A stretch of DNA of 63,884 bases, counting the filler, from a bacterium (GTDB taxonomy: Bacteria > UBA9089 > CG2-30-40-21 > SBAY01), in the NCBI GenBank assembly GCA_040757115.1. It is 10 parts of 10 records of this genome, joined end to end, with 100 filler letters (N's around TTAATTAATTAA, not from the genome) between each part and the next. Parts side by side here need not be neighbours in the genome. Positions count along the whole stretch, not along the records: positions 35,657 to 39,897 come from JBFLYA010000296.1; 9 more parts are not named here. One strand, written 5' to 3'. Position 1 is the stretch's first letter, and every line of letters starts with the position of its first letter. Positions 1 through 63,884 of the stretch are shown here, in pieces. Both the position numbers and the translations under genes were made by a program. The notes under the pieces are model-generated. The model did not search any database. It saw only the letters and a list, made by a program, of their open reading frames with translations, and was not told the DNA's origin.

Positions 1-367
1 ATAGTGAGTGAATTACAAAATTCCAAATCACAAATTCCAAATTACAAATAAATTCCAATGACCAAAAATCAAAATTCCAAACAAAAGAAGGAGAAGTGCT
101 TTTCAATGAGGCAATAGAATTAAAGAAGAGTTATATTCCCCTCTTGAGAGGGGTTAGAGGTGTGTCCTTCAATTATTGAAAAACCTAAATCTGACATTAT
201 TGAGCAAAATATTCAACTCCCTTTAACAAAATTGATAAAGCAATAGGTTTTGGAATTTGGTGTTTGGAATTTATTTGGAATTTGGTGCTTATTTGAGATT
301 TGGTGCTTGGGATTTGGGATTTTTTACTTATTCACCCTGAGTAAAATTTTGACTAATAACTGCTATA
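1..367. mobile_element. MITE-like element (IS630-like TA-flanked end) with inverted heptamer arms and a four-helix-bundle gene remnant
   Basis: The right end GACTAATAACTGCTATA (351-367) and the preceding ~100 nt are near reverse-complements of 59983-60075. CCAAATT-type repeats (~18-82) face AATTTGG-type repeats (~248-322). The internal GAAGGAGAAGTGCTTTTCAATGAGGCAATAGAATTAAAGAAG reads EGEVLFNEAIELKK, like a four-helix-bundle C-terminus. Confidence 0.6.
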
Positions 368-445
368 TCTCACGCAGAATACAAACACGGCTACCATCTA
401 TCTCTCTTCTGTCTATAGTCTATGGTCTATAGTCTTTGGTCTTAC

Positions 446-1411
446 TTAAAACTTAGCCGATAATGAGAAGCGATGGTTGTATCTTTCTGACCCAGAGATG
501 TTATCTTTGAAGTCAGAAAATCTATCGGGGCCAAATGAGTAGTCTAATTGAAGATTAATTGTTTTTGCAGGAAAGATAAAACCTAAGCCGCCGGTAACAT
601 AACTATCAAATACTCCAGCTCTTATCCCTAAATTCTCTTTCATCCAATATTCTAACCCTGCGTATATCTTTGTCTTATGATTATCTTCAACCTGGCTTAA
701 ATCTGTAGCTATAATTAATTTATTCCCAAAAAACTTTCCACTCACACCTAATTTCACCGCTATGGGTAATCTATCTGTATGGTCAGTCTCCCATTTAAGG
801 TAACTGCGGACATCCTGTAACATTAATCCTGCTTTAAATTTATCTGAAATATCATATAACGCTCCGATATCTAAACCTAATCCACTTGCCTTACTTCTCC
901 CTTTTGGATTTGCCTGCGATGGATTCATCTGTTGAGTTAGATATTTCAGGTTAACGCCAAGGGATAATTTATCAGTCTTTTCCCAGGCACAAGAAAACAT
1001 AAATGTATTCTCTCTATCATCAAATCTACCTAATTCTATGTCCTGGTTATTTTTTTTAACAATCTCCCGTAAATCTTCTACACCAAAGTTTATCACGGAA
1101 ATACCTATAGTTTGATTTTCAAGCGGGACTACATAATTCAAGAAATTATACTTACGGTCAAGGGACATTAAAGAGGTCATTGAGGTCATTTCGCGTTGAG
1201 ATAGTTGCACCAATCCTGCGGGATTCCAGTAAGTTGCAGAGGCATCATCACAAACCGCGACATAAGCTCCGCCCATACCAAGTGCCCTTGCCCCTACGCC
1301 TATCCGTAGATACCGTGCCGCCTGGCCTGCATCTCCAGTTTCTGCATAAATAACACACGGTAAACAACAAATTATGATTAAAGTTATAAGTAACCGTTTC
1401 ATTTTAATCAC
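446..1411 (-). CDS. PorV/PorQ-like (UPF0164) outer-membrane beta-barrel protein
   Basis: Signal peptide, motif YLRIGVGARALGMGGAYVAVCDDASATYWNPAGL, alternating beta-strands and a C-terminal Phe. The start may be the ATG at 1402. Confidence 0.85.
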   Translation of the reverse strand: MIKMKRLLITLIIICCLPCVIYAETGDAGQAARYLRIGVGARALGMGGAYVAVCDDASATYWNPAGLVQLSQREMTSMTSLMSLDRKYNFLNYVVPLENQTIGISVINFGVEDLREIVKKNNQDIELGRFDDRENTFMFSCAWEKTDKLSLGVNLKYLTQQMNPSQANPKGRSKASGLGLDIGALYDISDKFKAGLMLQDVRSYLKWETDHTDRLPIAVKLGVSGKFFGNKLIIATDLSQVEDNHKTKIYAGLEYWMKENLGIRAGVFDSYVTGGLGFIFPAKTINLQLDYSFGPDRFSDFKDNISGSERYNHRFSLSAKF

Positions 1412-1422
1412 CTTCTTTTTTT

Positions 1423-2026
1423 AACCACGAATTGCACGAATTTTACGAATTTTTTTATATATCACTCATCCTTCTGAAAAAACATATCTTTCATTACTCT
1501 GCATAGTGCACTAAATCTCTCACTCCCGATTGCTCACCACTGAACACTACAATTACTTTCCCTCCCTTCATTTTTAATTCGCTTAATTCGTGTAATACGA
1601 ATTTTTTTATTTTATAATCCGTTTATATTCTAATGATGGTAATCCATAATTTATTATTATTCCCAATCTTAATCCTGTTGCTTTTAAATAATTATGCACT
1701 TGAGCCTCATCAATTTCTGTAATACCTTTATTAGTTGCTTTATTTTCTACAAGAATCTCTTTTTCTATAAGATAATCGGCTCTAAATTGTTTTTCTAATT
1801 TTTTCCCTTTATAAAATATTGGTAATTCTTTTTGATATTCAAAATACAGACCACTTCTCTCTAATTCAATACCAAAGGCTTCATCATACACTGATTCAAG
1901 GAATCCATAACCTAACTCCCTATGTACTTCCATCGCTGACCCAACTACTTTATAAGAAAGTTCCCTATAGATTATTTTTTCTTCCTTCATCTTCTTTAAT
2001 TCGTATAATTCGTGTAATTCGTGGTT
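1423..2026. mobile_element. GxxExxY cassette bounded by 29-bp inverted arms built of CACGAATT(A) units
   Basis: 1423-1451 AACCACGAATTGCACGAATTTTACGAATT matches the reverse complement of 1998-2026 at 27/29 positions. A third, internal arm copy lies at ~1574-1603. Confidence 0.75.
1607..1990 (-). CDS. GxxExxY family protein (PD-(D/E)xK-like)
   Basis: 127 aa; VHRELGYGFLESVY motif, FRADYLIEKEILVENKA and QVHNYLKATGLRLGIIINYG. Confidence 0.92.
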   Translation of the reverse strand: MKEEKIIYRELSYKVVGSAMEVHRELGYGFLESVYDEAFGIELERSGLYFEYQKELPIFYKGKKLEKQFRADYLIEKEILVENKATNKGITEIDEAQVHNYLKATGLRLGIIINYGLPSLEYKRIIK

Positions 2027-2028
2027 CT

Positions 2029-5000
2029 TTATCGAATCACGGCAATCTTACCAAGTTTCGACATCGTCTTACCTTCGTTGTTGGAGATTATCATTCTAAA
2101 GATATAGACGCCATTAGCTACTTCTTTACCAACATCGTTTCTACCCTTCCATTCAATCTCAACTACCTGTTTAACTCCCTGAACAGTATTTCTTGAAGTA
2201 GAGGCTATGCCTGCTTTTTCCTCAGTCCACACCAGATCACCAGCAATATCATAAATATTCACGATTACTCTTAATCCGACGACTTGGGCGGTTGCATCTA
2301 ATACACCAACTATATCTGTTATACCATCATAAGTTGGGTTTGGACAGTTATAAGCATCGATTAAGTTAAAGTCTGTTGTCGTCCCATTCAGAGGTGGAGT
2401 AATTGGCGGTGCAGGACTACCTTGTATGACGACAATAGGTCCTGTCATCGTCCCTCCTGTTGCTGAACCAACACACATCATCCCATCTTTTCCAATTGCA
2501 TTAAATAGATATGTATATGTGCCCGGTTCTGTAAAGCAAGGGAACACAATTCTATAATAACCATCCCATTTAGGTCCACTACCCGGAACTAAACTTAATG
2601 GGAAGGGACTACCAGCCATACGAACACCATCTTTATATAGCCAGAGATGGATATATTGAGGTTCATCACCATCTATATCATAATATCGAACTTTATAAGT
2701 AAATGAAGTTACATTTACTGTTCCATAATCAGGGTCAACTCCATCAGATGTAAATCCAGACTCACCTGTCCAGGTAAGTATTGGAGCATTGGTTACAGCA
2801 GGTCCAGTCTTATCTCCAGTAGCAGGTAATTTCACATCTAGATTAGCCGGATCATAAGCATTAATCCAATATTTATAACTTCCCGTCTGTAAAGTCGTAG
2901 TTGCCATATAAATTCCACAACTTTGCGTTCCAATTCCATCATTAAACCAGGTCATAGTTAAAGTAGCCACCTCATCACCATTCTTTTTAACATGCAATAG
3001 TGGATAGCCAGGTTTTGGCAGGTCATTATTCAAATCACGATATCTAACTTTGAAGGTAAAGATAGTTCCCGTTGTCCCCATTTCCGGGTCTAATCCATCA
3101 GATACATAACCACCTGTCCCTACCCATGATAATTCTGGTCTCCAATTACCTCCACCAGTAACTACAGGACCATAATTAGTAGAAGTAGGTGTTGCCATCT
3201 TCCGATATATATCCATTGCTTCAAAATAGTAGGAATAATTTGAGTTATTATATGGTAGTATTATTAGAGGATTAGAATATACCCTACCAGAACTAATATT
3301 TCCTCCATCATGATAAGGTAGTATCATTGGACTCCCTGGAATATCTACTCCACCAATTAATATATGAACCTTCGGATAGCCAGAATAAGGCACATTCCCT
3401 TCTGAATCTTGATATTTAACTGAGAAAGTATACCTGGTGCTTACATTACCACTAGGTGGATTCACATCACCATTAGATAATACTGGTGCACTATTAACAG
3501 CAGGTGCTATCTTCACTTGAATCCCTGCACCACCAGCTGTCAATCCTGTTATATCTTTTGCTTCAAATTGATAGGTATAGATACCTGTAGGTGCAGGTAA
3601 AGTAGTCCTTGTTTCATATAGGACACCCGCCGCATAAGTAACCGTTGCGGGACTTACTCTGGTTAACGGTAAGATTGTCTCAGCTCCTCCTGTAGTCTTG
3701 ATTTTTACCCGTGGATATCCGGCTAATGGTGCCTCATTATTCCCATCACTATATTTTACTCTATAGGTAAATATAGTGCTATCAGGCTCACCTTGTTCTG
3801 GGTCTAACCCATCATACAGATAGTTCCTTTCACCTGTCCATAACAAGAGCGGTGCGACAGGAGCATCAACCCCGGTCAATATAGGCCCAATATATTCTTG
3901 AGTTGGTGTTCCAAGAGCTAATACTCCATTTCTATCTTTTGCCGCAAAACGATATGTGTATGTCCCCGAATAAAGTAAACTGATAACAGTATAATATTCT
4001 ACTCCATTAACATAATCAATAGGAACTTTATACATCATCGGATAACCTATACCCTCATAAGGATACCCCGCTCCATTTCGACGGATATATACTTTTACAC
4101 CATCGGTAGGCGACGGAGGATCTCCATCAGTATCTTGATATATCACTTTAAAGGTAACTACTTTGGGTTTTGCACCAGTTTGAATATCCACCCCGCTTGT
4201 GCCATTATAAGGTGTTTGTGAAATAAAACTTAATACAGGTGGATTACTTATTTTAGGTCCTGTCTTTGTTCCCATTGGCTGAGATTGAGGATAAACTGAT
4301 GAAACTCCCTTTATATCCTTTACCTCAAATCTATATTTATAGTCTGTGCCCGTTAAGTATAATGGTAATTCTTTCTTATATAACTTACCATCTGTATAAG
4401 TTATATCTAATGGGTCATTATGGTCCATCACATAAGGGCTACCGGGCACGGGTTCATTATCACCTCTAAAAACATACAGTAATGGATAGCCACCTAATGG
4501 TGGGTCATTATCAGCATCGGTATATTTTACCAGATAAGTAAATGTATCTCCAGATTTACCTGTTTCTGGTTCAATACCATCATACAGATAATCAGTAATT
4601 CCTGCCCAGCTTAATACTGGTGGCTTACTAATTATTGGTCCAACCATCAAAGTCCAGGTTGGTGTGCCTTCAGCTGAAACTCCATTTATATTCTTTGCCT
4701 CAAATATATATGTATAAATACCCTGTAGAGTCAGTGGATATATCAGTGAATGTATCTGACCAGTCAGAGGGTTACCGGAAACATAGTACATTGGAAGTGT
4801 ATAGAGTAAGCTTCCCTCTCTATAAACCTTTACCCATACCCTATTGCCATATGGCAGGTTACCTGCGGAATCTTGATATTTTATCCGATAAGTATAAAGA
4901 TTATATGGAGAAGTACTTATCGGATAAACTCCACCTTCTTGGTAGTTAGGTTCACCCGTCCAACTCAAAATAGGTGGCAGACTAATCTTTGGACCTAAAT

Positions 5001-8000
5001 ATTGATATACTGGTGCACCAGCGGCATTACCACCCCAGCAATCTTTAGCCTCCATGCTATAGTAATAATTCCCTGTTGTTATCAATGTATTAGTTGCATA
5101 CACATAAACCGCACCACCTATCCAATCACCATCACCTGACTCTAATGTCATCGTCACCGTCGCCAATAAGGTTCTATCCGATTTATAAATATTTAATTGC
5201 GGATAACCTGGCATAGGATAATCATTATTAAAATCTTTATACAGCACTTTATAAGTAATTGTCGTTTCTGGTTTGGCAGAATTTGGATTAACACCATCAG
5301 TCCGATAACCATCCTGTTGTACCCAGCTCAATGATGGTATTCTATTTTGAGTTTGTTGATTTCCAACAGCAGGTCCTATTTGTCTCATTGTCGGACTACC
5401 AATGGCTATTCTACCGCCCTGATTCATTGCTTCAAATTTATGCGTATATGTGCCCGCTAAAGCTAATATTATTGTCTTTATCTGATAAACTTTACCATCA
5501 GTATAATCAGTATCACCTAGTGTTTCTTCGTAAAGTCCAGTAGTCACAAACAATTGATTTCCTAAATAGACATATAGCTTGGGATAACCTGGTGCTGGTC
5601 TTATATTCTCATAGTCAAAATATGTCACTTTGAAGGTAATATAAGAACCTACTATAGGATTCACGGGCAGTATCTCAGTTCCTGTAAGACAAGTTAGTCC
5701 AGGAAGAATTATAGGACCAGAGAATAGATTAGTAGGAGTCCCAATAGCTACCATTCCATAAATATCCGCCGCGGCAAATCTATATGTCCATGTCCCTTCT
5801 CCTAAACCTGTCATAGTACCTATATAAATACCATCAGATAATGTTCCACTACTTAACTGTAAATTAAGTGTTCCCGGATTACCACCTGGAGAAGTATATT
5901 GTGCCACTATATACGCTGGCATATTACCATCAGCATCAGAATATCTAATTCTGTAGGTAAATATCGTTTCATTATTACCATAAGTTGGTTCTAATCCTGG
6001 AGAGGCAAATGCAAGAACTGGAGCACGATTAATAAATGGTCCGTTCTGCCATAAAGTCGGGGTGCCACCTACTGGTTGACCATATGCTCTCGCTTCAATT
6101 CTGTAAGAATTCATCCCACCATAGTTAATACTCAATCTTGTTGTAAATGTAACTCCATATTCCCAATTTTCGCTATCTTGTATCATTTCATAATAAGTAG
6201 TTGTTCCACTTTGACTCATAAGATATAGTCGTATCAATTCAGGTCCAGTAGAACCTGTATATCTCACCTTAAATTCGAACATATCTCCTATCTGTCCAGT
6301 ATCGGGTTCTACGCCATCATCCGTATATCCTGGTGCTCCTAACCAACTAAGATATGGAAGGGTTACCACTGTTGGTCCTGAATTGATTAATGTTGGCGTT
6401 CCTTGTGCTTCTATAAATGTATCCGTTCCTATGGCTATTTGTACTTTAAATCTATGTGTATATGAACCTCTTACCAGAGAAGTCTCGGTACCATAAATCA
6501 CACCATCTCGATAAGGAGTTGCAGTTCCTCCCAGCAAGGAAATAGTACCCAGAGTATAAGTGGCATAGGGTAATCCATCTTTTTCTATAATCACTATTGG
6601 GCTATTTGTCCCAAATACTGGTGGCCGATTACTTGAATCTCGATACACTACCCGATAATTAAATAGCGTTCCCTCAGAGCCAACTTTTGGAGATACACCC
6701 GTATTGATATAGTCAGGTGCGCCTACCCAGCTAAGTGTTGGGAATTGTCCTACTCTTGGTCCCTCACGCCATACTCCTGAGACACCATTGGCTGGCGCTC
6801 CCCATTTATCATACGCCACAATATAATAGGAGTACATTCCATCTGGAAGGGTTGTTTGCTTTTCATATCGTGGAGCTGACCTCGGTAGATAACTATCTAT
6901 CTTTGTCATAGTCAATGAAGCATAAACATTAGCACCTTTATAAATAATCACCTTTGGATAGCCAGGTAATGGGTCATCATTATCAAAATCGTAATATCTT
7001 ATACGGTAAGTATAAATTGTAGTATTTAGACCCTCTTCTGGATTAAGTCCATCCTGTGTATAACCAGACTCTCCTGTCCATCGTAACTGAGGTGGTGAAG
7101 TTCGATAATAGACATTTTCAAATCTATATGTCCATGAACCGATATTTTCCTTATTCTGAACAATATCTGCCGCATAATACCCTGCCTGGTTAAATTGTGA
7201 CAGAGCAACTGTAACTGAGAATGTTCCCACATCAGATACAACCACTTCTGGATGTTCAGTCGGATTGCCACCTACCTTAATACTATTCATTAGTATAGTC
7301 GTTCCACCTGTCGTCCCATAGAATCCTGAACCTGTTATAGTACTTGTATTACCCGTTTGACCACTACCTGCACATGGATTCATTATAATCCACGGGACAA
7401 CCCTATAACTATCTGCAAATACAAATTCCTCGCCTGAGACTATCATATGAACCGTATAAGTTCCCCACGGCATCGCTGGTAATGTCAAAGTAGTTGTTGG
7501 TAAAATACCTCCTGGTTGAATAGTTATTGTGGCATGTTGTGCGGTAAATGCACCATTGAATTTAATAGAATTAGCACTTACGGTTGCTCCTTCCATAAAT
7601 CCTCTACCTGAAATCTGAGTAGTAGCACCTTCTTGTCCATGACCACCATCTGGATTTAAGAATATTCTGACCAGCGTAAAGGTAGTAGATGCTACTTCAC
7701 CTGTTATCAAACCACTGGCACTAATTACCACCGGACCAGGTATCTGAACATCAGCCATAAATTGCGTTGAGAATGTCCCATTATCAGAAGTTGTTGCACA
7801 AGATATGGTTGGATTACCACCAAAAGCTACCGTGATGAATTCACTCGCTCCAAAACCTGTTCCATACAAAATAACTTGAGTTGCCACAATACCGCTTCTC
7901 GGCGATACCACCACCCCACCTCTTATCTTAAATAGATTAATCATCTGCGAATTATCACTAATTACTGTAATTGTCTTTGTTCCAAAAGTTTGAGTATCAA

Positions 8001-11000
8001 CGGTAAATATCGCCGTAAAACTACCTTCCACTGCGGCTGCGGTTGAACAAATAGTTAGCGTCTGACCAAAGTGTATTGAGATATTCTCTCCTGACTTATA
8101 TCCTTGACCGGTAACGGTTATCAATCGTCCTACGGTCCCTTGTTGTGGTGTAACATAAGTCATCGGATTTATAAAGAAGTAGTCATAATCTTGACCTGAC
8201 TTTAATCCTAAAGCAATTATCGTGGTTGACCCATAAGGTTGCGTATCAACGGTAAAGGTTGTAGTAAAGGTACCATTTATCTTAGAAATAGTTATTGTAA
8301 TCGTCTGAGTTATCCCAAAGTGAATATAAATCTCCTCTGTTCCGGCATAACCAGTCCCTTTAACTGTAACAATGGTTCCTACCGTACCTTGACCTGGACT
8401 CACATAGATAACATCGGGTAATATCTTGAAGTAATTAATTGCCTGACAACCTGTAGCAATTATCGTTGTTGACCCATAAGGTTGTGTATTAACCGTGAAG
8501 GTAGTAGTAAAGGTGCCTTCGATGGTTGAAGTAGTAGTCGTAATAGTCTTAGTAGTCCCAAAGTGGATATAAATCACTTTGTTGGCACCATAACCTGTTC
8601 CGCTAATGGTAACTATTGTCCCTACCGTTCCTTCAGTTGGAGTAACCATAAATATCTCTGGTAGAATTCTGAAGTAATTCTGTGCTTGCGAAGAAGTTAA
8701 TCCAATCCCAATAATTGTCGTTGTGCCATAAGGTTGCGTATTAATCGTAAATGTTGTTGTGAAACTACCTTGAATATCTGACATAGTAGTTGTTATTGTC
8801 TTTGTCGTCCCAAAGTCCACATAAATATCTTCTCCCCCGGCATAACCTGTGCCACGAATAGTAATTATTGTCCCAACGGTGCCCTCTGTTGGTGTAACAA
8901 GACATACATCTGGAATTATCTTGAAGTAATTTGTCCCTTTGCCAAATGAACCTTGTGCAATTATCGTAGTCGTGCCATAAGGTTGAGTATCTATAGTAAA
9001 TGTAGTAGCAAATGTTCCTGATTCACTTGAAGTAATAACCGTAATACTCGGTGTTGTGCCAAAATCTACCCTTATCTCTTCATTAGATCTATAACCACTA
9101 CCTTTAATGGTAACTATTGTTCCTACTGTGCCTTTAGTTGGAGTTACAGCATATATCTCTGGTAGTATCGCAAAGTAGTTAATGGCAAAACCTGATTTAT
9201 CGGCTATCGCCGTAATCGTTGTGCTCCCACAAGGTTGCATATTTACTGTAAATTTCGTCGTCCAGCTACCTTGTATAGCTACTTGAGTGGTTGTAATGGT
9301 AAGCGTTGTCCCAAAGTGGATATAGACTGTTTCTTGATAGGCATAACCTGTCCCACGAATAGTAACGATTGTTCCTACTGTCCCTTCTGATGGATTAACT
9401 TGCCACAGGTCGGGTAGAATGGTAAAGTAAGTTGTGGCTGAACCTGTATCTGAACTTATCGTTCTAACGGTAGTGGTGCCATAAGGTTGTGTATCAATGG
9501 TAAAGGTCACGGTAAATGTTCCGGCTTCAGTAGCGATAACTTTCGTAATTGAAGGTGTTGTGCCAAAATTAATCCTTATCTCTTCACTTGCCGCATATCC
9601 TGTTCCAAATACCGTCACTATTGACCCCACCGTGCCAGATGTCGGCGATACCTCAACTCCACCAATAATCACAAAATAGTTAATATTGGTTTCCTGATTA
9701 ATACCTGTGGCTCTAATCGTTGTCTTACCTAATATTTGCGTATTTACGGTAAATGTCGTGGTGAAACTTCCCTCTATTTCTGCTTGAGTAAGGGTGATAG
9801 ATTCTGTCGTGCCAAAGTTTATTCGCACCTCACCTGGCGTATAACCAGTTCCACGAATAGTTAGAATTGTTCCTATTGTTCCTTTTGTTGGAGTTACAAA
9901 CCACAACTCTGGTGTAATCTTAAAGTAGTTAATTGACTCACTACAACTACCAACGCCAGTGATAGTTGTTGCCCCATAAGGTTGTGTATCCACTGTAAAT
10001 GTTGTGGTAAAGCTTCCCTGTATCTCTGAGATAACCGTGGTAATCGTCCTGGTTGTGCCAAAGTGGATATAAATCTCTTCTGTCCCAATATAACCATTAC
10101 CTTTTATTGTTACTTTTGTGCCTACAGTCCCTTCTGTTGGACTGACCATAAACAATGCCGGTAATATCTTAAAGTAATTAATGGCAACTGCGGACTTCAA
10201 GCCCAATGCTACCACAGTTGTAGTTCCATAAGGTTGAGTATCAATGGTAAAGGTAGTTGTCACACTTCCTTCGATGCCTGAAACAGTAGTGGTAATAGTA
10301 TTGCGTATTCCAAAGTGGATATAAACTGTCTCACTGCTGGCATAACCTGTTCCACAAATAGTTATTATTGTTCCTATTGTTCCCTCTGTTGGTGTTACTG
10401 AAACTAATTGTGGAGTTATCTTCAGGTAATTAATTGCCTCAGCAGACTTCAATCCTCCTGCGAGAATCGTTGTCGTGCCATACGGTTGTGTATCAATGGT
10501 AAATGTTGTTGTAATACTTCCTTCTATGGCGGAAACAGTAGTAGTAATCGTCTTATTCGTGCCAAAGTGGATATAGACATCCTCTGTCCCGGCATAACCT
10601 GTGCCACGAATGGTAATTATTGTTCCTACTGTCGCTGAAGTCGGTGTAACATCCCAAATTTGAGGTGTTATCTTAAAGTAGGAAATATCCTCTCCAGAAC
10701 CAAATCCTACCCCAGTAATTGTTGTTGAACCATAAGGTTGTGTATCAATAGTAAATGTTGTCGTGAAACTACCTTCAATTGCGGCTGAGGTCGTCGTAAT
10801 TGTCTTTGTCGTGCCAAAATGGACATACAACTCTTCTAATCCGGCATAACCAGTCCCACGAATGGTAACGATTGTCCCCACGGTCCCAATTGATGGACTC
10901 ACCATAATTACATCTGGTATTATCTTAAAGTAATTAATACCTTCTATGGCTGATGAGAGACCAGTGGCAATAATTGTTGTTGACCCATAAACCTGCGTAT

Positions 11001-14000
11001 CAATTGTAAATGTAAGGATAAAGACGCCTGTGTCTATTACATGACCTGTAGTTATCGTCGTCTTGTTACCAAAACTTATCTGGACAGTCTCACTGGGTTG
11101 ATATCCTGTTCCACTAATGGTTACTATCGTCCCCACGGTCCCTTCCTTCGGTGAAACTAAGTATAACTCGCCTAACACTTTGAAGTAAGCAATATTTGAA
11201 TCTGACCGTAATCCAAGCGCAGTAATAGTTGTTGAGCCATAAGCCTGTGGGTTAATCGTAAATGTTGTTGTCCAGCTACCAGCGATATCTGAAACCGTAG
11301 TCGTAATCGTCTTCGTTGTTCCAAAGTGGATATAGACTTCTTCTGTCCCGGCATAACCTGTCCCACTAATTGTTACTATTGTTCCCACTGTGCCTTGAGT
11401 TGGCGTAACCATAATTATTTCTGGTGTAATCTTAAAGTAATTAATCGCCTGCGGTGTAGTCTCTCCCACAGAAATAATTGTCGTCGTCCCATACGGTTGT
11501 GTATCAATAGTAAATGTTGTAGTCCAGCTGCCTTCTATATCGGTAATAGTCCTGGTAATCGTTTGTGTCGTGCCGAAGTGGATGAAGACATCTTCGCCAT
11601 TTCCATATCCTGTCCCACGAATCGTAATTATTGTTCCAACTGTTCCTGTATCTGGTGTAACCTGAATAATCTGTGGTATAATCTTAAAGTAATTAATAGC
11701 TGAACTGGAATTTAAGCCTAATCCCGTAATGGTCGTGCTGCCATACGGTTGTGTATTAATGGTAAATGTCGTCGTGAAACTGCCTTCAATAGCTGAGGTA
11801 GTAATGGTAATCGTCTGCGTTGTGCCAAAGTGGATATAAACATCTTCTCTCCCGGCATAACCTGTCCCACGAATAGTAATTACTGTTCCCACTGTTCCTG
11901 TATCTGGACTGACCATAAATAGTTCTGGTGTAATGAAGAAAGTAGTGCTTACAGAACCTGCCTTTGGGCCGGTAACAATGATAGTTGTTGTTCCATAAGG
12001 TTGTGTCGTTACGGTAAAGGTTACCGTAAATGAACCTATATTATCAGTTGTTGTTATGGCTAATGTTGGCGTTGTCCCAAAATCAACACAGATTTGTTCT
12101 GTTGCCGCATAACCATTACCAAACACGGTTACTATCGTTCCTACTGAACCCGTAGTTGGCGATATTCTAATGCCACCAGTAATCGTGAAGAAGTTAATAT
12201 TCCTTTCAGCATTAGCACCAGTTGCCGCAATAGTTGTTATACCTAATGGTTGCGTATCTATGGTAAATGTTGTCGTCAAGCTACCTGTATTATCTGCCTG
12301 AGTAGTAGTAATAGTTTGAGTTGTGCCAAAGTCTATTCGCACCTCACCAGGGGTATAACCTGTGCCTTTAATCGTAACAATTGTTCCTACTGTGCCTTGT
12401 TGTGGATTGACATACCACAAATCAGGAGTTATCCTATAATAATTAATCGCCTCTCCTGAACCTAATCCTACCGCAATAATTGTTGTTGTGCCATAAGCTT
12501 GTGTATCCACAGTAAATGTCGTGGTGAAGCTACCTTCTTGAGCAGAAACCGTAGTTATAATCGTCTTTGTTGTGCCAAAATGGACATAGACCTCTTCTGA
12601 AGCCGCATAGCCTGTTCCACGAACCGTCACAATACTTCCCACAGTCCCTGATGTAGGCGTAACATACCAAACATCTGGTAATATCTTAAAGTAGTTAATT
12701 GCCGAACAACCTGTAGCAACAATAGTCGTTGTGCCATAAGGTTGCGTATCCACAGTAAATGTTGCGGTAAATGAACCAATTATATCTGAACTCGCCGTAG
12801 TAATGGTATTTGTTATTCCAAAGTGCACATTAATTGTCTTATTTGCACCATATCCTGTCCCACAAATAGTAACTATTGTTCCCACTGTTCCTTCTTTCGG
12901 ACTAACACTGAATACCTCCGGCAGGACTCTGAAGTAATTAATCGCCTCTCCTAAATTCAATCCTGAGGCAACAATGGTCGTTGTGCCATAAGGTTGTGTA
13001 TCTATAGTAAATGTTGTTGTGAAACTACCTTCAATAACTGAAGATACCGTTGTTATCGTCTTTGTTGTTCCAAAGTGGATATAAACTGTCTCATTCGCCG
13101 CATAGCCTGTCCCTCTTATCGTTACTATCTTGCCTACTGTTCCTTCTGCTGGATTAACGAACCATAATTCTGGCAGTATCTTGAAGTCATTTATGGCACT
13201 ACCTGAATTCAAGCCTACTGCTGTTATCGTCGTCGAACCATACGGTTGTGTATCAATGGTAAATGTCGTCGTGAAACTACCTTCAATTGCGGCTGAGGTC
13301 GTCGTGATTGTCTTTGTTGTGCCAAAGTGAATGTAAACTAACTCATTCCCTGCATAGCCTGTGCCTCGGATTGTGACGATTGTCCCTACTATCCCTTCGG
13401 CTAATACCACTGACCATAACTCTGGCAGTATCTTGAAGTAATTAATCCCTTCTCCACCACTTGTTAATCCTGTTGCCTTGATTGTAGTTCTATCATAAGG
13501 TTGTGTATTGATGGTAAATGTCGCCGTCCAGCTACCTGTTTCATCTGCCTGTGTTGTGGTAATACTTGATGTTGTGCCAAAGTCTATCCTTATCCCTTCA
13601 TTGGCTTTATACCCTGTGCCTTTAATCGTAATTATTGTTCCTACTGTGCCCTCTGTTGGTGTTACTGAATATAACTCAACAGTTATCTTGAAGTAATTTA
13701 TCGCACTGTTAGAATTCAATCCTACGGCGGTTATTGTCGTCGAGCCAAATCCTTGTATATCAACAGTGAATGTTGTCGTGAAACTACCTTCGATTGCGGC
13801 TGAGGTCGTTGTAATTGTCTTTGTTGTGCCCAAGTGAATGTAAATTAACTCATTCGCCGCATAGCCTGTGCCTCGGATTGTAACGATTGTCCCAACTGTT
13901 CCTTCTTTTGGTGTTACAGACCATAATTCTGGTAATATCTTAAAGTCATTTATGGCACTACCTGAATTCAAGCCTACTGCTGTTATTGTCGTCGAACCAT

Positions 14001-17000
14001 AAGGTTGTGTATCAATAGTAAATGTCGTCGTGAAACTACCTTCAATTGCGGCTGAGGTCGTTGTAATCGTCTTTGTTGTGCCAAAGTGGATATAAACTGT
14101 TTCATTCGCCGCATAGCCTGTGCCTCGGATTGTAACGATTGTCCCTACTGTCTCTTCTTTTGGTGTTACAAACCATAATTCTGGTAATATCTTGAAGTTA
14201 TTTATGGCACTACCTGAATTCAAGCCTACTGCTGTTATCGTCGTCGAACCATAAGGTTGTGTATCAATAGTAAATGTCGTCGTGAAACTACCTTCAATTG
14301 CGGCTGAGGTCGTCGTAATCGTCTTTGTTGTGCCAAAGTGAATGTAAACTGTTTCATTTCCTGCATAGCCTGTGCCTCGGATCGTTACGATTGTCCCTAC
14401 TGTCCCTTCACCTAACACCACTGACCATAATTCTGGCAGTATCTTGAAGTTATTGCTTGCCTGACCTGAACTCAAACCTAACGCTGTTATGGTCGTAGAA
14501 CCATACGGTTGTGTATCAATAGTAAATGTCGTTGTGAAACTACCTTCAATTGCGACTGAGGTCGTCGTGATTGTCTTTGTTGTGCCAAAGTGGATATAAA
14601 CTAATTCATTCGCCGCATAGCCGGTGCCTCGGATTGTTACGATTGTTCCTACTATCCCTTCACCTAACACCACTGACCATAATTCTGGCAGTATCTTGAA
14701 GTCATTGCTTGCCTGACCTGAACTCAAACCTAACGCTGTTATGGTCGTAGAACCATACGGTTGTGTATCAATAGTAAATGTCGTTGTGAAACTACCTTCA
14801 ATTGCGGCTGAAGTCGTCGTGATTGTATTTGTTGTCCCAAAGTGGATGTAAATTAATTCCTGTGCCGCATAGCCTGTGCCTCGTATCGTAACAACTGTTC
14901 CTACTGTCCCTTCCGCAAGTACCACTGACCATAACTCTGGCAGTATCTTGAAGTCATTTATTGCCTTATCTGAACTCAAACCTAACGCTGTTATGGTTGT
15001 AGAACCATAAGGTTGTGTATCTATGGTAAATGTTGTGGTAAAGCTACCCTGTATATCTGAAGATATAGTTGTTATCGTATTAGTTGTGCCAAAGTGGATA
15101 TAGACTAACTCATTCGCCGCATAGCCTGTCCCTCGAATCGTTACTACCTGACCAACTGTCCCTTCTGCTGGACCGACATACCACAATTCTGGCAGTATCT
15201 TGAAGTAGTTAATCCCTTCTCCCTGAGATATTAATCCAGTAGCTTTAATGGTAGTGTTACCATAGGCCTGGGTATCTATGGTAAAGGTAACTGTCCAACT
15301 ACCTATGCCATCTGCTTGTGTTGTCGTTATCGTTGATTTAACTCCAAAGTCTATCCTTATTTGCTCACTGGCTAAATACCCTGTTCCTCTAATCGTAACA
15401 ATAGTTCCTACCGTTCCTTCTGTCGGTGTAACTGAATATAATTCTGCCATTATCTTGAAGTAATTGATAGCTGAACCTGAACTCAACCCTACGGCTGTAA
15501 TAGTTGTAGAGCCACAAGATTGTGTATCTATAGTAAAGGTTGTAGTCCAGATACCCTGTCCATCTGCAGATGTTGTCGTTATGGTATTTGTTGTCCCAAA
15601 GTGGATATAGACTAACTCATTCGCCGCATAGCCTGTCCCTCGAATTGTTACTATCTTACCTACTGTTCCTTCTGTTGGACTGACAGACCATAATTCTGGC
15701 AGTATCTTGAAGTCATTTATTGCCTTGTCTGAACTCAAACCTAATGCTGTTATAGTTGTAGAGCCATAAGGTTGTGTATCTACGGTAAATGTTGTGGTGA
15801 AGCTACCTTCTATGGCTGACGAGGTAGTCGTTATGGTGTAAGTTGTGCCAAAGTGAATATAAACTAATTCATTCGCCGCATATCCTGTCCCTCGAATTGT
15901 TACTATCTTACCTACCGTTCCTTCTGCTGGATTTACATACCACAACTCTGGTAGTATCTTGAAGTAGTTAATTGCCTTCGAACCCAATGCGGTTATCGTT
16001 GTCGCTCCATAAGGCTGTGTATCTATAGTGAATGTTGTAGTAAATGAACCTGCTATATTCGACATAGTAGTTGTAATCGTATTAGTTGTGCCAAAATGTA
16101 TGGTTATATCTTTATTCGCACCATATCCCATTCCACTGATGGTAACTACTGTCCCTACTGTCCCTTCAGTCGGTGTAACCTCATAAACTGAAGATAATAT
16201 CATAAAGTAATTAGTTGCCTTATCTGAACTCAAACCTAATGCTGTTATCGTTGTAGAGCCATAAGATTGGGTATCTATGGTAAATGTTGTGGTGAAGCTA
16301 CCTTCTATGGCTGAAGAAGTAGTTGTTATGGTATTAGTTGTGCCAAAGTGGATATAGACTAACTCATTCGCCGCATAGCCTGTCCCTCGAATTGTTACTA
16401 TACTCCCTACTGTTCCTTCTGCTGGATTGACATACCATAACTCTGGTAATATCTTGAAGTCATTGCTTGCCTGACCTGAACTCAAACCTAACGCTGTTAT
16501 CGTTGTAGAGCCATAAGGTTGTGTATCTATGGTGAATGTTGTGGTCCAGCTACCTTCTACATCTACAGAGGTAGTCGTTATCGTATTAGTCGTGCCAAAG
16601 TGGATATAAACTAATTCATTCGCCGCATAGCCGGTGCCTCGGATCGTTACGATTGTTCCTACTGTCCCTTCCGCAAGCACCACTGACCATAACTCTGGCA
16701 GTATCTTGAAGTCATTTATTGCCTTATCTGAACTCAAACCTAATGCTGTTATGGTTGTAGAACCATAAGGTTGTGTATCAATAGTAAATGTCGTCGTGAA
16801 ACTACCTTCAATTGCGGCTGAGGTCGTCGTGATTGTCTTTGTTGTGCCAAAGTGGATATAAACTAACTCATTCGCCGCATAGCCTCTCCCGCGAATTGTT
16901 ACCATACTTCCTACTGTTCCTTCTGCTGGATTGACATACCATAACTCGGGTAGTATCTTGAAGTCATTTGTCGCTTGCCCTGAATTCAACCCTAACGCTG

Positions 17001-20000
17001 TTATAGTTGTGCTACCATAAGGTTGCGTATCCACTGTAAATGTTGTGGTAAAGCTACCTTGTATATCCGATGAAACAGTAGTTATCGTATTGGTTGTACC
17101 AAAGTGAATGTAAATTCTCTCATTCGCCGCATAGCCTGTCCCTCGAATCATTACTACTTGACCCACTGTCCCTTCGGCTGGATTGACATACCATAATTCT
17201 GGCAGTATCTTGAAGTCATTTGTCGCTTGCCCTGAATTCAACCCTAACGCTGTTATAGTTGTGCTACGATAAGGTTGCGTATCCACTGTAAATGTTGTGG
17301 TAAAGCTACCTTCTATGGCTGCAGATGTAGTTGTTATAGTGTTGGTTGTGCCAAAGTGGATGTAAATTCTCTCATTCGCCGCATAGCCTGTCCCTCTTAT
17401 CGTTACTATCTTACCTACTGTCCCTTCTGCCGGATTGACATACCATAATTCTGGTAATATCTTGAAGTCATTGCTTGCCTGACCTGAACTTAAACCTAAC
17501 GCTGTTATAGTTGTAGAACCATAAGGTTGTGTATCTATGGTAAATGTAGTGGTGAAGCTACCCTGTATGTCTGCAGATGTTGTCGTTATCGTATTAGTCG
17601 TGCCAAAGTGGACATAAACTAACTCATTCGCCGCATAGCCTGTCCCTCGAATCGTTATTACCTTTCCTACTGTCCCTTCTGCTGGATTGACATACCAAAC
17701 TTGAGGCAGTATCTTGAAGTAGTTAATTGCCTTAGAACCTAATGCGGTTATCGTTGTCGTCCCATAAGGTTGTGTATCTACGGTAAAGGTAGTAGTAAAC
17801 GAACCGGCTATATTCGAAGAAGTAGTGGTAATCGTATTTGTTGTGCCAAAATGTATAGTTATATCTTTAAACGCCCCATATCCCATCCCACTGATGGTAA
17901 CGATTGTCCCTACCGTCCCTTCAGTCGGTGTAACCTCGTAAACTGAAGATAATACCATAAAGTAGTTAATAGCCTTATCTGAACTCAACCCAACGGCAGT
18001 AATAGTTGTAGAGCCATAAGATTGGGTATCTACGGTAAAGGTAGTGCTAAAGCTACCCTGTATGTCTGCAGATGTAGTTGTTATCGTCTTTGTTGTCCCA
18101 AAGTGGATATAAACTAACTCATTGGCTTCATACCCTGTCCCTCTTATCATCACGGTGCTGCCAACTGTTCCCTTTGGTGGAATGACATACCAGACGGCTG
18201 GCATTATCTTATAATCATTAATAGCCTGCCCTGAACTTAATCCCAAAGCTGTTATGGTTGTAGAGCCATAATTCTGCGTATCAATTGTAAATGTCGTGGT
18301 GAAACTACCCTGAATATCTGAAGATGTAGTTGTTATGGTGTTAGTTGTGCCAAAGTGGATATAAACTAACTCATTCGCCGCATAGCCTGTGCCACGAATC
18401 GTTACTATACTCCCTACTGTCCCTTCTGCTGGATTGACATACCAAACTTGAGGTAGTATCTTGAAGTAGTTAATTGCCTTCGAACCTAAAGCGGTTATCG
18501 TTGTCGTGCCATAAGGTTGTGTATCTATGGTAAAGGTAGTAGTAAATGAACCTGCTATATTTGACACAGTGGTTGTAATCGTATTAGTCGTGCCAAAATG
18601 TATAGTTATATCTTTATTTGCACCATAACCCATTCCACTGATGGTAACTATTGTTCCTACCGTCCCTTCAGTCGGCGTAACCTGATAAACTGAAGATAAT
18701 ATCATAAAGTAGTTACTGGCTTTATCTGAACTTAACCCTACGGCTGTAATCGTTGTAGAGCCATAAGATTGGGTATCTATGGTAAAGGTTGTTGTCCAGC
18801 TACCCTGTCCATCTGAAGATGTAGTTGTTATGGTATTAGTTGTGCCAAAGTGAATGTAAATTCTCTCATTTGCCGCATACCCTGTCCCTCTTATCGTTAC
18901 TATCATACCTACTGTTCCTTCTACTGGATTGACAGACCAAACTTGAGGCAGTATCTTGAAGTCATTGCTTGCCTGTCCTGAACTCAAACCTAATGCTGTT
19001 ATCGTGGTAAAGCCATAAGGTTGTGTATCTATGGTAAATGTTGTTGTGAAGCTTCCCTGTGTATCTACAGATGTAGTCATTATGGTATTAATTGTGCCAA
19101 AGTGGATATAGACTAACTCATTTGCCGCATAGCCTGTCCCTCTTATTGTTATTACCTTGCCTACTGTCCCTTCTGCTGGACTGACATACCATAATTCTGG
19201 TAATATCTTGAAGTCATTGCTTGCCTGACCTGAACTTAAACCTAACGCTGTTATCGTTGTAGAGCCATAAGGTTGAGTATCTATGGTAAAGGTAGTGGTG
19301 AAGCTACCCTGTATATCTACAGATGTAGTCGTTATCGTGTTAGTTGTGCCAAAGTGGATATAGACTAATTCATTCGCCGCATATCCTGTCCCTCGAATCG
19401 TTACGATATTTCCTCCTGTTCCTTCTGCTGGCTCAACATACCATAATTCTGGCAGTATCTTGAAGTCATTACTTGCCTTATCTGAATTTAAGCCTAACGC
19501 TGTTATGGTTGTAAAGCCATAAGGTTGTGTATCTATGGTGAATGTAGTAGTAAAGCTACCTTCATTGGCTGAAGATGTAGTCGTTATCGTCTTTGTCGTT
19601 CCAAAGTGGATATAAACTAACTCATTAGCCGCATAGCCTGTCCCTCGAATCGTTACTATGCTCCCTACTGTCCCTTCTGCTGGATTGACAGACCACAATT
19701 CTGGCAGTATCTTGAAGTCATTTGTCGCTTGCCCTGAATTCAACCCTAACGCTGTTATAGTTGTGCTACCATAAGGTTGCGTATCCACTGTAAATGTTGT
19801 GGTAAAGCTACCTTGTATATCGGATGAAACAATAGTTATGGTATTAGTTGTACCAAAGTGGATGTAAATTCTCTCATTCGCCGCATAGCCGGTGCCTCTT
19901 ATCGTTACTACCTTCCCTACTGTTCCTTCTGCTGGATTAACAGACCATAATTCTGGTAGTATCTTGAAGTCATTGCTTGCCTGACCTGAATTCAACCCTA

Positions 20001-23000
20001 CTGAAGTTATGGTTGTAGAACCATAAGGTTGTGTATCTATGGTAAATGTAGTTGTGAATCTACCCTGTATGTCTGCAGATGTTGTCGTTATCGTATTAGT
20101 CGTGCCAAAGTGGATATAGACTAATTCATTTGCCGCATATCCTGTCCCTCGAATCGTTACTACCTTGCCTACCGTTCCTTCTGCTGGATTTACATACCAC
20201 AACTCTGACAGTATCTTGAAGTAGTTAATTGCCTTAGAACCTATAGCGGTTATCGTTGTCGTCCCATAAGGTTGTGTATCTACGGTAAAGGTAGTAGTAA
20301 ACGAACCTGCTATATTCGAAGAAGTAGTGGTAATCGTATTTGTTGTGCCAAAATGTATAGTTATATCTTTAAACGCCCCATATCCCATCCCACTGATGGT
20401 AACTATCGTCCCTACCGTCCCTTCAGTCGGTGTAACCTCGTAAACTGAAGATAATACCATAAAGTAGTTAATAGCCTTATCTGAACTCAACCCAACGGCA
20501 GTAATAGTTGTAGAGCCATAAGATTGGGTATCTACGGTAAAGGTAGTGCTAAAGCTACCCTGTATGTCTGCAGATGTAGTCGTTATCGTGTTAGTTGTGC
20601 CAAACTGGATATAGACTAACTCATTCGCCGCATATCCTGTCCCTCGAATCGTTACTATCTTACCTACTGTCCCTTCTGCTGGATTGACAGACCAAACTTG
20701 AGGCAGTATCTTGAAGTCGTTGCTTGCCTGACCGGAATTTAACCCTACTGAAGTTATCGTTGTAGAACCATAAGGTTGTGTATCTATGGTAAATGTAGTC
20801 GTAAAGCTACCCTGTCCATCTACAGATGTTGTCGTTATCGTATTAGTCGTGCCCAAGTGAATATAGACTAACTCATTCGCCGCATAACCTGTCCCTCGAA
20901 TCGTTACTACCTTCCCTACTGTCCCTTCTGCTGGATTAACATACCACAACTCTGGCAGTATCTTGAAGTGGTTAATTGCCAGAGAACCTAATGCCGTTAT
21001 CGTTGTCGTCCCATAAGGTTGTGTATCTATGGTAAAGGTAGTGGTAAATGAACCGGCTATGTTCGATAAAGTAGTAGCAATGGTGTTTGTCGTGCCAAAA
21101 TGTATGGTTATGTCTTTGAACGCACCATAACCCGCGGCACTTATCGTAACTATTGTTCCTACTGTCCCTTCTGTCGGTGTAACTTGATAAACTGAAGATA
21201 ATATCTTAAAGTAGTTACTTGCCTTATCTGAACTCAAACCTAATGCTGTAATCGTTGTAGAACCATAAGGTTCTGTATCTATGGTAAATGTAGTGGTGAA
21301 ACTACCTTCATTGGCTGAAGAAGTAGTTCTTATCGTGTTAGTCGTGCCAAAGTGGATATAAACTAACTCATTCGCCGCATAGCCTGTCCCTCGAATCGTT
21401 ACTATACTCCCTACTGTTCCTTCAACTGGACTGACATACCATAATTCTGGCAGTATCTTGAAGTCATTGCTTGCCTGACCTGAATTCAAGCCTACTGCAG
21501 TTATCGTTGTAGAACCATAAGGTTGAGTATCTATGGTGAATGTCGTTGTCCAGCTACCTTCTATATCTACAGATGTTGTCGTTATGGTGTTGGTCGTGCC
21601 AAAGTGGATATAGACTAATTCCTGTGCCGTATATCCTGTCCCTCGAATCGTTACTACCTTACCTACCGTCCCTTCTGCTGGATTGACATACCACAACTCT
21701 GGCAGTATCTTGAAGTAGTTAATTGCCACAGAACCTAATGCCGTTATCGTTGTCGTGCCATAAGGTTGTGTATCTACGGTAAATGTTGTAGTCCATGAAC
21801 CTGCGATATTCGTAGAAGTAGTCGTAATGGTATTAGTTGTTCCAAAATGTATGGTTATGTCTTTGAACGCCCCATATCCCATTCCACTGATGGTAACGAT
21901 TGTTCCTACCGTTCCTTCAATCGGTGTAACCTGATAAACTGAAGATAATATCTTAAAGTAGTTGCTTGCCTTATCTGAACTTAATCCTGAGGCTGTAATC
22001 GTTGTAGAGCCATAAGGTTGTGTATCTATGGTAAATGTTGTTGTGAAACTACCTTCTATACCTGCAGATGTAGTCGTTATGGTGTTAGTTGTGCCAAAGT
22101 GGATATAAACTAATTCCTGCCCTTCATATCCTGTCCCTTTTATCGTTACTATAGTTCCTACTGTCCCTTCGGTTGGAGTTACAAACCAAAGTTCTGGCAG
22201 TATCTTGAAGTAGCTAACCGCCTGCCGTAAATCTGAATCTGATGCTGTTATTGTTGTAGAGCCATAATTCTGGGTATCAATTGTAAAGGTAGTGGTAAAG
22301 CTGCCTTCGGCACAGGTAGAAGTCAATTGAATTGTTTGTGTTGTCCCAAAATCTATTCTTATCGTATCTGATGCCCTGAATCCATTTCCTCTCACGGTTA
22401 TTACTGTTCCCACTGTTCCAGAATCTGGTGTAACCAGAACAATATTCGATGACACAGTTAATGTCCCTTCTGCGAATATTCCGTTTCCATAGGCAATAAT
22501 GGTTGTTATACCCGCCTGTTGTGTATCTATGGTAAATGTGGTGGTGAAACTTCCCTCTGCGTAGGTAGAGATTATCTGTATTGTTGGCGTAGTCCCAAAT
22601 TCTACCCTGATTGTCTCTGATGCTCGATAACCATTTCCTCTTAATGTTACTATCGTTCCTACTGTCCCTGAATTTGGTGTAATCAGAATAATATTAGGTA
22701 ATATGGTCAATGTGCCTGCAGATAATATTCCATTTCCATGACTAACAATAGTTGTTCTGCCATAAGGTTGTGTATCTATAGTAAAGGTGGTGGTGAAACT
22801 ACCTTCGGCATAGGTAGAAGTTAGTTGTATTGTAGGCGTAGTCCCAAATTCTACCCTTATTATCTCTGATGCTCCATAACCATTCCCTCGAACTGTGATT
22901 ATCGTTCCTACTGTCCCTGAACTCGGTGTAATCAAAATGGTATTAGGTAATATGGTTAATGTGCCTGCGGATAATATCCCGTTTCCATGAGCAATAATAG

Positions 23001-26000
23001 TGGTTATACCATAAGGTTGTGTATCTATGGTAAATGTAGTAGTCCAACTCCCTTCTGCATAAGTAGAGGTTAGTTGTATAGTTGGCGTAGTCCCAAATTC
23101 TACCCTGATTATTTCGAATGCCCAATATCCATTCCCTCTTAAGGTTATTATCGTTCCTACGGTTCCTGAAGTTGGTGTAACAAGAATGATATTGGGTTGA
23201 ATACTAATAGTCCCTTGAGCCGAAATGCCTTGTGCATCTCCATGAGCAACAATCGTTGTTATGCCATATTGTTGTGTATCTATGGTAAATGTGGTAGTGA
23301 AGCTACCATATACTTCTGTTGAAACTAATTGAATTGTTGGAGTAATACCAAATGCTATTCTTACCGTATCCGATGCGGCATAGCCATTTCCACTCACAGT
23401 TATTATCATTCCCACTGTCCCTGAACTCGGTGTAATCAGAATGATATTAGGTAAGATGGTAAATGTTCCTGATGCATCCTCACTTCCATGTGTGGTAATA
23501 GTCGTAATACCATAAGGTTGAGTATCAATTGTCCAGGTAGTGGTAAAGCTGCCTTCGGCATAGGTAGAGGTAATTTGAATAGTAGATGTCGTTCCAAAGT
23601 CTATGCTTAAAGTCTTGGATGCCCCAAATCCATTACCTTGTAATGTTACTACCGTGCCCACAGTTCCACTATTGGGTGTAATGTTAATTATATTTGGAAT
23701 AATGAAGAAGTAGCCTTCTGCCGAACTCATATTGGTAGCAATAATCGTTGTTGTTCCATATCTCTGGGTATCTATCGTAAAGGTAGCAGTAAATGACCCT
23801 ATTTCATCCGTAGAAGTAGTCGTTATAGTTGGATGTGTTCCAAAACTAATGGTTATTGTCTCTGACGCCCCATAACCATTACCGGCTACGGTTATTATCG
23901 TTCCCACAGTTCCAATAGAAGGCGTAACGGTAATGATATTAGGTATAATAGAGAGGTCATCAACAGCATAACTTGAGTCTAATCCTCTGGCAATAATAGT
24001 TGTAGAACCATATTTCTGGGTATCAATAGTAAAGGTTGTAGTAAATGAACCGATGTTATCACTTGAAGTGGTAGTAATAGTAGAATAATTACCAAAGTCA
24101 ATTTGGACTTTTTCATTCGCCTTGTATCCATTTCCTTTCAAAGTAACTATTGTGCCTACACTACCTCTATCAGGTGAAACGACAATAATATTTGGTATGA
24201 TAAATACCTGGGTTATTTCCTCTTCACCAGAAGTTAGACCTTTAATTACCACAGTGGTATTTCCATAAGGTTGTGTATCAATGGTAAAGATAGCGGTATA
24301 AGTTCCTACCGCATTTGAAGTCGCTGTTCCGATAGTCGTAGTTGTTCCAAAACTAATCCGTATTGTCTCGGTAGCTCCATACCCATCACCTTGCACGGTA
24401 ATAGTTGTGCCCACAGTTCCAATGATAGGAGTAGTATAGGTAATTCTGCCAATAATATCAAATATTCTATCTTCAAAGTCTAAAGTCAGCACATCTTGAA
24501 CCATGACAGTAGTTGAACCTGCAGGTTGCGTATCAACCGTAAAGGTAGTAGCAAATCTTCCTCCTGTATCAGCAGTTAGGACAACAATACTTCTCGTTGT
24601 GCCAAAATCTATTCTTATTTCATTTCCTACACCAAAACCACTTCCTTTAATATCAACGATGGTTCCAATAGTCCCAAAGACAGGTGATATAAATGAGATA
24701 CCAGGTATAACGGTAAATGTAGCTACCCCTTGTGCACCCGTTGTAAGACCTGTAGCAGTTACTGTTTGATTTGCAGATACCTCAGGCACAGTAAAGATTG
24801 ATGTAAATTGCCCATTTCGTTGAGAAGTAACATAAGTTAATGTCGGTTTGTCGCTAAAATCAATCCGGACAGATTCTGAGGCGCCAAATCCATCACCATA
24901 AACTGTAATTTCAAGTCCAATAGCACCTTTAGGTGGCACTATCTTAACAATTCTACTCTTCATATCGAAGAAATTACTTGCCTGATGTGCATTTTGTTGT
25001 CCTACTGCTGTGATAGTAGTAGTCGCATAAGGTTGAGCATTGGCAGTAAATGTTGTTGTCCAACTACCCTCTATATCAGAAACAACCGTAGTAATGGTAT
25101 TAGTTATACCGAAGTGGATATAAACCACCTCTGTCCCACAATAGCCCGTGCCTCTTATCGTAATAGTCGTGCCTACTGTCCCGGAAGTTGGAGTTACAGA
25201 CCACAACTCTGGTAATATCTTGAAGTCATTTATCGCCTCGCCTAAATTCAGACCTACCGCAGTAATTGTTGTTGAACCATACGGTTGTGTATTAACAGTA
25301 AATGTTGTAGTCCAGCTCCCTTCGATTGCCGCTGATGTCGTGGTAATCGTCTTTGTTGTCCCAAAGTGGATATAAATTAACTCATTCGCCGCATAGCCGG
25401 TGCCTCGGATTGTTACGATTGTTCCCACTGTCCCTTCGGCTAACACCACTGACCATAATTCTGGCAGTATCTTGAAGTCATTTATGGCACTACCTGAACT
25501 CAGACCTACCGCAGTGATTGTCATCGAACCATACGGTTGTGTATCAATAGTAAATGTCGTTGTGAAACTACCTTCGATTACGGCTGAGGTCGTCGTAATC
25601 GTCTTTGTTGTGCCAAAGTGAATGTAAATTAACTCATTTGCCGCATAACCGGTGCCTCGGATTGTTACGATTGTCCCTACTGTCCCTTCCGCAAGCACCA
25701 CTGACCATAATTCTGGCAATATCTTGAAGTTATTTATGGCACTACCTGAATTCAAGCCAACTGCTGTTATCGTTGTCGAACCATAAGGTTGCGTATCAAT
25801 GGTAAATGTTGTTGTGAAACTACCTTCGATTGCGGCTGAGGTCGTTGTAATTGTCTTTGTTGTCCCAAAGTGAATGTAAACTAACTCATTCGCCGCATAG
25901 CCGGTCCCTCGTATCGTAACAATTGTCCCAACTGTCCCTTCTGCAAGCACCACTGACCATAACTCTGGCAATATCTTGAAGTAATTAATCCCTTCTCCAC

Positions 26001-26837
26001 CACTTGTTAATCCTGTTGCCTTGATTGTGGTTCTATCATAAGGTTGTGTATCGATGGTAAAGGTAACTGTCCAGCTACCTGTTCCATCTGCCTGTGTTGT
26101 GGTAATACTTGATGTTGTGCCAAAGTCTATTCTTACTTCTTCATTGGCTTTATAACCTGTGCCTTTAATCGTAACAATTGTTCCTACTGTGCCCTCTGTT
26201 GGTGTTACTGAATATAACTCAACAGTTATCTTGAAGTAATTTATCGCACTGTTAGAATTCAATCCTACAGCGGTTATTGTCGTCGAGCCAAATCCTTGTG
26301 TATCAACAGTGAATGTTGTCGTGAAACTACCTTCGATTGCGGCTGAGGTCGTCGTGATTGTCTTTGTTGTGCCAAAATGAATGTAAATTAACTCATTCGC
26401 CGCATAGCCTGTGCCTCGTATCGTCACGATTGTTCCAACTGTTCCTTCTTTTGGCGTTACAGACCATAATTCCGGTAATATCTTGAAGTCATTTATGGCA
26501 CTACCTGAATTCAAGCCAACCGCTGTTATCGTCGTCGAACCATAAGGTTGTGTATCAATAGTAAATATCGTTGTGAAACTACCTTCGATTGCGGCTGAGG
26601 TCGTTGTGATTGTCTTTGTTGTGCCAAAGTGAATGTAAACTAACTCATTCGCCGCATAACCGGTGCCTCGGATTGTTACGATTGTCCCTACTGTCCCTTC
26701 GGCTAACACCACTGACCATAACTCTGGCAGTATCTTGAAGTCATTTATGGCACTACCTGAATTCAATCCAACCGCTGTTATCGTCGTCGAACCATAAGGT
26801 TGCGTATCAATGGTAAATGTTGTTGTGAAACTACCTT
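2029..26837 (-). CDS. Giant repetitive surface protein (>8,245 aa, 5' end lost in gap): ~75-80 IPT/TIG-like Ig repeats, 13 repeats of a second beta-sandwich type, C-terminal FlgD-Ig/T9SS-CTD-like domain
   Basis: The frame is open up to the N-linker at 26838. Repeat unit ~82 aa (V.P.EGTVGTIVTIRGTGY..NE...IHFGTT.TITTTS...GSFTTTFTIDTQPYG.TTITA.G). C-terminus AYNCPNP...NIYDIAGDLV...IEWKGRNDVGKEVANGVYIFRM...KLGKIAVIR. Confidence 0.9.
2440..7100 (-). repeat. 13 diverged ~110-120 aa repeats (P.LSW.G...Y..DG..P..G....FTYKV.Y.D.D.D.P..GYP) within the giant protein
   Basis: Counted from the translation, from PPQLRWTGESGYTQDG to APILTWTGESGFTSDG. Boundaries are approximate. Confidence 0.8.
7680..26837 (-). 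repeat. Tandem ~246-nt coding repeats (Thr/Gly/Ile-rich Ig-like units)
   Basis: Recurrent CCATAAGGTTGTGTATC and GTGCCAAAGTGGATATA motifs at ~240-250 nt spacing. Copy number is estimated from span. Confidence 0.9.
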
Positions 26838-26937
26838 NNNNNNNNNNNNNNNNNNNNNNNNNNNNNNNNNNNNNNNNNNNNTTAATTAATTAANNNNNNN
26901 NNNNNNNNNNNNNNNNNNNNNNNNNNNNNNNNNNNNN
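26838..26937. other. Artificial contig linker (N-run with TTAATTAATTAA); further copies at 31208-31307, 35557-35656, 39898-39997, 44233-44332, 48510-48609, 52756-52855, 56997-57096, 61171-61270
   Basis: Nine identical 100-nt spacers, each with a six-frame stop cassette. Confidence 0.98.
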
Positions 26938-27981
26938 GGGATAATTGCCCAATATAAAGATTTTTTACCTGTGAGGGATAAAACCCCAATAATTACTTTA
27001 AAAGAAGGTAATACCCCTTTAATTGAGGCTAAAAATTTAAGTGAGGCAATTGGTGGAAATCTCAAGATTTATTTAAAATATGAGGGACTAAATCCAACGG
27101 GTTCTTTTAAAGATAGAGGTATGACCCTGGCTATTTCCAGGGCAGTCGAAGAAGGTTCCAAGGCAGTAATGTGTGCTTCAACAGGAAATACTTCTGCCTC
27201 AGCGGCCTGCTATGCCGCTCTGGCAAAAATAGATTGTGTGGTATTAATTCCTGAAGGGGCAATTGCCTTAGGGAAACTCGCTCAAGCCTTAATGCATGGT
27301 GCAAAAGTCCTGGCTGTTCAGGGAAATTTTGATGATGCCTTAAATTTAGTCCGCGAAATCACCGCTAAATATCCAGTTACATTAGTCAATTCCATTAATC
27401 CTTATCGGATAGAAGGGCAAAAAACAGGTGCTTTTGAAATAGTGGATGTTTTGGGTAAAGCCCCTGATTATCACGCCATTCCAGTTGGTAATGCGGGGAA
27501 TATCACTGCCTATTGGAAGGGCTATAAAGAATATAAACAAGCAGGTAAAGTAGCCTCTTTACCCAAAATGCTTGGTTTTCAAGCCGCTGGGGCAGCACCA
27601 ATCGTCGAAGGCAGAGTAATTGAAAATCCACAAACGATTGCTACCGCTATAAAAATTGGTAATCCTGCCAGTTGGAAACAGGCATCTGCCGCCAGGGATG
27701 AATCCGGCGGAATAATTGATAAGGTAACAGATGAAGAAATTATTGAGGCGTATAAAATGCTTGCCTCTTTAGAAGGAGTCTTTGTCGAACCAGCATCAGC
27801 CGCATCTGTGGCTGGTGTAATTAAACTAAATAAACAAAACTATTTTAACCGATTATCAACTATTGTCTGTATCTTGACCGGACATGGACTAAAAGACCCT
27901 GATAGAGCAATTAAAGTTGCTCCTCAACCCACTGTAGTGCCAGCAAAGTTAGAAAAGATAGTAGAACTTTTGGGGTATTAA
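26938..27981 (+). CDS. thrC: Threonine synthase (5'-partial)
   Basis: [23 protein letters not shown] (PLP lysine), ASTGNTSAS and PVGNAGNI. The frame is open from the contig start ([12 protein letters not shown]...). Confidence 0.96.
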
Positions 27982-27982
27982 A

Positions 27983-28489
27983 ATGGTAGAATCACGATTT
28001 ATAAGGTTAATCCAAACATTAAATCAGGAAAAGGTTAAGTATGCAATTACAGGTGGTGTGGCAGTAGGACTTTGGGGATTTCTTCGAGCAACGAAAGATA
28101 TAGATTTGATTTTAGACTTCTCCAAACCAAATATTAAAAAATTAATTAAGGCAATATCTGTTTTAGGACTCAAACCTTATGTCCCGGAAAATCCAATAGG
28201 TTTAGCGGATAAAAATAAAAGAGATTTCTGGATGCAAGAAAAAAATGCGAAGGTATTTTCTTTCATACATCCGAATGATATGTTCTTTAGAGTTGATATT
28301 ATGCTTAATATAGAATTAAAAGATGTAATTGTGAATTGGAAAGAGGATAAGGATATAAAAATACCTGTTGTTGGACTTAATGATTTATTTCTTCAAAAAC
28401 TTCAGGCAAAAAGATTTCAGGATATGCAAGATATAACACAACTTAGTATTATCCATCCACAGATTATAAAAATTTTGGAGCAATTATGA
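27983..28489 (+). CDS. Nucleotidyltransferase-fold protein (DUF6036/AbiEii-like)
   Basis: YAITGGVAVGLWGFLRATKDIDL and the C-terminal K....R.QD..D motif. Confidence 0.8.
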   Translation: MVESRFIRLIQTLNQEKVKYAITGGVAVGLWGFLRATKDIDLILDFSKPNIKKLIKAISVLGLKPYVPENPIGLADKNKRDFWMQEKNAKVFSFIHPNDMFFRVDIMLNIELKDVIVNWKEDKDIKIPVVGLNDLFLQKLQAKRFQDMQDITQLSIIHPQIIKILEQL

Positions 28490-28710
28490 ATATTGAGGAC
28501 TTATTAAAGGAAAAGTTTAAAGAACTTTATTTATTAAGAGAAGAAATTTCTTCATTACCACCGGCGATAGCTGTGAAAAGAATATTAGAATATGGAAAAG
28601 TTGAAGAATTTGATGGTGAGGAGGAACTACTACGAAAGCAAGCACAAAATATTAAACCAACAGAGGTATTACAGTGGTTTGATGAAATGCTATCTCTACA
28701 AAATATTTAG
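28486..28710 (+). CDS. Small hypothetical protein, likely partner of the upstream NTase
   Basis: ATGA overlap with the upstream gene; ends 9 nt before apgM. Confidence 0.6.
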   Translation: MNIEDLLKEKFKELYLLREEISSLPPAIAVKRILEYGKVEEFDGEEELLRKQAQNIKPTEVLQWFDEMLSLQNI

Positions 28711-28719
28711 AGGTGCCTT

Positions 28720-29925
28720 ATGAAATATATCCTTTTAGTTGGCGATGGGATGGCAGATTATCCCATTCCAGAATTAGGGGAAAAAACACCTCTGGAAGTC
28801 GCTAATATTCCAAATTTAAACTACTTAGCCCAAAATGGTGTCGTGGGACTGATTAAAACTATTCCGGAGGGGATGCCACCAGGAAGTGATGTTGCCATTT
28901 TGTCTGTATTAGGCTATAATCCAGAGAAATATTACCTCGGCCGAGCGCCTATTGAAGCCGCAAGTATGGGAATTGAATTAAAAGAAGATGAAATTGCTTT
29001 TAGATGTAATCTTGTAACAATAGAAGAGGAAATACTAAAAGATTATAGTGCAGGACATATTTCAACCAGCGAAGCAAAACAGATAATTGAGTTTTTAAAT
29101 GAAAAACTTGGTAGTGAGCAGGTCAAATTCTACCCCGGGGTTAGCTATCGCCATCTAATGGTATTAAAGGAAGATGCAAGATGCAAGATGCAAAATGTCC
29201 GATTAACCTGCACGCCACCTCATGACATTACTGGAAAACCCTATGATTCTTATCTCCCAACAGGTGAAGGAGCAGAGGTTATTCGTGAATTAATGTTTGC
29301 CTCGCAAGGATTTTTAGAAAATCATCCGGTTAATCAAAATAGACTTAAAGAAAATAAAAATCCAGCGAATATGGTCTGGCTATGGGGACAGGGGAAATCT
29401 TCAAAAATGCCTACACTTGAACAAAAATTTGGGCTCAGCGGTGCAGTTATTGCCGCAGTTGATTTGGTTAAAGGGCTTGGGAAATGTGCAGGATTAGAGA
29501 TAATTGATGTTCCTGGAGCAACGGGTTATCTTGATACAAATTTTATTGGCAAGGCTGAATATGCCTTAGCCGCACTAAAGAATAAGGATTTTGTATTTGT
29601 CCATGTCGAGGCTCCAGATGAAGCCGGTCATAACGGTGACCTACAAGCCAAGATTAAGGCAATTGAAGATTTTGATTCAAAAGTAGTCGGCACGATTATT
29701 AATGGTCTGCCGGGGATAAAAGATGAAGTGAGAATTTGTGCCCTATGCGACCACCCAACCCCAATTTCACTTAAAACCCATTCCGCGGATAATGTCCCAT
29801 TTATACTTTATGGACATAAAATAGAACCAGATGAAATATTAGAATATAATGAACGCTCAGCAAAAAATACCTTAATTAATTTTCAAGAGGGGCATACTTT
29901 AATAAATTACTTTATTATGGGTTAA
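28720..29925 (+). CDS. apgM: Cofactor-independent phosphoglycerate mutase family (ApgM; proposed homoserine kinase)
   Basis: GDGMAD, KTPLEVA, PPGSDVA, HVEAPDEAGH and DHPTP motifs; located next to thrC. Confidence 0.9.
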   Translation: MKYILLVGDGMADYPIPELGEKTPLEVANIPNLNYLAQNGVVGLIKTIPEGMPPGSDVAILSVLGYNPEKYYLGRAPIEAASMGIELKEDEIAFRCNLVTIEEEILKDYSAGHISTSEAKQIIEFLNEKLGSEQVKFYPGVSYRHLMVLKEDARCKMQNVRLTCTPPHDITGKPYDSYLPTGEGAEVIRELMFASQGFLENHPVNQNRLKENKNPANMVWLWGQGKSSKMPTLEQKFGLSGAVIAAVDLVKGLGKCAGLEIIDVPGATGYLDTNFIGKAEYALAALKNKDFVFVHVEAPDEAGHNGDLQAKIKAIEDFDSKVVGTIINGLPGIKDEVRICALCDHPTPISLKTHSADNVPFILYGHKIEPDEILEYNERSAKNTLINFQEGHTLINYFIMG

Positions 29926-29982
29926 TAATAAACCTGCAGGTATCAGCCTGTATCTTGCATCCTGCATCCCCTGACTACTGAT

Positions 29983-30177
29983 CTTATCCTTACCCACAAG
30001 CTTTAGTGGACACCGTGAAGCGTGAGAAGAAAGGGGTTTTAATAATTGACAATTGACAATTCACCATTCACCATTATTAAGGAAATTTAGGGAAAAAATG
30101 GTGAATGGTAAATTGTGAATGGTGAATGAATGCATAGTTAATAACATTGTCCAGTAAAAGATGTGGGTAAGGATAAG
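29983..30177. mobile_element. 195-bp MITE with IS50/IS4-like TIRs and 10-bp target-site duplication
   Basis: TIR CTTATCCTTACCCACA ... TGTGGGTAAGGATAAG, flanked by the direct repeat GACTACTGAT (29973-29982 and 30178-30187). Internal CATTCAC/GTGAATG inverted heptamer arms. Confidence 0.88.
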
Positions 30178-30212
30178 GACTACTGATACCTGAGGGTTGA
30201 ACATTTACTAAG

Positions 30213-31205
30213 ATGTTAATTTTAGGCATTGAAACTTCGTGTGATGAAACTGCCTGTGCAGTGGTTGAAAATGGGCAAAGGATTTTCTCTAATATAGTTG
30301 CTTCACAAGTAGATATTCACAAAAGATTTAGTGGTGTTGTTCCAGAACTTGCCTCAAGGAAACATATTGAATTAATCAATGTTGTTGTGGAGTCTGCGAT
30401 AAATGAGGCAAAGGTAAATCTATCTGAAATCGATGCTTGTGCAGTTACTTATGGTCCTGGATTAGTTGGTTCTTTACTCATCGGCTTATCTTTTGCCAAA
30501 GCACTTGCCTATTCACAAAATATACCACTTATTGGAATAAATCATTTAGAGGGACATATCTATGCGACATATTTAGAAAATCCACAACTTTCATTACCGG
30601 CAATCGCCCTCATTGTCTCTGGTGGTCATACGGAATTAGTTCAGGTTGATGAATGGGGGAAATATAAATTATTAGGCAGGACGATAGATGATGCCGTTGG
30701 CGAGGCATTTGATAAAGCGGCTAAATTACTTGATTTAGGATACCCCGGCGGCCCTATCATTAATGCCTTCTCAAAACAAGGTAAGCCAGATGCAATTAAA
30801 TTCCCACGCCCATTATGGCGAAAAAAAGGCTTTGATTTCAGTTTAAGTGGTTTAAAAACATCTTTAATTCATTTTCTAAAAGCTCAGACGCCAGCTAATA
30901 TCGAAGATATTACTGCCAGTTTTCAGGAGGCAATAGTAGATGTATTGGTTGATAAAACAATTACTGCCGCAAATGATATAAAAAATATTATCTTATGTGG
31001 AGGTGTAGCCGCTAATAGCCGACTTAAAGAAAGATTAACCACAGAATCTAAAACCAAAGGAATAACCGTTTATTATCCTTCGCCTAAATTCTGTACAGAC
31101 AATGCGGCGATGATTGCTGGATTAGGTTATGTAAAATATCTTCAGCGGAAATTTGCCCCATTATCATTAAATGCAAACCCAAATCTAAAGTTGGGCATTG
31201 AATAA
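30213..31205 (+). CDS. tsaD: tRNA N6-threonylcarbamoyltransferase TsaD
   Basis: LGIETSCDETA, GVVPELASRKH, NHLEGH, VSGGHT, DDAVGEAFDK and CTDNAAMIA. Confidence 0.97.
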   Translation: MLILGIETSCDETACAVVENGQRIFSNIVASQVDIHKRFSGVVPELASRKHIELINVVVESAINEAKVNLSEIDACAVTYGPGLVGSLLIGLSFAKALAYSQNIPLIGINHLEGHIYATYLENPQLSLPAIALIVSGGHTELVQVDEWGKYKLLGRTIDDAVGEAFDKAAKLLDLGYPGGPIINAFSKQGKPDAIKFPRPLWRKKGFDFSLSGLKTSLIHFLKAQTPANIEDITASFQEAIVDVLVDKTITAANDIKNIILCGGVAANSRLKERLTTESKTKGITVYYPSPKFCTDNAAMIAGLGYVKYLQRKFAPLSLNANPNLKLGIE

Positions 31206-31375
31206 GCNNNNNNNNNNNNNNNNNNNNNNNNNNNNNNNNNNNNNNNNNNNNTTAATTAATTAANNNNNNNNNNNNNNNNNNNNNNNNNNNNNNNNNNNNN
31301 NNNNNNNCTCCGCTCTCCTGCAATCTCTAATCTCCCGTTTATAGTTTATCCTTGTTTACCTCATCTTGTTACCCA

Positions 31376-31394
31376 ACTTGTGGGTAAGGATTAG
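31376..31394. repeat. Isolated IS50-like end of the 29983 MITE family
   Basis: ACTTGTGGGTAAGGATTAG, near-identical to the 30162-30177 end. The rest of the element runs towards the gap. Confidence 0.6.
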
Positions 31395-31502
31395 ACCCCC
31401 GCCAGCGGGGGACAACGGCCAATCAATCACTTGAGTAGCGACAGAGCACTAGCCCCTTCGTTCGATTTTGCAAAGATTTTTTTAGACAAGAAAAGATTTT
31501 TC

Positions 31503-31531
31503 TTGACAAAGTTATAATTTTATAGTATAAT
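31503..31531 (+). promoter_or_regulatory. Consensus sigma70 promoter
   Basis: TTGACA-17 bp-TATAAT, 23 nt upstream of the ORF at 31555. Confidence 0.85.
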
Positions 31532-31554
31532 TTCCCATAAAGGAATTCAGGGAT

Positions 31555-31749
31555 ATGCGTAAAAAACCATTTGCAACAACATTAATCGAAGGACTAATTG
31601 AAAAGGTTACTAATTTTGCAAGAAAAACTGGTATTGATAAACGCGTAATTATCGGGGCATCATTACATCATTTTTTCTCACAATCTGCAGAAACACAAAG
31701 GGAAATAATAGAACAATATTTAGAGGCGGAGAATAATGAGAAAATATGA
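31555..31749 (+). CDS. Small hypothetical protein, possibly ribbon-helix-helix DNA-binding
   Basis: Lies directly downstream of the promoter with AAGGA/AGGGA RBS; N-terminal strand followed by two predicted helices. Confidence 0.55.
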   Translation: MRKKPFATTLIEGLIEKVTNFARKTGIDKRVIIGASLHHFFSQSAETQREIIEQYLEAENNEKI

Positions 31750-31841
31750 TAGGTAATCAGGAATCGGTGAAGGTGTAACAAGCAATTGATGTTGTCTCTT
31801 CACCGATAACCGATAACCTAAAAAATGGGAGGGATAAAAAA

Positions 31842-32609
31842 ATGAATAAAACCGGGAGGATATTGTCAGGGATATTTATAGTCTCAATAATTGGACTATG
31901 TGCGGACAATGTTTTTGCCCAAAATCTTCCTCTGCCTATTCCTAAAATAAATATAGGGATTGAAGAGGCAAGAAAACCCACAGATGTCGCTTTAGCCCTT
32001 CAGATACTCTTTCTTTTAACAATTTTAACCTTAGTGCCAAGTATCATAATGATGATGACCTCGTTTATTCGAGTAGTGATAGTCCTTTCTTTCGTCAAAC
32101 AGGCTTTAGCCACACAACAGGCACCTCCACAACAAGTAATTACCGGATTAGCTCTATTTCTAACCTTTTTTATTATGGCACCGACATTGACTAAAGTAAA
32201 TAATACTGCCCTTCAGCCATATTTATCCGGGAAAATGACCCCTACCCAGGCAATAGAAAAGGGCAGTATTCCCTTTCGTGAATTTATGTTTAAACAAACC
32301 CGTGACAGGGATATAGATTTATTTTTAGGAATGAGTAAATTACCAAGACCTAAAACGCAGAAAGATGTGCCAACCTATGTTTTGATACCAGCATTTATGA
32401 CGAGTGAATTAACCTATGCCTTTCAAATGGGAATTGCCCTTTTTATCCCATTTTTAGTCATTGATATGATTGTTGCCAGTGTCTTAATGTCTATGGGAAT
32501 GATTATGTTACCACCAGTGATGATTTCTCTGCCCTTTAAAATACTTTTATTTGTAATGGTCGATGGCTGGAATCTTTTGGTCAGGTCACTGGTATTAAGT
32601 TTTCATTAG
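31842..32609 (+). CDS. fliP: Flagellar export pore protein FliP
   Basis: MMTSFIRVVIVLS, PPQQVITGLALFLTFFIMAP, LIPAFMTSEL and ISLPFKILLFVMVDGW. Confidence 0.96.
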   Translation: MNKTGRILSGIFIVSIIGLCADNVFAQNLPLPIPKINIGIEEARKPTDVALALQILFLLTILTLVPSIIMMMTSFIRVVIVLSFVKQALATQQAPPQQVITGLALFLTFFIMAPTLTKVNNTALQPYLSGKMTPTQAIEKGSIPFREFMFKQTRDRDIDLFLGMSKLPRPKTQKDVPTYVLIPAFMTSELTYAFQMGIALFIPFLVIDMIVASVLMSMGMIMLPPVMISLPFKILLFVMVDGWNLLVRSLVLSFH

Positions 32610-32624
32610 AGTTGAGGTGAAATA

Positions 32625-32894
32625 ATGAGCGAGGAAATGGTGATTAAATTAGTTCAAGAGGCGCTATTCTATATGTTATTAATTTCGGCGCCAATGTTAG
32701 GGGTAAGTCTAATTGTAGGATTAATCGTGAGCATATTCCAAACCGCCACCGCTATTCAGGAAATGACATTGACCTTTGTCCCAAAGATAATTGCTACACT
32801 TTTGACGATTTCTATCTTTGGATTGTGGATGTTAAAAACTTTAGTTGAATACACCACGCGATTAATAATGATGATTCCTGATTTGGTGGGATGA
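32625..32894 (+). CDS. fliQ: Flagellar export protein FliQ
   Basis: VGLIVSIFQTATAIQEMTLTFVPKI. Confidence 0.96.
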   Translation: MSEEMVIKLVQEALFYMLLISAPMLGVSLIVGLIVSIFQTATAIQEMTLTFVPKIIATLLTISIFGLWMLKTLVEYTTRLIMMIPDLVG

Positions 32895-32957
32895 ATAATG
32901 AACTGTTGATTTTATATTCAGCAACGGCATAATTTAAGATTTTTAATAGTCAGTCTA

Positions 32958-33087
32958 TAGCCGAGAAAGGATTTTAATACTTGACAATTCACCATTCACC
33001 ATTTATCAATTCAGCATACGGACGATAGGGAAAAAATTGTGAATTATGAATTATGAATGAATGCATAGTTAATAACATTATCCAGTA
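32958..33087. repeat. Degenerate internal portion of the 29983 MITE family
   Basis: TTGACAATTCACCATTCACCATT...GAATGAATGCATAGTTAATAACATTATCCAGTA matches ~30050-30156. Confidence 0.7.
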
Positions 33088-33121
33088 TAAATCCATTACT
33101 CTAATACCTTGAAGGTAAAAT

Positions 33122-33901
33122 ATGGAATTATTTGTGACTGAGTTTCAAAAGTTTTTTTTAGTCTTAGCCCGAATTTCCGGGATATTTGTAATGGCACCTT
33201 TTTGGGGTAGTGTGAATATCCTGCCACGGATAAAAGCGGGCTTAGCCCTGTTTATCTCTTTGACTATGTTTGGAATAGTCAGAAACCATATTAACCTTGT
33301 CCCAAATGATTTATTGACATATAGTTTGTTGGTTTTCAGTGAAGTTGCCGTTGGTTTAATTATTGGGTTTATGGCGACATTGGTCATTTCTGCATTCCAA
33401 ATATCCGGCGAGCTATATAGTGTGCCAATGGGATTTGGTATTGTCAATACGATTGACCCATTATCACAAATAGAACAACCTATTATCGGCCAGATTATAG
33501 GATTATTTGCACTATTGATTTTTTTATGCTTTGGTGGACACTTGATGATGCTCATTACCATTTGCAAAAGTTACGAGATAGTGCCCGTATTGAAATTAGA
33601 TGATTGTAGTATGATTGTAAAAACGATTATCACCACCTTTGCCGGTATGTTTTTAACCGCAGTGAAGATTAGTATGCCGGTTATGGGGGTGGTATTTTTG
33701 GCTACTCTGGCAATGGGATTGTTGTCTAAAGCATCCCCAATGATGAATATTATGGTTTTAGGTTGGGCGGTTACCATTGTGGTAGGAATATTAAGTTTAA
33801 TCTTTCTATTTCCGTTATTATCTACCGTCGCCGTTAATTTATTTGAGCAATTATTCGCGGATATTGATAACCTTTTAATAAATTTGGGGAAACGCTCATG
33901 A
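33122..33901 (+). CDS. fliR: Flagellar export protein FliR
   Basis: LVLARISG..APF, E..VGLIIG, FGGHLMML and LGLLSKASP-like motifs; position between fliQ and flhB. Confidence 0.93.
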   Translation: MELFVTEFQKFFLVLARISGIFVMAPFWGSVNILPRIKAGLALFISLTMFGIVRNHINLVPNDLLTYSLLVFSEVAVGLIIGFMATLVISAFQISGELYSVPMGFGIVNTIDPLSQIEQPIIGQIIGLFALLIFLCFGGHLMMLITICKSYEIVPVLKLDDCSMIVKTIITTFAGMFLTAVKISMPVMGVVFLATLAMGLLSKASPMMNIMVLGWAVTIVVGILSLIFLFPLLSTVAVNLFEQLFADIDNLLINLGKRS

Positions 33902-33935
33902 GCCTGCGGCTCACAAAGGGGGATGAAAATAATGG

Positions 33936-34171
33936 GTAACTATTCACCACGAAGGGTACGGAGAGCACGAAGTGAAATTTGATGAATTATCGAATAGAGT
34001 CATTGGATGCGCTATAGCGGTGCATCGAACTCTTGGGCCAGGTTTGCTTGACACCGTGAAGAGTGATAATTCACAATTCACAATTGACAATTCACCATTC
34101 ACCATTATTAAGGAAATTTAGGGAAGAAATTGTGAATTGTGAATGGTGAATTGTGAATGGTGAATAGTTAC
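33936..34171. mobile_element. 236-bp IS66-like MITE with 14-bp TIR and 8-bp TSD, carrying a GxxExxY 5' fragment
   Basis: GTAACTATTCACCA ... TGGTGAATAGTTAC, flanked by AATAATGG on both sides (33928-33935 and 34172-34179). The interior reads MKFDELSNRVIGCAIAVHRTLGPGLL and then switches to CATTCAC-arm sequence shared with 30009-30128. Confidence 0.88.
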
Positions 34172-34176
34172 AATAA

Positions 34177-34303
34177 TGGAAGAACAACCCCCTACCCCCC
34201 TTTATTAAGGGGGAATATCTGTTCTACACCAGAGGATACGAGTCTGTGGATACTATACTAATTCACTAATCTCTAATTCAGTAATTCGCTATTTTCAGGG
34301 GAA
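34177..34303. repeat. ~130-bp dispersed repeat with a REP-like CCCCCT..AGGGGG hairpin; inverted copy at 39767-39897
   Basis: Shared CCAGAGGATACGAGTCTGTGGATACTATACTAATTC...GCTATTTTCAGG(G/A)GAA. Confidence 0.85.
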
Positions 34304-34307
34304 AACA

Positions 34308-35471
34308 ATGTTAAATAAACAAAAAAATAGGTTTTTTCTTATCAATTTGTTTTTCGAAGTTCAAGAAAAGGATTTTGACTTACAATTATTTGCCACGGCT
34401 GAAGATGAAGGCAGAACTGAAGAACCAACTCAGCGGAAAATCCAGCGTGCCCGACTTAGAGGACAGGTTGCCAAAAGTCGTGAACTCACTTCTGCAGGAA
34501 TAGCCTTAGTTACCATCCTGGTTTTCCCGCTTATTGGTTATTTTATGTTTATTCAACTACTTAAATTTATGCATATGTCTTTTTCTCAACTCCATACAGC
34601 TCCAATTAGTTTTAGTAATTTTACACAATTACTTAATTTTAATATTACTACTTTTTTCAAAATAGCCATTCCGTTTCTGCTCCTCGCATTAGTTACTGGA
34701 TTAGTTTTTGAAATAATGCAGGCTGGAGTCTATTTTTCACCCATAGCGTTAATGCCTGATTTTATAAGATTAAAACCAAATTTTAGCCGTGTCTTTAGCC
34801 GATTTATTCCATCTAAAATGGCATTAATCGAATATGGAAAAACATTCTTTAAATTAGCCGTAATTACTATATTTACATATCAAGTTATTAAAAACAGTTA
34901 TAATGATATACTTTTATTACCAGAAGCAGATGTAGTCGAAGGATTCTTTTTGATTGCTAATTTAGCGTATAAAATTGTTCTCTGGGTAGCCATATTTTTA
35001 TTACTGATGAGTTTATTCGATTATCTTCATCAGCGCCACGAATTCAGACAGAATTTAATGATGTCAAAACATGAATTAAGAGATGAATGGAAGCAATTAG
35101 AGGGTGACCCGTTAATGCGTGCCAGAGTTAGAGAAAGAATGAGACAAATGGCAACACGAAGAATGATGGCTGAAGTCCCCAAAGCAGATGTAATTATTAC
35201 TAATCCTATCCATTTAGCCATTGCCATTAAATATGATTCTGCCTTTATGCGTGCACCAACGGTCGTGGCAAAAGGAAGAGATTTAATTGCTGAAAAAATT
35301 GTTGAAATAGCACGAGGTTATGAAGTCGCTATTGTTGAAAATAAACCTTTAGCCGAAACATTATTTGAAACAGTAGAAATCGGGACAGAAGTGCCGTTAG
35401 AACTTTATCGTGCCGTCGCAGAAATATTAGCCTATGTCTATCAATTAAGGCAGAAAAAACGCGCCGCTTAA
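34308..35471 (+). CDS. flhB: Flagellar export switch protein FlhB
   Basis: RTEEPT..K...AR..GQVAKSREL, MMSKHELRDEWKQLEGDP, ADVIITNPIH (autocleavage-site variant of NPTH) and APTVVAKG. Confidence 0.95.
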   Translation: MLNKQKNRFFLINLFFEVQEKDFDLQLFATAEDEGRTEEPTQRKIQRARLRGQVAKSRELTSAGIALVTILVFPLIGYFMFIQLLKFMHMSFSQLHTAPISFSNFTQLLNFNITTFFKIAIPFLLLALVTGLVFEIMQAGVYFSPIALMPDFIRLKPNFSRVFSRFIPSKMALIEYGKTFFKLAVITIFTYQVIKNSYNDILLLPEADVVEGFFLIANLAYKIVLWVAIFLLLMSLFDYLHQRHEFRQNLMMSKHELRDEWKQLEGDPLMRARVRERMRQMATRRMMAEVPKADVIITNPIHLAIAIKYDSAFMRAPTVVAKGRDLIAEKIVEIARGYEVAIVENKPLAETLFETVEIGTEVPLELYRAVAEILAYVYQLRQKKRAA

Positions 35472-35771
35472 GTCGGGTAATTGGAGGACAGTATGGAGTC
35501 TGTCAACAATAGTTATTTACAATACTGTAAACAATATCTATGGTAAATATCTAATANNNNNNNNNNNNNNNNNNNNNNNNNNNNNNNNNNNNNNNNNNNN
35601 TTAATTAATTAANNNNNNNNNNNNNNNNNNNNNNNNNNNNNNNNNNNNNNNNNNNNTAATAATTAATTTTTTAATTTTATTTTCAACCCCCACCCCCCAA
35701 TCTTGGGGGCTTTAATAAGGAATTAGGATTGTGGCATTCAAAATGACCAACAATATATATTATACGAGGAC

Positions 35772-35866
35772 GATGAAAATAGTGGTAGGAGATAAGCGTG
35801 AGGAGTGGTGTTTTCTTTACTTTCTACTCTCTACTTTCTACTCTCTACTTCCTATTTTCAGGAGAA
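35772..35866. repeat. Dispersed element with CTACTCT heptamers ending TTTCAGGAGAA; related copy at 55301-55398
   Basis: Both copies share TTTCTTTACTTTCTACT..CTACT..CTACTTCC...TTTCAGGAGAA. Confidence 0.75.
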
Positions 35867-35921
35867 ATGGTTACAATAATCACTGGGGCTGGTATCCTCC
35901 TCATCCCGCTGTAAACTTATT

Positions 35922-38267
35922 TTATGTCACCTTTTTAATGACTATGGCTGAGTTTTTTCCACCAAATCCAAATGAGTTTGAAAAAGCGACATTAACTACC
36001 TTTTCTCGTCCTTTATTTGGCACATAATCCAGGTCACAAGTTGGGTCAGGGGTTTCATAGTTGATTGTTGGTGGAATAAAACTTTTATCAATAGCTAAGG
36101 CACAGACGATTAATTCTACTGCACCGGTAGCACCAATAGAGTGCCCAAGCATAGATTTCGTTGAACTGATTGGAATATGATAGGCATAATCACCAAAAGC
36201 CTGTTTGATGACTAATGTTTCCGTGCGGTCACCCAGTGGTGTAGAGCTACCATGGGGATTGATATAATTTACCTCTTGCGGGGATATATTGGCTGATTGT
36301 AGGGCTAATTTAAAAGCACGAGCCGCCTCTTTACCATCAGGTGCCGGGGCACACATATGATAGGCATCATTTGTTGTGGCAAAACTAACAATTTCGGCAT
36401 AGATATGAGCCCCGCGAGTTTTGGCATGTTCAATCTCTTCTAAAATAACCACGCCTGCTCCTTCACCTATGACAAATCCATCCCGATTGGCATCAAAAGG
36501 TCTTGATGCTTTTTGTGGCTCATCATTTCTAAGTGATAAGGCATTCATGGCATAAAATGAGGTTATGACCACCGGTCGTATAGGTGCCTCTGCACCACCA
36601 GCCACTACAACATCCACCTCTCCATTACGAATAGCATTAAATCCATAACCAATGGCATCTGTGCCTGCTGGACAACCGCTGGCAATAGTTAGACTTGCAC
36701 CTTTTAACCCGAGTTCTAAGGAAACCATAGAAGAAAGTGCCCCGGAGAAGGCAATTATAGATAAAAACGGACTTATCTTCTCGGGTCCTTCTTGAATGAA
36801 ACTTATTATCTGTTCTTCAGCAAAGGCTAATCCACCCACACCTGCACCGATAATGACATCAATTCGCTCTTTATCTTCTTTAGTTAAATCTATTTGGGCA
36901 TCTTCGAGGGCAAGTTTAGCCGCACCAACAGCAAATTGTGTTTCACGGTCAGTCCGCTTTAAACTCTTTTTATCCATATATTTTGCAGGGTCAAAATCCT
37001 TTATCTCAGCGGCTATCTTTACCGGTACTGATGAAGCATCAAATAAGGTTATACGACTTATCCCCGGAGTTCCTTGACAAAGGGCAGTCCAGAAATCTTT
37101 CTTTCCAAAACCAATAGGTGTAATCACGCCAATGCCTGTAATAACACATCTGCGCGGAATTCTTATTGCCTCCTTCTCGACTATGGAAAAAGGAATGATT
37201 TTCTCACCACCCCTACTTTTTGCCGTATAAAGTGCCTGTTTTACCTTATCTATTAATTCCTTTGAGTTAGAAATTTTATCCCCAAAAGTCGCAATTCCAC
37301 AACTAATTGTCAAAAGAATATTTAATCCCTCTTTCTGGCAAAAGTGGTGATTATTAATTTCTGTCTGAATCCGTTGGGCTAATATCTTAGCGTTATCTTC
37401 TTTTGTCTCGGTTAAAATAAGGATAAACTCATCCTCCTCAGCCCTGATTAACACATCTTCTTTTCGAGTATAACTTAACAAAATCTCTGCTGTCTCCTTT
37501 AGAATAGAATCACCTGCGGCGTAGCCATATAGGTCATTGAGTCTTCTAAAGTTATCAATATTAAATATAATCACGGATAGAGGTCTATTCTTCCGGGTTG
37601 CCAGACTTATCTCCTCATCTAATCTTTCATTCAAATAAATGCGATTATGTAAACCAGTTAATTCATCCACATGGATTAACTTTTCCTTTTCTTTCAACAA
37701 ATTGGTTATACTTTCTGCCTTTTCAGTAAGGAGATAATGTTCAATAACGGATTCTTTTAATGGTTCAATTAACATCCGTATCATTCTACCAAAGGTATTA
37801 AATTCAGTTTGTGAAATTTTTTTAATCTTTTTAAGGGCATCTATTGCCTTTTGTGGATTGATGTTTAACTCCTGGAGGTAATTGATATATTTGGCTTCAT
37901 CTATATCATCAGACAGGATTCTGCCACCAACAATTGCGGCAACAGGTTTTTGATAGATGATAATTGGGAGGGCAAAATTAGTTAAGCCAGTATGACATTT
38001 AAAGATAGTCCATCCCTCTCTTAATGCCCCTTCCCAGAAACAGCCTTCAAGGTAAGAAAAGATACATTTCTGATAGCCGGGTTTTGAATCTAAGATAACC
38101 TGGCAAAAAGGGGAAGTATATTGTCTTTCAAGGGTATTTTTACCATCTACACCGATAATCTGAATTCCCGAGCCAATGGTTTTCTCACAAATATCTTGCA
38201 CCTTTTCCCATTGATTAAACAGGTTTAATAATTTCCATAAATTGGTTTGTAAATCTTCTTGTTCCAT
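35922..38267 (-). CDS. Fusion: PocR-type ligand-binding domain + degenerate GGDEF domain + FabF/KS-alpha-like beta-ketoacyl-ACP synthase
   Basis: N-terminal PocR-like FCQVI..C..FKCHTGLTNFALPI; DELTGLHNR...RKEDVLIRAEEDEF; then RRCVITGIGVITPIG, ASGCPAGTDAIG, RDGFVIGEGAG, HGSST, KSMLGHS and SNSFGFGGKN. Confidence 0.9.
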   Translation of the reverse strand: MEQEDLQTNLWKLLNLFNQWEKVQDICEKTIGSGIQIIGVDGKNTLERQYTSPFCQVILDSKPGYQKCIFSYLEGCFWEGALREGWTIFKCHTGLTNFALPIIIYQKPVAAIVGGRILSDDIDEAKYINYLQELNINPQKAIDALKKIKKISQTEFNTFGRMIRMLIEPLKESVIEHYLLTEKAESITNLLKEKEKLIHVDELTGLHNRIYLNERLDEEISLATRKNRPLSVIIFNIDNFRRLNDLYGYAAGDSILKETAEILLSYTRKEDVLIRAEEDEFILILTETKEDNAKILAQRIQTEINNHHFCQKEGLNILLTISCGIATFGDKISNSKELIDKVKQALYTAKSRGGEKIIPFSIVEKEAIRIPRRCVITGIGVITPIGFGKKDFWTALCQGTPGISRITLFDASSVPVKIAAEIKDFDPAKYMDKKSLKRTDRETQFAVGAAKLALEDAQIDLTKEDKERIDVIIGAGVGGLAFAEEQIISFIQEGPEKISPFLSIIAFSGALSSMVSLELGLKGASLTIASGCPAGTDAIGYGFNAIRNGEVDVVVAGGAEAPIRPVVITSFYAMNALSLRNDEPQKASRPFDANRDGFVIGEGAGVVILEEIEHAKTRGAHIYAEIVSFATTNDAYHMCAPAPDGKEAARAFKLALQSANISPQEVNYINPHGSSTPLGDRTETLVIKQAFGDYAYHIPISSTKSMLGHSIGATGAVELIVCALAIDKSFIPPTINYETPDPTCDLDYVPNKGREKVVNVAFSNSFGFGGKNSAIVIKKVT

Positions 38268-38331
38268 TTTTAGCTACACTTCCCTTGTAAGTATTCAGCC
38301 CCCAAGGCACTAAAGTCTGCTCCCTTATTCA

Positions 38332-38982
38332 TTAAACCTTTTTATCTGATAGCCTTCTAATCTCAGTTAGAAATGATTTTACTACATCCGGAGCATTAGC
38401 CCTTAGACTCTGGTCAAGAATATCAAGTTTATAAACCCCATCTATATAGGTTTTAGTTATTGCCTCAACCCTATCCTGAATCAAGTCAAATTTACCCTTA
38501 ATAATATCGCTACACTTAAACATAGATTCTTTGTCGTATTTAAGGACAGTTGCCAGGTCAAATATATCTCTTACTTTAAGGCTTTCGGGTCTGTAAAACA
38601 TCTTTTTAAGCACAATCTCAACAGGAACATCTATTCTTACTGCAATTCCATCAATATCCATTGCTAAAGGCTTAATACCTGTTAGATTGGGAGCGACTAT
38701 AAAGTCTATTTCACTCTCTTTGAACTTTAACTTAAGGTAATTAGACTGTTCATCATAATCAGAGACATATTTTTCCACTTTATCGTTAAGTCTTGGTGTC
38801 AAAAGGGTAATAAACTGGGCGTTGTTAAAAAAGATATCAATATCTCTGCTTAACCTATGTTTGTAATGAAGCATTAAAGCCGTTCCCCCGCCCAATGTCC
38901 ACTCAGAAATGCTTGCAGATTGAAGAAAAAACTCTGCAAGTTTTAATATCTCCTTCCAGTCTTTTGGTTCTTCAATCAACAT
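38332..38982 (-). CDS. AbiEii/AbiGii-family nucleotidyltransferase (type IV TA toxin-like)
   Basis: WTLGGGTALMLHYKHRLSRDIDIF and KK..YR...LKVRDIFD. Likely start MLIEEP at 38982. Confidence 0.85.
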   Translation of the reverse strand: MLIEEPKDWKEILKLAEFFLQSASISEWTLGGGTALMLHYKHRLSRDIDIFFNNAQFITLLTPRLNDKVEKYVSDYDEQSNYLKLKFKESEIDFIVAPNLTGIKPLAMDIDGIAVRIDVPVEIVLKKMFYRPESLKVRDIFDLATVLKYDKESMFKCSDIIKGKFDLIQDRVEAITKTYIDGVYKLDILDQSLRANAPDVVKSFLTEIRRLSDKKV

Positions 38983-39271
38983 TAAATATTTCCTCAAGAT
39001 TCCTATTAGTATATAGCGGTTGGATGTATTTAAAATAATAAGACTTAAGTATTTCCATAGAAATTCCATTCTGGTTACAGAATCTACAGACTACCGAAGG
39101 AGATACTTCAGTAAAAAAACTGTAGATGTGCTGGTCATATTTAGTCGGGAATTCACACTTTTTCAGTAGTTCAACCAGAGTTGATTCTCTAAGAGAATAT
39201 TTCATCGGTGCATTTATGGTTGTAAAAACACTCACCATCTTTTCCATCCTTGAATGGTTATCTGGCTTCAA
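38972..39271 (-). CDS. Small hypothetical protein, putative antitoxin partner
   Basis: Overlaps both neighbours (by 11 and 14 nt); TTINAP motif and FFTEVSP. Confidence 0.65.
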   Translation of the reverse strand: MKPDNHSRMEKMVSVFTTINAPMKYSLRESTLVELLKKCEFPTKYDQHIYSFFTEVSPSVVCRFCNQNGISMEILKSYYFKYIQPLYTNRNLEEIFNVD

Positions 39272-39698
39272 CCCTATTTTTAATTGCCTTCAGTGTCTCA
39301 TCCGCCATCTTATAAACAATTTTAGCCACGATGAATTTACCAATAATAGGTCCGATTAGAGGTATTTTTTTATACTCAAAATTATGGATTAAGGTAATTT
39401 TAGTGGTGTTACCTACTTCTTCAAATAACCATTCTATCTTCATTCCGCGAATAGGACCTGCAAGTTGTTCAGCGGTGATAGATTTATTTTTCTCTAATTT
39501 AACTAAAGACCGCCAGGTGATTTCTTTACCGCCAGCCATACCCAACCGCTCTATTATCATATTATCGGCATTTTTCTCAATAATCTTTACCTTTTTGTAG
39601 GTCGGGATAAATTCTGGGTAGCGTTCAAAATCCGTAGCTATTTCAAAAACTTTATCAATATTTTTATTGATAATGATGGTATTTTTTGTCTGAATCAT
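39258..39698 (-). CDS. SRPBCC/START-fold polyketide cyclase/aromatase-like protein
   Basis: VFEIATDFERYPEFIPTYKKV and GPIRGMKIEWLF; AGGAG RBS before the ATG at 39698. Confidence 0.85.
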   Translation of the reverse strand: MIQTKNTIIINKNIDKVFEIATDFERYPEFIPTYKKVKIIEKNADNMIIERLGMAGGKEITWRSLVKLEKNKSITAEQLAGPIRGMKIEWLFEEVGNTTKITLIHNFEYKKIPLIGPIIGKFIVAKIVYKMADETLKAIKNRVEAR

Positions 39699-39999
39699 AA
39701 AAATCTCACTCCTATTGAACTGCAATAACGATGTGTCGTTTATCAGGAATAGATATAGATACTTCTTTCTCCTGAAAATAGCGAATTAGTGAATTAGAGA
39801 TTAGCGAATTAGTATAGTATCCACAGACTCGTATCCTCTGGTTTAGAACACATATTCCCCCTTAATAAAGGGGGTTAGGGGGTTGTCCTTCTCCCATNNN
39901 NNNNNNNNNNNNNNNNNNNNNNNNNNNNNNNNNNNNNNNNNTTAATTAATTAANNNNNNNNNNNNNNNNNNNNNNNNNNNNNNNNNNNNNNNNNNNNAA

Positions 40000-40131
40000 A
40001 GAATAACTAAAAACTCAATTCTCAGAGCTTATATTGATGTTTTAAGCAGTGTCGAGATAGATAAGTCAGAAATACGAGATGAGGCAGAATTGTTACGCAG
40101 GTTAAAAAGCAAATTGCAAGTGGTGACTTAA
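40000..40131 (+). CDS. 3' end of a hypothetical protein (5'-truncated by gap)
   Basis: Open frame RITKNSILRAYIDVLSSVEIDKSEIRDEAELLRRLKSKLQVVT*. Confidence 0.5.
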   Translation, partial: RITKNSILRAYIDVLSSVEIDKSEIRDEAELLRRLKSKLQVVT

Positions 40132-40147
40132 AAGATAAAGATTTAGA

Positions 40148-40364
40148 GTAACCGTTCAGGTGGTAATTTACCGCAGAGACGCAGAGGAACAGAGAAGATA
40201 TGGAAATAAATCAGATAACAGAAAAGATTATTGGTGCAGCCATTGAAATACATAGGACCTGCTTGCCGAATGTTCAGCAGGCAAGCCAGATTTGTTAATC
40301 CATCCTCGTCCATAAATTTTAATTTTCTTCTCTGCGTCTCTGTGTCTCTGCGGTGAACGGTTAC
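40148..40364. mobile_element. IS66-like-ended MITE with GCAGAGAC arms and a GxxExxY remnant
   Basis: GTAACCGTTCA ... TGAACGGTTAC; internal ATGGAAATAAATCAG... reads MEINQITEKIIGAAIEIHRT. No clear TSD. Confidence 0.8.
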
Positions 40365-40394
40365 GATATTTTTAAAAAATTCTCGGTCAGCCTC

Positions 40395-40423
40395 TTGACA
40401 AAATTAGAATTTTATGGTAAAGT
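40395..40423 (+). promoter_or_regulatory. Putative sigma70 promoter for the fapA-rpsP operon
   Basis: TTGACA-17 bp-(TG)GTAAAGT, with an extended -10. Confidence 0.6.
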
Positions 40424-40650
40424 TAATAAATACTTAATTAAAAAAATGTAATTATTTACCCATGTGAAGTAAAACAGTAGGTTCAAGGAACAAGGGAGTT
40501 TATTTTTTTACCTTACTCCTTCAACCTAACAACCATTGCCAATAGTGACAAAAACTCAAGTAGCCTTTAGCTACTTTTAGATATTGTCCGTAAAAGGGGG
40601 GCTGTGTTAAAAAACTACCCAAAAAAAGTTAGAGAATAAGGGATAAAAGA

Positions 40651-42120
40651 ATGGACCAATCCCAAACAGCAGTTAAAAAAAAGAAAAAAGAGGATTTAGA
40701 AATAGAAATAAGCCCGGATGGGATGAAGGCAACTTTACAAGTTAATTCCTTTGGTGAAAACGGGGCTTTATTAGATATGAATGTGATTATGCATAAATTG
40801 TGGAATAACGGCGTAGTTTATGGGATAAAGGGTGAAGTTGTCTCACAAATCATCAAAGAGAAAATAATCGGTGAACCCATTCTAATTGCAGAAGGCACAC
40901 CACCAATAGAAGGCAAAGATGCAGTAATTGAACATAGATTTACAAAGAGTTTAAAGCCAAGATTGTTAACCGATCTGGCTGACCGAGTAGATTATCGGGA
41001 TTTAGGACTAATAGAAAATGTAAGAAAAGGGGAAATTTTAGCCACTAAACATCCCTCGATAAAAGGAACTCCAGGAAAAACAGTTACGGGTAAAGATGTC
41101 CCGGCACACGATGGAAGTGATATGCCATTACCCGCTGGACAAAATACCGAAATTAGAGATAATGGTTATACCCTTATTTCTACCGCTAAAGGTTATGTGG
41201 TCTGGAAAGATGCAAAGATAGGTGTAGAAACAATATACCGACTTAAAGGTGATGTGAATATGAATGTGGGAAATATTCACTTCATCGGGACGGTAGAGAT
41301 TGATGGTGATGTCCGCGAGGGATTTAGAGTTATATCAGAAGAAAATGTGATTATTAATGGTGGAGTAGATAATGCCACTATCCGTGCAGAGAAAGATATT
41401 GAAGTTAAATATGGAATTCGTGGCAAAAGAAGTTATATCTATTCAAAAGGCAATCTGACTTGTAAGTTCATTGAAAATGCGACAGTAGAAGTAAAAGGAG
41501 ATGTTACTGTCACAGATTCTATTATCCATAGTCATGTGGATGCGGGCGGAAATGTTATCGTTCTCGAAGGGAAAAAAGGAACTATTATCGGAGGTAGAAT
41601 CCGTGCTGGCAAAGAAGTAAATGCTAAAAATATTGGCTCGATTTCAGAACCCCTGACAGAAATCGAAGTGGGAATAGACCCAGCTCTAAGACAAGAAATG
41701 ACCGCCTTAGAAGAAATGATAAAAATTGAACAGGACCAATTGAAAGAAACAAGATTGAAATATAATATATTAGCGGCTCAAGGAAGAAAAGAAGAAGCGG
41801 TTAGTTGTCTGAAAGAATGTAAAGAAGTTGAAGAAAGCCTGAAAAAGGGTATTGAGGCATTAAATCAGATTAAGAAACATATTGCGGATAACCCGGGGGG
41901 AAAAGTAGCGGTAATTGAGCGAATAAATCCAAATGTGAAACTTGTTATTCGGACAAAAGCACTTTTATTAAAAACAGATTATAAAAAGGTTTCCTTTGTA
42001 GAAAAATTTGGCGAAATAGAACAGCAAGATTATGAAGAACCAGTAAGTAGAGCCAAGATAACTGAAGGGAAAAAACCTGAATCATGGGAAAGAGAAATAG
42101 GGAGAATACCCTCATCATAA
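40651..42120 (+). CDS. FapA/DUF342 family protein
   Basis: IAEGTPPIEGKDA, VDYRDLGLIENVRKGEILA, GDVNMNVGNIHFIGTVEIDGDV and GTIIGGRIRAG. Confidence 0.9.
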   Translation: MDQSQTAVKKKKKEDLEIEISPDGMKATLQVNSFGENGALLDMNVIMHKLWNNGVVYGIKGEVVSQIIKEKIIGEPILIAEGTPPIEGKDAVIEHRFTKSLKPRLLTDLADRVDYRDLGLIENVRKGEILATKHPSIKGTPGKTVTGKDVPAHDGSDMPLPAGQNTEIRDNGYTLISTAKGYVVWKDAKIGVETIYRLKGDVNMNVGNIHFIGTVEIDGDVREGFRVISEENVIINGGVDNATIRAEKDIEVKYGIRGKRSYIYSKGNLTCKFIENATVEVKGDVTVTDSIIHSHVDAGGNVIVLEGKKGTIIGGRIRAGKEVNAKNIGSISEPLTEIEVGIDPALRQEMTALEEMIKIEQDQLKETRLKYNILAAQGRKEEAVSCLKECKEVEESLKKGIEALNQIKKHIADNPGGKVAVIERINPNVKLVIRTKALLLKTDYKKVSFVEKFGEIEQQDYEEPVSRAKITEGKKPESWEREIGRIPSS

Positions 42121-42139
42121 AAGGAAAGGTGGTGATTAA

Positions 42140-42430
42140 GTGCCGGTAAGAATAAGATTAACCAGAACTGGTGCAAAAAAGGCTCCAGCATATAGAATTG
42201 TAGTGTGTGACTCAAGATGCCCTCGAGATGGTGAATCACTCGAAATCATTGGACACTATCATCCAATACTCAAGGATAAACCATTAGTCGTCAATGAAGA
42301 ACGGGCATTAGATTGGTTAAGCAAAGGTGCTCAACCAAGTCTAACTGTGCAAAGACTATTTAAGCAAATGGGTGTGATGTGCAAATTTCATGAGACAAAA
42401 ACTAAATCTAAAAAGAAATTGGAGGGATGA
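42140..42430 (+). CDS. rpsP: 30S ribosomal protein S16
   Basis: VRIRLTRTGAKKAPAYRIVVCDSRCPRDG and WLSKGAQPS. Confidence 0.97.
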   Translation: MPVRIRLTRTGAKKAPAYRIVVCDSRCPRDGESLEIIGHYHPILKDKPLVVNEERALDWLSKGAQPSLTVQRLFKQMGVMCKFHETKTKSKKKLEG

Positions 42431-42666
42431 ATAAAATGAAAGAGCTAGTCGAGTATATCGTTAAATCATTAGTGGATAAACCAGAAGAGGTTAAGGTTAA
42501 CGAAGTAAAAAGCGAAAAAACAATTATTTTGGAGCTGAAAGTAGCTCAGCAGGACATTGGTAAGGTCATTGGGAAACAAGGAAGAATCATTAAAGCCATC
42601 CGAATAGTAATTAATGCGGCCGCGGCTAAGACTATGACAAGGGCAGTGTTAGAGATTCTGGAATAA
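42427..42666 (+). CDS. khpA: KH-domain RNA-binding protein KhpA
   Basis: [16 protein letters not shown] and [11 protein letters not shown]. Confidence 0.93.
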
Positions 42667-42682
42667 GGTAGAAAGGTTCAAA

Positions 42683-43405
42683 TTGAAAATTGATATTCTG
42701 ACACTATTCCCGGAGTTTTTTGATAGTCCATTAAAAACAAGTATCATCCAGCGAGCACAAACTCAAGGGTTAGTAAAAATTGATTTACATAACCCGAGAG
42801 ATTTTGTTGATGATAAACACCTAACTGTAGATGATACCCCTTATGGAGGCGGACCGGGAATGGTCATTAAAGCAGAACCAGTCTTTAAAACAGTTGAGTC
42901 ATTAGCACCAGGGTTAGTTGTTCTTCTTACACCACAGGGGAAGGTATTTAATCAGGAAATAGCAAAAACTCTGTCTGCAGAAAACCATTTAATATTCATC
43001 TGTGGACATTATGAAGGTGTAGATGAGAGAATAGTTGAGAAGATAGTTGATTTAGAGATATCGATTGGAGATTACATTCTGACCGGGGGTGAGATACCTT
43101 GTTTGGTGATAATTGATGCTATCATCAGACTTATTCCAGGTGTTCTGGGAAATCTTGAGTCTTTAAACTCGGATTCCTTTGCTTGCCAACTTTTAGCTCA
43201 CCCCCAGTACACTCGCCCACAAAACTTTAGGGGATTGAAAGTCCCTGAAGTGTTACTTTCGGGTAATCATGAAAAAATCAGGCTCTGGCGAAAAAAACAG
43301 GCTTTATTAAAAACATTAACTAAAAGACCTGACCTTTTAGAAAAAGCAATATTATCAGTAGAGGATAAAAAGTTACTACAACAGATACAAGGAAGTAGAG
43401 GGTAG
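42683..43405 (+). CDS. trmD: tRNA (guanine37-N1)-methyltransferase
   Basis: [33 protein letters not shown] and YTRP. Confidence 0.97.
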
Positions 43406-43478
43406 AGAGAAGAGAGTAGAGAGAATAAAAAGTCAAACAAAAAATCTCTCTACTCTCTACTTGCTACTCTCTACTTCC
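43391..43478. repeat. Empty inverted heptamer-arm hairpin (GTAGAGA / TCTCTAC)
   Basis: GGAAGTAGAGGGTAGAGAGAAGAGAGTAGAGAGA ... TCTCTCTACTCTCTACTTGCTACTCTCTACTTCC, overlapping the trmD stop. Confidence 0.75.
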
Positions 43479-43503
43479 AAAAGAAAGGAGATTAAAATTA
43501 AAA

Positions 43504-43860
43504 ATGAGTACTAAAGAAATGTTAATTACAGAAGATGCTTTACCAGAATTAAAGAAAAAAATACCCCGTTTTAACCCGGGAGATACAGTCAAGGTAAGTA
43601 TCAAAATCGTCGAGGGAGAAAAACACCGCGTTCAGAACTTTGAAGGGACTGTTATTAGAGAACGAGGAAAAGGTATTGGGAAAAACTTTACCATTAGACG
43701 CATTTCTTATGGCATAGGCGTAGAGAAAACTTTTCCAGTCTATTCCCCTTCTATCCAAAAAATTACAATTACAAAACAAGGGATTGTCCGCAGGGCTAAA
43801 CTGTATTATTTAAGAGATAGAAAAGGAAAAACAGCAAAGATAAAAGAGAAAAGAGATTAG
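43504..43860 (+). CDS. rplS: 50S ribosomal protein L19
   Basis: [35 protein letters not shown] and [10 protein letters not shown]. Confidence 0.97.
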
Positions 43861-44106
43861 TGAACTCTGCATCCTAAATCATCAACCACCTAACCCGACT
43901 TCTATACCGGCTTCTTAACCAAAATCTTTAGACCTGTGAAATAGGTCGACCTGGGTGAAGGAAAACTATTGAGTTATTACAAAACTATTTAAAATACAAT
44001 AAGTTTTGTAATCTGGAGTTTCGTGAATTTTCTATGATTCTTTTCTCCTTTAATCTTTACGTTCTTTGCGGTCGATTTCTTTGCGTTCTTTGCGGTTAAA
44101 AAAAGG

Positions 44107-44232
44107 GTAAGCGTTCAGGTGGTGTAACAAAAGGAGATGTGGAGATTAAGGAGATAGGGAGATATTATTAAAAAAATTGAAATTAATAGAAACTAATAGA
44201 AATTTATGGAAATTTGTTGTTTTCCACAATCA
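44107..44232 (+). mobile_element. High-copy IS66-like-ended MITE, left part (cut by gap)
   Basis: GTAAGCGTTCAGGTGGTGTAACAAAAGG..., near-identical to 63690-63804 and overlapping in reverse with 52593-52755. Confidence 0.85.
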
Positions 44233-44332
44233 NNNNNNNNNNNNNNNNNNNNNNNNNNNNNNNNNNNNNNNNNNNNTTAATTAATTAANNNNNNNNNNNN
44301 NNNNNNNNNNNNNNNNNNNNNNNNNNNNNNNN

Positions 44333-45831
44333 CCCGCTTTCATCGGTGTAACATACCGGCACCTCTATGACCTTACCTGGTATTAAATCAGTTACGGTAG
44401 TAAAGGAAGATGTGTAATCTACCTCTAATGGATTACCAGCCAAATCCTTTACCCCAGTTCGCCACTTTTGACTAAAATAGTATAATTAGTGCCAATATTT
44501 AGTGGTTGTGTTGGTGTAAAAAATGCACTTCTGATGTCCGGGTTATAGCTTACAGAACCAACAACAGCACCATTATTAAGCAGAATTGTATCTTCATTAA
44601 TTGTCTCTGTCCCCATCTCCTCTGAGAAGGTAATGCGGATGCGATTACCAAGATAAACCTTGGTTTGGCCATTAGCCGGTTTAGTGTTGGCTACCTGTGG
44701 TGGTGTGTGGTCAATGATGGCAGAAAAACCATCATCAACGGTATAAGAACTTCCTATCATAAAACTCTCACCTTTTCCTATATTACCTGCTCTATCATAT
44801 ACTTTGGCATAGACATGCCAGAGTGGATAATTAGAAATACCATTTGTATCCCATTGGCAGGAATATTCTTGTGATACACCATCATCATTTTTATCCTCAT
44901 CCTTTTTATCAATCAAATTATTCAAAATCAACTCATTATAATAAAACTCTACCTTATCAATTCCAGAGCCTTTATCTCCATCCTTCACCTTTGCTTTAAT
45001 TGTTACTTCCCCAGTTAATTTACCATACTCATCAATCTTTTTACCCCCTTTCCATAATTCAGTAGAGAGTATTTGAGGGGCTTCCGTCTTTGCTTTTACC
45101 ATCTTTTTCATCAAATTAACCGGGGTAAAGGTAGGTATTTTAGGAACTATTATAGGAATTCCATTTGGTAGCCTAAATAATATTGGTGGGAAGCAATCTA
45201 ATTCGTCTTTAGCAGAGAAAAAGCCGCCCAGACTTGCCTGCTCATAAATATACTCTATGAATCCATCAGAACGAAATGTGCCTTTCTCTGGTTTATCACT
45301 CGGATTCTTAATACTTCTCGGTGTTTCAGTTTTCTTCCAGCCACCAACAGAATATTTTGGATTAAGTTGTTTCTGCTGGTAGGCGTAGGAAAGAATATCT
45401 CTTCGATCATCAGCACTTAGATTCCCTGATTTATTATATGCACCCCAGGGCTCCTTTCCAGCAAGAGCAAAATAAAGAGTTACAACATCACACACTTGAA
45501 TTTCAGGTGGAAGTTCATCTTTATATCCATTTACTTGAATAACAGAATGTAAATTATCAGAGTCTTGAATGTTGATTTCAGAAATCCCTCCTCCTTGGGA
45601 AAGAGGAATGACCTTAAAGTCCTCCCCTTCTTTAGGTTGTGAATCACTGAGGAAGTAAAATCCTCCATGCCCTAACCAATTCAGGAAAGGTTCACCAAGG
45701 TCCCTAAAGATAACATCACCCATCTCGGCATTTATCCAGGATATTGTTCTTTCTTGACTATAAACAAATTCCTTTGGATACAACCATGTTAATGAAATGA
45801 TTGTTAGTCCTAACAATACTTTTTTATACAT
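44333..45831 (-). CDS. Secreted protein: permuted NlpC/P60-like domain + Ig-like + Big_5-like domain; frameshifted at the G4 tract 44452-44455 and running into the gap
   Basis: Signal peptide; GDVIFR...GHGGFY...FRSDGFIEYIYE; DHTPPQV..TKPANG...ITFSEEM. Adding one G restores GVKDLAGNPLEVDYTSSFTT. Confidence 0.7.
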
Positions 45832-45869
45832 GATACATCCCTCCTTTAGATAAAGTTTTTATGTTTAAT

Positions 45870-47579
45870 TTAATCGTCATCATTCTCTTGTTGTGTTGTA
45901 ACATTTTTTAAACATCTCATCAGTTCTTCTTTAATACATTCGTTTTTTGGTTCCTTTAATGCCTCCTCTAATAATTTAATTACTCTCTCATCCTTAAACT
46001 TACTTAATCCAAAAACAGCTATAAACCTTCTAGTTCCAAAATCTGTTTCATTTTTAAAGGCTTCTATAAGCGGTTCAATAGCCCTTTTACTCCCTGTTTT
46101 GCCTAAAGCCTTTGCTGCACGCCTTACTACCAATCCATCTTCATCTTTCAACTTTTCAATCAGTGCATCTACTATTTTTTCATCATGTACGCCATGCTCC
46201 CATAAATTTCCTAATGCTTCAGCAGCACCTATCTTTATCAATGGTTCTACTGCTCTTGCATCACCTAACGCACCTATTATACCTATTGCATAGCTACCGA
46301 CACCTTTTTCGTCAAACATCTTAATTAATGGTTCCACCATACTCCTATCACCTGTCCGTTCTCCTAATTGTGAAAGTGACCCAGCAGCACATGCTCTACA
46401 CCTCATATTCTCATTTTTATCCTCTAATATCTTTATCAATACCTTTATTGTCTCTTTATTCCCTACATATCCTACTGCATTTATTATATTCGAGCGTACC
46501 TCAACATTCTTTGTAGTCTCCAGTAGTTTAACTAAAGGTTCAGGACGAACTGATTCACTCTTACCTAAGTCATGTACTATTTGTCCTCGAACTACCCCAT
46601 CATCTTCTTCATCACCTACTACCTCCAATAAAGGTTTAACTGCTTCATTATCTTTTGTACCATACACAACCATTCCTTCCGGGTCAACTCGTGAAGACCC
46701 ATATATACCATATATAATTATCTCTGCCAGGTCAACTCGTAAAGCCCGATTTCTCTTCTTGTCCTTTATCACCTCTATCATCGTTGGTACTCCGGGTTTG
46801 CCTATATGCTCAAGATCCGTTCTACCTCCATATGTAAAAATAGCCTTCCCCCACGAATCCCCTTTCCCCGCCCATACTTTTTCCATCCTATCTACAATCT
46901 TTAACACCTTCTTTCTCATCTTTTTCTGTTCACCCTCTAATTTCAATACGCCTTTTTTACCAAATTCATCTTCTAATACCCGAGCTACCTCTAATCGAAC
47001 TACGATATCATCCCTTCTATCCTTGACTATCTCCATCAATGGCTTAATCATCCTTTCATCTTTTATCTCCTCAGTTATCATGAGGTTAATAACAAATTCT
47101 CGAAATTTCCATAGTCTTTTTTTATCCTTTAGTACCTTGATTAATGTAGGTACCGCTTGATGTCCCATATCCCTCATTTCCTTTACCATCTTATCTAATT
47201 CTTCCTGTGTGGGATAGTGTTTTTGTGCCTCTTCCATTTTTTCTTCTGATGCAAACTCTTCTGGTCGAAAATCACAACATCTTTCTATCCTCTCCACAAT
47301 CTCCAATATCCTCTTCTCAATCCTTTTCTTCTCTTTTTTAGAAAGTTCAGGTTTAGTCTGATTAGTTTCTTTCTTCGGTTGTATTTTAGCTTGTTCTTTA
47401 GCCTCTACTTTTTGTTCTTTACTCTCTACTTGTAACTCATTGCTCTTCGCTCTGTACCCTTTGCCTTGCTGTCCACAGCTAAAAAGCATACAGACCAACA
47501 ATACCAATAATCCACTAAAGAGTAAATATAACCGCTTACTGATTACTAATTCCATGATATTACCATTATACTCCTTCAT
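45870..47579 (-). CDS. HEAT-repeat lipoprotein
   Basis: Lipobox-like LFSC; repeated ALG..G..RAVEPLI..L.D....VR motifs. Confidence 0.85.
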   Translation of the reverse strand: MKEYNGNIMELVISKRLYLLFSGLLVLLVCMLFSCGQQGKGYRAKSNELQVESKEQKVEAKEQAKIQPKKETNQTKPELSKKEKKRIEKRILEIVERIERCCDFRPEEFASEEKMEEAQKHYPTQEELDKMVKEMRDMGHQAVPTLIKVLKDKKRLWKFREFVINLMITEEIKDERMIKPLMEIVKDRRDDIVVRLEVARVLEDEFGKKGVLKLEGEQKKMRKKVLKIVDRMEKVWAGKGDSWGKAIFTYGGRTDLEHIGKPGVPTMIEVIKDKKRNRALRVDLAEIIIYGIYGSSRVDPEGMVVYGTKDNEAVKPLLEVVGDEEDDGVVRGQIVHDLGKSESVRPEPLVKLLETTKNVEVRSNIINAVGYVGNKETIKVLIKILEDKNENMRCRACAAGSLSQLGERTGDRSMVEPLIKMFDEKGVGSYAIGIIGALGDARAVEPLIKIGAAEALGNLWEHGVHDEKIVDALIEKLKDEDGLVVRRAAKALGKTGSKRAIEPLIEAFKNETDFGTRRFIAVFGLSKFKDERVIKLLEEALKEPKNECIKEELMRCLKNVTTQQENDDD

Positions 47580-47700
47580 CTAAATCAAGTCAAGTAATTT
47601 TTGTATTCACCAGCAATTCTCGGTGAAAAAATTCGCAACTCTTTTATTTTCAATGTTTCCTACAACAGATTGTCGCGAAAAATAATTTTGTAGTTATGGG

Positions 47701-48312
47701 CTAAGTCAAGAAGTAACAATAAATATATGTTTCCTGCTCTGTTAATGGATTACCAGCTAAATCCTTTACCCCCGATTCACCACCTTTGACTAAAATAGTA
47801 TAATTAGTGCCAATATTTAGTGGTTGTGTTGGTGTAAAAAATGCACTTCTGATGTCCGGGTTATAGCTTACAGAACCAACAACAGCACCATTATTAAGTA
47901 GAATTGTATTCTCATTAATTGTCTCTGTCCCCATCTCCTCTGAGAAGGTAATGCGGATGCGATTACCAAGATAAACCTTGGTTTGGCCATTAGCCGGTTT
48001 AGTGTTGGCTACCTGTGGTGGTGTGTGGTCGATGATAACAAAAAAGCCGTCAGTAATATCATAAGAATTACCAATTACAAATTTTTCCCCTTCACCCATA
48101 TTTCCTGCACGATCATATACTCGAGCGTAGGCCCGCCACATAGGATATTGAGGAATACTACTGACATCCCAATTACAACTATATTCTTCCAGTATCCCTT
48201 CATCATCTTTATCTTCATCTTTTTTATCAATTAAGTTAATTAATATTTGGTCAGTATAATAGAATTCTACTCGATCAATTCCAGAACCACTTGCTCCATC
48301 CATTACCTTCAC
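47701..48312 (-). pseudogene. Fragmentary paralogue of the 44333-45831 Ig/Big_5 region, lacking both the N-terminal domain and the last strand
   Basis: 47743-48030 is near-identical to 44426-44712. There is an in-frame TAA ~30 codons upstream and no signal peptide, and similarity stops abruptly after DLAGNPL. Confidence 0.6.
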
Positions 48313-48844
48313 TTTAATCTCAATTGCTCCTGTGACTTTACTCCAAGGAAATATCTCTAGAAGGGGCTTTCCATCTTTATACCCTAAATTCCCGAAAAGT
48401 TATAACTATGGGGAGAGATTTGATACATCGATGTCAAAAGAATTATATATATCTTTAACCTTTTTTGAGATTTCATTGATTATATTTAGTCCATTACCAA
48501 ATTGCGTAANNNNNNNNNNNNNNNNNNNNNNNNNNNNNNNNNNNNNNNNNNNNTTAATTAATTAANNNNNNNNNNNNNNNNNNNNNNNNNNNNNNNNNNN
48601 NNNNNNNNNATTTTTGATTTTTAATATTTAATATTTGATTTTTTTTATTGCCTTACAAGTATTTTTGCATTTTGCTTTGTCCTTTTGATTTGGACATTTT
48701 GATATTTGCATTAAACTCCTTGTGGAATATTTCGCATCGGTATCCTATTGTTTAACAAAGAGTTACTTTTCAAATCAACGCAATTTGGAACATGCTCTGT
48801 GGTTAGTTTTTGACAATACCGTTAAATAAAAGGGGGATGAAAAA

Positions 48845-49387
48845 ATGCCAATTGTCAAGAGTCAAGAAGCAGAAAATTATGGTATCAGGGTTACAGCTAC
48901 ATTGATGTGCACGGCGGCGAGAACTGCTCCAAAGGCAAAAGGTGTTGATAACATTGTTAGTTGTTTAGTCGATAAGCAAGAAAAACAAAATGTAGTGGAA
49001 ACTATGCGCCAAATTGCAAAGGATTTTAATAATGATACCTTTGCCAGAGATGCAGATTCGGTTGAAAAAGCCCATATTTTAGTTTTGATTGGAACTAAAA
49101 TTAGCCCGGTTAATTTAAAATTATGCGGTTTATGTGGATTCAAAAACTGTGTAGAATGTGTTGAAAAAAATGGAATATGTATTTTCAACCCTGGAGATTT
49201 AGGTATCGCCGTTGGTTCTGCCGTAGCCATAGCTGCTGATAATCGCATCGATAATCGGATAATGTATACCGCTGGTTTTGCCGCAGTTAAATTAAATTTA
49301 TTAGGCAAAGAGGTAAAAATAGCTTATGGAATTCCATTAAGTGCTACGGCAAAAAATATCTTCTTTGATAGGAAACAAAGTGATTAA
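48845..49387 (+). CDS. DUF2148 ferredoxin-domain protein
   Basis: AARTAPKAKG.D, CGLCGFKNC and DLGIAVGSA...DNRIMY. Confidence 0.88.
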   Translation: MPIVKSQEAENYGIRVTATLMCTAARTAPKAKGVDNIVSCLVDKQEKQNVVETMRQIAKDFNNDTFARDADSVEKAHILVLIGTKISPVNLKLCGLCGFKNCVECVEKNGICIFNPGDLGIAVGSAVAIAADNRIDNRIMYTAGFAAVKLNLLGKEVKIAYGIPLSATAKNIFFDRKQSD

Positions 49388-50471
49388 TCTAACAAAACTT
49401 AGTCGTGCTTCGGAAAACATCATTTCAGAAATGGTTGTTGGTGATAAGCCAATAGTCGTCTGGAATATGACCCGACAATGTAATTTATCCTGTCGGCATT
49501 GTTATATTTCTGCCCGTGATAAAAAGTCAATGACAGAACTGACAACGGATGAGGCAAAGAGATTTATCTATGATTTAGCCAGTCTTAATGTGCCGGTGCT
49601 TCTTTTTAGTGGTGGAGAGCCACTTTTACGAAAGGATATTTTTGAACTGGGTGAATTTGCCGCTAATTTGGGCATTCGATCGGTTATTTCATCTAATGGA
49701 ACATTAATTTCCTCCAGTATAGCACTTTCAATAAAAAATGCTGGTTTTGAATATGTGGGTATCAGTATCGATGGACTTGCGGATGTCCATAATGAATTTC
49801 GAGGAATAAAAAATGGTTTTCAACTATCATTTGAAGGAATCCATAATTGTCAGGAGGCAAAATTACACACCGGAATAAGATTTACAGTTAATAAACATAA
49901 TTTTGAAGATCTACCCGCATTGCTTGATTTAGCCGCAAAAGAATCTATCCCAAGATTCTGCCTCTACCATTTAGTTTATACAGGTAAAGGCAAAGAAATG
50001 ATTCAGGATGATTTAGACCTTAACACTAAGATAAACCTGATTAATTTTTTGATTTTTAGAGCCACCACAATCTCAAATATGGAAATACTCACAGTTGATA
50101 ATCCAGCAGATGGAATTTATTTCTACATCCAGGAAAAAGAACCTCATAAAAAAGCCTTGATAGAAACCTTGCTTAAAATGGCAGGAGGATGTTCTGCTGG
50201 ACAAAAGATTGCTAATATCTCCCCGGAAGGTGAAATTTATCCCTGTCAATTCTGGCAGGATTTGTCATTAGGAAATGTCCGCAAGACGCCATTTTCTCAA
50301 ATCTGGCAAAAAAATCTAAATATGTGTTCACAGATAAAAACGAGATTAAAAGGTAAATGCGGTCAATGTTCATATAAAGATTTATGTGGTGGGTGTAGGG
50401 TTAGGGCAAAGATAATTTATGGTGATTATTTAGCCGAGGACCCAGCCTGTTACATTGATGGAAAAAGGTAA
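49380..50471 (+). CDS. Radical SAM/SPASM protein, AhbC/NirJ1-like (siroheme-dependent heme route)
   Basis: KPIVVWNMTRQCNLSCRHCY, LLFSGGEPLLR, RFCLYHLVYTG, LTVDN.ADG and the SPASM CGQC....LCGGCR...EDPAC. Likely GTG start at 49380. Confidence 0.85.
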   Translation: MINLTKLSRASENIISEMVVGDKPIVVWNMTRQCNLSCRHCYISARDKKSMTELTTDEAKRFIYDLASLNVPVLLFSGGEPLLRKDIFELGEFAANLGIRSVISSNGTLISSSIALSIKNAGFEYVGISIDGLADVHNEFRGIKNGFQLSFEGIHNCQEAKLHTGIRFTVNKHNFEDLPALLDLAAKESIPRFCLYHLVYTGKGKEMIQDDLDLNTKINLINFLIFRATTISNMEILTVDNPADGIYFYIQEKEPHKKALIETLLKMAGGCSAGQKIANISPEGEIYPCQFWQDLSLGNVRKTPFSQIWQKNLNMCSQIKTRLKGKCGQCSYKDLCGGCRVRAKIIYGDYLAEDPACYIDGKR

Positions 50472-50719
50472 CTATTCACCGCAGAGACGCAGAGAAACAG
50501 AGAAAACATAGGAATAAATCAGATAACAGAAAAGATTAGGTAATACATAAGACATCAAAACCAAATTTGTTAATCAATCATGATATGTCGGTTCTCAAAA
50601 GCTTGCTCTGATGAAAATCAGGAGCTTGCCCTCATGAAAATCAGGGATGGAATGAAGTATATGGTAAATAGTTTTTTATTTTTTCTCTGCGTCTCTGTGT
50701 CTCTGCGGTGAACGGTTAC
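50468..50719. mobile_element. IS66-like-ended MITE (GCAGAGAC arms, decayed GxxExxY)
   Basis: GTAACTATTCACCGCAGAGAC ... GTCTCTGCGGTGAACGGTTAC; shares AATAAATCAGATAACAGAAAAGATTA with the 40148 copy. Confidence 0.8.
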
Positions 50720-50780
50720 CTTCCGGGTTATAAGATTCCACGAAATTAAAGGTTAAATAATTGGTAAAAAAGGAGATAAA

Positions 50781-51356
50781 ATGGAGATAGAAGGGAATAT
50801 AATTTCACTATTACTTAAAACTGGTGGACTTCTTCGTGGGCATTTCTTGCTTTCATCAGGATTGCATAGCCCCCAATACTTGCAATGTGCACTTGTCCTC
50901 CAACATCCTAAACGGGCAGAATATTTAGGTAAAGAATTAGCTAAAAAATTCAATAAAAAAGATATAGATGTTGTCATAGGACCTGCCTTAGGGGGAATAA
51001 TTGTTGCTCATGAGGTTGCCCGGGCATTAGGGACAAAGGCACTTTTTGCCGAACGGGTTGAAGATAAAATGCAACTTCGACGCGGATTTAAAATAAATTA
51101 TGGAGAAAAAGTGTTAGTCGTCGAAGATGTAATTACTACTGCCGGCTCGGTAAAAGAGGTAATGGAATTAGTTAAAGAGTTGAATGGCATAGTTGTTGGT
51201 GTAGGAGCGTTAATTGATAGAAGTCAAGGGAAACTAGATTTAGGTATTCCACTAAAAACATTAGCTAAACTAAATATCGAGACTTATTCCAGAGAAACCT
51301 GCCCATTATGCAAACAACAATTACCATTAGTCAAACCAGGCAGTAGAGAAATATAG
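50781..51356 (+). CDS. pyrE: Orotate phosphoribosyltransferase
   Basis: GHFLLSSGLHS..YLQC, VLVVEDVITTAGS and C-terminal CPLC...KPGSR. Confidence 0.95.
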   Translation: MEIEGNIISLLLKTGGLLRGHFLLSSGLHSPQYLQCALVLQHPKRAEYLGKELAKKFNKKDIDVVIGPALGGIIVAHEVARALGTKALFAERVEDKMQLRRGFKINYGEKVLVVEDVITTAGSVKEVMELVKELNGIVVGVGALIDRSQGKLDLGIPLKTLAKLNIETYSRETCPLCKQQLPLVKPGSREI

Positions 51357-51360
51357 CCCA

Positions 51361-51541
51361 TAGTGTCGTGTTGAACAAATAACGCACGGAATTTGATTCT
51401 GGTAACTGGTGATTGGTAACTGGTAATTAAATACCGTTTGGCTGATCTCAGGACGAAACTATTTAACCAGTTACCAATTATCCGTTTGCAGGTTATGAAA
51501 TCTGATGATACGCCGTACAAAACTTACTCAACACCACAATA
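51361..51541. mobile_element. Possible TA-flanked MITE with CTGGTAA/TTACCAG heptamer arms
   Basis: Imperfect TIR TAGTGTCGTGTTGAACAAAT ... ACTTACTCAACACCACAATA. Single copy in this window. Confidence 0.5.
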
Positions 51542-51591
51542 AAGGGTCAGGGTGAGGGGAAAAGAAGATGTTTTATCCACAATTTCAAGCG

Positions 51592-52275
51592 TCACAGAGG
51601 ACTAATATCTTCATTCATTACCTCCAATGTTTCCCCAACAAGCCTTTCACATTGGGCAATTATCACCGATAGATATTCTTTAGTCTCATCATCCTTTGCC
51701 ATATCTTGCAGTAATTGGGCATACCCTTTAATAATCGTTACCGGTGTTCTTATCTCGAAAGAGAGTTTTTTTGTCCAATTCTTCTTGAATTTAGAAAGGG
51801 CATGAATCTCTTCCAGGAGTTTTCCGTTTTCTTTAGCCGTTATTTCATTTATTTCCTTTAGTTTTCTAATGGTCTCATTTAATTGAGCCTCTTCTCTTTT
51901 TACCACCTCTTGTTTCTTAAGAATGTTTTTTGTTACCTTCTCTAATTTTTCAAGTTCCACTGGCTTTTGGATATAATCAACCGCACCAAGTCTCATAGCA
52001 GAGATGGCGGTATCAAGAGAGCTATACGCAGTAACGATTATTGCCTCTGTATGGGGGCTTACCTCTTTCAATTGCTTTAAGAAATCTATCCCATTCATCT
52101 GTGGCATCATTATATCGATAAAGGCTATGTTGAAATTCGTCTTTTCCAGTATTTTTAGTGCCTCTTTTCCATTTTTTGCGATTTCAGTTTTAAAGCCACA
52201 AGAAACAAAATATCTGCTAAGGATTTCAGCTATATCTTCATCATCCTCACAGATTAAAAGATTAACATCATTCAT
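51592..52275 (-). CDS. Response regulator receiver fused to a degenerate HisKA-like domain
   Basis: ICEDD, FIDIMMPQMNG, IIVTAY, DYIQKP; C-terminal LSFEIRTPVTIIKGYAQLL. Confidence 0.85.
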   Translation of the reverse strand: MNDVNLLICEDDEDIAEILSRYFVSCGFKTEIAKNGKEALKILEKTNFNIAFIDIMMPQMNGIDFLKQLKEVSPHTEAIIVTAYSSLDTAISAMRLGAVDYIQKPVELEKLEKVTKNILKKQEVVKREEAQLNETIRKLKEINEITAKENGKLLEEIHALSKFKKNWTKKLSFEIRTPVTIIKGYAQLLQDMAKDDETKEYLSVIIAQCERLVGETLEVMNEDISPL

Positions 52276-52501
52276 TTTATTTTCCTCCTTGGTAAACGGT
52301 CAGGGAATGCTGAAATTATAAATCAAGTCTTCACTCTTTGGTACAGTTGATAAACGCGTTCAATTTGGGGCAAGTTTATCAATTATCACTTTAAGTTCTG
52401 AGACATCAGCAGAATCTACAGATTTTATAATATCATCTGCTTATGTTTGTATTTTATAACAAATTTGTTTTTTTGTCAAGTGGAATCTTCAAAATTAAAA
52501 T

Positions 52502-52755
52502 GTAACCGTTCAGGTGGTAATTTACCGCAGAGACGCAGAGAAACAGAGAGGAAAATATCTTTTTTTTCGCGTTTTTCGGTGTTTAAAAAGGCGTAACCGT
52601 TCAGGCTATATATCAAAAGTGTAAGAAAGGGGATATGGAGATAAGATAATAGAAATAGATTGAAATTTATAGAAATAGGTAGAAATTGATTGTGGAAAAC
52701 AACAAATTTCCATAAATTTCTATTAGTTTCTATTAATTTCAATTTTTTTAATAAT
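52502..52755. mobile_element. Two adjacent IS66-like-ended MITE pieces (52502 GCAGAGAC type; 52593 high-copy type, cut by gap)
   Basis: GTAACCGTTCAGGTGGTAATTTACCGCAGAGAC matches 40148. GTAACCGTTCAGGCTATATATC is the reverse complement of the 57206 end. Confidence 0.8.
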
Positions 52756-52855
52756 NNNNNNNNNNNNNNNNNNNNNNNNNNNNNNNNNNNNNNNNNNNNT
52801 TAATTAATTAANNNNNNNNNNNNNNNNNNNNNNNNNNNNNNNNNNNNNNNNNNNN

Positions 52856-52997
52856 AGGCACGCCGATGCTTGGGTTTTTGGGAGATTTTTTAGTCAACTT
52901 TGAGATTCCTGACTACTGGGGCATTGGCAAATCAGTGTCACGCGGGTTTGGAACAATGGTAAGGCAGAAAACAGACAAAGAGGAAAGAGGTGAATGA
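52856..52997 (+). CDS. cas6: Cas6 C-terminal fragment (5' end in gap)
   Basis: GTPMLGFLGDFLVNFEIPDYWGIGKSVSRGFGT contains the Cas6 glycine-rich loop; stop overlaps the ATG at 52994. Confidence 0.8.
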
Positions 52998-53371
52998 AAA
53001 AACGAATGAAGGAAACTAATCCAAAGGCAATCTTTAATCCAATTCTATTCTGGGATACACAGGACATAGACATTGAGAAAAACGCAGGTTATATTATTAG
53101 CCGAGTACTAGACTTTGGTGATGAGAAGGGCATTAAAATATTAAGAACTATCTACCCGGATGAAAAACTTATTGAGGTTATTAAAAAAAGACGGGGATTG
53201 ATGCCTCAAACTGCAAAGTTCTGGGCGGTTTATTTCAATATCCCGAAAGAGGAGATAACATGTTTGAAAATGTATTGCCCGAAAAACAGCATTGAGTTAA
53301 TTACTAATATTTCATCCAAACTCAATGATTTTTACTTAGCTGGTGGAACAGGTCTTGCACTCCAACTTTGA
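52994..53371 (+). CDS. DUF6922-like protein running into a truncated AbiEii-type NTase N-terminus
   Basis: LFWD...IDIEKNAGYIISRVLDFGD. The tail FYLAGGTGLALQL is an AbiEii N-terminal motif; an out-of-frame start MFENVLP sits at ~53260. Confidence 0.7.
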   Translation: MKKRMKETNPKAIFNPILFWDTQDIDIEKNAGYIISRVLDFGDEKGIKILRTIYPDEKLIEVIKKRRGLMPQTAKFWAVYFNIPKEEITCLKMYCPKNSIELITNISSKLNDFYLAGGTGLALQL

Positions 53372-53391
53372 AGAAAAAGGAGAATAAGGAT

Positions 53392-53721
53392 ATGAATGAA
53401 AGGGATAAGTCATTGATATTAGATTTTAAAAGAGGTATTTCCCATGAGATTTCACAACATATTAGGCGACTGATTGTGTTTGGTTCAAGGGTTGAAGGAA
53501 AGGCAAAAGAAGACTCAGACCTTGACCTATTGGCGTTGGTAGATGAGAAAACCCCTGAGATTGAAAAGGAACTGGAGGATATTGCCTATCAGGTTATGTG
53601 GGATTATGACTTCAAACCTATCATATCCCTTAAAGTATTTGAGGAATCTTGTTTTTACAATGCACTTAAAAAAGGATTTTCTTTCTATCAATATGTTGAG
53701 AAAGAGGGGGTTCCTATATGA
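53392..53721 (+). CDS. Minimal nucleotidyltransferase (MNT antitoxin)
   Basis: VFGSRVEGKAKEDSDLDLL and C-terminal VEKEGVPI. Confidence 0.9.
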   Translation: MNERDKSLILDFKRGISHEISQHIRRLIVFGSRVEGKAKEDSDLDLLALVDEKTPEIEKELEDIAYQVMWDYDFKPIISLKVFEESCFYNALKKGFSFYQYVEKEGVPI

Positions 53722-54095
53722 CAGAGCAAGTAAAAAGGCTTATTGAGAAATCAGAACACGCAATTGAGGTAGCTGAAGAATTAATCAAAGACGGTTATCC
53801 ATCAGATGCGGCCAGTAAAATCTATTACTCTATGTTTTATGCCGCACAGGCTCTCTTGAAATCTGAAGGGATTGATGTGGTAAAGCATTCTGCAGTTGAG
53901 TCAGCTTTGGGATATTATTTTGCAAAGCCGGGCAGGATTGATTCTAAGTATCACAGGATGTTGATAAATGCAAGAAAGATTAGAGAAATTGCTGATTATG
54001 ATATTCAGGAAGAAATTGTAGAACCAACAGCATCACTTAAGATAGAGGAGGGTAAGACCTTCCTCTCTGCCATTAAACATCTTCTTGGAATTTAA
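53718..54095 (+). CDS. HEPN domain protein (MNT-HEPN pair)
   Basis: YYSMFYAAQALL, KHSAV and REIADY; ATGA-coupled to the MNT. Confidence 0.9.
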   Translation: MTEQVKRLIEKSEHAIEVAEELIKDGYPSDAASKIYYSMFYAAQALLKSEGIDVVKHSAVESALGYYFAKPGRIDSKYHRMLINARKIREIADYDIQEEIVEPTASLKIEEGKTFLSAIKHLLGI

Positions 54096-54212
54096 GGCAC
54101 GCCTATGCTCGGATTCTTAGGAGATTTTTCCGTCAACTTTGAGATTCCTGACTACTGGGGCATTGGTAAATCCGTCTCGCGTGGGTTTGGAACAGTAAAG
54201 CGAGTAGAATAA
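54095..54212 (+). pseudogene. cas6: Second, orphan copy of the cas6 3' end
   Basis: GTPMLGFLGDFSVNFEIPDYWGIGKSVSRGFGTVKRVE*; 88/100 nt identical to 52856-52955. Confidence 0.8.
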
Positions 54213-54214
54213 AT

Positions 54215-54312
54215 CTCTCGCAAAGGCGCAAAGGGACAAAAATTGATTAAAAATGGTATTACCCGGATTGTAAATAGATTATAATCTTTGCGGTCTTTGC
54301 GTCTTTGCGAGA
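54215..54312. mobile_element. Collapsed GxxExxY cassette with GCAAAG-type inverted arms
   Basis: TCTCGCAAAGGCGCAAAG ... CTTTGCGTCTTTGCGAGA enclosing LIKNGITRIVNRL*, a typical GxxExxY C-terminus. Confidence 0.7.
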
Positions 54313-54319
54313 AAATAAA

Positions 54320-55294
54320 ATGCAATTAGTCATCAATACCTACGGTTCTTATCTCCAAAAAAACGGTGATTGCTTTAAGGTCAAAAGGGATGACCAGACC
54401 TTTGAGGTCTCGGTTAAAAAGGTCTCGTCTATCCTCATTGCCACCGCCGCTTATATCACTACCGATGCCATTAAACTGGCAATGGACAACAATATTGACA
54501 TTGTTTTCCTTGATGAATTTGGTGACCCTTACGGTAGGGTATGGCACAGTAAGCTGGGCAGCACCACCTTAATCCGAAGAAGACAGATTGAGATTGCTGA
54601 GGTCGAAGAGGGACTATCCCTTGCCCTTTCCTGGGTTAAAAAGAAGTTTGAAAATCAGATAGACCTACTTAAAAGACTCAGGAACACACGAACACAGAAA
54701 TCAGCAGAGATCACCAGCTACATTGAGAAATTGGTGAATTGCCAAAAGACATTGGAGACCATTTCAGGGACAATTGAAGAAAGACGCGGGACAATTATGG
54801 GCATAGAAGGTAGTGGTGGCAGGATATACTTTGAGTGTCTAAGTTTTCTTGTCCCTGAACGCTATAAGTTTAACGGTCGCAGTAGAAACCCAGCTCAGGA
54901 TGAATTCAACGCCCTCTTAAACTATGCCTACGGTATTCTCTACGGAAAAGTAGAAAAAGCCTGTATCATCGCTGGGCTTGACCCTTATGTAGGGATTATC
55001 CATACCGATAATTATAACAAGAAGTCATTAGTCTTTGATTTAATAGAGCTTTTTCGAATATGGGCTGATGAAACGGTAATAAACCTTTTTGCCGCAAGGA
55101 AGGTAAAAGAGGGTTGTTTTGATAAACTAAAAAACGGCTTTACATTGAATAAAGAAGGGAAGACTTTGCTGATTGGGGAATTTAGTGCCTTTCTGGATGA
55201 GTCTATCCGATATGGAGGCAGGAATATCAAGCGTGAAAACATTATCCAATTTGAATGCCACCGGATAGCCAACGAATTGATAAAGGGAAAATAG
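54320..55294 (+). CDS. cas1: CRISPR-associated endonuclease Cas1
   Basis: MGIEGSGGRIYF, NALLNYAYGILY, GLDPYVGIIH and SLVFDLIELFR. Confidence 0.96.
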   Translation: MQLVINTYGSYLQKNGDCFKVKRDDQTFEVSVKKVSSILIATAAYITTDAIKLAMDNNIDIVFLDEFGDPYGRVWHSKLGSTTLIRRRQIEIAEVEEGLSLALSWVKKKFENQIDLLKRLRNTRTQKSAEITSYIEKLVNCQKTLETISGTIEERRGTIMGIEGSGGRIYFECLSFLVPERYKFNGRSRNPAQDEFNALLNYAYGILYGKVEKACIIAGLDPYVGIIHTDNYNKKSLVFDLIELFRIWADETVINLFAARKVKEGCFDKLKNGFTLNKEGKTLLIGEFSAFLDESIRYGGRNIKRENIIQFECHRIANELIKGK

Positions 55295-55331
55295 CCATAA
55301 TCCTGTGATTCACAGAAATAGGAGGTAGTAG

Positions 55332-55709
<378 letters not shown>

Positions 55710-55710
55710 A

Positions 55711-56182
55711 CAGTGTCGGTGTCGGTGGCAGTGTTGGTGTCAGGAAGAAAGGAGGTAAAGGAGAGATGAAAAGTGTTGAAGATCTTGATGTATTTAGGTT
55801 GGCACATGAAGTAACCTTAGAGATTTATAGTCTTACAAATAATTTTCCAGAGTATGAAAGGTATGGTTTGATTTCACAAATTAGGAGATCCTCAATGTCT
55901 ATACCTATGAACTTAATGGAGGGTAGTCATAGACTTAATACAAAGGAATACAGACAATTTGTCGGTATAGCACGTGGCTCTGTTGGTGAATTGAAATATC
56001 AACTTATGTTATCTCATGATTTGGGATATATTAGTGAGGACACCTACCATCATCTTCGCGGAAAGGCTGAAAGTATTAGTAAAATGCTGACAAGGCTGGT
56101 AGAATCCTTGACTGACATTGATCCCCATCACCGACACTGACACCGACACCGATACCGACACTGACACTGACACCGACACCGA
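55711..56182. mobile_element. Four-helix-bundle cassette bounded by inverted hexamer arms (GTGTCG / CACCGA, CACTGA)
   Basis: Left arm 55711-55743 and right arm ~56112-56182 are complementary. The cassette sits exactly between the cas2 stop and the cas4 RBS. Confidence 0.8.
55766..56140 (+). CDS. Four helix bundle protein (23S rRNA IVS-protein family)
   Basis: DLDVFRLAH, FPEYERYGLISQIRRSSMSIPMNLMEG and IARGSVGELKYQL. Confidence 0.93.
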   Translation: MKSVEDLDVFRLAHEVTLEIYSLTNNFPEYERYGLISQIRRSSMSIPMNLMEGSHRLNTKEYRQFVGIARGSVGELKYQLMLSHDLGYISEDTYHHLRGKAESISKMLTRLVESLTDIDPHHRH

Positions 56183-56192
56183 GGTTTATATT

Positions 56193-56786
56193 ATGGATAC
56201 CGAATCTACACCAATGATAACCCCATCTGAGGTAATCGAACATCTTTTTTGCCCTCGATTTACCTATTTTATGAATTGCTTAAAGATACCTCAACATGAG
56301 GAAAAAAGATATAAGGTGTTAAAGGGCAGGGAACTACATTCAAGGAGAGAGCAAGAAAACAGAGAATACTTGCGTAAAAGGATAGGATGTATTGGCAAAG
56401 AGATATTGGTTTATTTAGCCTCACCAAGACTTCGGGTGCGTGGGATTGTGGATGAAGTATTGACTCTAACTGATGGAAGTATGTCGCCACTTGATTATAA
56501 ATATACCGAATTTAATGATTTCCTGTTCAAGACACATAAGATTCAATCGGTAATTTATGCGATGTTGATAAAAGAGATATATCAGAAGCCAGTAAACGAA
56601 GGTTATATCTGTTATGTGCGAAGCGGTAATACCTTAAAAAAAATACTTTACAAATCAGATGATTTTGAATATACTAATAAAGTAATTGATGAAATCTTCA
56701 AGGTGATAATGTTAGGTTACTATCCAAAGAAGACTTCGTATGCTAATAGATGCGTTGACTGTTGTTATCAGAATATTTGTGTGTGA
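56193..56786 (+). CDS. cas4: CRISPR-associated exonuclease Cas4
   Basis: FCPRFTYF, GRELH, GIVDEV...PLDYK, Q...YA and C-terminal RCVDCCYQNIC. Confidence 0.95.
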   Translation: MDTESTPMITPSEVIEHLFCPRFTYFMNCLKIPQHEEKRYKVLKGRELHSRREQENREYLRKRIGCIGKEILVYLASPRLRVRGIVDEVLTLTDGSMSPLDYKYTEFNDFLFKTHKIQSVIYAMLIKEIYQKPVNEGYICYVRSGNTLKKILYKSDDFEYTNKVIDEIFKVIMLGYYPKKTSYANRCVDCCYQNICV

Positions 56787-56959
56787 ACAGTGAAAATTTG
56801 TAACTATGTGGTATCTCAGAAATTAGAAGAGCAAAAAGGATGTAAAAGGGGGTGAGAAATGGGTAAAGTTTACGCTTTAAAGGGGATAAATAGGCTCAAA
56901 ATAGACCGAGTAAAAAACAGGGAATTATTTGAGATCAAAAGGGTTAAAAACAAAATGGT
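56787..56959 (+). promoter_or_regulatory. Putative CRISPR leader
   Basis: Non-coding, A-rich stretch between cas4 and the first repeat. Confidence 0.65.
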
Positions 56960-56996
56960 GTTAGCGACCAACTTCCATTAAAACAAGGATTGAAAC
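56960..56996 (+). CRISPR. First CRISPR repeat (37 nt); array truncated by contig end
   Basis: GTTAGCGACCAACTTCCATTAAAACAAGGATTGAAAC carries the ATTGAAAC 3' handle, and the contig ends exactly at the repeat end. Only one copy is visible. Confidence 0.8.
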
Positions 56997-57096
56997 NNNN
57001 NNNNNNNNNNNNNNNNNNNNNNNNNNNNNNNNNNNNNNNNTTAATTAATTAANNNNNNNNNNNNNNNNNNNNNNNNNNNNNNNNNNNNNNNNNNNN

Positions 57097-57206
57097 TTTC
57101 TACCTATTTCTATAAATTTCAATCTATTTCTATTATCTTATCTCCATATCGCCCTTATCTCCTTATCCCCTTTCTTACACTTTTGATATATAGCCTGAAC
57201 GGTTAC
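57097..57206 (+). mobile_element. High-copy IS66-like-ended MITE, right part
   Basis: Ends ...GATATATAGCCTGAACGGTTAC; matches 63807-63884 and the reverse complement of 52593 onwards. Confidence 0.85.
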
Positions 57207-57229
57207 AAAAGTAGACACCTCTGACCCGC

Positions 57230-59815
57230 CTACGAAAAAATCTTCCTGCTTACCTTCATTATCTCACCAAAAACTAAAACTGAAGATGAGATTAAGAGAA
57301 TACCCCCACAATCAACTAATGAGATAGTGGTGGTATGGAATATAGTCCTTAACGGCGTCCAGATTATCACCATTTGTAAAATAATCGAGCTTAATATCGC
57401 CCATATTAACCACATATTTGAAAATAAACCTCTAAATGCCGAGATGCGGTCACTTCTACAGTTCATAACATTGAACATCTGAAGCATCATTAAGGTGGTA
57501 AATGCCATTGTGCGGGCATAATCAAGATTTTCTTGAGGATTATAAAGATAAAATATTCCCAGTGTAGAGAGCATCATTATTATCCCAATGCACACCATCC
57601 AGGCAAATCGTCTGATGGAAACAATCTTTTTTTCTTTTTTCCTCGGCGGACTGGACATTATCCCCCTATCCGGCGGGTCTATGCCCAGTGCTAAAGCGGG
57701 TAAGCCATCGGTCATAAGATTTATCCATAAGATTTGTAAGGCTAATGCAGGTAAAGGCAGACCAATCATTATTGCAGTGAATATGGTAAATACCTCACCT
57801 AAATTAGAACTGAGTAAATAGGTGACAAATTTCTGGATATTATTGTAGATAGTCCTTCCTTCTTCAACCGCATTGACGATAGAGGCGAAGTTATCATCCC
57901 TGAGAATCATCTCAGAGGTCTCTTTGGCGACATCCGTGCCGGTTATTCCCATTGCAATTCCAATATCTGCGTCTTTTAAAGCCGGGGCATCATTTACCCC
58001 ATCCCCGGTCATCGCCACGATATGGCCGTTCTTTTTTAATGCTTCGATTATCTGCATTTTATGTTCTGGAGAAACCCGGGCATAGATACTGACTTCTTCA
58101 ACTATGCTATGCAGGTTTTTAATCTCATCTAATTCCTTACCGGTTAATGCCTTACCTGTCATTTCTAATTCTTTGGCGATTGCCATTGCTGTTAATTTAT
58201 GGTCGCCAGTTATCATCACAACTTTTATACCGGCGGTTTCACATTTTTTTATGGCGGCTTTTACCTCTTCTCTTGGCGGGTCAATCATCGCCTGTAACCC
58301 GACAAAGACTAAATCATCTTCCGTAGGTTTTGTCGTCTGGGTTTCTTTAAAGGCAAACCCTAAGATGCGTAAGGCATCCTGAGCAAACCCTTCATTTATT
58401 TTATGGATTTTTTCTTCGTATTCTTTTGTTAATTTCCTTATTTTGCCATTGATGTAGATTTGGCGGCATTTTTCAAGAATAATATCTGGTGCTCCTTTGG
58501 TATAAGCAAAGAGTTTATTATCTATTTGATGGACAGTAGTCATCATCTTTCTTTTAGAATCAAAAGGGATTTCTGCTACCCGTGGATATTTTTTCTCTAA
58601 TTCTTCTTTTATTAATCCTGCCTTTGCCGCACTGACGATTAAACTTGCCTCGGTTGGGTCACCAATGACTTTCTCTCCCTCAAGATTGGCATCATTGCAT
58701 AAAACACCTATTCTTAACAATAACTCCTCCGGCGGTTTAGAGAAAGTCCCTTTGACAGAATAACCACTGCCAGTAACATTTATGACCTCATCATTTACAA
58801 ATATTTTTTCTACAGTCATTTGATTACAGGTGAGTGTCCCTGTTTTATCTGAGCAAATGACTGTGGTGCAGCCAAGGGTTTCAACACTGGGTAGTTTTCT
58901 AATCAAGGCATTTTTCTTAATCATTCTCTGAACGCCTAATGCAAGGGAAATAGTAACAACAGCGGGTAATCCCTCAGGAATAGCGGCAACGGCTAAGGCA
59001 ATGGCGGTGATGAACATTTCGATGTATTTACCTGTTTTTATTGCCCCAGCAACAAAAACAAAGATACAAATAGCAATAGTTAACATCCCCAACCATTGAC
59101 CTAATTGCTTAAGGTTAATCTGTAATGGGGTAAGTCCTTTTTCTACCTCCTGGATTAATTCCGCAATCCTTCCTATCTCGGTATTCATGCCCGTGTTAAC
59201 TACTACTGCCTTGCCGCGACCTCTGGTGATAATCGTGGATGAGAAAACTATATTCTTTTGCTCAGGCAGTGGTATTTTTTCGGCTAATAAAATCGCTTCT
59301 TTTTCAACCGGGGTGGATTCTCCGGTTAAAGATGCCTCTTGTGTCTGGAGATTTATTGCCTCGATTAACCTTGCGTCTGCGGGTATTTTATCCCCTTCTT
59401 CTAAAACTAAAATATCTCCAGGAACAATCTCCTCTGCAGGTATTTCACAAACCTTGCCTCCTCTAATCACCTTTGCTTTTAGCGAAATAAGTTTCTTTAG
59501 TGCCTCGATACTCTTTTCAGCCCGATATTCTTGAACAAAGCCTAAAACAGCATTTAATACAAGAATGCCCGCAATTACTATGGCATCAAGGTATTCTTGA
59601 ATAAAAAGGGAAATAACAACAGCCGCAATCAATATTCCAACAATAAAGCTTTTGAATTGATTGATGAAGATGGTGAAAGGACTGATTTTTTTAATTTCTT
59701 TAAGGATATTTAGTCCAAATTTTTCAAGCCGCTTTTCTGCTTCAATGATAGATAAACCGTGTTTAGAGGTGTTAAGTTCTGTAAATATAGATTCTACTTC
59801 TTTAGCATAGGGCAT
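57230..59815 (-). CDS. P-type IIA (Ca2+-translocating, PMR1/SERCA-like) ATPase
   Basis: TGES, IPEGLP, CSDKTGTLT, KGAP, TGDGVNDAPALK and LWINLMTDG. Start uncertain (59815, 59866 or 59923). Confidence 0.95.
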   Translation of the reverse strand: MPYAKEVESIFTELNTSKHGLSIIEAEKRLEKFGLNILKEIKKISPFTIFINQFKSFIVGILIAAVVISLFIQEYLDAIVIAGILVLNAVLGFVQEYRAEKSIEALKKLISLKAKVIRGGKVCEIPAEEIVPGDILVLEEGDKIPADARLIEAINLQTQEASLTGESTPVEKEAILLAEKIPLPEQKNIVFSSTIITRGRGKAVVVNTGMNTEIGRIAELIQEVEKGLTPLQINLKQLGQWLGMLTIAICIFVFVAGAIKTGKYIEMFITAIALAVAAIPEGLPAVVTISLALGVQRMIKKNALIRKLPSVETLGCTTVICSDKTGTLTCNQMTVEKIFVNDEVINVTGSGYSVKGTFSKPPEELLLRIGVLCNDANLEGEKVIGDPTEASLIVSAAKAGLIKEELEKKYPRVAEIPFDSKRKMMTTVHQIDNKLFAYTKGAPDIILEKCRQIYINGKIRKLTKEYEEKIHKINEGFAQDALRILGFAFKETQTTKPTEDDLVFVGLQAMIDPPREEVKAAIKKCETAGIKVVMITGDHKLTAMAIAKELEMTGKALTGKELDEIKNLHSIVEEVSIYARVSPEHKMQIIEALKKNGHIVAMTGDGVNDAPALKDADIGIAMGITGTDVAKETSEMILRDDNFASIVNAVEEGRTIYNNIQKFVTYLLSSNLGEVFTIFTAIMIGLPLPALALQILWINLMTDGLPALALGIDPPDRGIMSSPPRKKEKKIVSIRRFAWMVCIGIIMMLSTLGIFYLYNPQENLDYARTMAFTTLMMLQMFNVMNCRSDRISAFRGLFSNMWLIWAILSSIILQMVIIWTPLRTIFHTTTISLVDCGGILLISSSVLVFGEIMKVSRKIFS

Positions 59816-59982
59816 TTCAACGGGTGGTGGGGTTAACTGAGTTATTTTGGAAATCGCTTGTGCCATAATTGATATTATACTACTTCTCGAAGTAGATGTC
59901 AATTGAAAGTTTTCACCCATCAAGTTTTTCTCTTGACGAAGTAAAAACTTTATGCTATCATTTATAATAGTCGTTCAGATAA

Positions 59983-60225
59983 TATAGCAGTTATTAGTCA
60001 AAACTTTACTCAGAGTGGATAAGTAAAAAAAATCCCAAATCCCAAGCACCAAATCTCAAATAAACACCAAATTCCACATACCAAAAAGCGAATTAGAGAT
60101 TAGTGAATTAGAGATTAGATTTTACTAATTCGCTTAATTCACTAATTCACTAAATAGAATTTGGAATTTGTGATTTGGAATTTCAGAGCCATATCTATGT
60201 CAAATTTCGATTAATAAGTGCTATA
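59983..60225. mobile_element. IS630-like TA-flanked MITE with nested heptamer arms
   Basis: TATAGCAGTTATTAGTC ... GATTAATAAGTGCTATA; inner GAATTAG/CTAATTC arms nested inside CCAAAT/ATTTGG arms. Confidence 0.75.
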
Positions 60226-60254
60226 ATTATCTTTCCGATTCATAATCTACGATT

Positions 60255-60899
60255 CTATTGTCCAATCCATTTGTTATTCCTGTAAATATACCTGACCTTT
60301 CCTATTATTTTGAGACCTGCGTCTTGCCAACCTATTTTCTCAAATTCTAACTTTGTATTACTAATCCACTTTACATTGGATGGTCCCCATTCATCTATAA
60401 TTAATTGGTATTCCTCGACAAAATGATCGTTTAATAAACGAATTATTTGAAATCCGTTTGGACAATAATGTGCTTCCAAGTCAACATTATAAGAAACTAA
60501 TCGTTGCTTATCAGGGGAGACCTTTATTTTACCAACAATCTTAATTTTTTCTCCACTGTTTTTATTAATAAGCATATATTCACCACCTTCATAATAGTGA
60601 ATCTGTATCACATAAATATTTAGATTTTCGAGTAATTCACGAAATGTATACAGTTCTGTCTCATTTCCCTCTTTATCAATATCTTCTAAAGTTAATTGTC
60701 CTCCATTATCCAATTTCAACAAGAGTCTATCTGACTGTCGAATAACGAAGTTCTTGTATCGGTTGAGTTGATATTTCTCAAGTTTCTGTGCACACTCATA
60801 AGAATTCGTACAATTACATAATCCATCTAAATGTGGTATTCTGCTTTGAGATCCAATCAAAGTAATAATCAAAAAAATCACTGCTATATCTCTCATCAT
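60255..60899 (-). CDS. Hypothetical exported protein (possible integron cassette gene)
   Basis: Hydrophobic N-terminus and a GAGGGG RBS directly after the attC-like GTTAGGC. Confidence 0.75.
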   Translation of the reverse strand: MMRDIAVIFLIITLIGSQSRIPHLDGLCNCTNSYECAQKLEKYQLNRYKNFVIRQSDRLLLKLDNGGQLTLEDIDKEGNETELYTFRELLENLNIYVIQIHYYEGGEYMLINKNSGEKIKIVGKIKVSPDKQRLVSYNVDLEAHYCPNGFQIIRLLNDHFVEEYQLIIDEWGPSNVKWISNTKLEFEKIGWQDAGLKIIGKVRYIYRNNKWIGQ

Positions 60900-60911
60900 C
60901 TTTTCCCCTCA

Positions 60912-60960
60912 GCCTAACGATAAAATAACCTGCTCTGTCAGGTTCATTGTTTTGTTAGCA
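60912..60960 (-). other. attC-like integron recombination site (49 bp)
   Basis: Minus strand: TGCTAAC-5 nt-AATGAACC-tgacagagca-GGTTATT-5 nt-GTTAGGC, i.e. R'' L'' L' R' with an extra base in L''. Confidence 0.6.
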
Positions 60961-60992
60961 ATTCATTTCTTTGTCATTTCCTCTCCACACTA

Positions 60993-61170
60993 CTTCTTCG
61001 CCGCTTCTGCTCCAAGCCACTTCCTCACTACTCCTGCTCCGAATCTGGTTCTTCGCTGCTCCTCTTCCAAGCTACTTCTTCGCTATTTCTGCTCCAGGAT
61101 ACTTCTTCACCACTTCCGTTCCGAGTCCATTTCTTCGATGCTTCTGCTCCACTCTACTTCTTCGCCACTT
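60993..61170. repeat. Degenerate 27/28-bp tandem repeat (CTTCTTCGCCGCTTCTGCTCCAAGCCA-like)
   Basis: At least 6.5 units of lengths 27,28,27,27,28,27; cut by gap. Confidence 0.75.
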
Positions 61171-61270
61171 NNNNNNNNNNNNNNNNNNNNNNNNNNNNNN
61201 NNNNNNNNNNNNNNTTAATTAATTAANNNNNNNNNNNNNNNNNNNNNNNNNNNNNNNNNNNNNNNNNNNN

Positions 61271-63649
61271 CACCGAGATTGTGCCATCTCTTGCCTCGAC
61301 CGTTAGAGTCCCGCGCATAGTTTTTGTCCCGGCGGAAAAAGTAACCGTAGAGGTATTTGTTGGAGTAATCGTGCCTAACAGCTCTGGTTCACACCACCAA
61401 CTATAAGTCAAACTGCCCAATTCCTCACCAAAAGAACCATAACCCTGCCCCGTATAGGTAACACTACCTCCCGCGAGGACATTTGAAGAACCAGTGATTG
61501 CGGCAAAACTCAACGCAGTAGGAGAACGAGTCACCTCATTCGATTTATCACTCCATTTACTTTTATTAGTAGAACTCGCCGGGTCATAAGCATAAGCAAC
61601 AAAATAATATAATTTTCCATTGTCTAAATTTGAGATAGTTGTTTCGGTTGAATAAGAAGAAGTTGAACTTCCACTTTCTGCCACAATCCCTGCATCCTGC
61701 TTATCATCATAATTTTCACTACTTACACCAGTTCGAGAACCATAATACACCCAGAATCCTACCTGATGATTAAAATCATTATTTTGTATGGTGAACTTCA
61801 CCCAGGTGTTACCGTTAATTACATTATAGATTCGTGGTGTTTCAAGAATTGCCTTAGTCGTTGCCCCTACACAATTTGACAGGTCAGACCAATTCCCGGC
61901 ATCATCTACGGCCTTAATACCAAAATAATATAAAGTTTTTGGGGATAAATTTCCAACAGAATAATAATAATATTTTCCATCTACGGTCAGGGTATCAGGA
62001 GATAAAGTCTCACTTCCAAAAACATTACCCCAATTATTATTGGTAATAGGTGTAGTTGCATAATTGATGACATAATATGTAGGTGTGCCAATATCAAAAT
62101 CATCTCCTGTTGGTAACCATTGTAAAGTCACAGTCCCTAATTCTATTTCTCTAAGCTCAAGTGTGATTTGGTCAGGAGAAACTGTATCACTCCCAATCCA
62201 GGGAGAATATTCTACATAATCACTCACTTTATCCCCATAAATAGTCGATGTCCCTTCAGGTGTAGGACCTGAAGGATGTCCCCACCAGTTATTAGTCGCC
62301 GTAATTGTTCCAACTCCCAAAGAAGTGTCGTTATAAATCCCATAACAAGTATTTCCAATTATATTACTGTTAGTAATGTTTGGGCTGAGTATTCCCATAG
62401 TTTTCGCATAAATACCGTATTTACTCTTCATCAATGAACTACTTCCTATTTGAGGACAGGAACTATCAGAATAGATACAGGATGGTTCTACATTATCATA
62501 GGTAGCAGTTCCCGCTCTTATTGTGGTCCAGGTAATTGTTGGTGAACCATTATTAATTATAGTTACACCATGAGAATACACATTGGAGATATCTGTATTT
62601 GATATTTCAGGGGCAGAACTATCACACCAAATGGCAGGGGTAGGACCGTTACTATCATTTCCTCCATATTCAATCTTACAATATTTAAGGTAAGAATTCT
62701 GACTATATCCAGTAAATTTTATATACCCCCAGTCACCCGGATTAACCGGTATTTGATTAGAAGTAAAGGTAATCCGTCCTCCGTCAGTACCATTTGCCTG
62801 TAAACAACCTGAGCGGGCTGAAGAGACATCACCTATTATAATAGCTCTATTCTTATCAACTTTTATAGTTACTCCCGCATCAATAGTTAATGTTCCGGGA
62901 GATACCGAATCCCCAATTAATAAATCATTTTCAGTAATCAGATATGGTATTCCCTGATTATGCCAGGTTATATCTTCATTGATACCAGTGTAAAGAACAC
63001 CCCATATACAGATGACATTACGCCTTGAATCTTTTACCCCATTATTTATAATTGTATTATCTTTCATATCTAACATTGGACCTGTAAGGACAGGATATCC
63101 ATCATTATCTCTTATTAGACAATGCTGAAGGTAGAGTATGGGATGAGTGAAAGTGTTAATAATAGAATAAATTCCAGCATTATCACTATTTGAAATAGTA
63201 CAGCTTGCTATCACGGGTAATTGAACACAGAGATTACAGTAAATATTTCCATTTCCACTACCCCCACCCCCATATTCTATCTGACAATAGGTCAGTTTTG
63301 AAGGTTTCGAAGTCATATTAAATACAATTCCTTCCCAGTCTCCTTTGTTCTTTGGATTTTGATTGGAGGTAAAGGTAATCGTTCCATCTGGAGTTCCCTC
63401 AGCTATCAGGATTCCATTAATATTCATTGCCGTCGCAGTTTTAAATCTTACCTCTACACCAGGCTCAATCGTTAATGTCCCATTAACATATATCGTTCCC
63501 GTAGCAATATAAGGGCTGTTACCTTTAGTCCATGTCCCAGACTGCCCATCCGCGACGACTGTCCCACTTACATACTCTCCCCGGGCAAAAGATGAAATAA
63601 AAATAACCATTAATGCACTACTGCATAAAACTTTAATTATCTTCTGCAT
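61271..63649 (-). CDS. Large secreted protein with right-handed beta-helix repeats and FN3-like domains (3'-truncated by gap)
   Basis: Signal peptide; WTKGNSPY, LTIEPGVEV, GT....ITFTS.....GDW.GI (twice), ATNNWWG..SGP, W..TGDD...G and YYF.IKAVDDAGNWS.LSN. Confidence 0.85.
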
Positions 63650-63689
63650 ATTTCCTCCGTTTCTCTGCATCTCTAAAGTATTAAGTTTT

Positions 63690-63884
63690 GTAAGCGTTCA
63701 GGTGGTGTAACAAAAGGAGATGTGGAGATTAAGGAGATATTATAAAAAAATTGAAATTATAGAAACTAATAGAAATTTATGGAAATTTGTTGTTTTCCAC
63801 AATCAATTTCTACCTATTTCTATAAATTTCAATCTATTTCTATTATCTTATCTCCATATCACTCTTATCTCCTTATCCCCTTTC
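63690..63884 (+). mobile_element. High-copy IS66-like-ended MITE (cut by window end)
   Basis: Starts GTAAGCGTTCAGGTGG and bridges the 44107 and 57097 fragments. Confidence 0.85.

Follow-up and report, generated by a model that had tools for sequence, protein, structure and literature searches.

A conserved fusion of a PocR domain, a degenerate GGDEF domain and a FabF-type ketosynthase as a candidate c-di-GMP-responsive condensing enzyme

Type II fatty acid synthase condensing enzymes are regarded as free-standing proteins controlled mainly by transcription and acyl-ACP feedback. The protein described here resembles FabF or KAS II (E. coli FabF; T. thermophilus 1J3N) in its full-length match, TIGR03150 score, catalytic triad, Lys and gating Phe, while it differs by a 370-residue N-terminal PocR-GGDEF module and by a position outside an acpP/fab cluster, as well as in being a second copy next to a standalone fabF and in forming its own clade. 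Another comparison is offered by PelD, PopA and SgmT, degenerate-GGDEF c-di-GMP receptors binding at the RxxD I-site. The fusion shares with them a dead A-site and an RxxD with an R390 equivalent at canonical spacing, c-di-GMP binding being predicted here, and differs in having a condensing enzyme of fatty-acid synthesis as its cis-fused output and in that 11/29 members of its family have RxxE instead. Cellulose synthase BcsA is a PilZ-fused enzyme, and both BcsA and the PilZ-ketosynthase (PilZ-KS) proteins P0048 and P0055, in which the partner is a FabF-type KS, carry a c-di-GMP receptor domain in cis with a biosynthetic enzyme. From such PilZ-fused enzymes the fusion differs in its receptor domain, a putative GGDEF I-site rather than PilZ.

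Three further systems share parts of this arrangement. GGDEF_MRE50 of Methanocella arvoryzae is a PocR-GGDEF diguanylate cyclase in which, as in the fusion, the two domains are joined via a long helical linker; the fusion, by contrast, has a GGDEF domain without catalytic function and, after it, a KS in place of HD-GYP (PMC13725321). Phenolic-lipid operons combine the condensing enzyme SrsA with the ICMT-type SrsB, which methylates its lipids (PMC13730376). The likeness is that of a condensing enzyme with an ICMT-family membrane methyltransferase (9/14 loci and the fusion protein P0045 in our comparison), yet SrsA/SrsB are described there as a type III PKS and an ICMT-domain O-methyltransferase, whereas our family has a FabF-type KS with SRPBCC and PF04199 partners, and the contig that bears the fusion in the window has no ICMT gene. 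In the Rpf/DSF system, with its fatty-acid signal and RpfG, a lipid-pathway enzyme is likewise genetically linked to an HD-GYP phosphodiesterase (PMC3749722); no RpfF-type enoyl-CoA hydratase or RpfC was seen at the fusion loci, and the HD-GYP protein there has its own 7TM-GAF sensor.

The window, that is the whole stretch of DNA that was analysed (63,884 nt), comes from an uncultured groundwater bacterium and consists of ten MAG contigs with 100-nt linkers between them (N44-TTAATTAATTAA-N44). Artificial linkers at 35557..35656 (.) (N44-TTAATTAATTAA-N44) and 39898..39997 (.) bound the lower and upper ends of the fusion contig, and the true contig of the fusion ORF is 35657-39897 (4241 nt). The flagellar genes FliR, FlhB and FapA were rejected as neighbours of the fusion: they sit on other contigs, separated from it by linkers, and their apparent adjacency is an artefact of joining. 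Only the three genes on 35657-39897 were counted for the window in the neighbourhood comparison, since its row otherwise ran across several contigs. The ORF itself (35922..38267 (-), 781 aa) is an uninterrupted frame of PocR, a signalling helix, a degenerate GGDEF domain and a FabF-type KS, and all its Pfam domain matches exceed the gathering scores. This confirms the architecture that an earlier note had read from the DNA, in which a single ORF links PocR to a GGDEF domain that has lost catalysis but keeps its RxxD I-site, and then to a complete KS with a Cys-His-His triad.

The short MAG contig raises the possibility that a PocR-GGDEF gene and a fabF gene were merged by misassembly or a sequencing frameshift. 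Contigs of run X2 gave five fragments with substitutions only; they leave 36386-36628, 37136-37241 and 38087-38300 uncovered, and thus do not bridge 37136-37241. A 3940-nt Logan contig of run X1 spans 35900-38300 with 0 differences, no indels and a depth of 317, although it is not independent support because X1 is probably the source sample. Independent support comes from the nearest genome, G001, which has a 787-aa ortholog with 96% amino acid and 97% nucleotide identity and no indel. Related MAGs, where the earlier note had proposed to look, carry the same fusion: the N-terminal module and KS lie in one 771-829-aa frame in 13/24 genomes of the phylum, which are related genomes rather than independent samples. 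Two further genomes of the phylum (G004 and G006) have PocR-only KS frames of 624 and 680 aa, and the fabF match inside the fused frames of these genomes scores 532-569 bits. We also found 29 full-length homologs with 38-64% identity and the same architecture, and a continuous frame is also seen in some 30 metagenome proteins of several different origins. Source names of the homologs include Desantisbacteria, Poribacteria and Actinomycetota, as well as an 'Actinobacteria bacterium' MAG. The near-identical copy in G001, the same frame in 13/24 genomes and the occurrence in other phyla show that the fusion is real and not an assembly artefact, an explanation that we regard as extremely improbable. 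Judged by its sequence, the protein is a member of a conserved, undescribed family. With P0026, a family member with RxxE, as a single query the fusion was found only in L042 and L043 among 15 loci, the others being ordinary KS genes, and about 8 of the best 150 matches to the N-terminal module aligned across the whole module, the others being ordinary GGDEF proteins.

The KS domain (residues 372-781; 35925..37154 (-)) is identified by TIGR03150, Pfam and PDB matches. Pfam places ketoacyl-synt at 373-615 (1.6e-47) and Ketoacyl-synt_C at 623-738 (1.8e-36), and residues 372-778 match the NCBIfam fabF equivalog TIGR03150 over model positions 1-407 at 555.4 bits, where the cut-off is 493.75, a score which also exceeds that of the polyketide KS model NF005490. 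Solved FabF structures match over residues 372-780, the best being T. thermophilus 1J3N (E 4.9e-129). The catalytic residues C532 (36672-36674 (-)), H672 (36252-36254 (-)), K704 (36156-36158 (-)) and H709 (36141-36143 (-)), together with F768, align with C163, H303, K335, H340 and F400 of E. coli FabF, and a T307 equivalent is present. C532, K704 and H709 occur in 29/29 family members and H672 in 28/29, and of the 47 KS in the fused clade, 46-47 retain the residues equivalent to the catalytic ones of FabF. The KS is therefore predicted to be catalytically competent.

Its place in metabolism appears to be that of a side enzyme. The fusion scores above the fabF equivalog cut-off and its relatives are labelled beta-ketoacyl-ACP synthase II by NCBI and JGI, so it could be the normal elongating KS with an N-terminal extension and regulate bulk fatty-acid synthesis. 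FabF, however, is standalone and about 410 aa long, and its gene sits with acpP and further fab genes; none of this describes the 781-aa protein. G001 has an acpP-fabF-rnc cluster elsewhere in its genome with a higher-scoring standalone fabF (652.8 bits), and a standalone fabF of 587-656 bits is present in 23/24 genomes, including 15/15 with the fusion. In the KS tree, all 47 rows fused to PocR/GGDEF fall in one clade of 57 rows (SH-aLRT 95), separate from the clade with the housekeeping fabF of G001. The fused clade has the changes N140G, M141A, A162G and T305S in E. coli numbering, and clade-specific changes adjoin the active-site Cys. The fusion KS is thus an accessory paralogue beside standalone fabF and not the main elongating KS, and we consider a housekeeping role very unlikely. 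A type II PKS, with an adjacent CLF and an ACP gene, does not fit either: the 14 operon loci examined have one KS each, and no ACP motif was found in them.

The PocR domain (residues 18-168; 37764..38216 (-); Pfam E 2.6e-24) scores 86.2 bits for PF10114 against a gathering threshold of 23.9. C55, C68, Y72 and C91 are invariant in 29/29 family members and H92 is present in 25/29. An AF2 model of residues 1-200 has a pLDDT of 88.5; Foldseek gave no match to this PocR model in the PDB at E<=0.001, and weak structural matches were of the GAF, PAS and IclR type. AF2 secondary structure shows a long helix of about 45 residues from PocR to GGDEF (residues 153-197; 37677..37811 (-)), a linker of the signalling-helix or coiled-coil type. 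A comparable coiled-coil linker is known in PocR-GGDEF proteins (PMC13725321). The full-length AF2 model does not define the domain arrangement because its pTM is 0.57, and a complex prediction of the N-terminal module (1-368) with the KS domain (372-781), run without controls, scored 0.00, which is evidence in neither direction.

The GGDEF domain (residues 199-355; 37203..37673 (-); Pfam E 8.7e-41) was aligned to PleD residue by residue. PleD GGEEF is replaced by EEDEF (277-281; 37425..37439 (-)) at the A-site, and N236 in FNIDNF (37560..37562 (-)) stands where PleD has its first metal-binding Asp, D327. As the earlier note had read, then, the A-site is dead: an active diguanylate cyclase has GG(D/E)EF and both metal-binding acidic residues, and the fusion lacks this combination. 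The intact I-site claimed there is also borne out, with RKED (R268-D271; 37455..37466 (-)) lying five residues N-terminal to the A-site position, just like RAID in PleD. R299 aligns with R390 of PleD; in PleD numbering, equivalents of N335, D344 and K442 are present and R446 is replaced by Gly. A degenerate-GGDEF receptor of the I-site type is marked in sequence by an RxxD at that distance from the A-site and an R390-equivalent Arg, and RKED 268-271 with R299 supplies both.

The same pattern is only partly kept across the family. GG[DE]EF was found in 0/29 members and the first metal Asp in 2/29, and the cyclase is dead in the whole family. At the I-site, 14 of the 29 full-length members have RxxD, 11 have RxxE and 4 have lost the motif; position 1 is Arg in 26/29, position 4 is Asp or Glu in 25/29 and the R390 equivalent is present in 25/29. 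As a baseline, the position-1 Arg occurs in 85/134 active-looking GGDEF relatives. Equivalents of the GTP-contacting N335 and D344 are found in 10/29 and 19/29 members, and no ligand residue of the GGDEF domain is invariant. We rejected a GTP sensor as the family-wide function of the dead GGDEF domain because these guanine contacts are so poorly kept.

One possibility is that it is PocR that actually regulates the KS, and that the dead GGDEF domain, a relic of an ancestral PocR-GGDEF cyclase, binds no nucleotide and acts only as a structural spacer or a dimerisation transducer. PocR is the universal partner of these KS. Fourteen PocR-KS proteins without GGDEF lie within the fused clade, including P0009, the nearest KS relative (74% identical over the KS domain), and those of genomes G004 and G006. 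These members nest in the clade, and the GGDEF domain has proved dispensable in evolution. The invariance of the four PocR residues, set against the absence of any invariant GGDEF ligand residue and the weak retention of the GTP contacts, points the same way, and PocR-GGDEF with coiled-coil linkers is a known sensor type (PMC13725321). Against this, the I-site Arg and the acidic residue at position 4 have been retained in most members despite the loss of the catalytic motif in 29/29, operon genes for HD-GYP and GGDEF proteins recur in two distant lineages, and PilZ has been joined to KS independently. Control by PocR alone is a serious minority explanation which we find doubtful.

Operon partners in relatives are SRPBCC proteins of lipid-binding or cyclase type, PF04199 cyclase-like proteins, ICMT-type methyltransferases and 7TM-GAF-HD-GYP c-di-GMP phosphodiesterases. 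SRPBCC genes are present in 11/14 loci, PF04199 in 10/14, ICMT-like genes in 9/14 and FadL in 4/14. In 8/14 loci of the phylum there are HD-GYP genes in which both motifs are intact, and these often overlap the gene before them; each of these genomes has only 5-21 such genes. The operon of G002 (locus L040) is compact and consists of a cyclase-like gene, the fusion, two SRPBCC genes, an ICMT gene and two HD-GYP genes. The distant lineage has the fusion followed by a HEAT protein, 7TM-GAF-HD-GYP and three GAF-GGDEF genes; HD-GYP is beside the fusion in 2/2 distant loci, and this lineage lacks the SRPBCC, ICMT and cyclase partners. Rosetta-stone fusions of ICMT with KS (P0045) and of the cyclase with SRPBCC were also detected. 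In P0048 and P0055, the PilZ-KS fusions, the canonical c-di-GMP-binding motifs RxxxR and NxSxxG are present, and these proteins form a separate KS lineage in the tree.

Such recurrent neighbours could mean that the co-operonic 7TM-GAF-HD-GYP docks on a surface of the dead GGDEF domain and so anchors the KS in a sensor complex at the membrane. RpfG-type HD-GYP contacts GGDEF via the GYP and DxD motifs independently of diguanylate cyclase activity (PMC3749722), and the intact HD-GYP genes next to the fusion would fit this. We nevertheless think it unlikely. If DxD refers to the D-x-D where metal is bound, the first of its two Asp residues survives in only 2/29 members, and HD-GYP neighbours are retained by PocR-KS variants without GGDEF, in both of the two such loci examined (L038 and L039). 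For the same reason the link to HD-GYP cannot run through the I-site alone.

We favour the reading of the protein as an accessory FabF-type KS switched by its fused PocR and dead-GGDEF (c-di-GMP) module, with a probability of about 0.55. We infer c-di-GMP binding, a PocR ligand, a direction of regulation and a product along the following lines. The KS dimer would condense malonyl-ACP with an acyl chain, drawing on the housekeeping AcpP, which we propose because the operon has no ACP gene, and would feed a specialised membrane-lipid or lipid-signal pathway whose product is possibly methylated or cyclised. Its activity would be switched post-translationally by the N-terminal module, in which PocR may sense a small, probably hydrophobic, ligand and the dead GGDEF domain may bind c-di-GMP at the I-site (R268, D271, R299). 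The membrane-bound HD-GYP partner could set the local c-di-GMP level, or could respond to the lipid product and so close a feedback loop.

The earlier note had proposed that c-di-GMP and a small ligand gate the condensing enzyme directly, and this proposal stands in part. Conservation of the fusion across deep divergence, the recurrent operon HD-GYP and the independent PilZ-KS fusions are in keeping with such gating; the restriction of RxxD to about half of the members, the 14 PocR-KS proteins without GGDEF (P0009 and 13 more) and the HD-GYP genes kept beside such proteins argue against it, and on the residues and gene context considered here we find it about as plausible as the favoured reading as a whole. 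Its further claim, a wiring of second-messenger signalling into lipid or polyketide elongation, holds at most for a side pathway and not for bulk lipid synthesis, since the KS is an accessory paralogue beside standalone acpP-fabF. A more ambitious version, which we put forward tentatively and hold to be less likely than not, is a self-contained lipid and second-messenger circuit in which the membrane sensor 7TM-GAF-HD-GYP responds to the lipid product or to the state of the membrane by adjusting c-di-GMP, I-site binding switches the FAS-II-type KS and PocR adds a metabolite input. Such a circuit would be the first allosteric action of c-di-GMP on fatty-acid or polyketide chain elongation.

The earlier note also knew no described example of the architecture, and our literature search agrees: no description of a PocR+GGDEF+KS or degenerate GGDEF-ketosynthase fusion was found, though supplementary architecture tables (e.g. 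of PMC13725321) could contain one. Searches for GGDEF with ketoacyl synthase, PilZ with ketoacyl-ACP synthase and c-di-GMP with FabF and PilZ returned no such fusion, as judged by titles and the starts of abstracts. If the favoured reading is true, a condensing enzyme would be hard-wired to a sensor and a second-messenger receptor, bringing the chain-elongation step under post-translational signal control and adding lipid synthesis to the processes that c-di-GMP reaches directly. The conserved operon of SRPBCC, cyclase-like, ICMT methyltransferase, FadL and HD-GYP genes points to an undescribed lipid product among several little-studied candidate phyla.

On the fusion contig itself, the sole operon partners are an SRPBCC gene and an AbiEii-like gene, and the remaining operon is taken from G001. 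The SRPBCC (Polyketide_cyc) protein (39258..39725 (-), 155 aa) is the conserved partner, belonging to a family (B) of 17 proteins in 11/14 loci. The AbiEii-like nucleotidyltransferase gene (38332..39069 (-)) lies between it and the fusion, a position shared with its G001 counterpart, and probably entered the operon as an insert of the toxin-antitoxin type.

A single 781-aa open reading frame on the minus strand (35922-38267) carries PocR (residues 18-168), GGDEF (199-355), ketoacyl-synt (373-615) and Ketoacyl-synt_C (623-738) domains, all above Pfam gathering scores, which bears out the three-part architecture read by the earlier note. The ketosynthase (KS) is complete as that note had it: residues 372-778 match the NCBIfam fabF equivalog TIGR03150 (555.4 bits, cut-off 493.75), solved FabF structures match this part end to end (best T. 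thermophilus 1J3N, E 4.9e-129), and the catalytic-type residues C532, H672, K704 and H709 are all present. The GGDEF part was aligned residue by residue with PleD, whose published numbering is used for equivalents (e.g. R390). The first metal-binding Asp is replaced by Asn (N236, within FNIDNF) and EEDEF (277-281) stands where PleD has GGEEF, confirming a dead active site. RKED (268-271) is an I-site RxxD spaced as in PleD, and R299 is the equivalent of R390, the third primary I-site residue, so the I-site is intact, as claimed.

Nine linkers, each 100 nt long and built as N44-TTAATTAATTAA-N44 (26838-26937, 31208-31307, 35557-35656, 39898-39997, 44233-44332, 48510-48609, 52756-52855, 56997-57096 and 61171-61270), cut the window into ten contigs in order of size, and gene adjacency across them is artificial since these are joined MAG contigs. 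FliR, FlhB and FapA were rejected as neighbours of the fusion because they sit on other contigs beyond linkers. The fusion contig (35657-39897, 4241 nt) holds two true neighbours, an AbiEii-like nucleotidyltransferase (38332-39069, minus strand) and an SRPBCC/Polyketide_cyc protein (39258-39725).

The fusion is real and not a product of assembly. In G001, the nearest genome compared, the ortholog has 787 aa (96% amino acid identity), and across 35929-38269 and 38339-39781 its DNA is 97% identical to the window without any indel, leaving an artefact of assembly or frameshift hardly credible. A Logan contig of run X1, a groundwater metagenome, covers 35900-38300 with zero differences at a depth of 317; this support is not independent, because X1 is probably the source sample. 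Another run from that study gave five fragments that differ by substitutions only, but none bridges 37136-37241. The same fusion was found in related MAGs: the N-terminal module is full length in 13 of 24 genomes of G001's phylum (frames of 771-829 aa), and two more have PocR-only frames (624 and 680 aa), with fabF matches of 532-569 bits within those same frames. About 30 further full-length proteins (750-812 aa, 38-64% identity) with the same four Pfam domains emerged when 5.8 billion protein clusters were searched, from sources named, among others, Candidatus Desantisbacteria, Candidatus Poribacteria and Actinomycetota.

The fused KS is an accessory enzyme. Of the nine FabF-like genes in G001, the best-scoring one (652.8 bits) is flanked by a 78-aa acpP immediately upstream and by rnc downstream. 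Standalone fabF genes of 587-656 bits occur in 23 of the 24 phylum genomes (the lone exception is 78% complete), including all 15 that carry a fused KS. Despite its equivalog match, the fusion is thus very improbable as the housekeeping FabF. The earlier note inferred that signalling is wired into chain elongation; any such wiring would reach a side pathway and not bulk lipid synthesis, as the enzyme concerned is accessory. For 119 KS domains we built a quick maximum-likelihood tree (LG+G4, SH-aLRT support only), after removing P0029, P0032, P0036, P0056 and P0067 as partial sequences, proteins with two KS domains or plant proteins; its rooting is insecure and its rows, the best hits of one search, are a biased sample. 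One clade of 57 rows (SH-aLRT 95) holds all 30 PocR-GGDEF, 14 PocR-only and 3 N-truncated rows, together with nine standalone KS and an ICMT-KS fusion, while the G001 housekeeping fabF falls in a separate clade of 47 rows. By E. coli FabF numbering, C163, H303, H340, K335, F400 and T307 are kept in 46-47 of 47 fused-clade rows, and the clade differs consistently from the E. coli enzyme by N140G, M141A, A162G and T305S. Other KS clusters in G001 (loci L004-L006) comprise four KS-like genes within about 10 kb on contig C556 and two in tandem on C113, all below the fabF cut-off.

Among 29 full-length family members, none has a GG[DE]EF motif, the first metal Asp is retained in two, and the residues that contact guanine persist in 10 (N335 equivalent) and 19 (D344 equivalent). 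With these features so poorly kept, cyclase activity is not a shared trait of the family, nor is GTP sensing, which was ruled out as a family-wide role. The I-site reads RxxD in 14 members and RxxE in 11 and is lost in four; Arg at position 1 (26/29), an acidic residue at position 4 (25/29) and the R390 equivalent (25/29) are widely kept, with the full canonical site in the fusion and its nearest clade. The baseline consisted of the 142 ordinary GGDEF proteins with the greatest similarity to the fusion's domain; in the 134 with [GAS]G[DE]EF, 79 have RxxD, three RxxE and 49 no Arg. The dead family thus retains the Arg/acidic pair at least as well as active-motif cyclases, and this retention despite lost catalysis suggests selection on the I-site surface. 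Binding of c-di-GMP at the I-site of the window's protein is predicted, with somewhat better than even odds.

In the PocR domain, all members have C55, C68, Y72 and C91, and 25 of 29 have H92 (residues 55-92; window 37992-38105, minus strand). The pattern may be the signature of a metal or redox site and as such would lie outside the usual "hydrocarbon sensor" description. PMC13725321 and PMC13602510 describe PocR as a domain predicted to sense small hydrocarbon derivatives, and PocR-GGDEF proteins with a coiled-coil linker as already known. The PocR model is confident (pLDDT 88.5, pTM 0.82); its matches in the PDB, to GAF, PAS and IclR-ligand domains, are all weak. In the models, PocR and GGDEF are connected by a helix of 45 residues (153-197); the full-length model (pLDDT 86.1) has a pTM of 0.57, so the mutual domain arrangement is undefined.

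We compared 14 loci (the window contig, G001 and 12 further phylum genomes), with neighbour families built by BLAST at ≥70% mutual coverage and named from Pfam matches of representatives. SRPBCC/Polyketide_cyc proteins (family B, 17 proteins) occur at 11 loci, PF04199 "Putative cyclase" (C) at 10, ICMT/PEMT-type membrane methyltransferases (D, 12 proteins) at nine, 7TM(HisKA_7TM)-GAF-HD-GYP proteins (E, seven proteins) at five and FadL/TodX (F) at four. The genes most commonly run C-B-fusion-B-(B)-D-E, with stop and start codons that frequently overlap, and no ACP motif was found at any of the 14 loci. Gene fusions also link the partners: ICMT-KS (P0045), a 480-aa PF04199 Cyclase-SRPBCC protein in G015 (L031, 6482-7924, minus strand), and in G021 a 383-aa chimera of PocR, partial GGDEF and partial SRPBCC (L035, 9208-10359, plus strand) directly upstream of that genome's KS fusion. 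Around the closest standalone paralogue in G001, 59% identical to the KS part, the genes run FadL, KS, methyltransferase, 7TM histidine kinases, REC, GAF-HD-GYP. If all HD_5 proteins that show both the HD and the GYP motif are included, eight of 14 loci have one, and four of the other six run out within a few kb. Phylum genomes carry 5-21 HD-GYP genes, giving a chance adjacency of roughly 5-10% per locus, with related genomes not being independent samples. The GGDEF domain might instead serve the HD-GYP protein as a docking site, by analogy with RpfG (PMC3749722), which we consider improbable.

In an "Actinobacteria bacterium" MAG (L042, 4350-13184), a fusion 41% identical to the window's protein is followed by a HEAT-repeat protein (about 200 aa), a 7TM-GAF-HD-GYP protein, two GAF-GGDEF proteins and a GAF-GAF-GGDEF protein; fusion, HEAT protein and 7TM-GAF-HD-GYP recur on a partial contig labelled Paceibacterota (L043). 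Lipid-tailoring genes are absent from these two loci, so c-di-GMP machinery with a 7TM-GAF sensor is the partner that persists over the deepest split. Two PilZ-KS proteins (P0048, P0055) carry RxxxR and NxSxxG, the canonical c-di-GMP-binding motifs. They form a KS lineage of their own in the 119-row tree, so fusion of a putative c-di-GMP receptor domain with a FabF-type KS has occurred on two or more occasions.

We put the probability that the N-terminal module regulates the KS at about 0.75. PocR and the GGDEF I-site would gate the KS via the helical linker. The KS would act on AcpP-bound substrates and feed a side pathway; SRPBCC proteins would handle its product and the ICMT-type enzyme would methylate it, in analogy to the SrsA/SrsB phenolic lipids (PMC13730376). 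The 7TM-GAF-HD-GYP protein may set the c-di-GMP level read by the I-site, sense the lipid product, or both. For gating by c-di-GMP and a ligand, as the earlier note proposed, the recurring HD-GYP partners count in favour; repeated GGDEF loss in evolution, HD-GYP neighbours retained at both PocR-KS loci examined, and an RxxD that is not strict over the family count against. PocR alone might gate the KS, with GGDEF merely structural: PocR-KS proteins without GGDEF are common, one of them (P0009) being the fusion's nearest KS relative (74% identity over the KS domain). Since the I-site Arg/acidic pair is kept at least as well as in active cyclases, we regard this as unlikely, and favour regulation by the whole module.

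Databases name these fusions simply beta-ketoacyl-ACP synthase II. As the earlier note had supposed, literature searches, judged by titles and the start of abstracts, found no description of a KS fused to GGDEF, PocR or PilZ, nor of the PilZ-KS and ICMT-KS proteins. Enzymes that carry a sensor or a second-messenger receptor fused in cis are known in principle; the KS is an output domain not previously reported, as far as these searches reach.

In family f1, toxin-antitoxin-like genes interrupt the KS operon (window 38332-39271, minus strand; L030, 3540-5710). The AbiEii-like gene lies between SRPBCC and the fusion in both the window and G001, and is overlapped by a 99-aa ORF with no Pfam match; HEPN, NTase and AbiEii genes occupy the same place in G010. 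Most of the window's first contig is taken up by a giant 8245-aa ORF (2029-26766, minus strand).

Follow-up and report, generated by a model that had tools for sequence, protein, structure and literature searches.

Repeated cas6 3' ends bracket putative toxin-antitoxin cassettes in CRISPR-Cas loci and point to a probable C-terminal displacement at the cas6|cas1 border

Introduction

C-terminal displacement was reportedly described for rhs genes by Jackson et al. in 2009, and orphan cdiA-CT/cdiI modules are the CDI counterpart of such displaced ends. The cas6 arrays described here share with those loci a conserved gene part followed by a variable end and a cognate downstream gene, older ends that appear to be pushed 3' as co-oriented orphans, each beginning with a piece of the conserved region, and ends that would derive from different alleles via horizontal transfer. 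Unlike in rhs and CDI loci, a CRISPR RNA endonuclease takes the place of the toxin as conserved protein, Cas6 varies only in a C-terminal extension of 3-30 aa with the toxins encoded in separate toxin-antitoxin ORFs, and the site is the border of two CRISPR modules, so that whole effector modules would be swapped.

Toxin-antitoxin cassettes are common in large integrons, the arrays of which also hold small, co-oriented, mostly promoterless cassettes behind one entry point. Unlike in integrons, no integrase was found in the ORFs scanned here, the repeat has no attC-like fold, and it is protein-coding with free third codon positions. Phages and islands integrate at the 3' ends of genes (tRNA genes, icd) and supply a replacement end, whereby, as here, a second copy of the gene end with synonymous differences arises and the gene remains intact. 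Such islands depend on an integrase and on a fixed core for the crossover, whereas here a cargo of 0.6-1.9 kb is found without a recombinase and the boundaries vary.

The available portion of Kirchberger et al. 2017 (PMC5361080) describes T6SS effector-immunity modules that are sequentially displaced in Vibrio cholerae, proposes homology-facilitated illegitimate recombination, and gives scar-free homologous replacement as the commoner outcome. As far as that portion goes, the T6SS arrays resemble those reported here in growing by insertion beside a conserved upstream anchor and in retaining genes whose loss is penalised, and the scar-free outcome commoner in the T6SS model has matching figures here in 23 scar-less versus 9 scarred loci. 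The genes retained there are immunity genes against kin and here would be addiction modules within a cas operon; unlike in the T6SS arrays as presented in that text, a defined coding block of ~105 nt is repeated here. Toxin-antitoxin pairs within cas cassettes, and modules that evolve and exchange independently, are treated in a 2015 review (PMC4390879), the accessible part of which describes no repeated gene-end scar or defined joint. CreTA is, in the sections available of three papers (PMC9458426, PMC8501985, PMC12737573), an RNA toxin-antitoxin guarding type I CRISPR-Cas; like the cassettes described here, these addiction modules are embedded in cas loci and may stabilise them. By the same sections CreTA is an RNA system that relies on Cascade and on processing by Cas6, whereas the cargo here consists of protein toxin-antitoxin pairs. 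A full-text literature search returned no description of repeated cas6 ends, although supplementary locus maps might show them.

Results

The window analysed is a stretch of 63,884 nucleotides in which contigs are joined by linkers of the form N44-TTAATTAATTAA-N44; the contig carrying the locus begins at 52856. Alignment and a repeat search of the window returned two direct copies, W1 (52856-52955) and W2 (54095-54194), which are identical at 88 of 100 positions without gaps and share an identical core of 35 nt (52893-52927 and 54132-54166). Ten of the 12 nucleotide differences, which fall in codons 1-33, lie in synonymous codons and the other two in a single Leu/Ser codon. These values are the same as those of an earlier note on this DNA, which had also assigned the peptide to Cas6. 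That assignment was borne out by Pfam: both copies translate to GTPMLGFLGDF(L/S)VNFEIPDYWGIGKSVSRGFGT and matched Cas6b_C (PF17262) over profile positions 79-112 (W1, 47.9 bits) and 79-114 (W2, 53.6 bits), above the curated cut-off of 39.4 bits. Both contain the C-terminal glycine-rich motif GIGKSVSRGFG, the G-rich loop found near the Cas6 C-terminus.

The first of the two copies of the conserved cas6 3' block, W1 (plus strand, codons GTPMLGF...GFGT), reads open from the beginning of the contig and belongs to an ORF spanning 52866-52997. It runs into a C-terminal extension (52956-52997, plus strand) that reads (M)VRQKTDKEERGE followed by a stop, the TGA of which overlaps the ATG of a DUF6922 gene as ATGA; an extension of this type is also found 5' of DUF6922 in the related genomes G001 and G018. 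The DUF6922 ORF (52994-53371, plus strand; PF21956, E 5.2e-13) encodes a putative antitoxin partner of AbiEii and has 91% nucleotide identity to its counterpart on contig C287 of G001. Its 3' end is fused by frameshift onto an AbiEii 5' remnant (53260-53371, plus strand), which was judged against the intact 208-aa AbiEii (PF08843) of the same G001 contig: a 1-nt frameshift follows codon 8-9, the gene is truncated after ~34 codons, and homology stops at ~53368-53377. The junction between this remnant and the MNT cassette has no cas6 tail. MNT (53392-53721, plus strand; matches to NTP_transf_2, E 2.8e-9, and Polbeta), a putative antitoxin, overlaps as ATGA (53718-53721) with the start of a HEPN protein (53718-54095, plus strand; PF05168, E 1.3e-12), a putative toxin. 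The two genes are thus adjacent and overlapping with MNT first, the arrangement of an MNT-HEPN pair, for which the toxin-antitoxin role is putative. Beyond DUF6922, the AbiEii remnant, MNT and HEPN, no other gene and no integrase was found in the insert of 1.1 kb, in agreement with the cargo listed in the earlier note.

W2 with its extension VKRVE and stop (54095-54212, plus strand; Cas6b_C 53.6 bits, profile 79-114) shares its first base with the end of the HEPN stop codon and has an in-frame stop immediately 5'. The junctions, with W1 coupled to DUF6922, W2 at the HEPN stop and cas1 as the next gene, are as earlier described. W2 is an orphan cas6 fragment. W1 may be another: it is 92% identical to orphan copy 1 of G018:C20, and this counterpart is preceded by the remnant of a HEPN 3' end. 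No intact Cas6b gene (Cas6b_N and full Cas6b_C in one frame of ~220-240 aa) was found in the window, W1 being cut by the contig start, nor were effector genes or another cas6 body found within it. Thus, neither copy in the window could be assigned to an intact cas6.

The distance from W2 to cas1 is 108 nt. The spacer (54213-54319) contains a multi-copy element (54260-54311) with a Logan depth of 1720, the flanking sequence being at ~310-340. In the same assembly an alternative joint (54234>54285) was observed together with several loose ends. The genes that follow on the plus strand are cas1 (54320-55294; PF01867, E 3.8e-81) and cas2 (55347-55709; PF09827, E 1.1e-21, residues 27-99). Translation of cas2 probably begins at an internal ATG close to 55404; in its 5' portion the ORF overlaps a multi-copy element of ~50 nt, and the corresponding query segment, 2460-2552, has >30 matches in G001. 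Between cas2 and cas4 (56118-56786, plus strand; PF01930, E 4e-8) lies a gene for a 23S rRNA-intervening-sequence protein (55766-56140, plus strand; PF05635, E 3.8e-37), a four-helix-bundle family. This protein is a frequent passenger of these loci and accounts for 4 of 89 array ORFs scanned. The contig ends in the first CRISPR repeat (56960-56996, plus strand), and its last 22 nt recur at ~73-nt spacing 3' of cas genes in 21 of 114 loci.

Logan depth and the nearest genome, G001, served to estimate copy numbers genome-wide. W1 and W2 are bridged core to core in an independent assembly (Logan, k=31) of the probable source run, X1, with a contig of 1264 nt covering 52898-54161 at depth 309. In this run the contig of the 35-nt core has a depth of 600 compared with 309 for the cargo; since the core depth is about twice that of the cargo, two copies of the core are present, and the window contains none beyond W1 and W2. 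The depth is flat (~309-313) over W1 and the cargo. Two upstream Logan contigs (6595 and 6596 nt; depths 102 and 210) end on 52856-52885, and the contig starts at the repeat boundary because two upstream haplotypes converge there, not because of further copies, at which the earlier note had hinted. A second identical MNT-HEPN copy 5' of W1 was rejected since the depth of MNT-HEPN is single (309). Runs X2 and X3 contained almost nothing of the stretch, a result without bearing on habitat or absence.

In order to judge the identity of W1 and W2, a chance baseline was built from the corresponding 99-nt block of 63 full-length cas6 genes of other loci (1953 pairs). The mean block identity was 79.9% (sd 4.8), identity of >=88% was found in 4.9% of pairs, and an identical run of >=35 nt in 0.6%. 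Against this baseline, W1 and W2 appear to be distinct cas6 alleles that share a single tract of unusual length. The baseline and the synonymous differences together uphold the proposal that the tails come from different, recently functional alleles. Elsewhere, tail copies within one locus are 67-94% identical compared with the baseline of 80% (sd 5), which indicates an origin from different alleles and not duplication in situ. Most within-locus copies share only runs of 8-17 nt. Of 17 within-locus pairs, 11 lack any excess of identity; the longest identical run of the other six ranks within the top 5% for pairs between loci (binomial p = 1.2e-4), which points to recombination among the copies.

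The repeated unit is a block of ~105 nt at the 3' end of type I cas6b, spanning codons ~K183-T217 with the G-rich loop. Across phyla it is conserved at >90% aa and ~80% nt with identical runs of 20-40 nt, and it is the only strongly conserved DNA at the border of the effector and adaptation modules. The cas1 ATG lies between 16 nt inside and 6 nt past the cas6 end in six of nine loci with cas6 directly before cas1; with the native cas1 start overlapping or directly adjoining the end of cas6, the block thus sits on the module border. The block is free to vary at third codon positions, which leaves no conserved nucleotide core in the consensus. For this reason mimicry of the CRISPR repeat by the block, considered by eye from GGTTTGGAAC versus GGATTGAAAC, was dropped. 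A target-site duplication of the Cas1 type was rejected as well, given that the copies have diverged like unrelated alleles and vary in length.

Breakpoints between loci fall at the edges of the block. Loci L107 and L085 are 94.4% identical over 858 nt of cas6 and upstream DNA (about 98-99%, by eye, over the first ~590 nt) and the alignment stops right after the GFGT codons, while L037, L050 and L035 are ~90% identical to the cas6 end and unrelated past it. At the other edge, L063 and L066 are 94.3% identical over 3307 nt from the exact first bases of the block, and the DNA upstream is unrelated. Within L107, 54 of 54 bases in the block are identical, in a run of 67 nt in all. Fragment 5' ends range overall from codon 77 to 205 and cluster, by eye, at codons 182-186 beside at least seven different left neighbours. 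The fragments of three hybrid loci, L063, L098 and L099, show an aa conservation of 94-97% compared with 54-64% identity for the adjoining cas3 C-terminus, and no other cas6 of the same type was found in these genomes. An I-B-like cas6'-cas8-cas7-cas5-cas3 module is present in L063 and L098, where the cas3 stop abuts the block.

Tail-cargo-tail arrays were found in other genomes. Among 40 relatives of G001 there were five full-length Cas6b_C matches and 11 C-terminal-only matches, all of the latter ending at profile positions 112-114 and starting at 51-98; they come from four of the 40 relatives, and arrays are present in G018, G021, G031 and G001. Two weak matches to the N-terminal region (E 0.004 and 0.007) were also returned. 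A wider survey covered 79 loci from a scan of genome contigs (the best 80 of 317 relatives found). In 16 of the 79, from many phyla, extra C-terminal cas6 fragments lie on the same strand 0.6-1.9 kb 3' of cas6, between toxin-antitoxin cassettes. Up to three tail copies per locus are present (G018:C287, L037, L084, L085). No minus-strand fragments were found in the surveyed loci, no N-terminal-only cas6 pieces in the 79, and no duplicated cas1 head among 51 loci with the cas1 N-terminal motif. Recurrence of the pattern in many unrelated bacteria indicates that the cas6 end is a recurrent recombination joint. It also agrees with the earlier suggestion of a stacking of defence or addiction modules at this site; the modules found are of the toxin-antitoxin and abortive-infection kinds.

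The 89 array ORFs scanned included Polbeta/MNT (12), HEPN (5), AbiEii (4), PIN (3), PIN_3 (1), DUF6922 (3), TumE (3), Rv0078B antitoxin (3), MazE (2), HepT-like (2) and Fic (1), and HicA was found in array cargo by a separate scan. Toxin-antitoxin modules thus make up almost all of the cargo. The block followed by NTase-HepT occurs after cas3 (L063), TumE (L087), PIN (L082), MNT-HEPN (L038) and a full cas6 (L066). Fragments decayed by stops, frameshifts or substitutions are present in L038, L045, L052, L069, L082, L084, L093 and L102, as expected of scars. Cargo between cas6 and cas1 is free of any fragment in 23 of 41 loci and scarred in nine. Thus, the duplication is not obligatory, and most insertions or replacements are scar-free. 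A metagenome scan with DUF6922 returned two loci, one a fragment-free cas6-DUF6922-AbiEii-cas1 and one outside CRISPR; wider surveys of the phyla of G001 (24 genomes) and G031 (five genomes) added nothing new.

The surveyed loci are, as judged from gene matches, bacterial type I: I-D by the Csc2 match 5' of cas6 in L045, plus I-B-like hybrids; a putative Cas3-like gene precedes cas6 in L113. No type I-D effector genes (Csc2, Cas10d) were found in the window or in G001, G018, G021 and G031. With regard to a vehicle, 400 pattern matches in viral contigs yielded none confirmed with a tail, and only two plasmid matches were obtained, both distant Runella Cas6 genes of 58-61% identity.

The MNT of the window is homologous to those of L107 and L084, and the junction of HEPN stop and tail is common to the window and these two loci of other phyla, with a remnant in L029. 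Since the junction is shared with other phyla, MNT-HEPN with its tail is an older unit, the arrival of which would have truncated AbiEii at the tail-less junction. Entry of the cargo by replacement of the cas6 tail, as proposed in the earlier note, is partly supported: it agrees with the recurrence of the arrays and the allelic origin of the tails, but does not hold for W2, which belongs to the pre-formed unit.

Discussion

By analogy with rhs/CDI and T6SS effector-immunity loci, we favour, with moderate confidence, the view that the arrays arose by C-terminal displacement, a pathway reconstructed from its end products. Incoming DNA of another locus would recombine with the block as homologous anchor, and its far end would join illegitimately, within a second block copy or in cas1. 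The resident block would keep its downstream gene or genes and be pushed down the operon, and repeated rounds would produce co-oriented block-cargo-block arrays. Ordinary homologous recombination could then carry a block-flanked cassette to further loci, and gene conversion could take place between the copies. Loss of a resident toxin-antitoxin module would be counter-selected, favouring stacking over replacement; the direction of events and this role in addiction are likewise read from the end products. An ancestor of the window may have resembled G018:C20 or G001, with the order block-DUF6922-AbiEii-block-Fic-cas1, and would have received the pre-formed MNT-HEPN-block (W2) unit, the left junction cutting AbiEii and the right side lying in or near cas1.

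Several observations fit displacement less well, among them the fragment-free cargo of 23 loci, the 11 pairs without excess identity and the negative search for a viral or plasmid vehicle. The tail of the full-length cas6 in L037 appears to be the resident one and not a replacement, since the gene is ~90% identical to those of L050 and L035 along its whole length; the downstream fragments of L037 may have arrived together with their cassettes. Clustering of 5' ends at codons 182-186 is not predicted by an anchor within the block and an illegitimate far end, from which fragments shorter than the block are expected. Finally, conservation of the fragment in L063, L098 and L099 needs either recurrent renewal through recombination or selection acting on the fragment. 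A more novel version, which we put forward tentatively as the less probable one, is that the block is a portable, integrase-free joint that moves toxin-antitoxin cassettes and whole effector modules, such as the I-B-like module of L063 and L098, between phyla by homologous recombination. Under a bolder sub-reading the orphan block may be kept as a translated mini-ORF (Shine-Dalgarno AAAGG, ATG of M187) to which expression of the displaced gene is coupled.

Selection could also act by itself. Recombination would then be unspecific and a tail piece would survive where it supplies translation signals to a displaced antitoxin or cas1, an explanation that we consider rather improbable. Inside the block a Shine-Dalgarno-like AAAGG (codons K183-G184) precedes ATG(M187) by 7 nt, and at least 12 fragments beside unrelated left neighbours retain this ATG with 5-14 nt upstream; each fragment would thus be a mini-ORF ending on or near the next start, and the 5' cluster upstream of AAAGG-ATG a functional boundary. 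Translational overlap is native to cas6 and cas1 and is found again at W1 and DUF6922 (ATGA), at tail 2 and Fic in G001 (8 nt), at copy 2 and NTase in L087 (4 nt), and at the fragment and NTase in L063; the hybrid-locus fragment, moreover, is conserved although the adjoining cas3 end has diverged. However, many fragments have 5' ends at codons 190-205 and lack M187 (G001 copies 1 and 2, L065, L103, L032), many contain stops or frameshifts, and gaps to the next gene reach 108 nt between W2 and cas1 and 35-360 nt in several other cases. Nor does the block carry a promoter-like site: a sigma-70 scan returned two sites in the whole region compared with 3.4 expected, neither inside a block.

If instead the block were an att-like site for an integrase acting in trans, the arrays would be an integron-like platform or the remains of an island with a replacement tail. 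The cassettes are indeed small, co-oriented and stacked, arrays are found across phyla, one class of boundaries is fairly sharp (codons 182-186), and W1 and W2 have a 35-nt identical core. Such a site is nonetheless unlikely. The 25 commonest of the 38 Pfam families in the 89 array ORFs include no integrase, transposase or resolvase, nor do the singly scanned ORFs, and no integrase of the IntI type was found in flanks to ~6 kb. Free third codon positions leave no nucleotide core, fragment starts spread over codons 77-205, and most within-locus copies share just the runs of 8-17 nt. W1 and W2 fold, on both strands, no better than shuffles (z +0.58 to +1.14) and show no attC-like or hairpin structure. 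Neither an excised circle, which the earlier note had considered, nor an integrase or att-like structure was found.

Plain decay is slightly less probable still. The region would be a degenerating CRISPR-Cas locus in which unrelated illegitimate indels left two cas6 ends, and the block would have no special role. Cas6b_N and Csc2 are absent from the nearest genomes G001, G018 and G021, cas1 of G001 is reduced to 11 codons, and AbiEii is truncated at a tail-free junction. Indels of this kind do not account for the 11 C-terminal-only compared with two weak N-terminal-region matches among the 40 relatives, for C-terminal extras in 16 of the 79 loci compared with N-terminal-only pieces in none, or for the lack of a duplicated cas1 head among the 51 loci with its motif. 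All fragments are also co-oriented, with breakpoints at block edges and long identical tracts in excess.

An assembly artefact in which two strains were joined in the shared 35-nt core is most improbable: the sample holds two upstream haplotypes (depths 102 and 210) and at k=31 two paths enter and two leave the core, so that Logan contigs alone leave its left and right sides unphased, but the depth is flat at ~309-313 across W1 and the cargo and exactly double in the core, orthologous arrays are contiguous in other assemblies where the copies share <=14 (G001:C287) or 26 (G018:C20) identical nt, too few to mislead k=31, and similar structures lie inside contigs of 446 and 914 kb, all of which, with the core-to-core bridging, answers the chimera objection that the earlier note had itself raised.

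Displacement at the cas6 end thus remains the favoured reading. Toxin-antitoxin genes inside cas operons, and the exchange of CRISPR effector and adaptation modules, were already known. A joint defined at the DNA level, and a scar left visible by such exchanges, were not encountered in the literature searched. If the block is the joint, type I module shuffling can be mapped base by base, and the arrays yield the relative order of cassette arrivals. C-terminal displacement would be extended from polymorphic toxins to a gene of an immune system. If the reading as a portable joint were true, the cas6|cas1 border would be a homology-driven analogue of the integron, and one effector type could take over the adaptation module and array of another. 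The results suggest that addiction modules ratchet themselves into CRISPR loci.

Anatomy of the array

The window comprises one 26.8 kb contig followed by pieces of ~4.1-4.3 kb, with nine N44-TTAATTAATTAA-N44 linkers (26838-61270) whose joints are artificial and may be spanned by no feature. The array lies within a single 4141-nt contig (52856-56996) for which gene order was deduced from Pfam matches and the sequence. The contig begins with a cas6 tail matching Pfam Cas6b_C (W1, 52856-52955, frame open to 52997), followed by DUF6922 (52994-53371), the frameshifted and truncated start of AbiEii (53260 to about 53371), MNT (53392-53721), HEPN (53718-54095) and a second Cas6b_C tail (W2, 54095-54212, of which 54095-54194 repeats W1). 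A 108-nt spacer separates the second tail from cas1, cas2, a gene for a 23S-rRNA-IVP protein and cas4, after which the first CRISPR repeat is located at the contig end. At 21 of the 114 loci compared, the final 22 nt, which are the end of that repeat, recur with ~73 nt periodicity 3' of the cas genes. Loci placed in different phyla have this repeat end in their arrays, as would be expected if the CRISPR-Cas lineage had spread widely by horizontal transfer.

Several other repeats were observed. The spacer between W2 and cas1 contains a multi-copy element (54260-54311) with a depth of 1720 versus about 310-340 in the flanks in Logan contigs, 19 different letters at an alternative joint (54234>54285), and loose Logan ends at several places (54214, 54273 and 54312-54314). 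A ~50-nt element in the cas1-cas2 gap (55348-55398) has >30 matches across different contigs of the nearest genome, G001, with 82-100% identity, and resembles a miniature repeat of the dispersed kind. A short tandem CACCGACAC(T/C)GA repeat (56129-56182) encodes (TD)n in a long ORF upstream of the Cas4 domain. Elsewhere in the window, a 78-nt AT-rich repeat is present at contig ends (57097-57174 and 63807-63884, copies 97% identical) with a reverse-strand copy by eye at about 52620-52700; this is probably a dispersed repeat at which the assembly breaks. Imperfect 27/55-nt periodic repeats occupy the contig end at 60964-61170.

Duplication of the cas6 3' end

W1 and W2 are identical at 88 of 100 positions with a 35-nt identical core, both exceed the curated Cas6b_C cut-off over profile positions 79-114 only, and 10 of the 12 differences are synonymous with the remaining two in one Leu/Ser codon. 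These results confirm the duplication of the cas6 3' end described in the earlier note. No third copy was found in the window. The corresponding 99-nt stretch, compared among 63 full-length cas6 genes from other loci (1953 pairs), had a mean identity of 79.9% (sd 4.8), with only 4.9% of pairs reaching 88% identity and 0.6% having a 35-nt identical run. W1 and W2 therefore resemble two alleles of a highly conserved protein segment that have one exceptionally long tract in common.

Recurrence of extra cas6 tails

A search of 40 relatives with Pfam Cas6b_C yielded five full-length and 11 C-terminal-only matches, all of the latter finishing at profile positions 112-114, as well as two weak hits (E 0.004 and 0.007) in the N-terminal region. 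In genomes G018 and G021 the arrays contain as many as three tail pieces, and G031 has a full cas6 plus a displaced piece. A scan with an alignment of the tails, covering one genome per species, detected 317 relatives. The 80 best of these supplied 79 loci, distributed over Planctomycetota, Nitrospirota, Desulfobacterota, Omnitrophota and further phyla. In 16 of the 79, cas6 is followed 0.6-1.9 kb downstream by one or two additional C-terminal fragments in the same orientation; many fragments show decay through stops, frameshifts and substitutions. Neither N-terminal-only nor minus-strand cas6 pieces were found in any of the 79, and the Cas1 N-terminal motif was doubled in none of the 51 loci carrying it. 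The earlier note, which proposed the cas6 end as a hotspot where cargo stacks with replacement tails, was right in kind, although it lacked precision for this locus and did not address the mechanism. In locus L085, two orphan tails (6747-6842 and 7937-8029) share an 8-aa insertion (HVVSEANL) within the G-rich loop; the two are either duplicates or products of conversion between them.

The site was further characterized in 41 loci with a full cas6 and downstream cas1. The two genes are adjacent in nine, cargo of 570-2787 nt without any fragment lies between them in 23, and cargo with fragments in nine. In six of the nine adjacent loci the cas1 ATG falls between 16 nt inside cas6 and 6 nt past it; therefore, the conserved 3' block of cas6 ends at the border between effector and adaptation modules. 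The genes upstream of cas6 in L045 include Csc2, which suggests type I-D. A metagenome contig with the order cas6-DUF6922-AbiEii-cas1 has no fragment, thus the duplication is an occasional outcome and not the rule.

Among 89 ORFs in or just after arrays, the commonest cargo families were Polbeta (12)/NTP_transf_2 (8), HEPN (5), AbiEii (4) and IVP (4), followed by PIN (3, plus PIN_3, 1), DUF6922, TumE and Rv0078B antitoxin (3 each), MazE, HepT-like and YhcG/DUF1016 (2 each), and Fic and DUF2283 (1 each); HicA was found in a separate scan. The same families reappear in differing orders and loci. No recombinase family is among the 25 commonest of the 38 Pfam families from these ORFs, and searches turned up neither an excised circle nor a vehicle, a promoter or a folded site.

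Nearest relatives and probable history of the array

G001 contains a related 4.3-kb contig (G001:C287). Unassigned DNA is followed there by a 21-codon piece of tail, DUF6922, an intact AbiEii, another tail piece and a Fic gene with its ATG overlapping the tail stop. In the part that comes next (L001 645-1503, L033 about 2232-3090), cas1 is reduced to its upstream region and 11 codons (MQLVINTYGSY), after which lie an ORF weakly matching a PIN domain (19.2 bits, under the 23.6 cut-off), a small ORF and cas4; cas1 and cas2 are otherwise gone. Contig G018:C20 has the corresponding order block-DUF6922-AbiEii-block-Fic'-cas1. Its first block, an orphan 92% identical to W1, comes after a 350-aa gene and about 20 nt that remain of the same HEPN 3' end as stands before W2. 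Neither Cas6b_N nor Csc2 was found in G001, G018 and G021, and the tails in this lineage are leftovers beside the adaptation module.

L107 (Brocadia) and L084 (Nitrospirota) have the HEPN-stop/block junction found in the window. W2 would accordingly not be a tail displaced by cargo entering cas6 at this site, but would have come with a pre-formed MNT-HEPN-block unit, to which an ancestor like G018:C20 would have lost the 3' part of AbiEii, the second block and Fic. The left junction, inside AbiEii, would have been illegitimate and the right side would lie in or near cas1.

Signs of recombination at the block

Where close relatives diverge, the breakpoints coincide with the edges of the block. 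Over 858 nt of cas6 and upstream DNA, L107 and L085 are 94.4% identical overall, and about 98-99% by eye across the first ~590 nt of the alignment, with similarity ending completely right after the GFGT codons. Similarity among L037, L050 and L035 is likewise lost at the end of cas6. The full-length tail of L037 is the resident one, so not every array arose via tail replacement. Identity between L063 and L066 is 94.3% across 3.3 kb beginning with the first bases of the block; upstream lies the cas6 body in L066 and, in L063, the stop codon of a cas3-like gene closing an I-B-like cas6'-cas8-cas7-cas5-cas3 module. Such modules, with genes named from order and sizes, are joined via an orphan cas6 block to cas1-cas2 in L063 (1-6001), L098 (1-5998) and L099 (1-5922). 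L099 has a 76-nt insert before the block that repeats the cas3 end.

Long identical tracts are commoner between copies within a locus than between loci (6 of 17 pairs in the top 5%, p = 1.2e-4); the L107 copies match at 54 of 54 block bases, and their full identical run is 67 nt long. The cas3-stop/block junction is common to L063 and L098, and the block with NTase-HepT has four different left neighbors as well as the full cas6 in L066. Block junctions are inherited as units.

Fragment 5' ends cluster at codons 182-186 of cas6, immediately following the stop codons of seven or more unrelated left neighbors, which does not fit neatly with recombination anchored in the block alone, as this would give shorter pieces. 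A short way downstream of the cluster is an internal AAAGG-N7-ATG (M187), and several fragments terminate on the start codon of the next gene; therefore, retention of the orphan block as a predicted coupling mini-ORF is a live alternative, although many fragments are broken or have no M187. In the hybrid loci the fragment is 94-97% conserved (amino acids) versus 54-64% for the adjoining cas3 end, and no other cas6 of this type was found in these genomes. The L063/L066 pair indicates that refreshing by recombination happens; selection on the fragment may also act.

Depth and phasing of the duplicated region

One public run, X1, contains the stretch and is probably the source sample; its k=31 contigs are independent of the window assembly. 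A 1264-nt contig at depth 309 spans 52898 to 54161, with depth flat across the cargo, and the common core is a 35-nt contig at depth 600, indicating two core copies and no more. Contigs of 6595 and 6596 nt both end on 52856-52885 with depths of 102 and 210, the sum of which equals that of W1. Therefore, two upstream variants converge exactly at the contig start, which explains the break at 52856, and the further copies to which that start had seemed to point were not borne out. The core at k=31 is a two-in, two-out node, so the X1 contigs alone leave left and right sides unphased, and phasing comes from the window's own contig. A chimeric contig is very improbable considering this phasing, the depths, and the contiguous orthologous arrays of G001:C287 and G018:C20, whose copies have no more than 14 and 26 identical nt in common. 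Database contigs also start (L077, L089, L104) or end (L079, L096) within about 25 nt of the cas6 block, which seems to act as an inter-genome repeat breaking metagenome assemblies.

Relation to known displacement systems

The arrays match the pattern of C-terminal displacement on record for rhs and CDI toxins as well as for T6SS effector-immunity clusters. For T6SS clusters, PMC5361080 proposes homology-facilitated illegitimate recombination, with scar-less homologous replacement commoner. Toxin-antitoxin pairs within cas cassettes and module exchange are already known (PMC4390879). Neither a defined cas6 joint nor repeated cas6 ends was found in the main-text passages searched. What seems new is the cas6 block as a defined joint, its repeated scar, the stacking of toxin-antitoxin genes there and the joining of a different effector module. 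The finding is a further form of a known evolutionary process.
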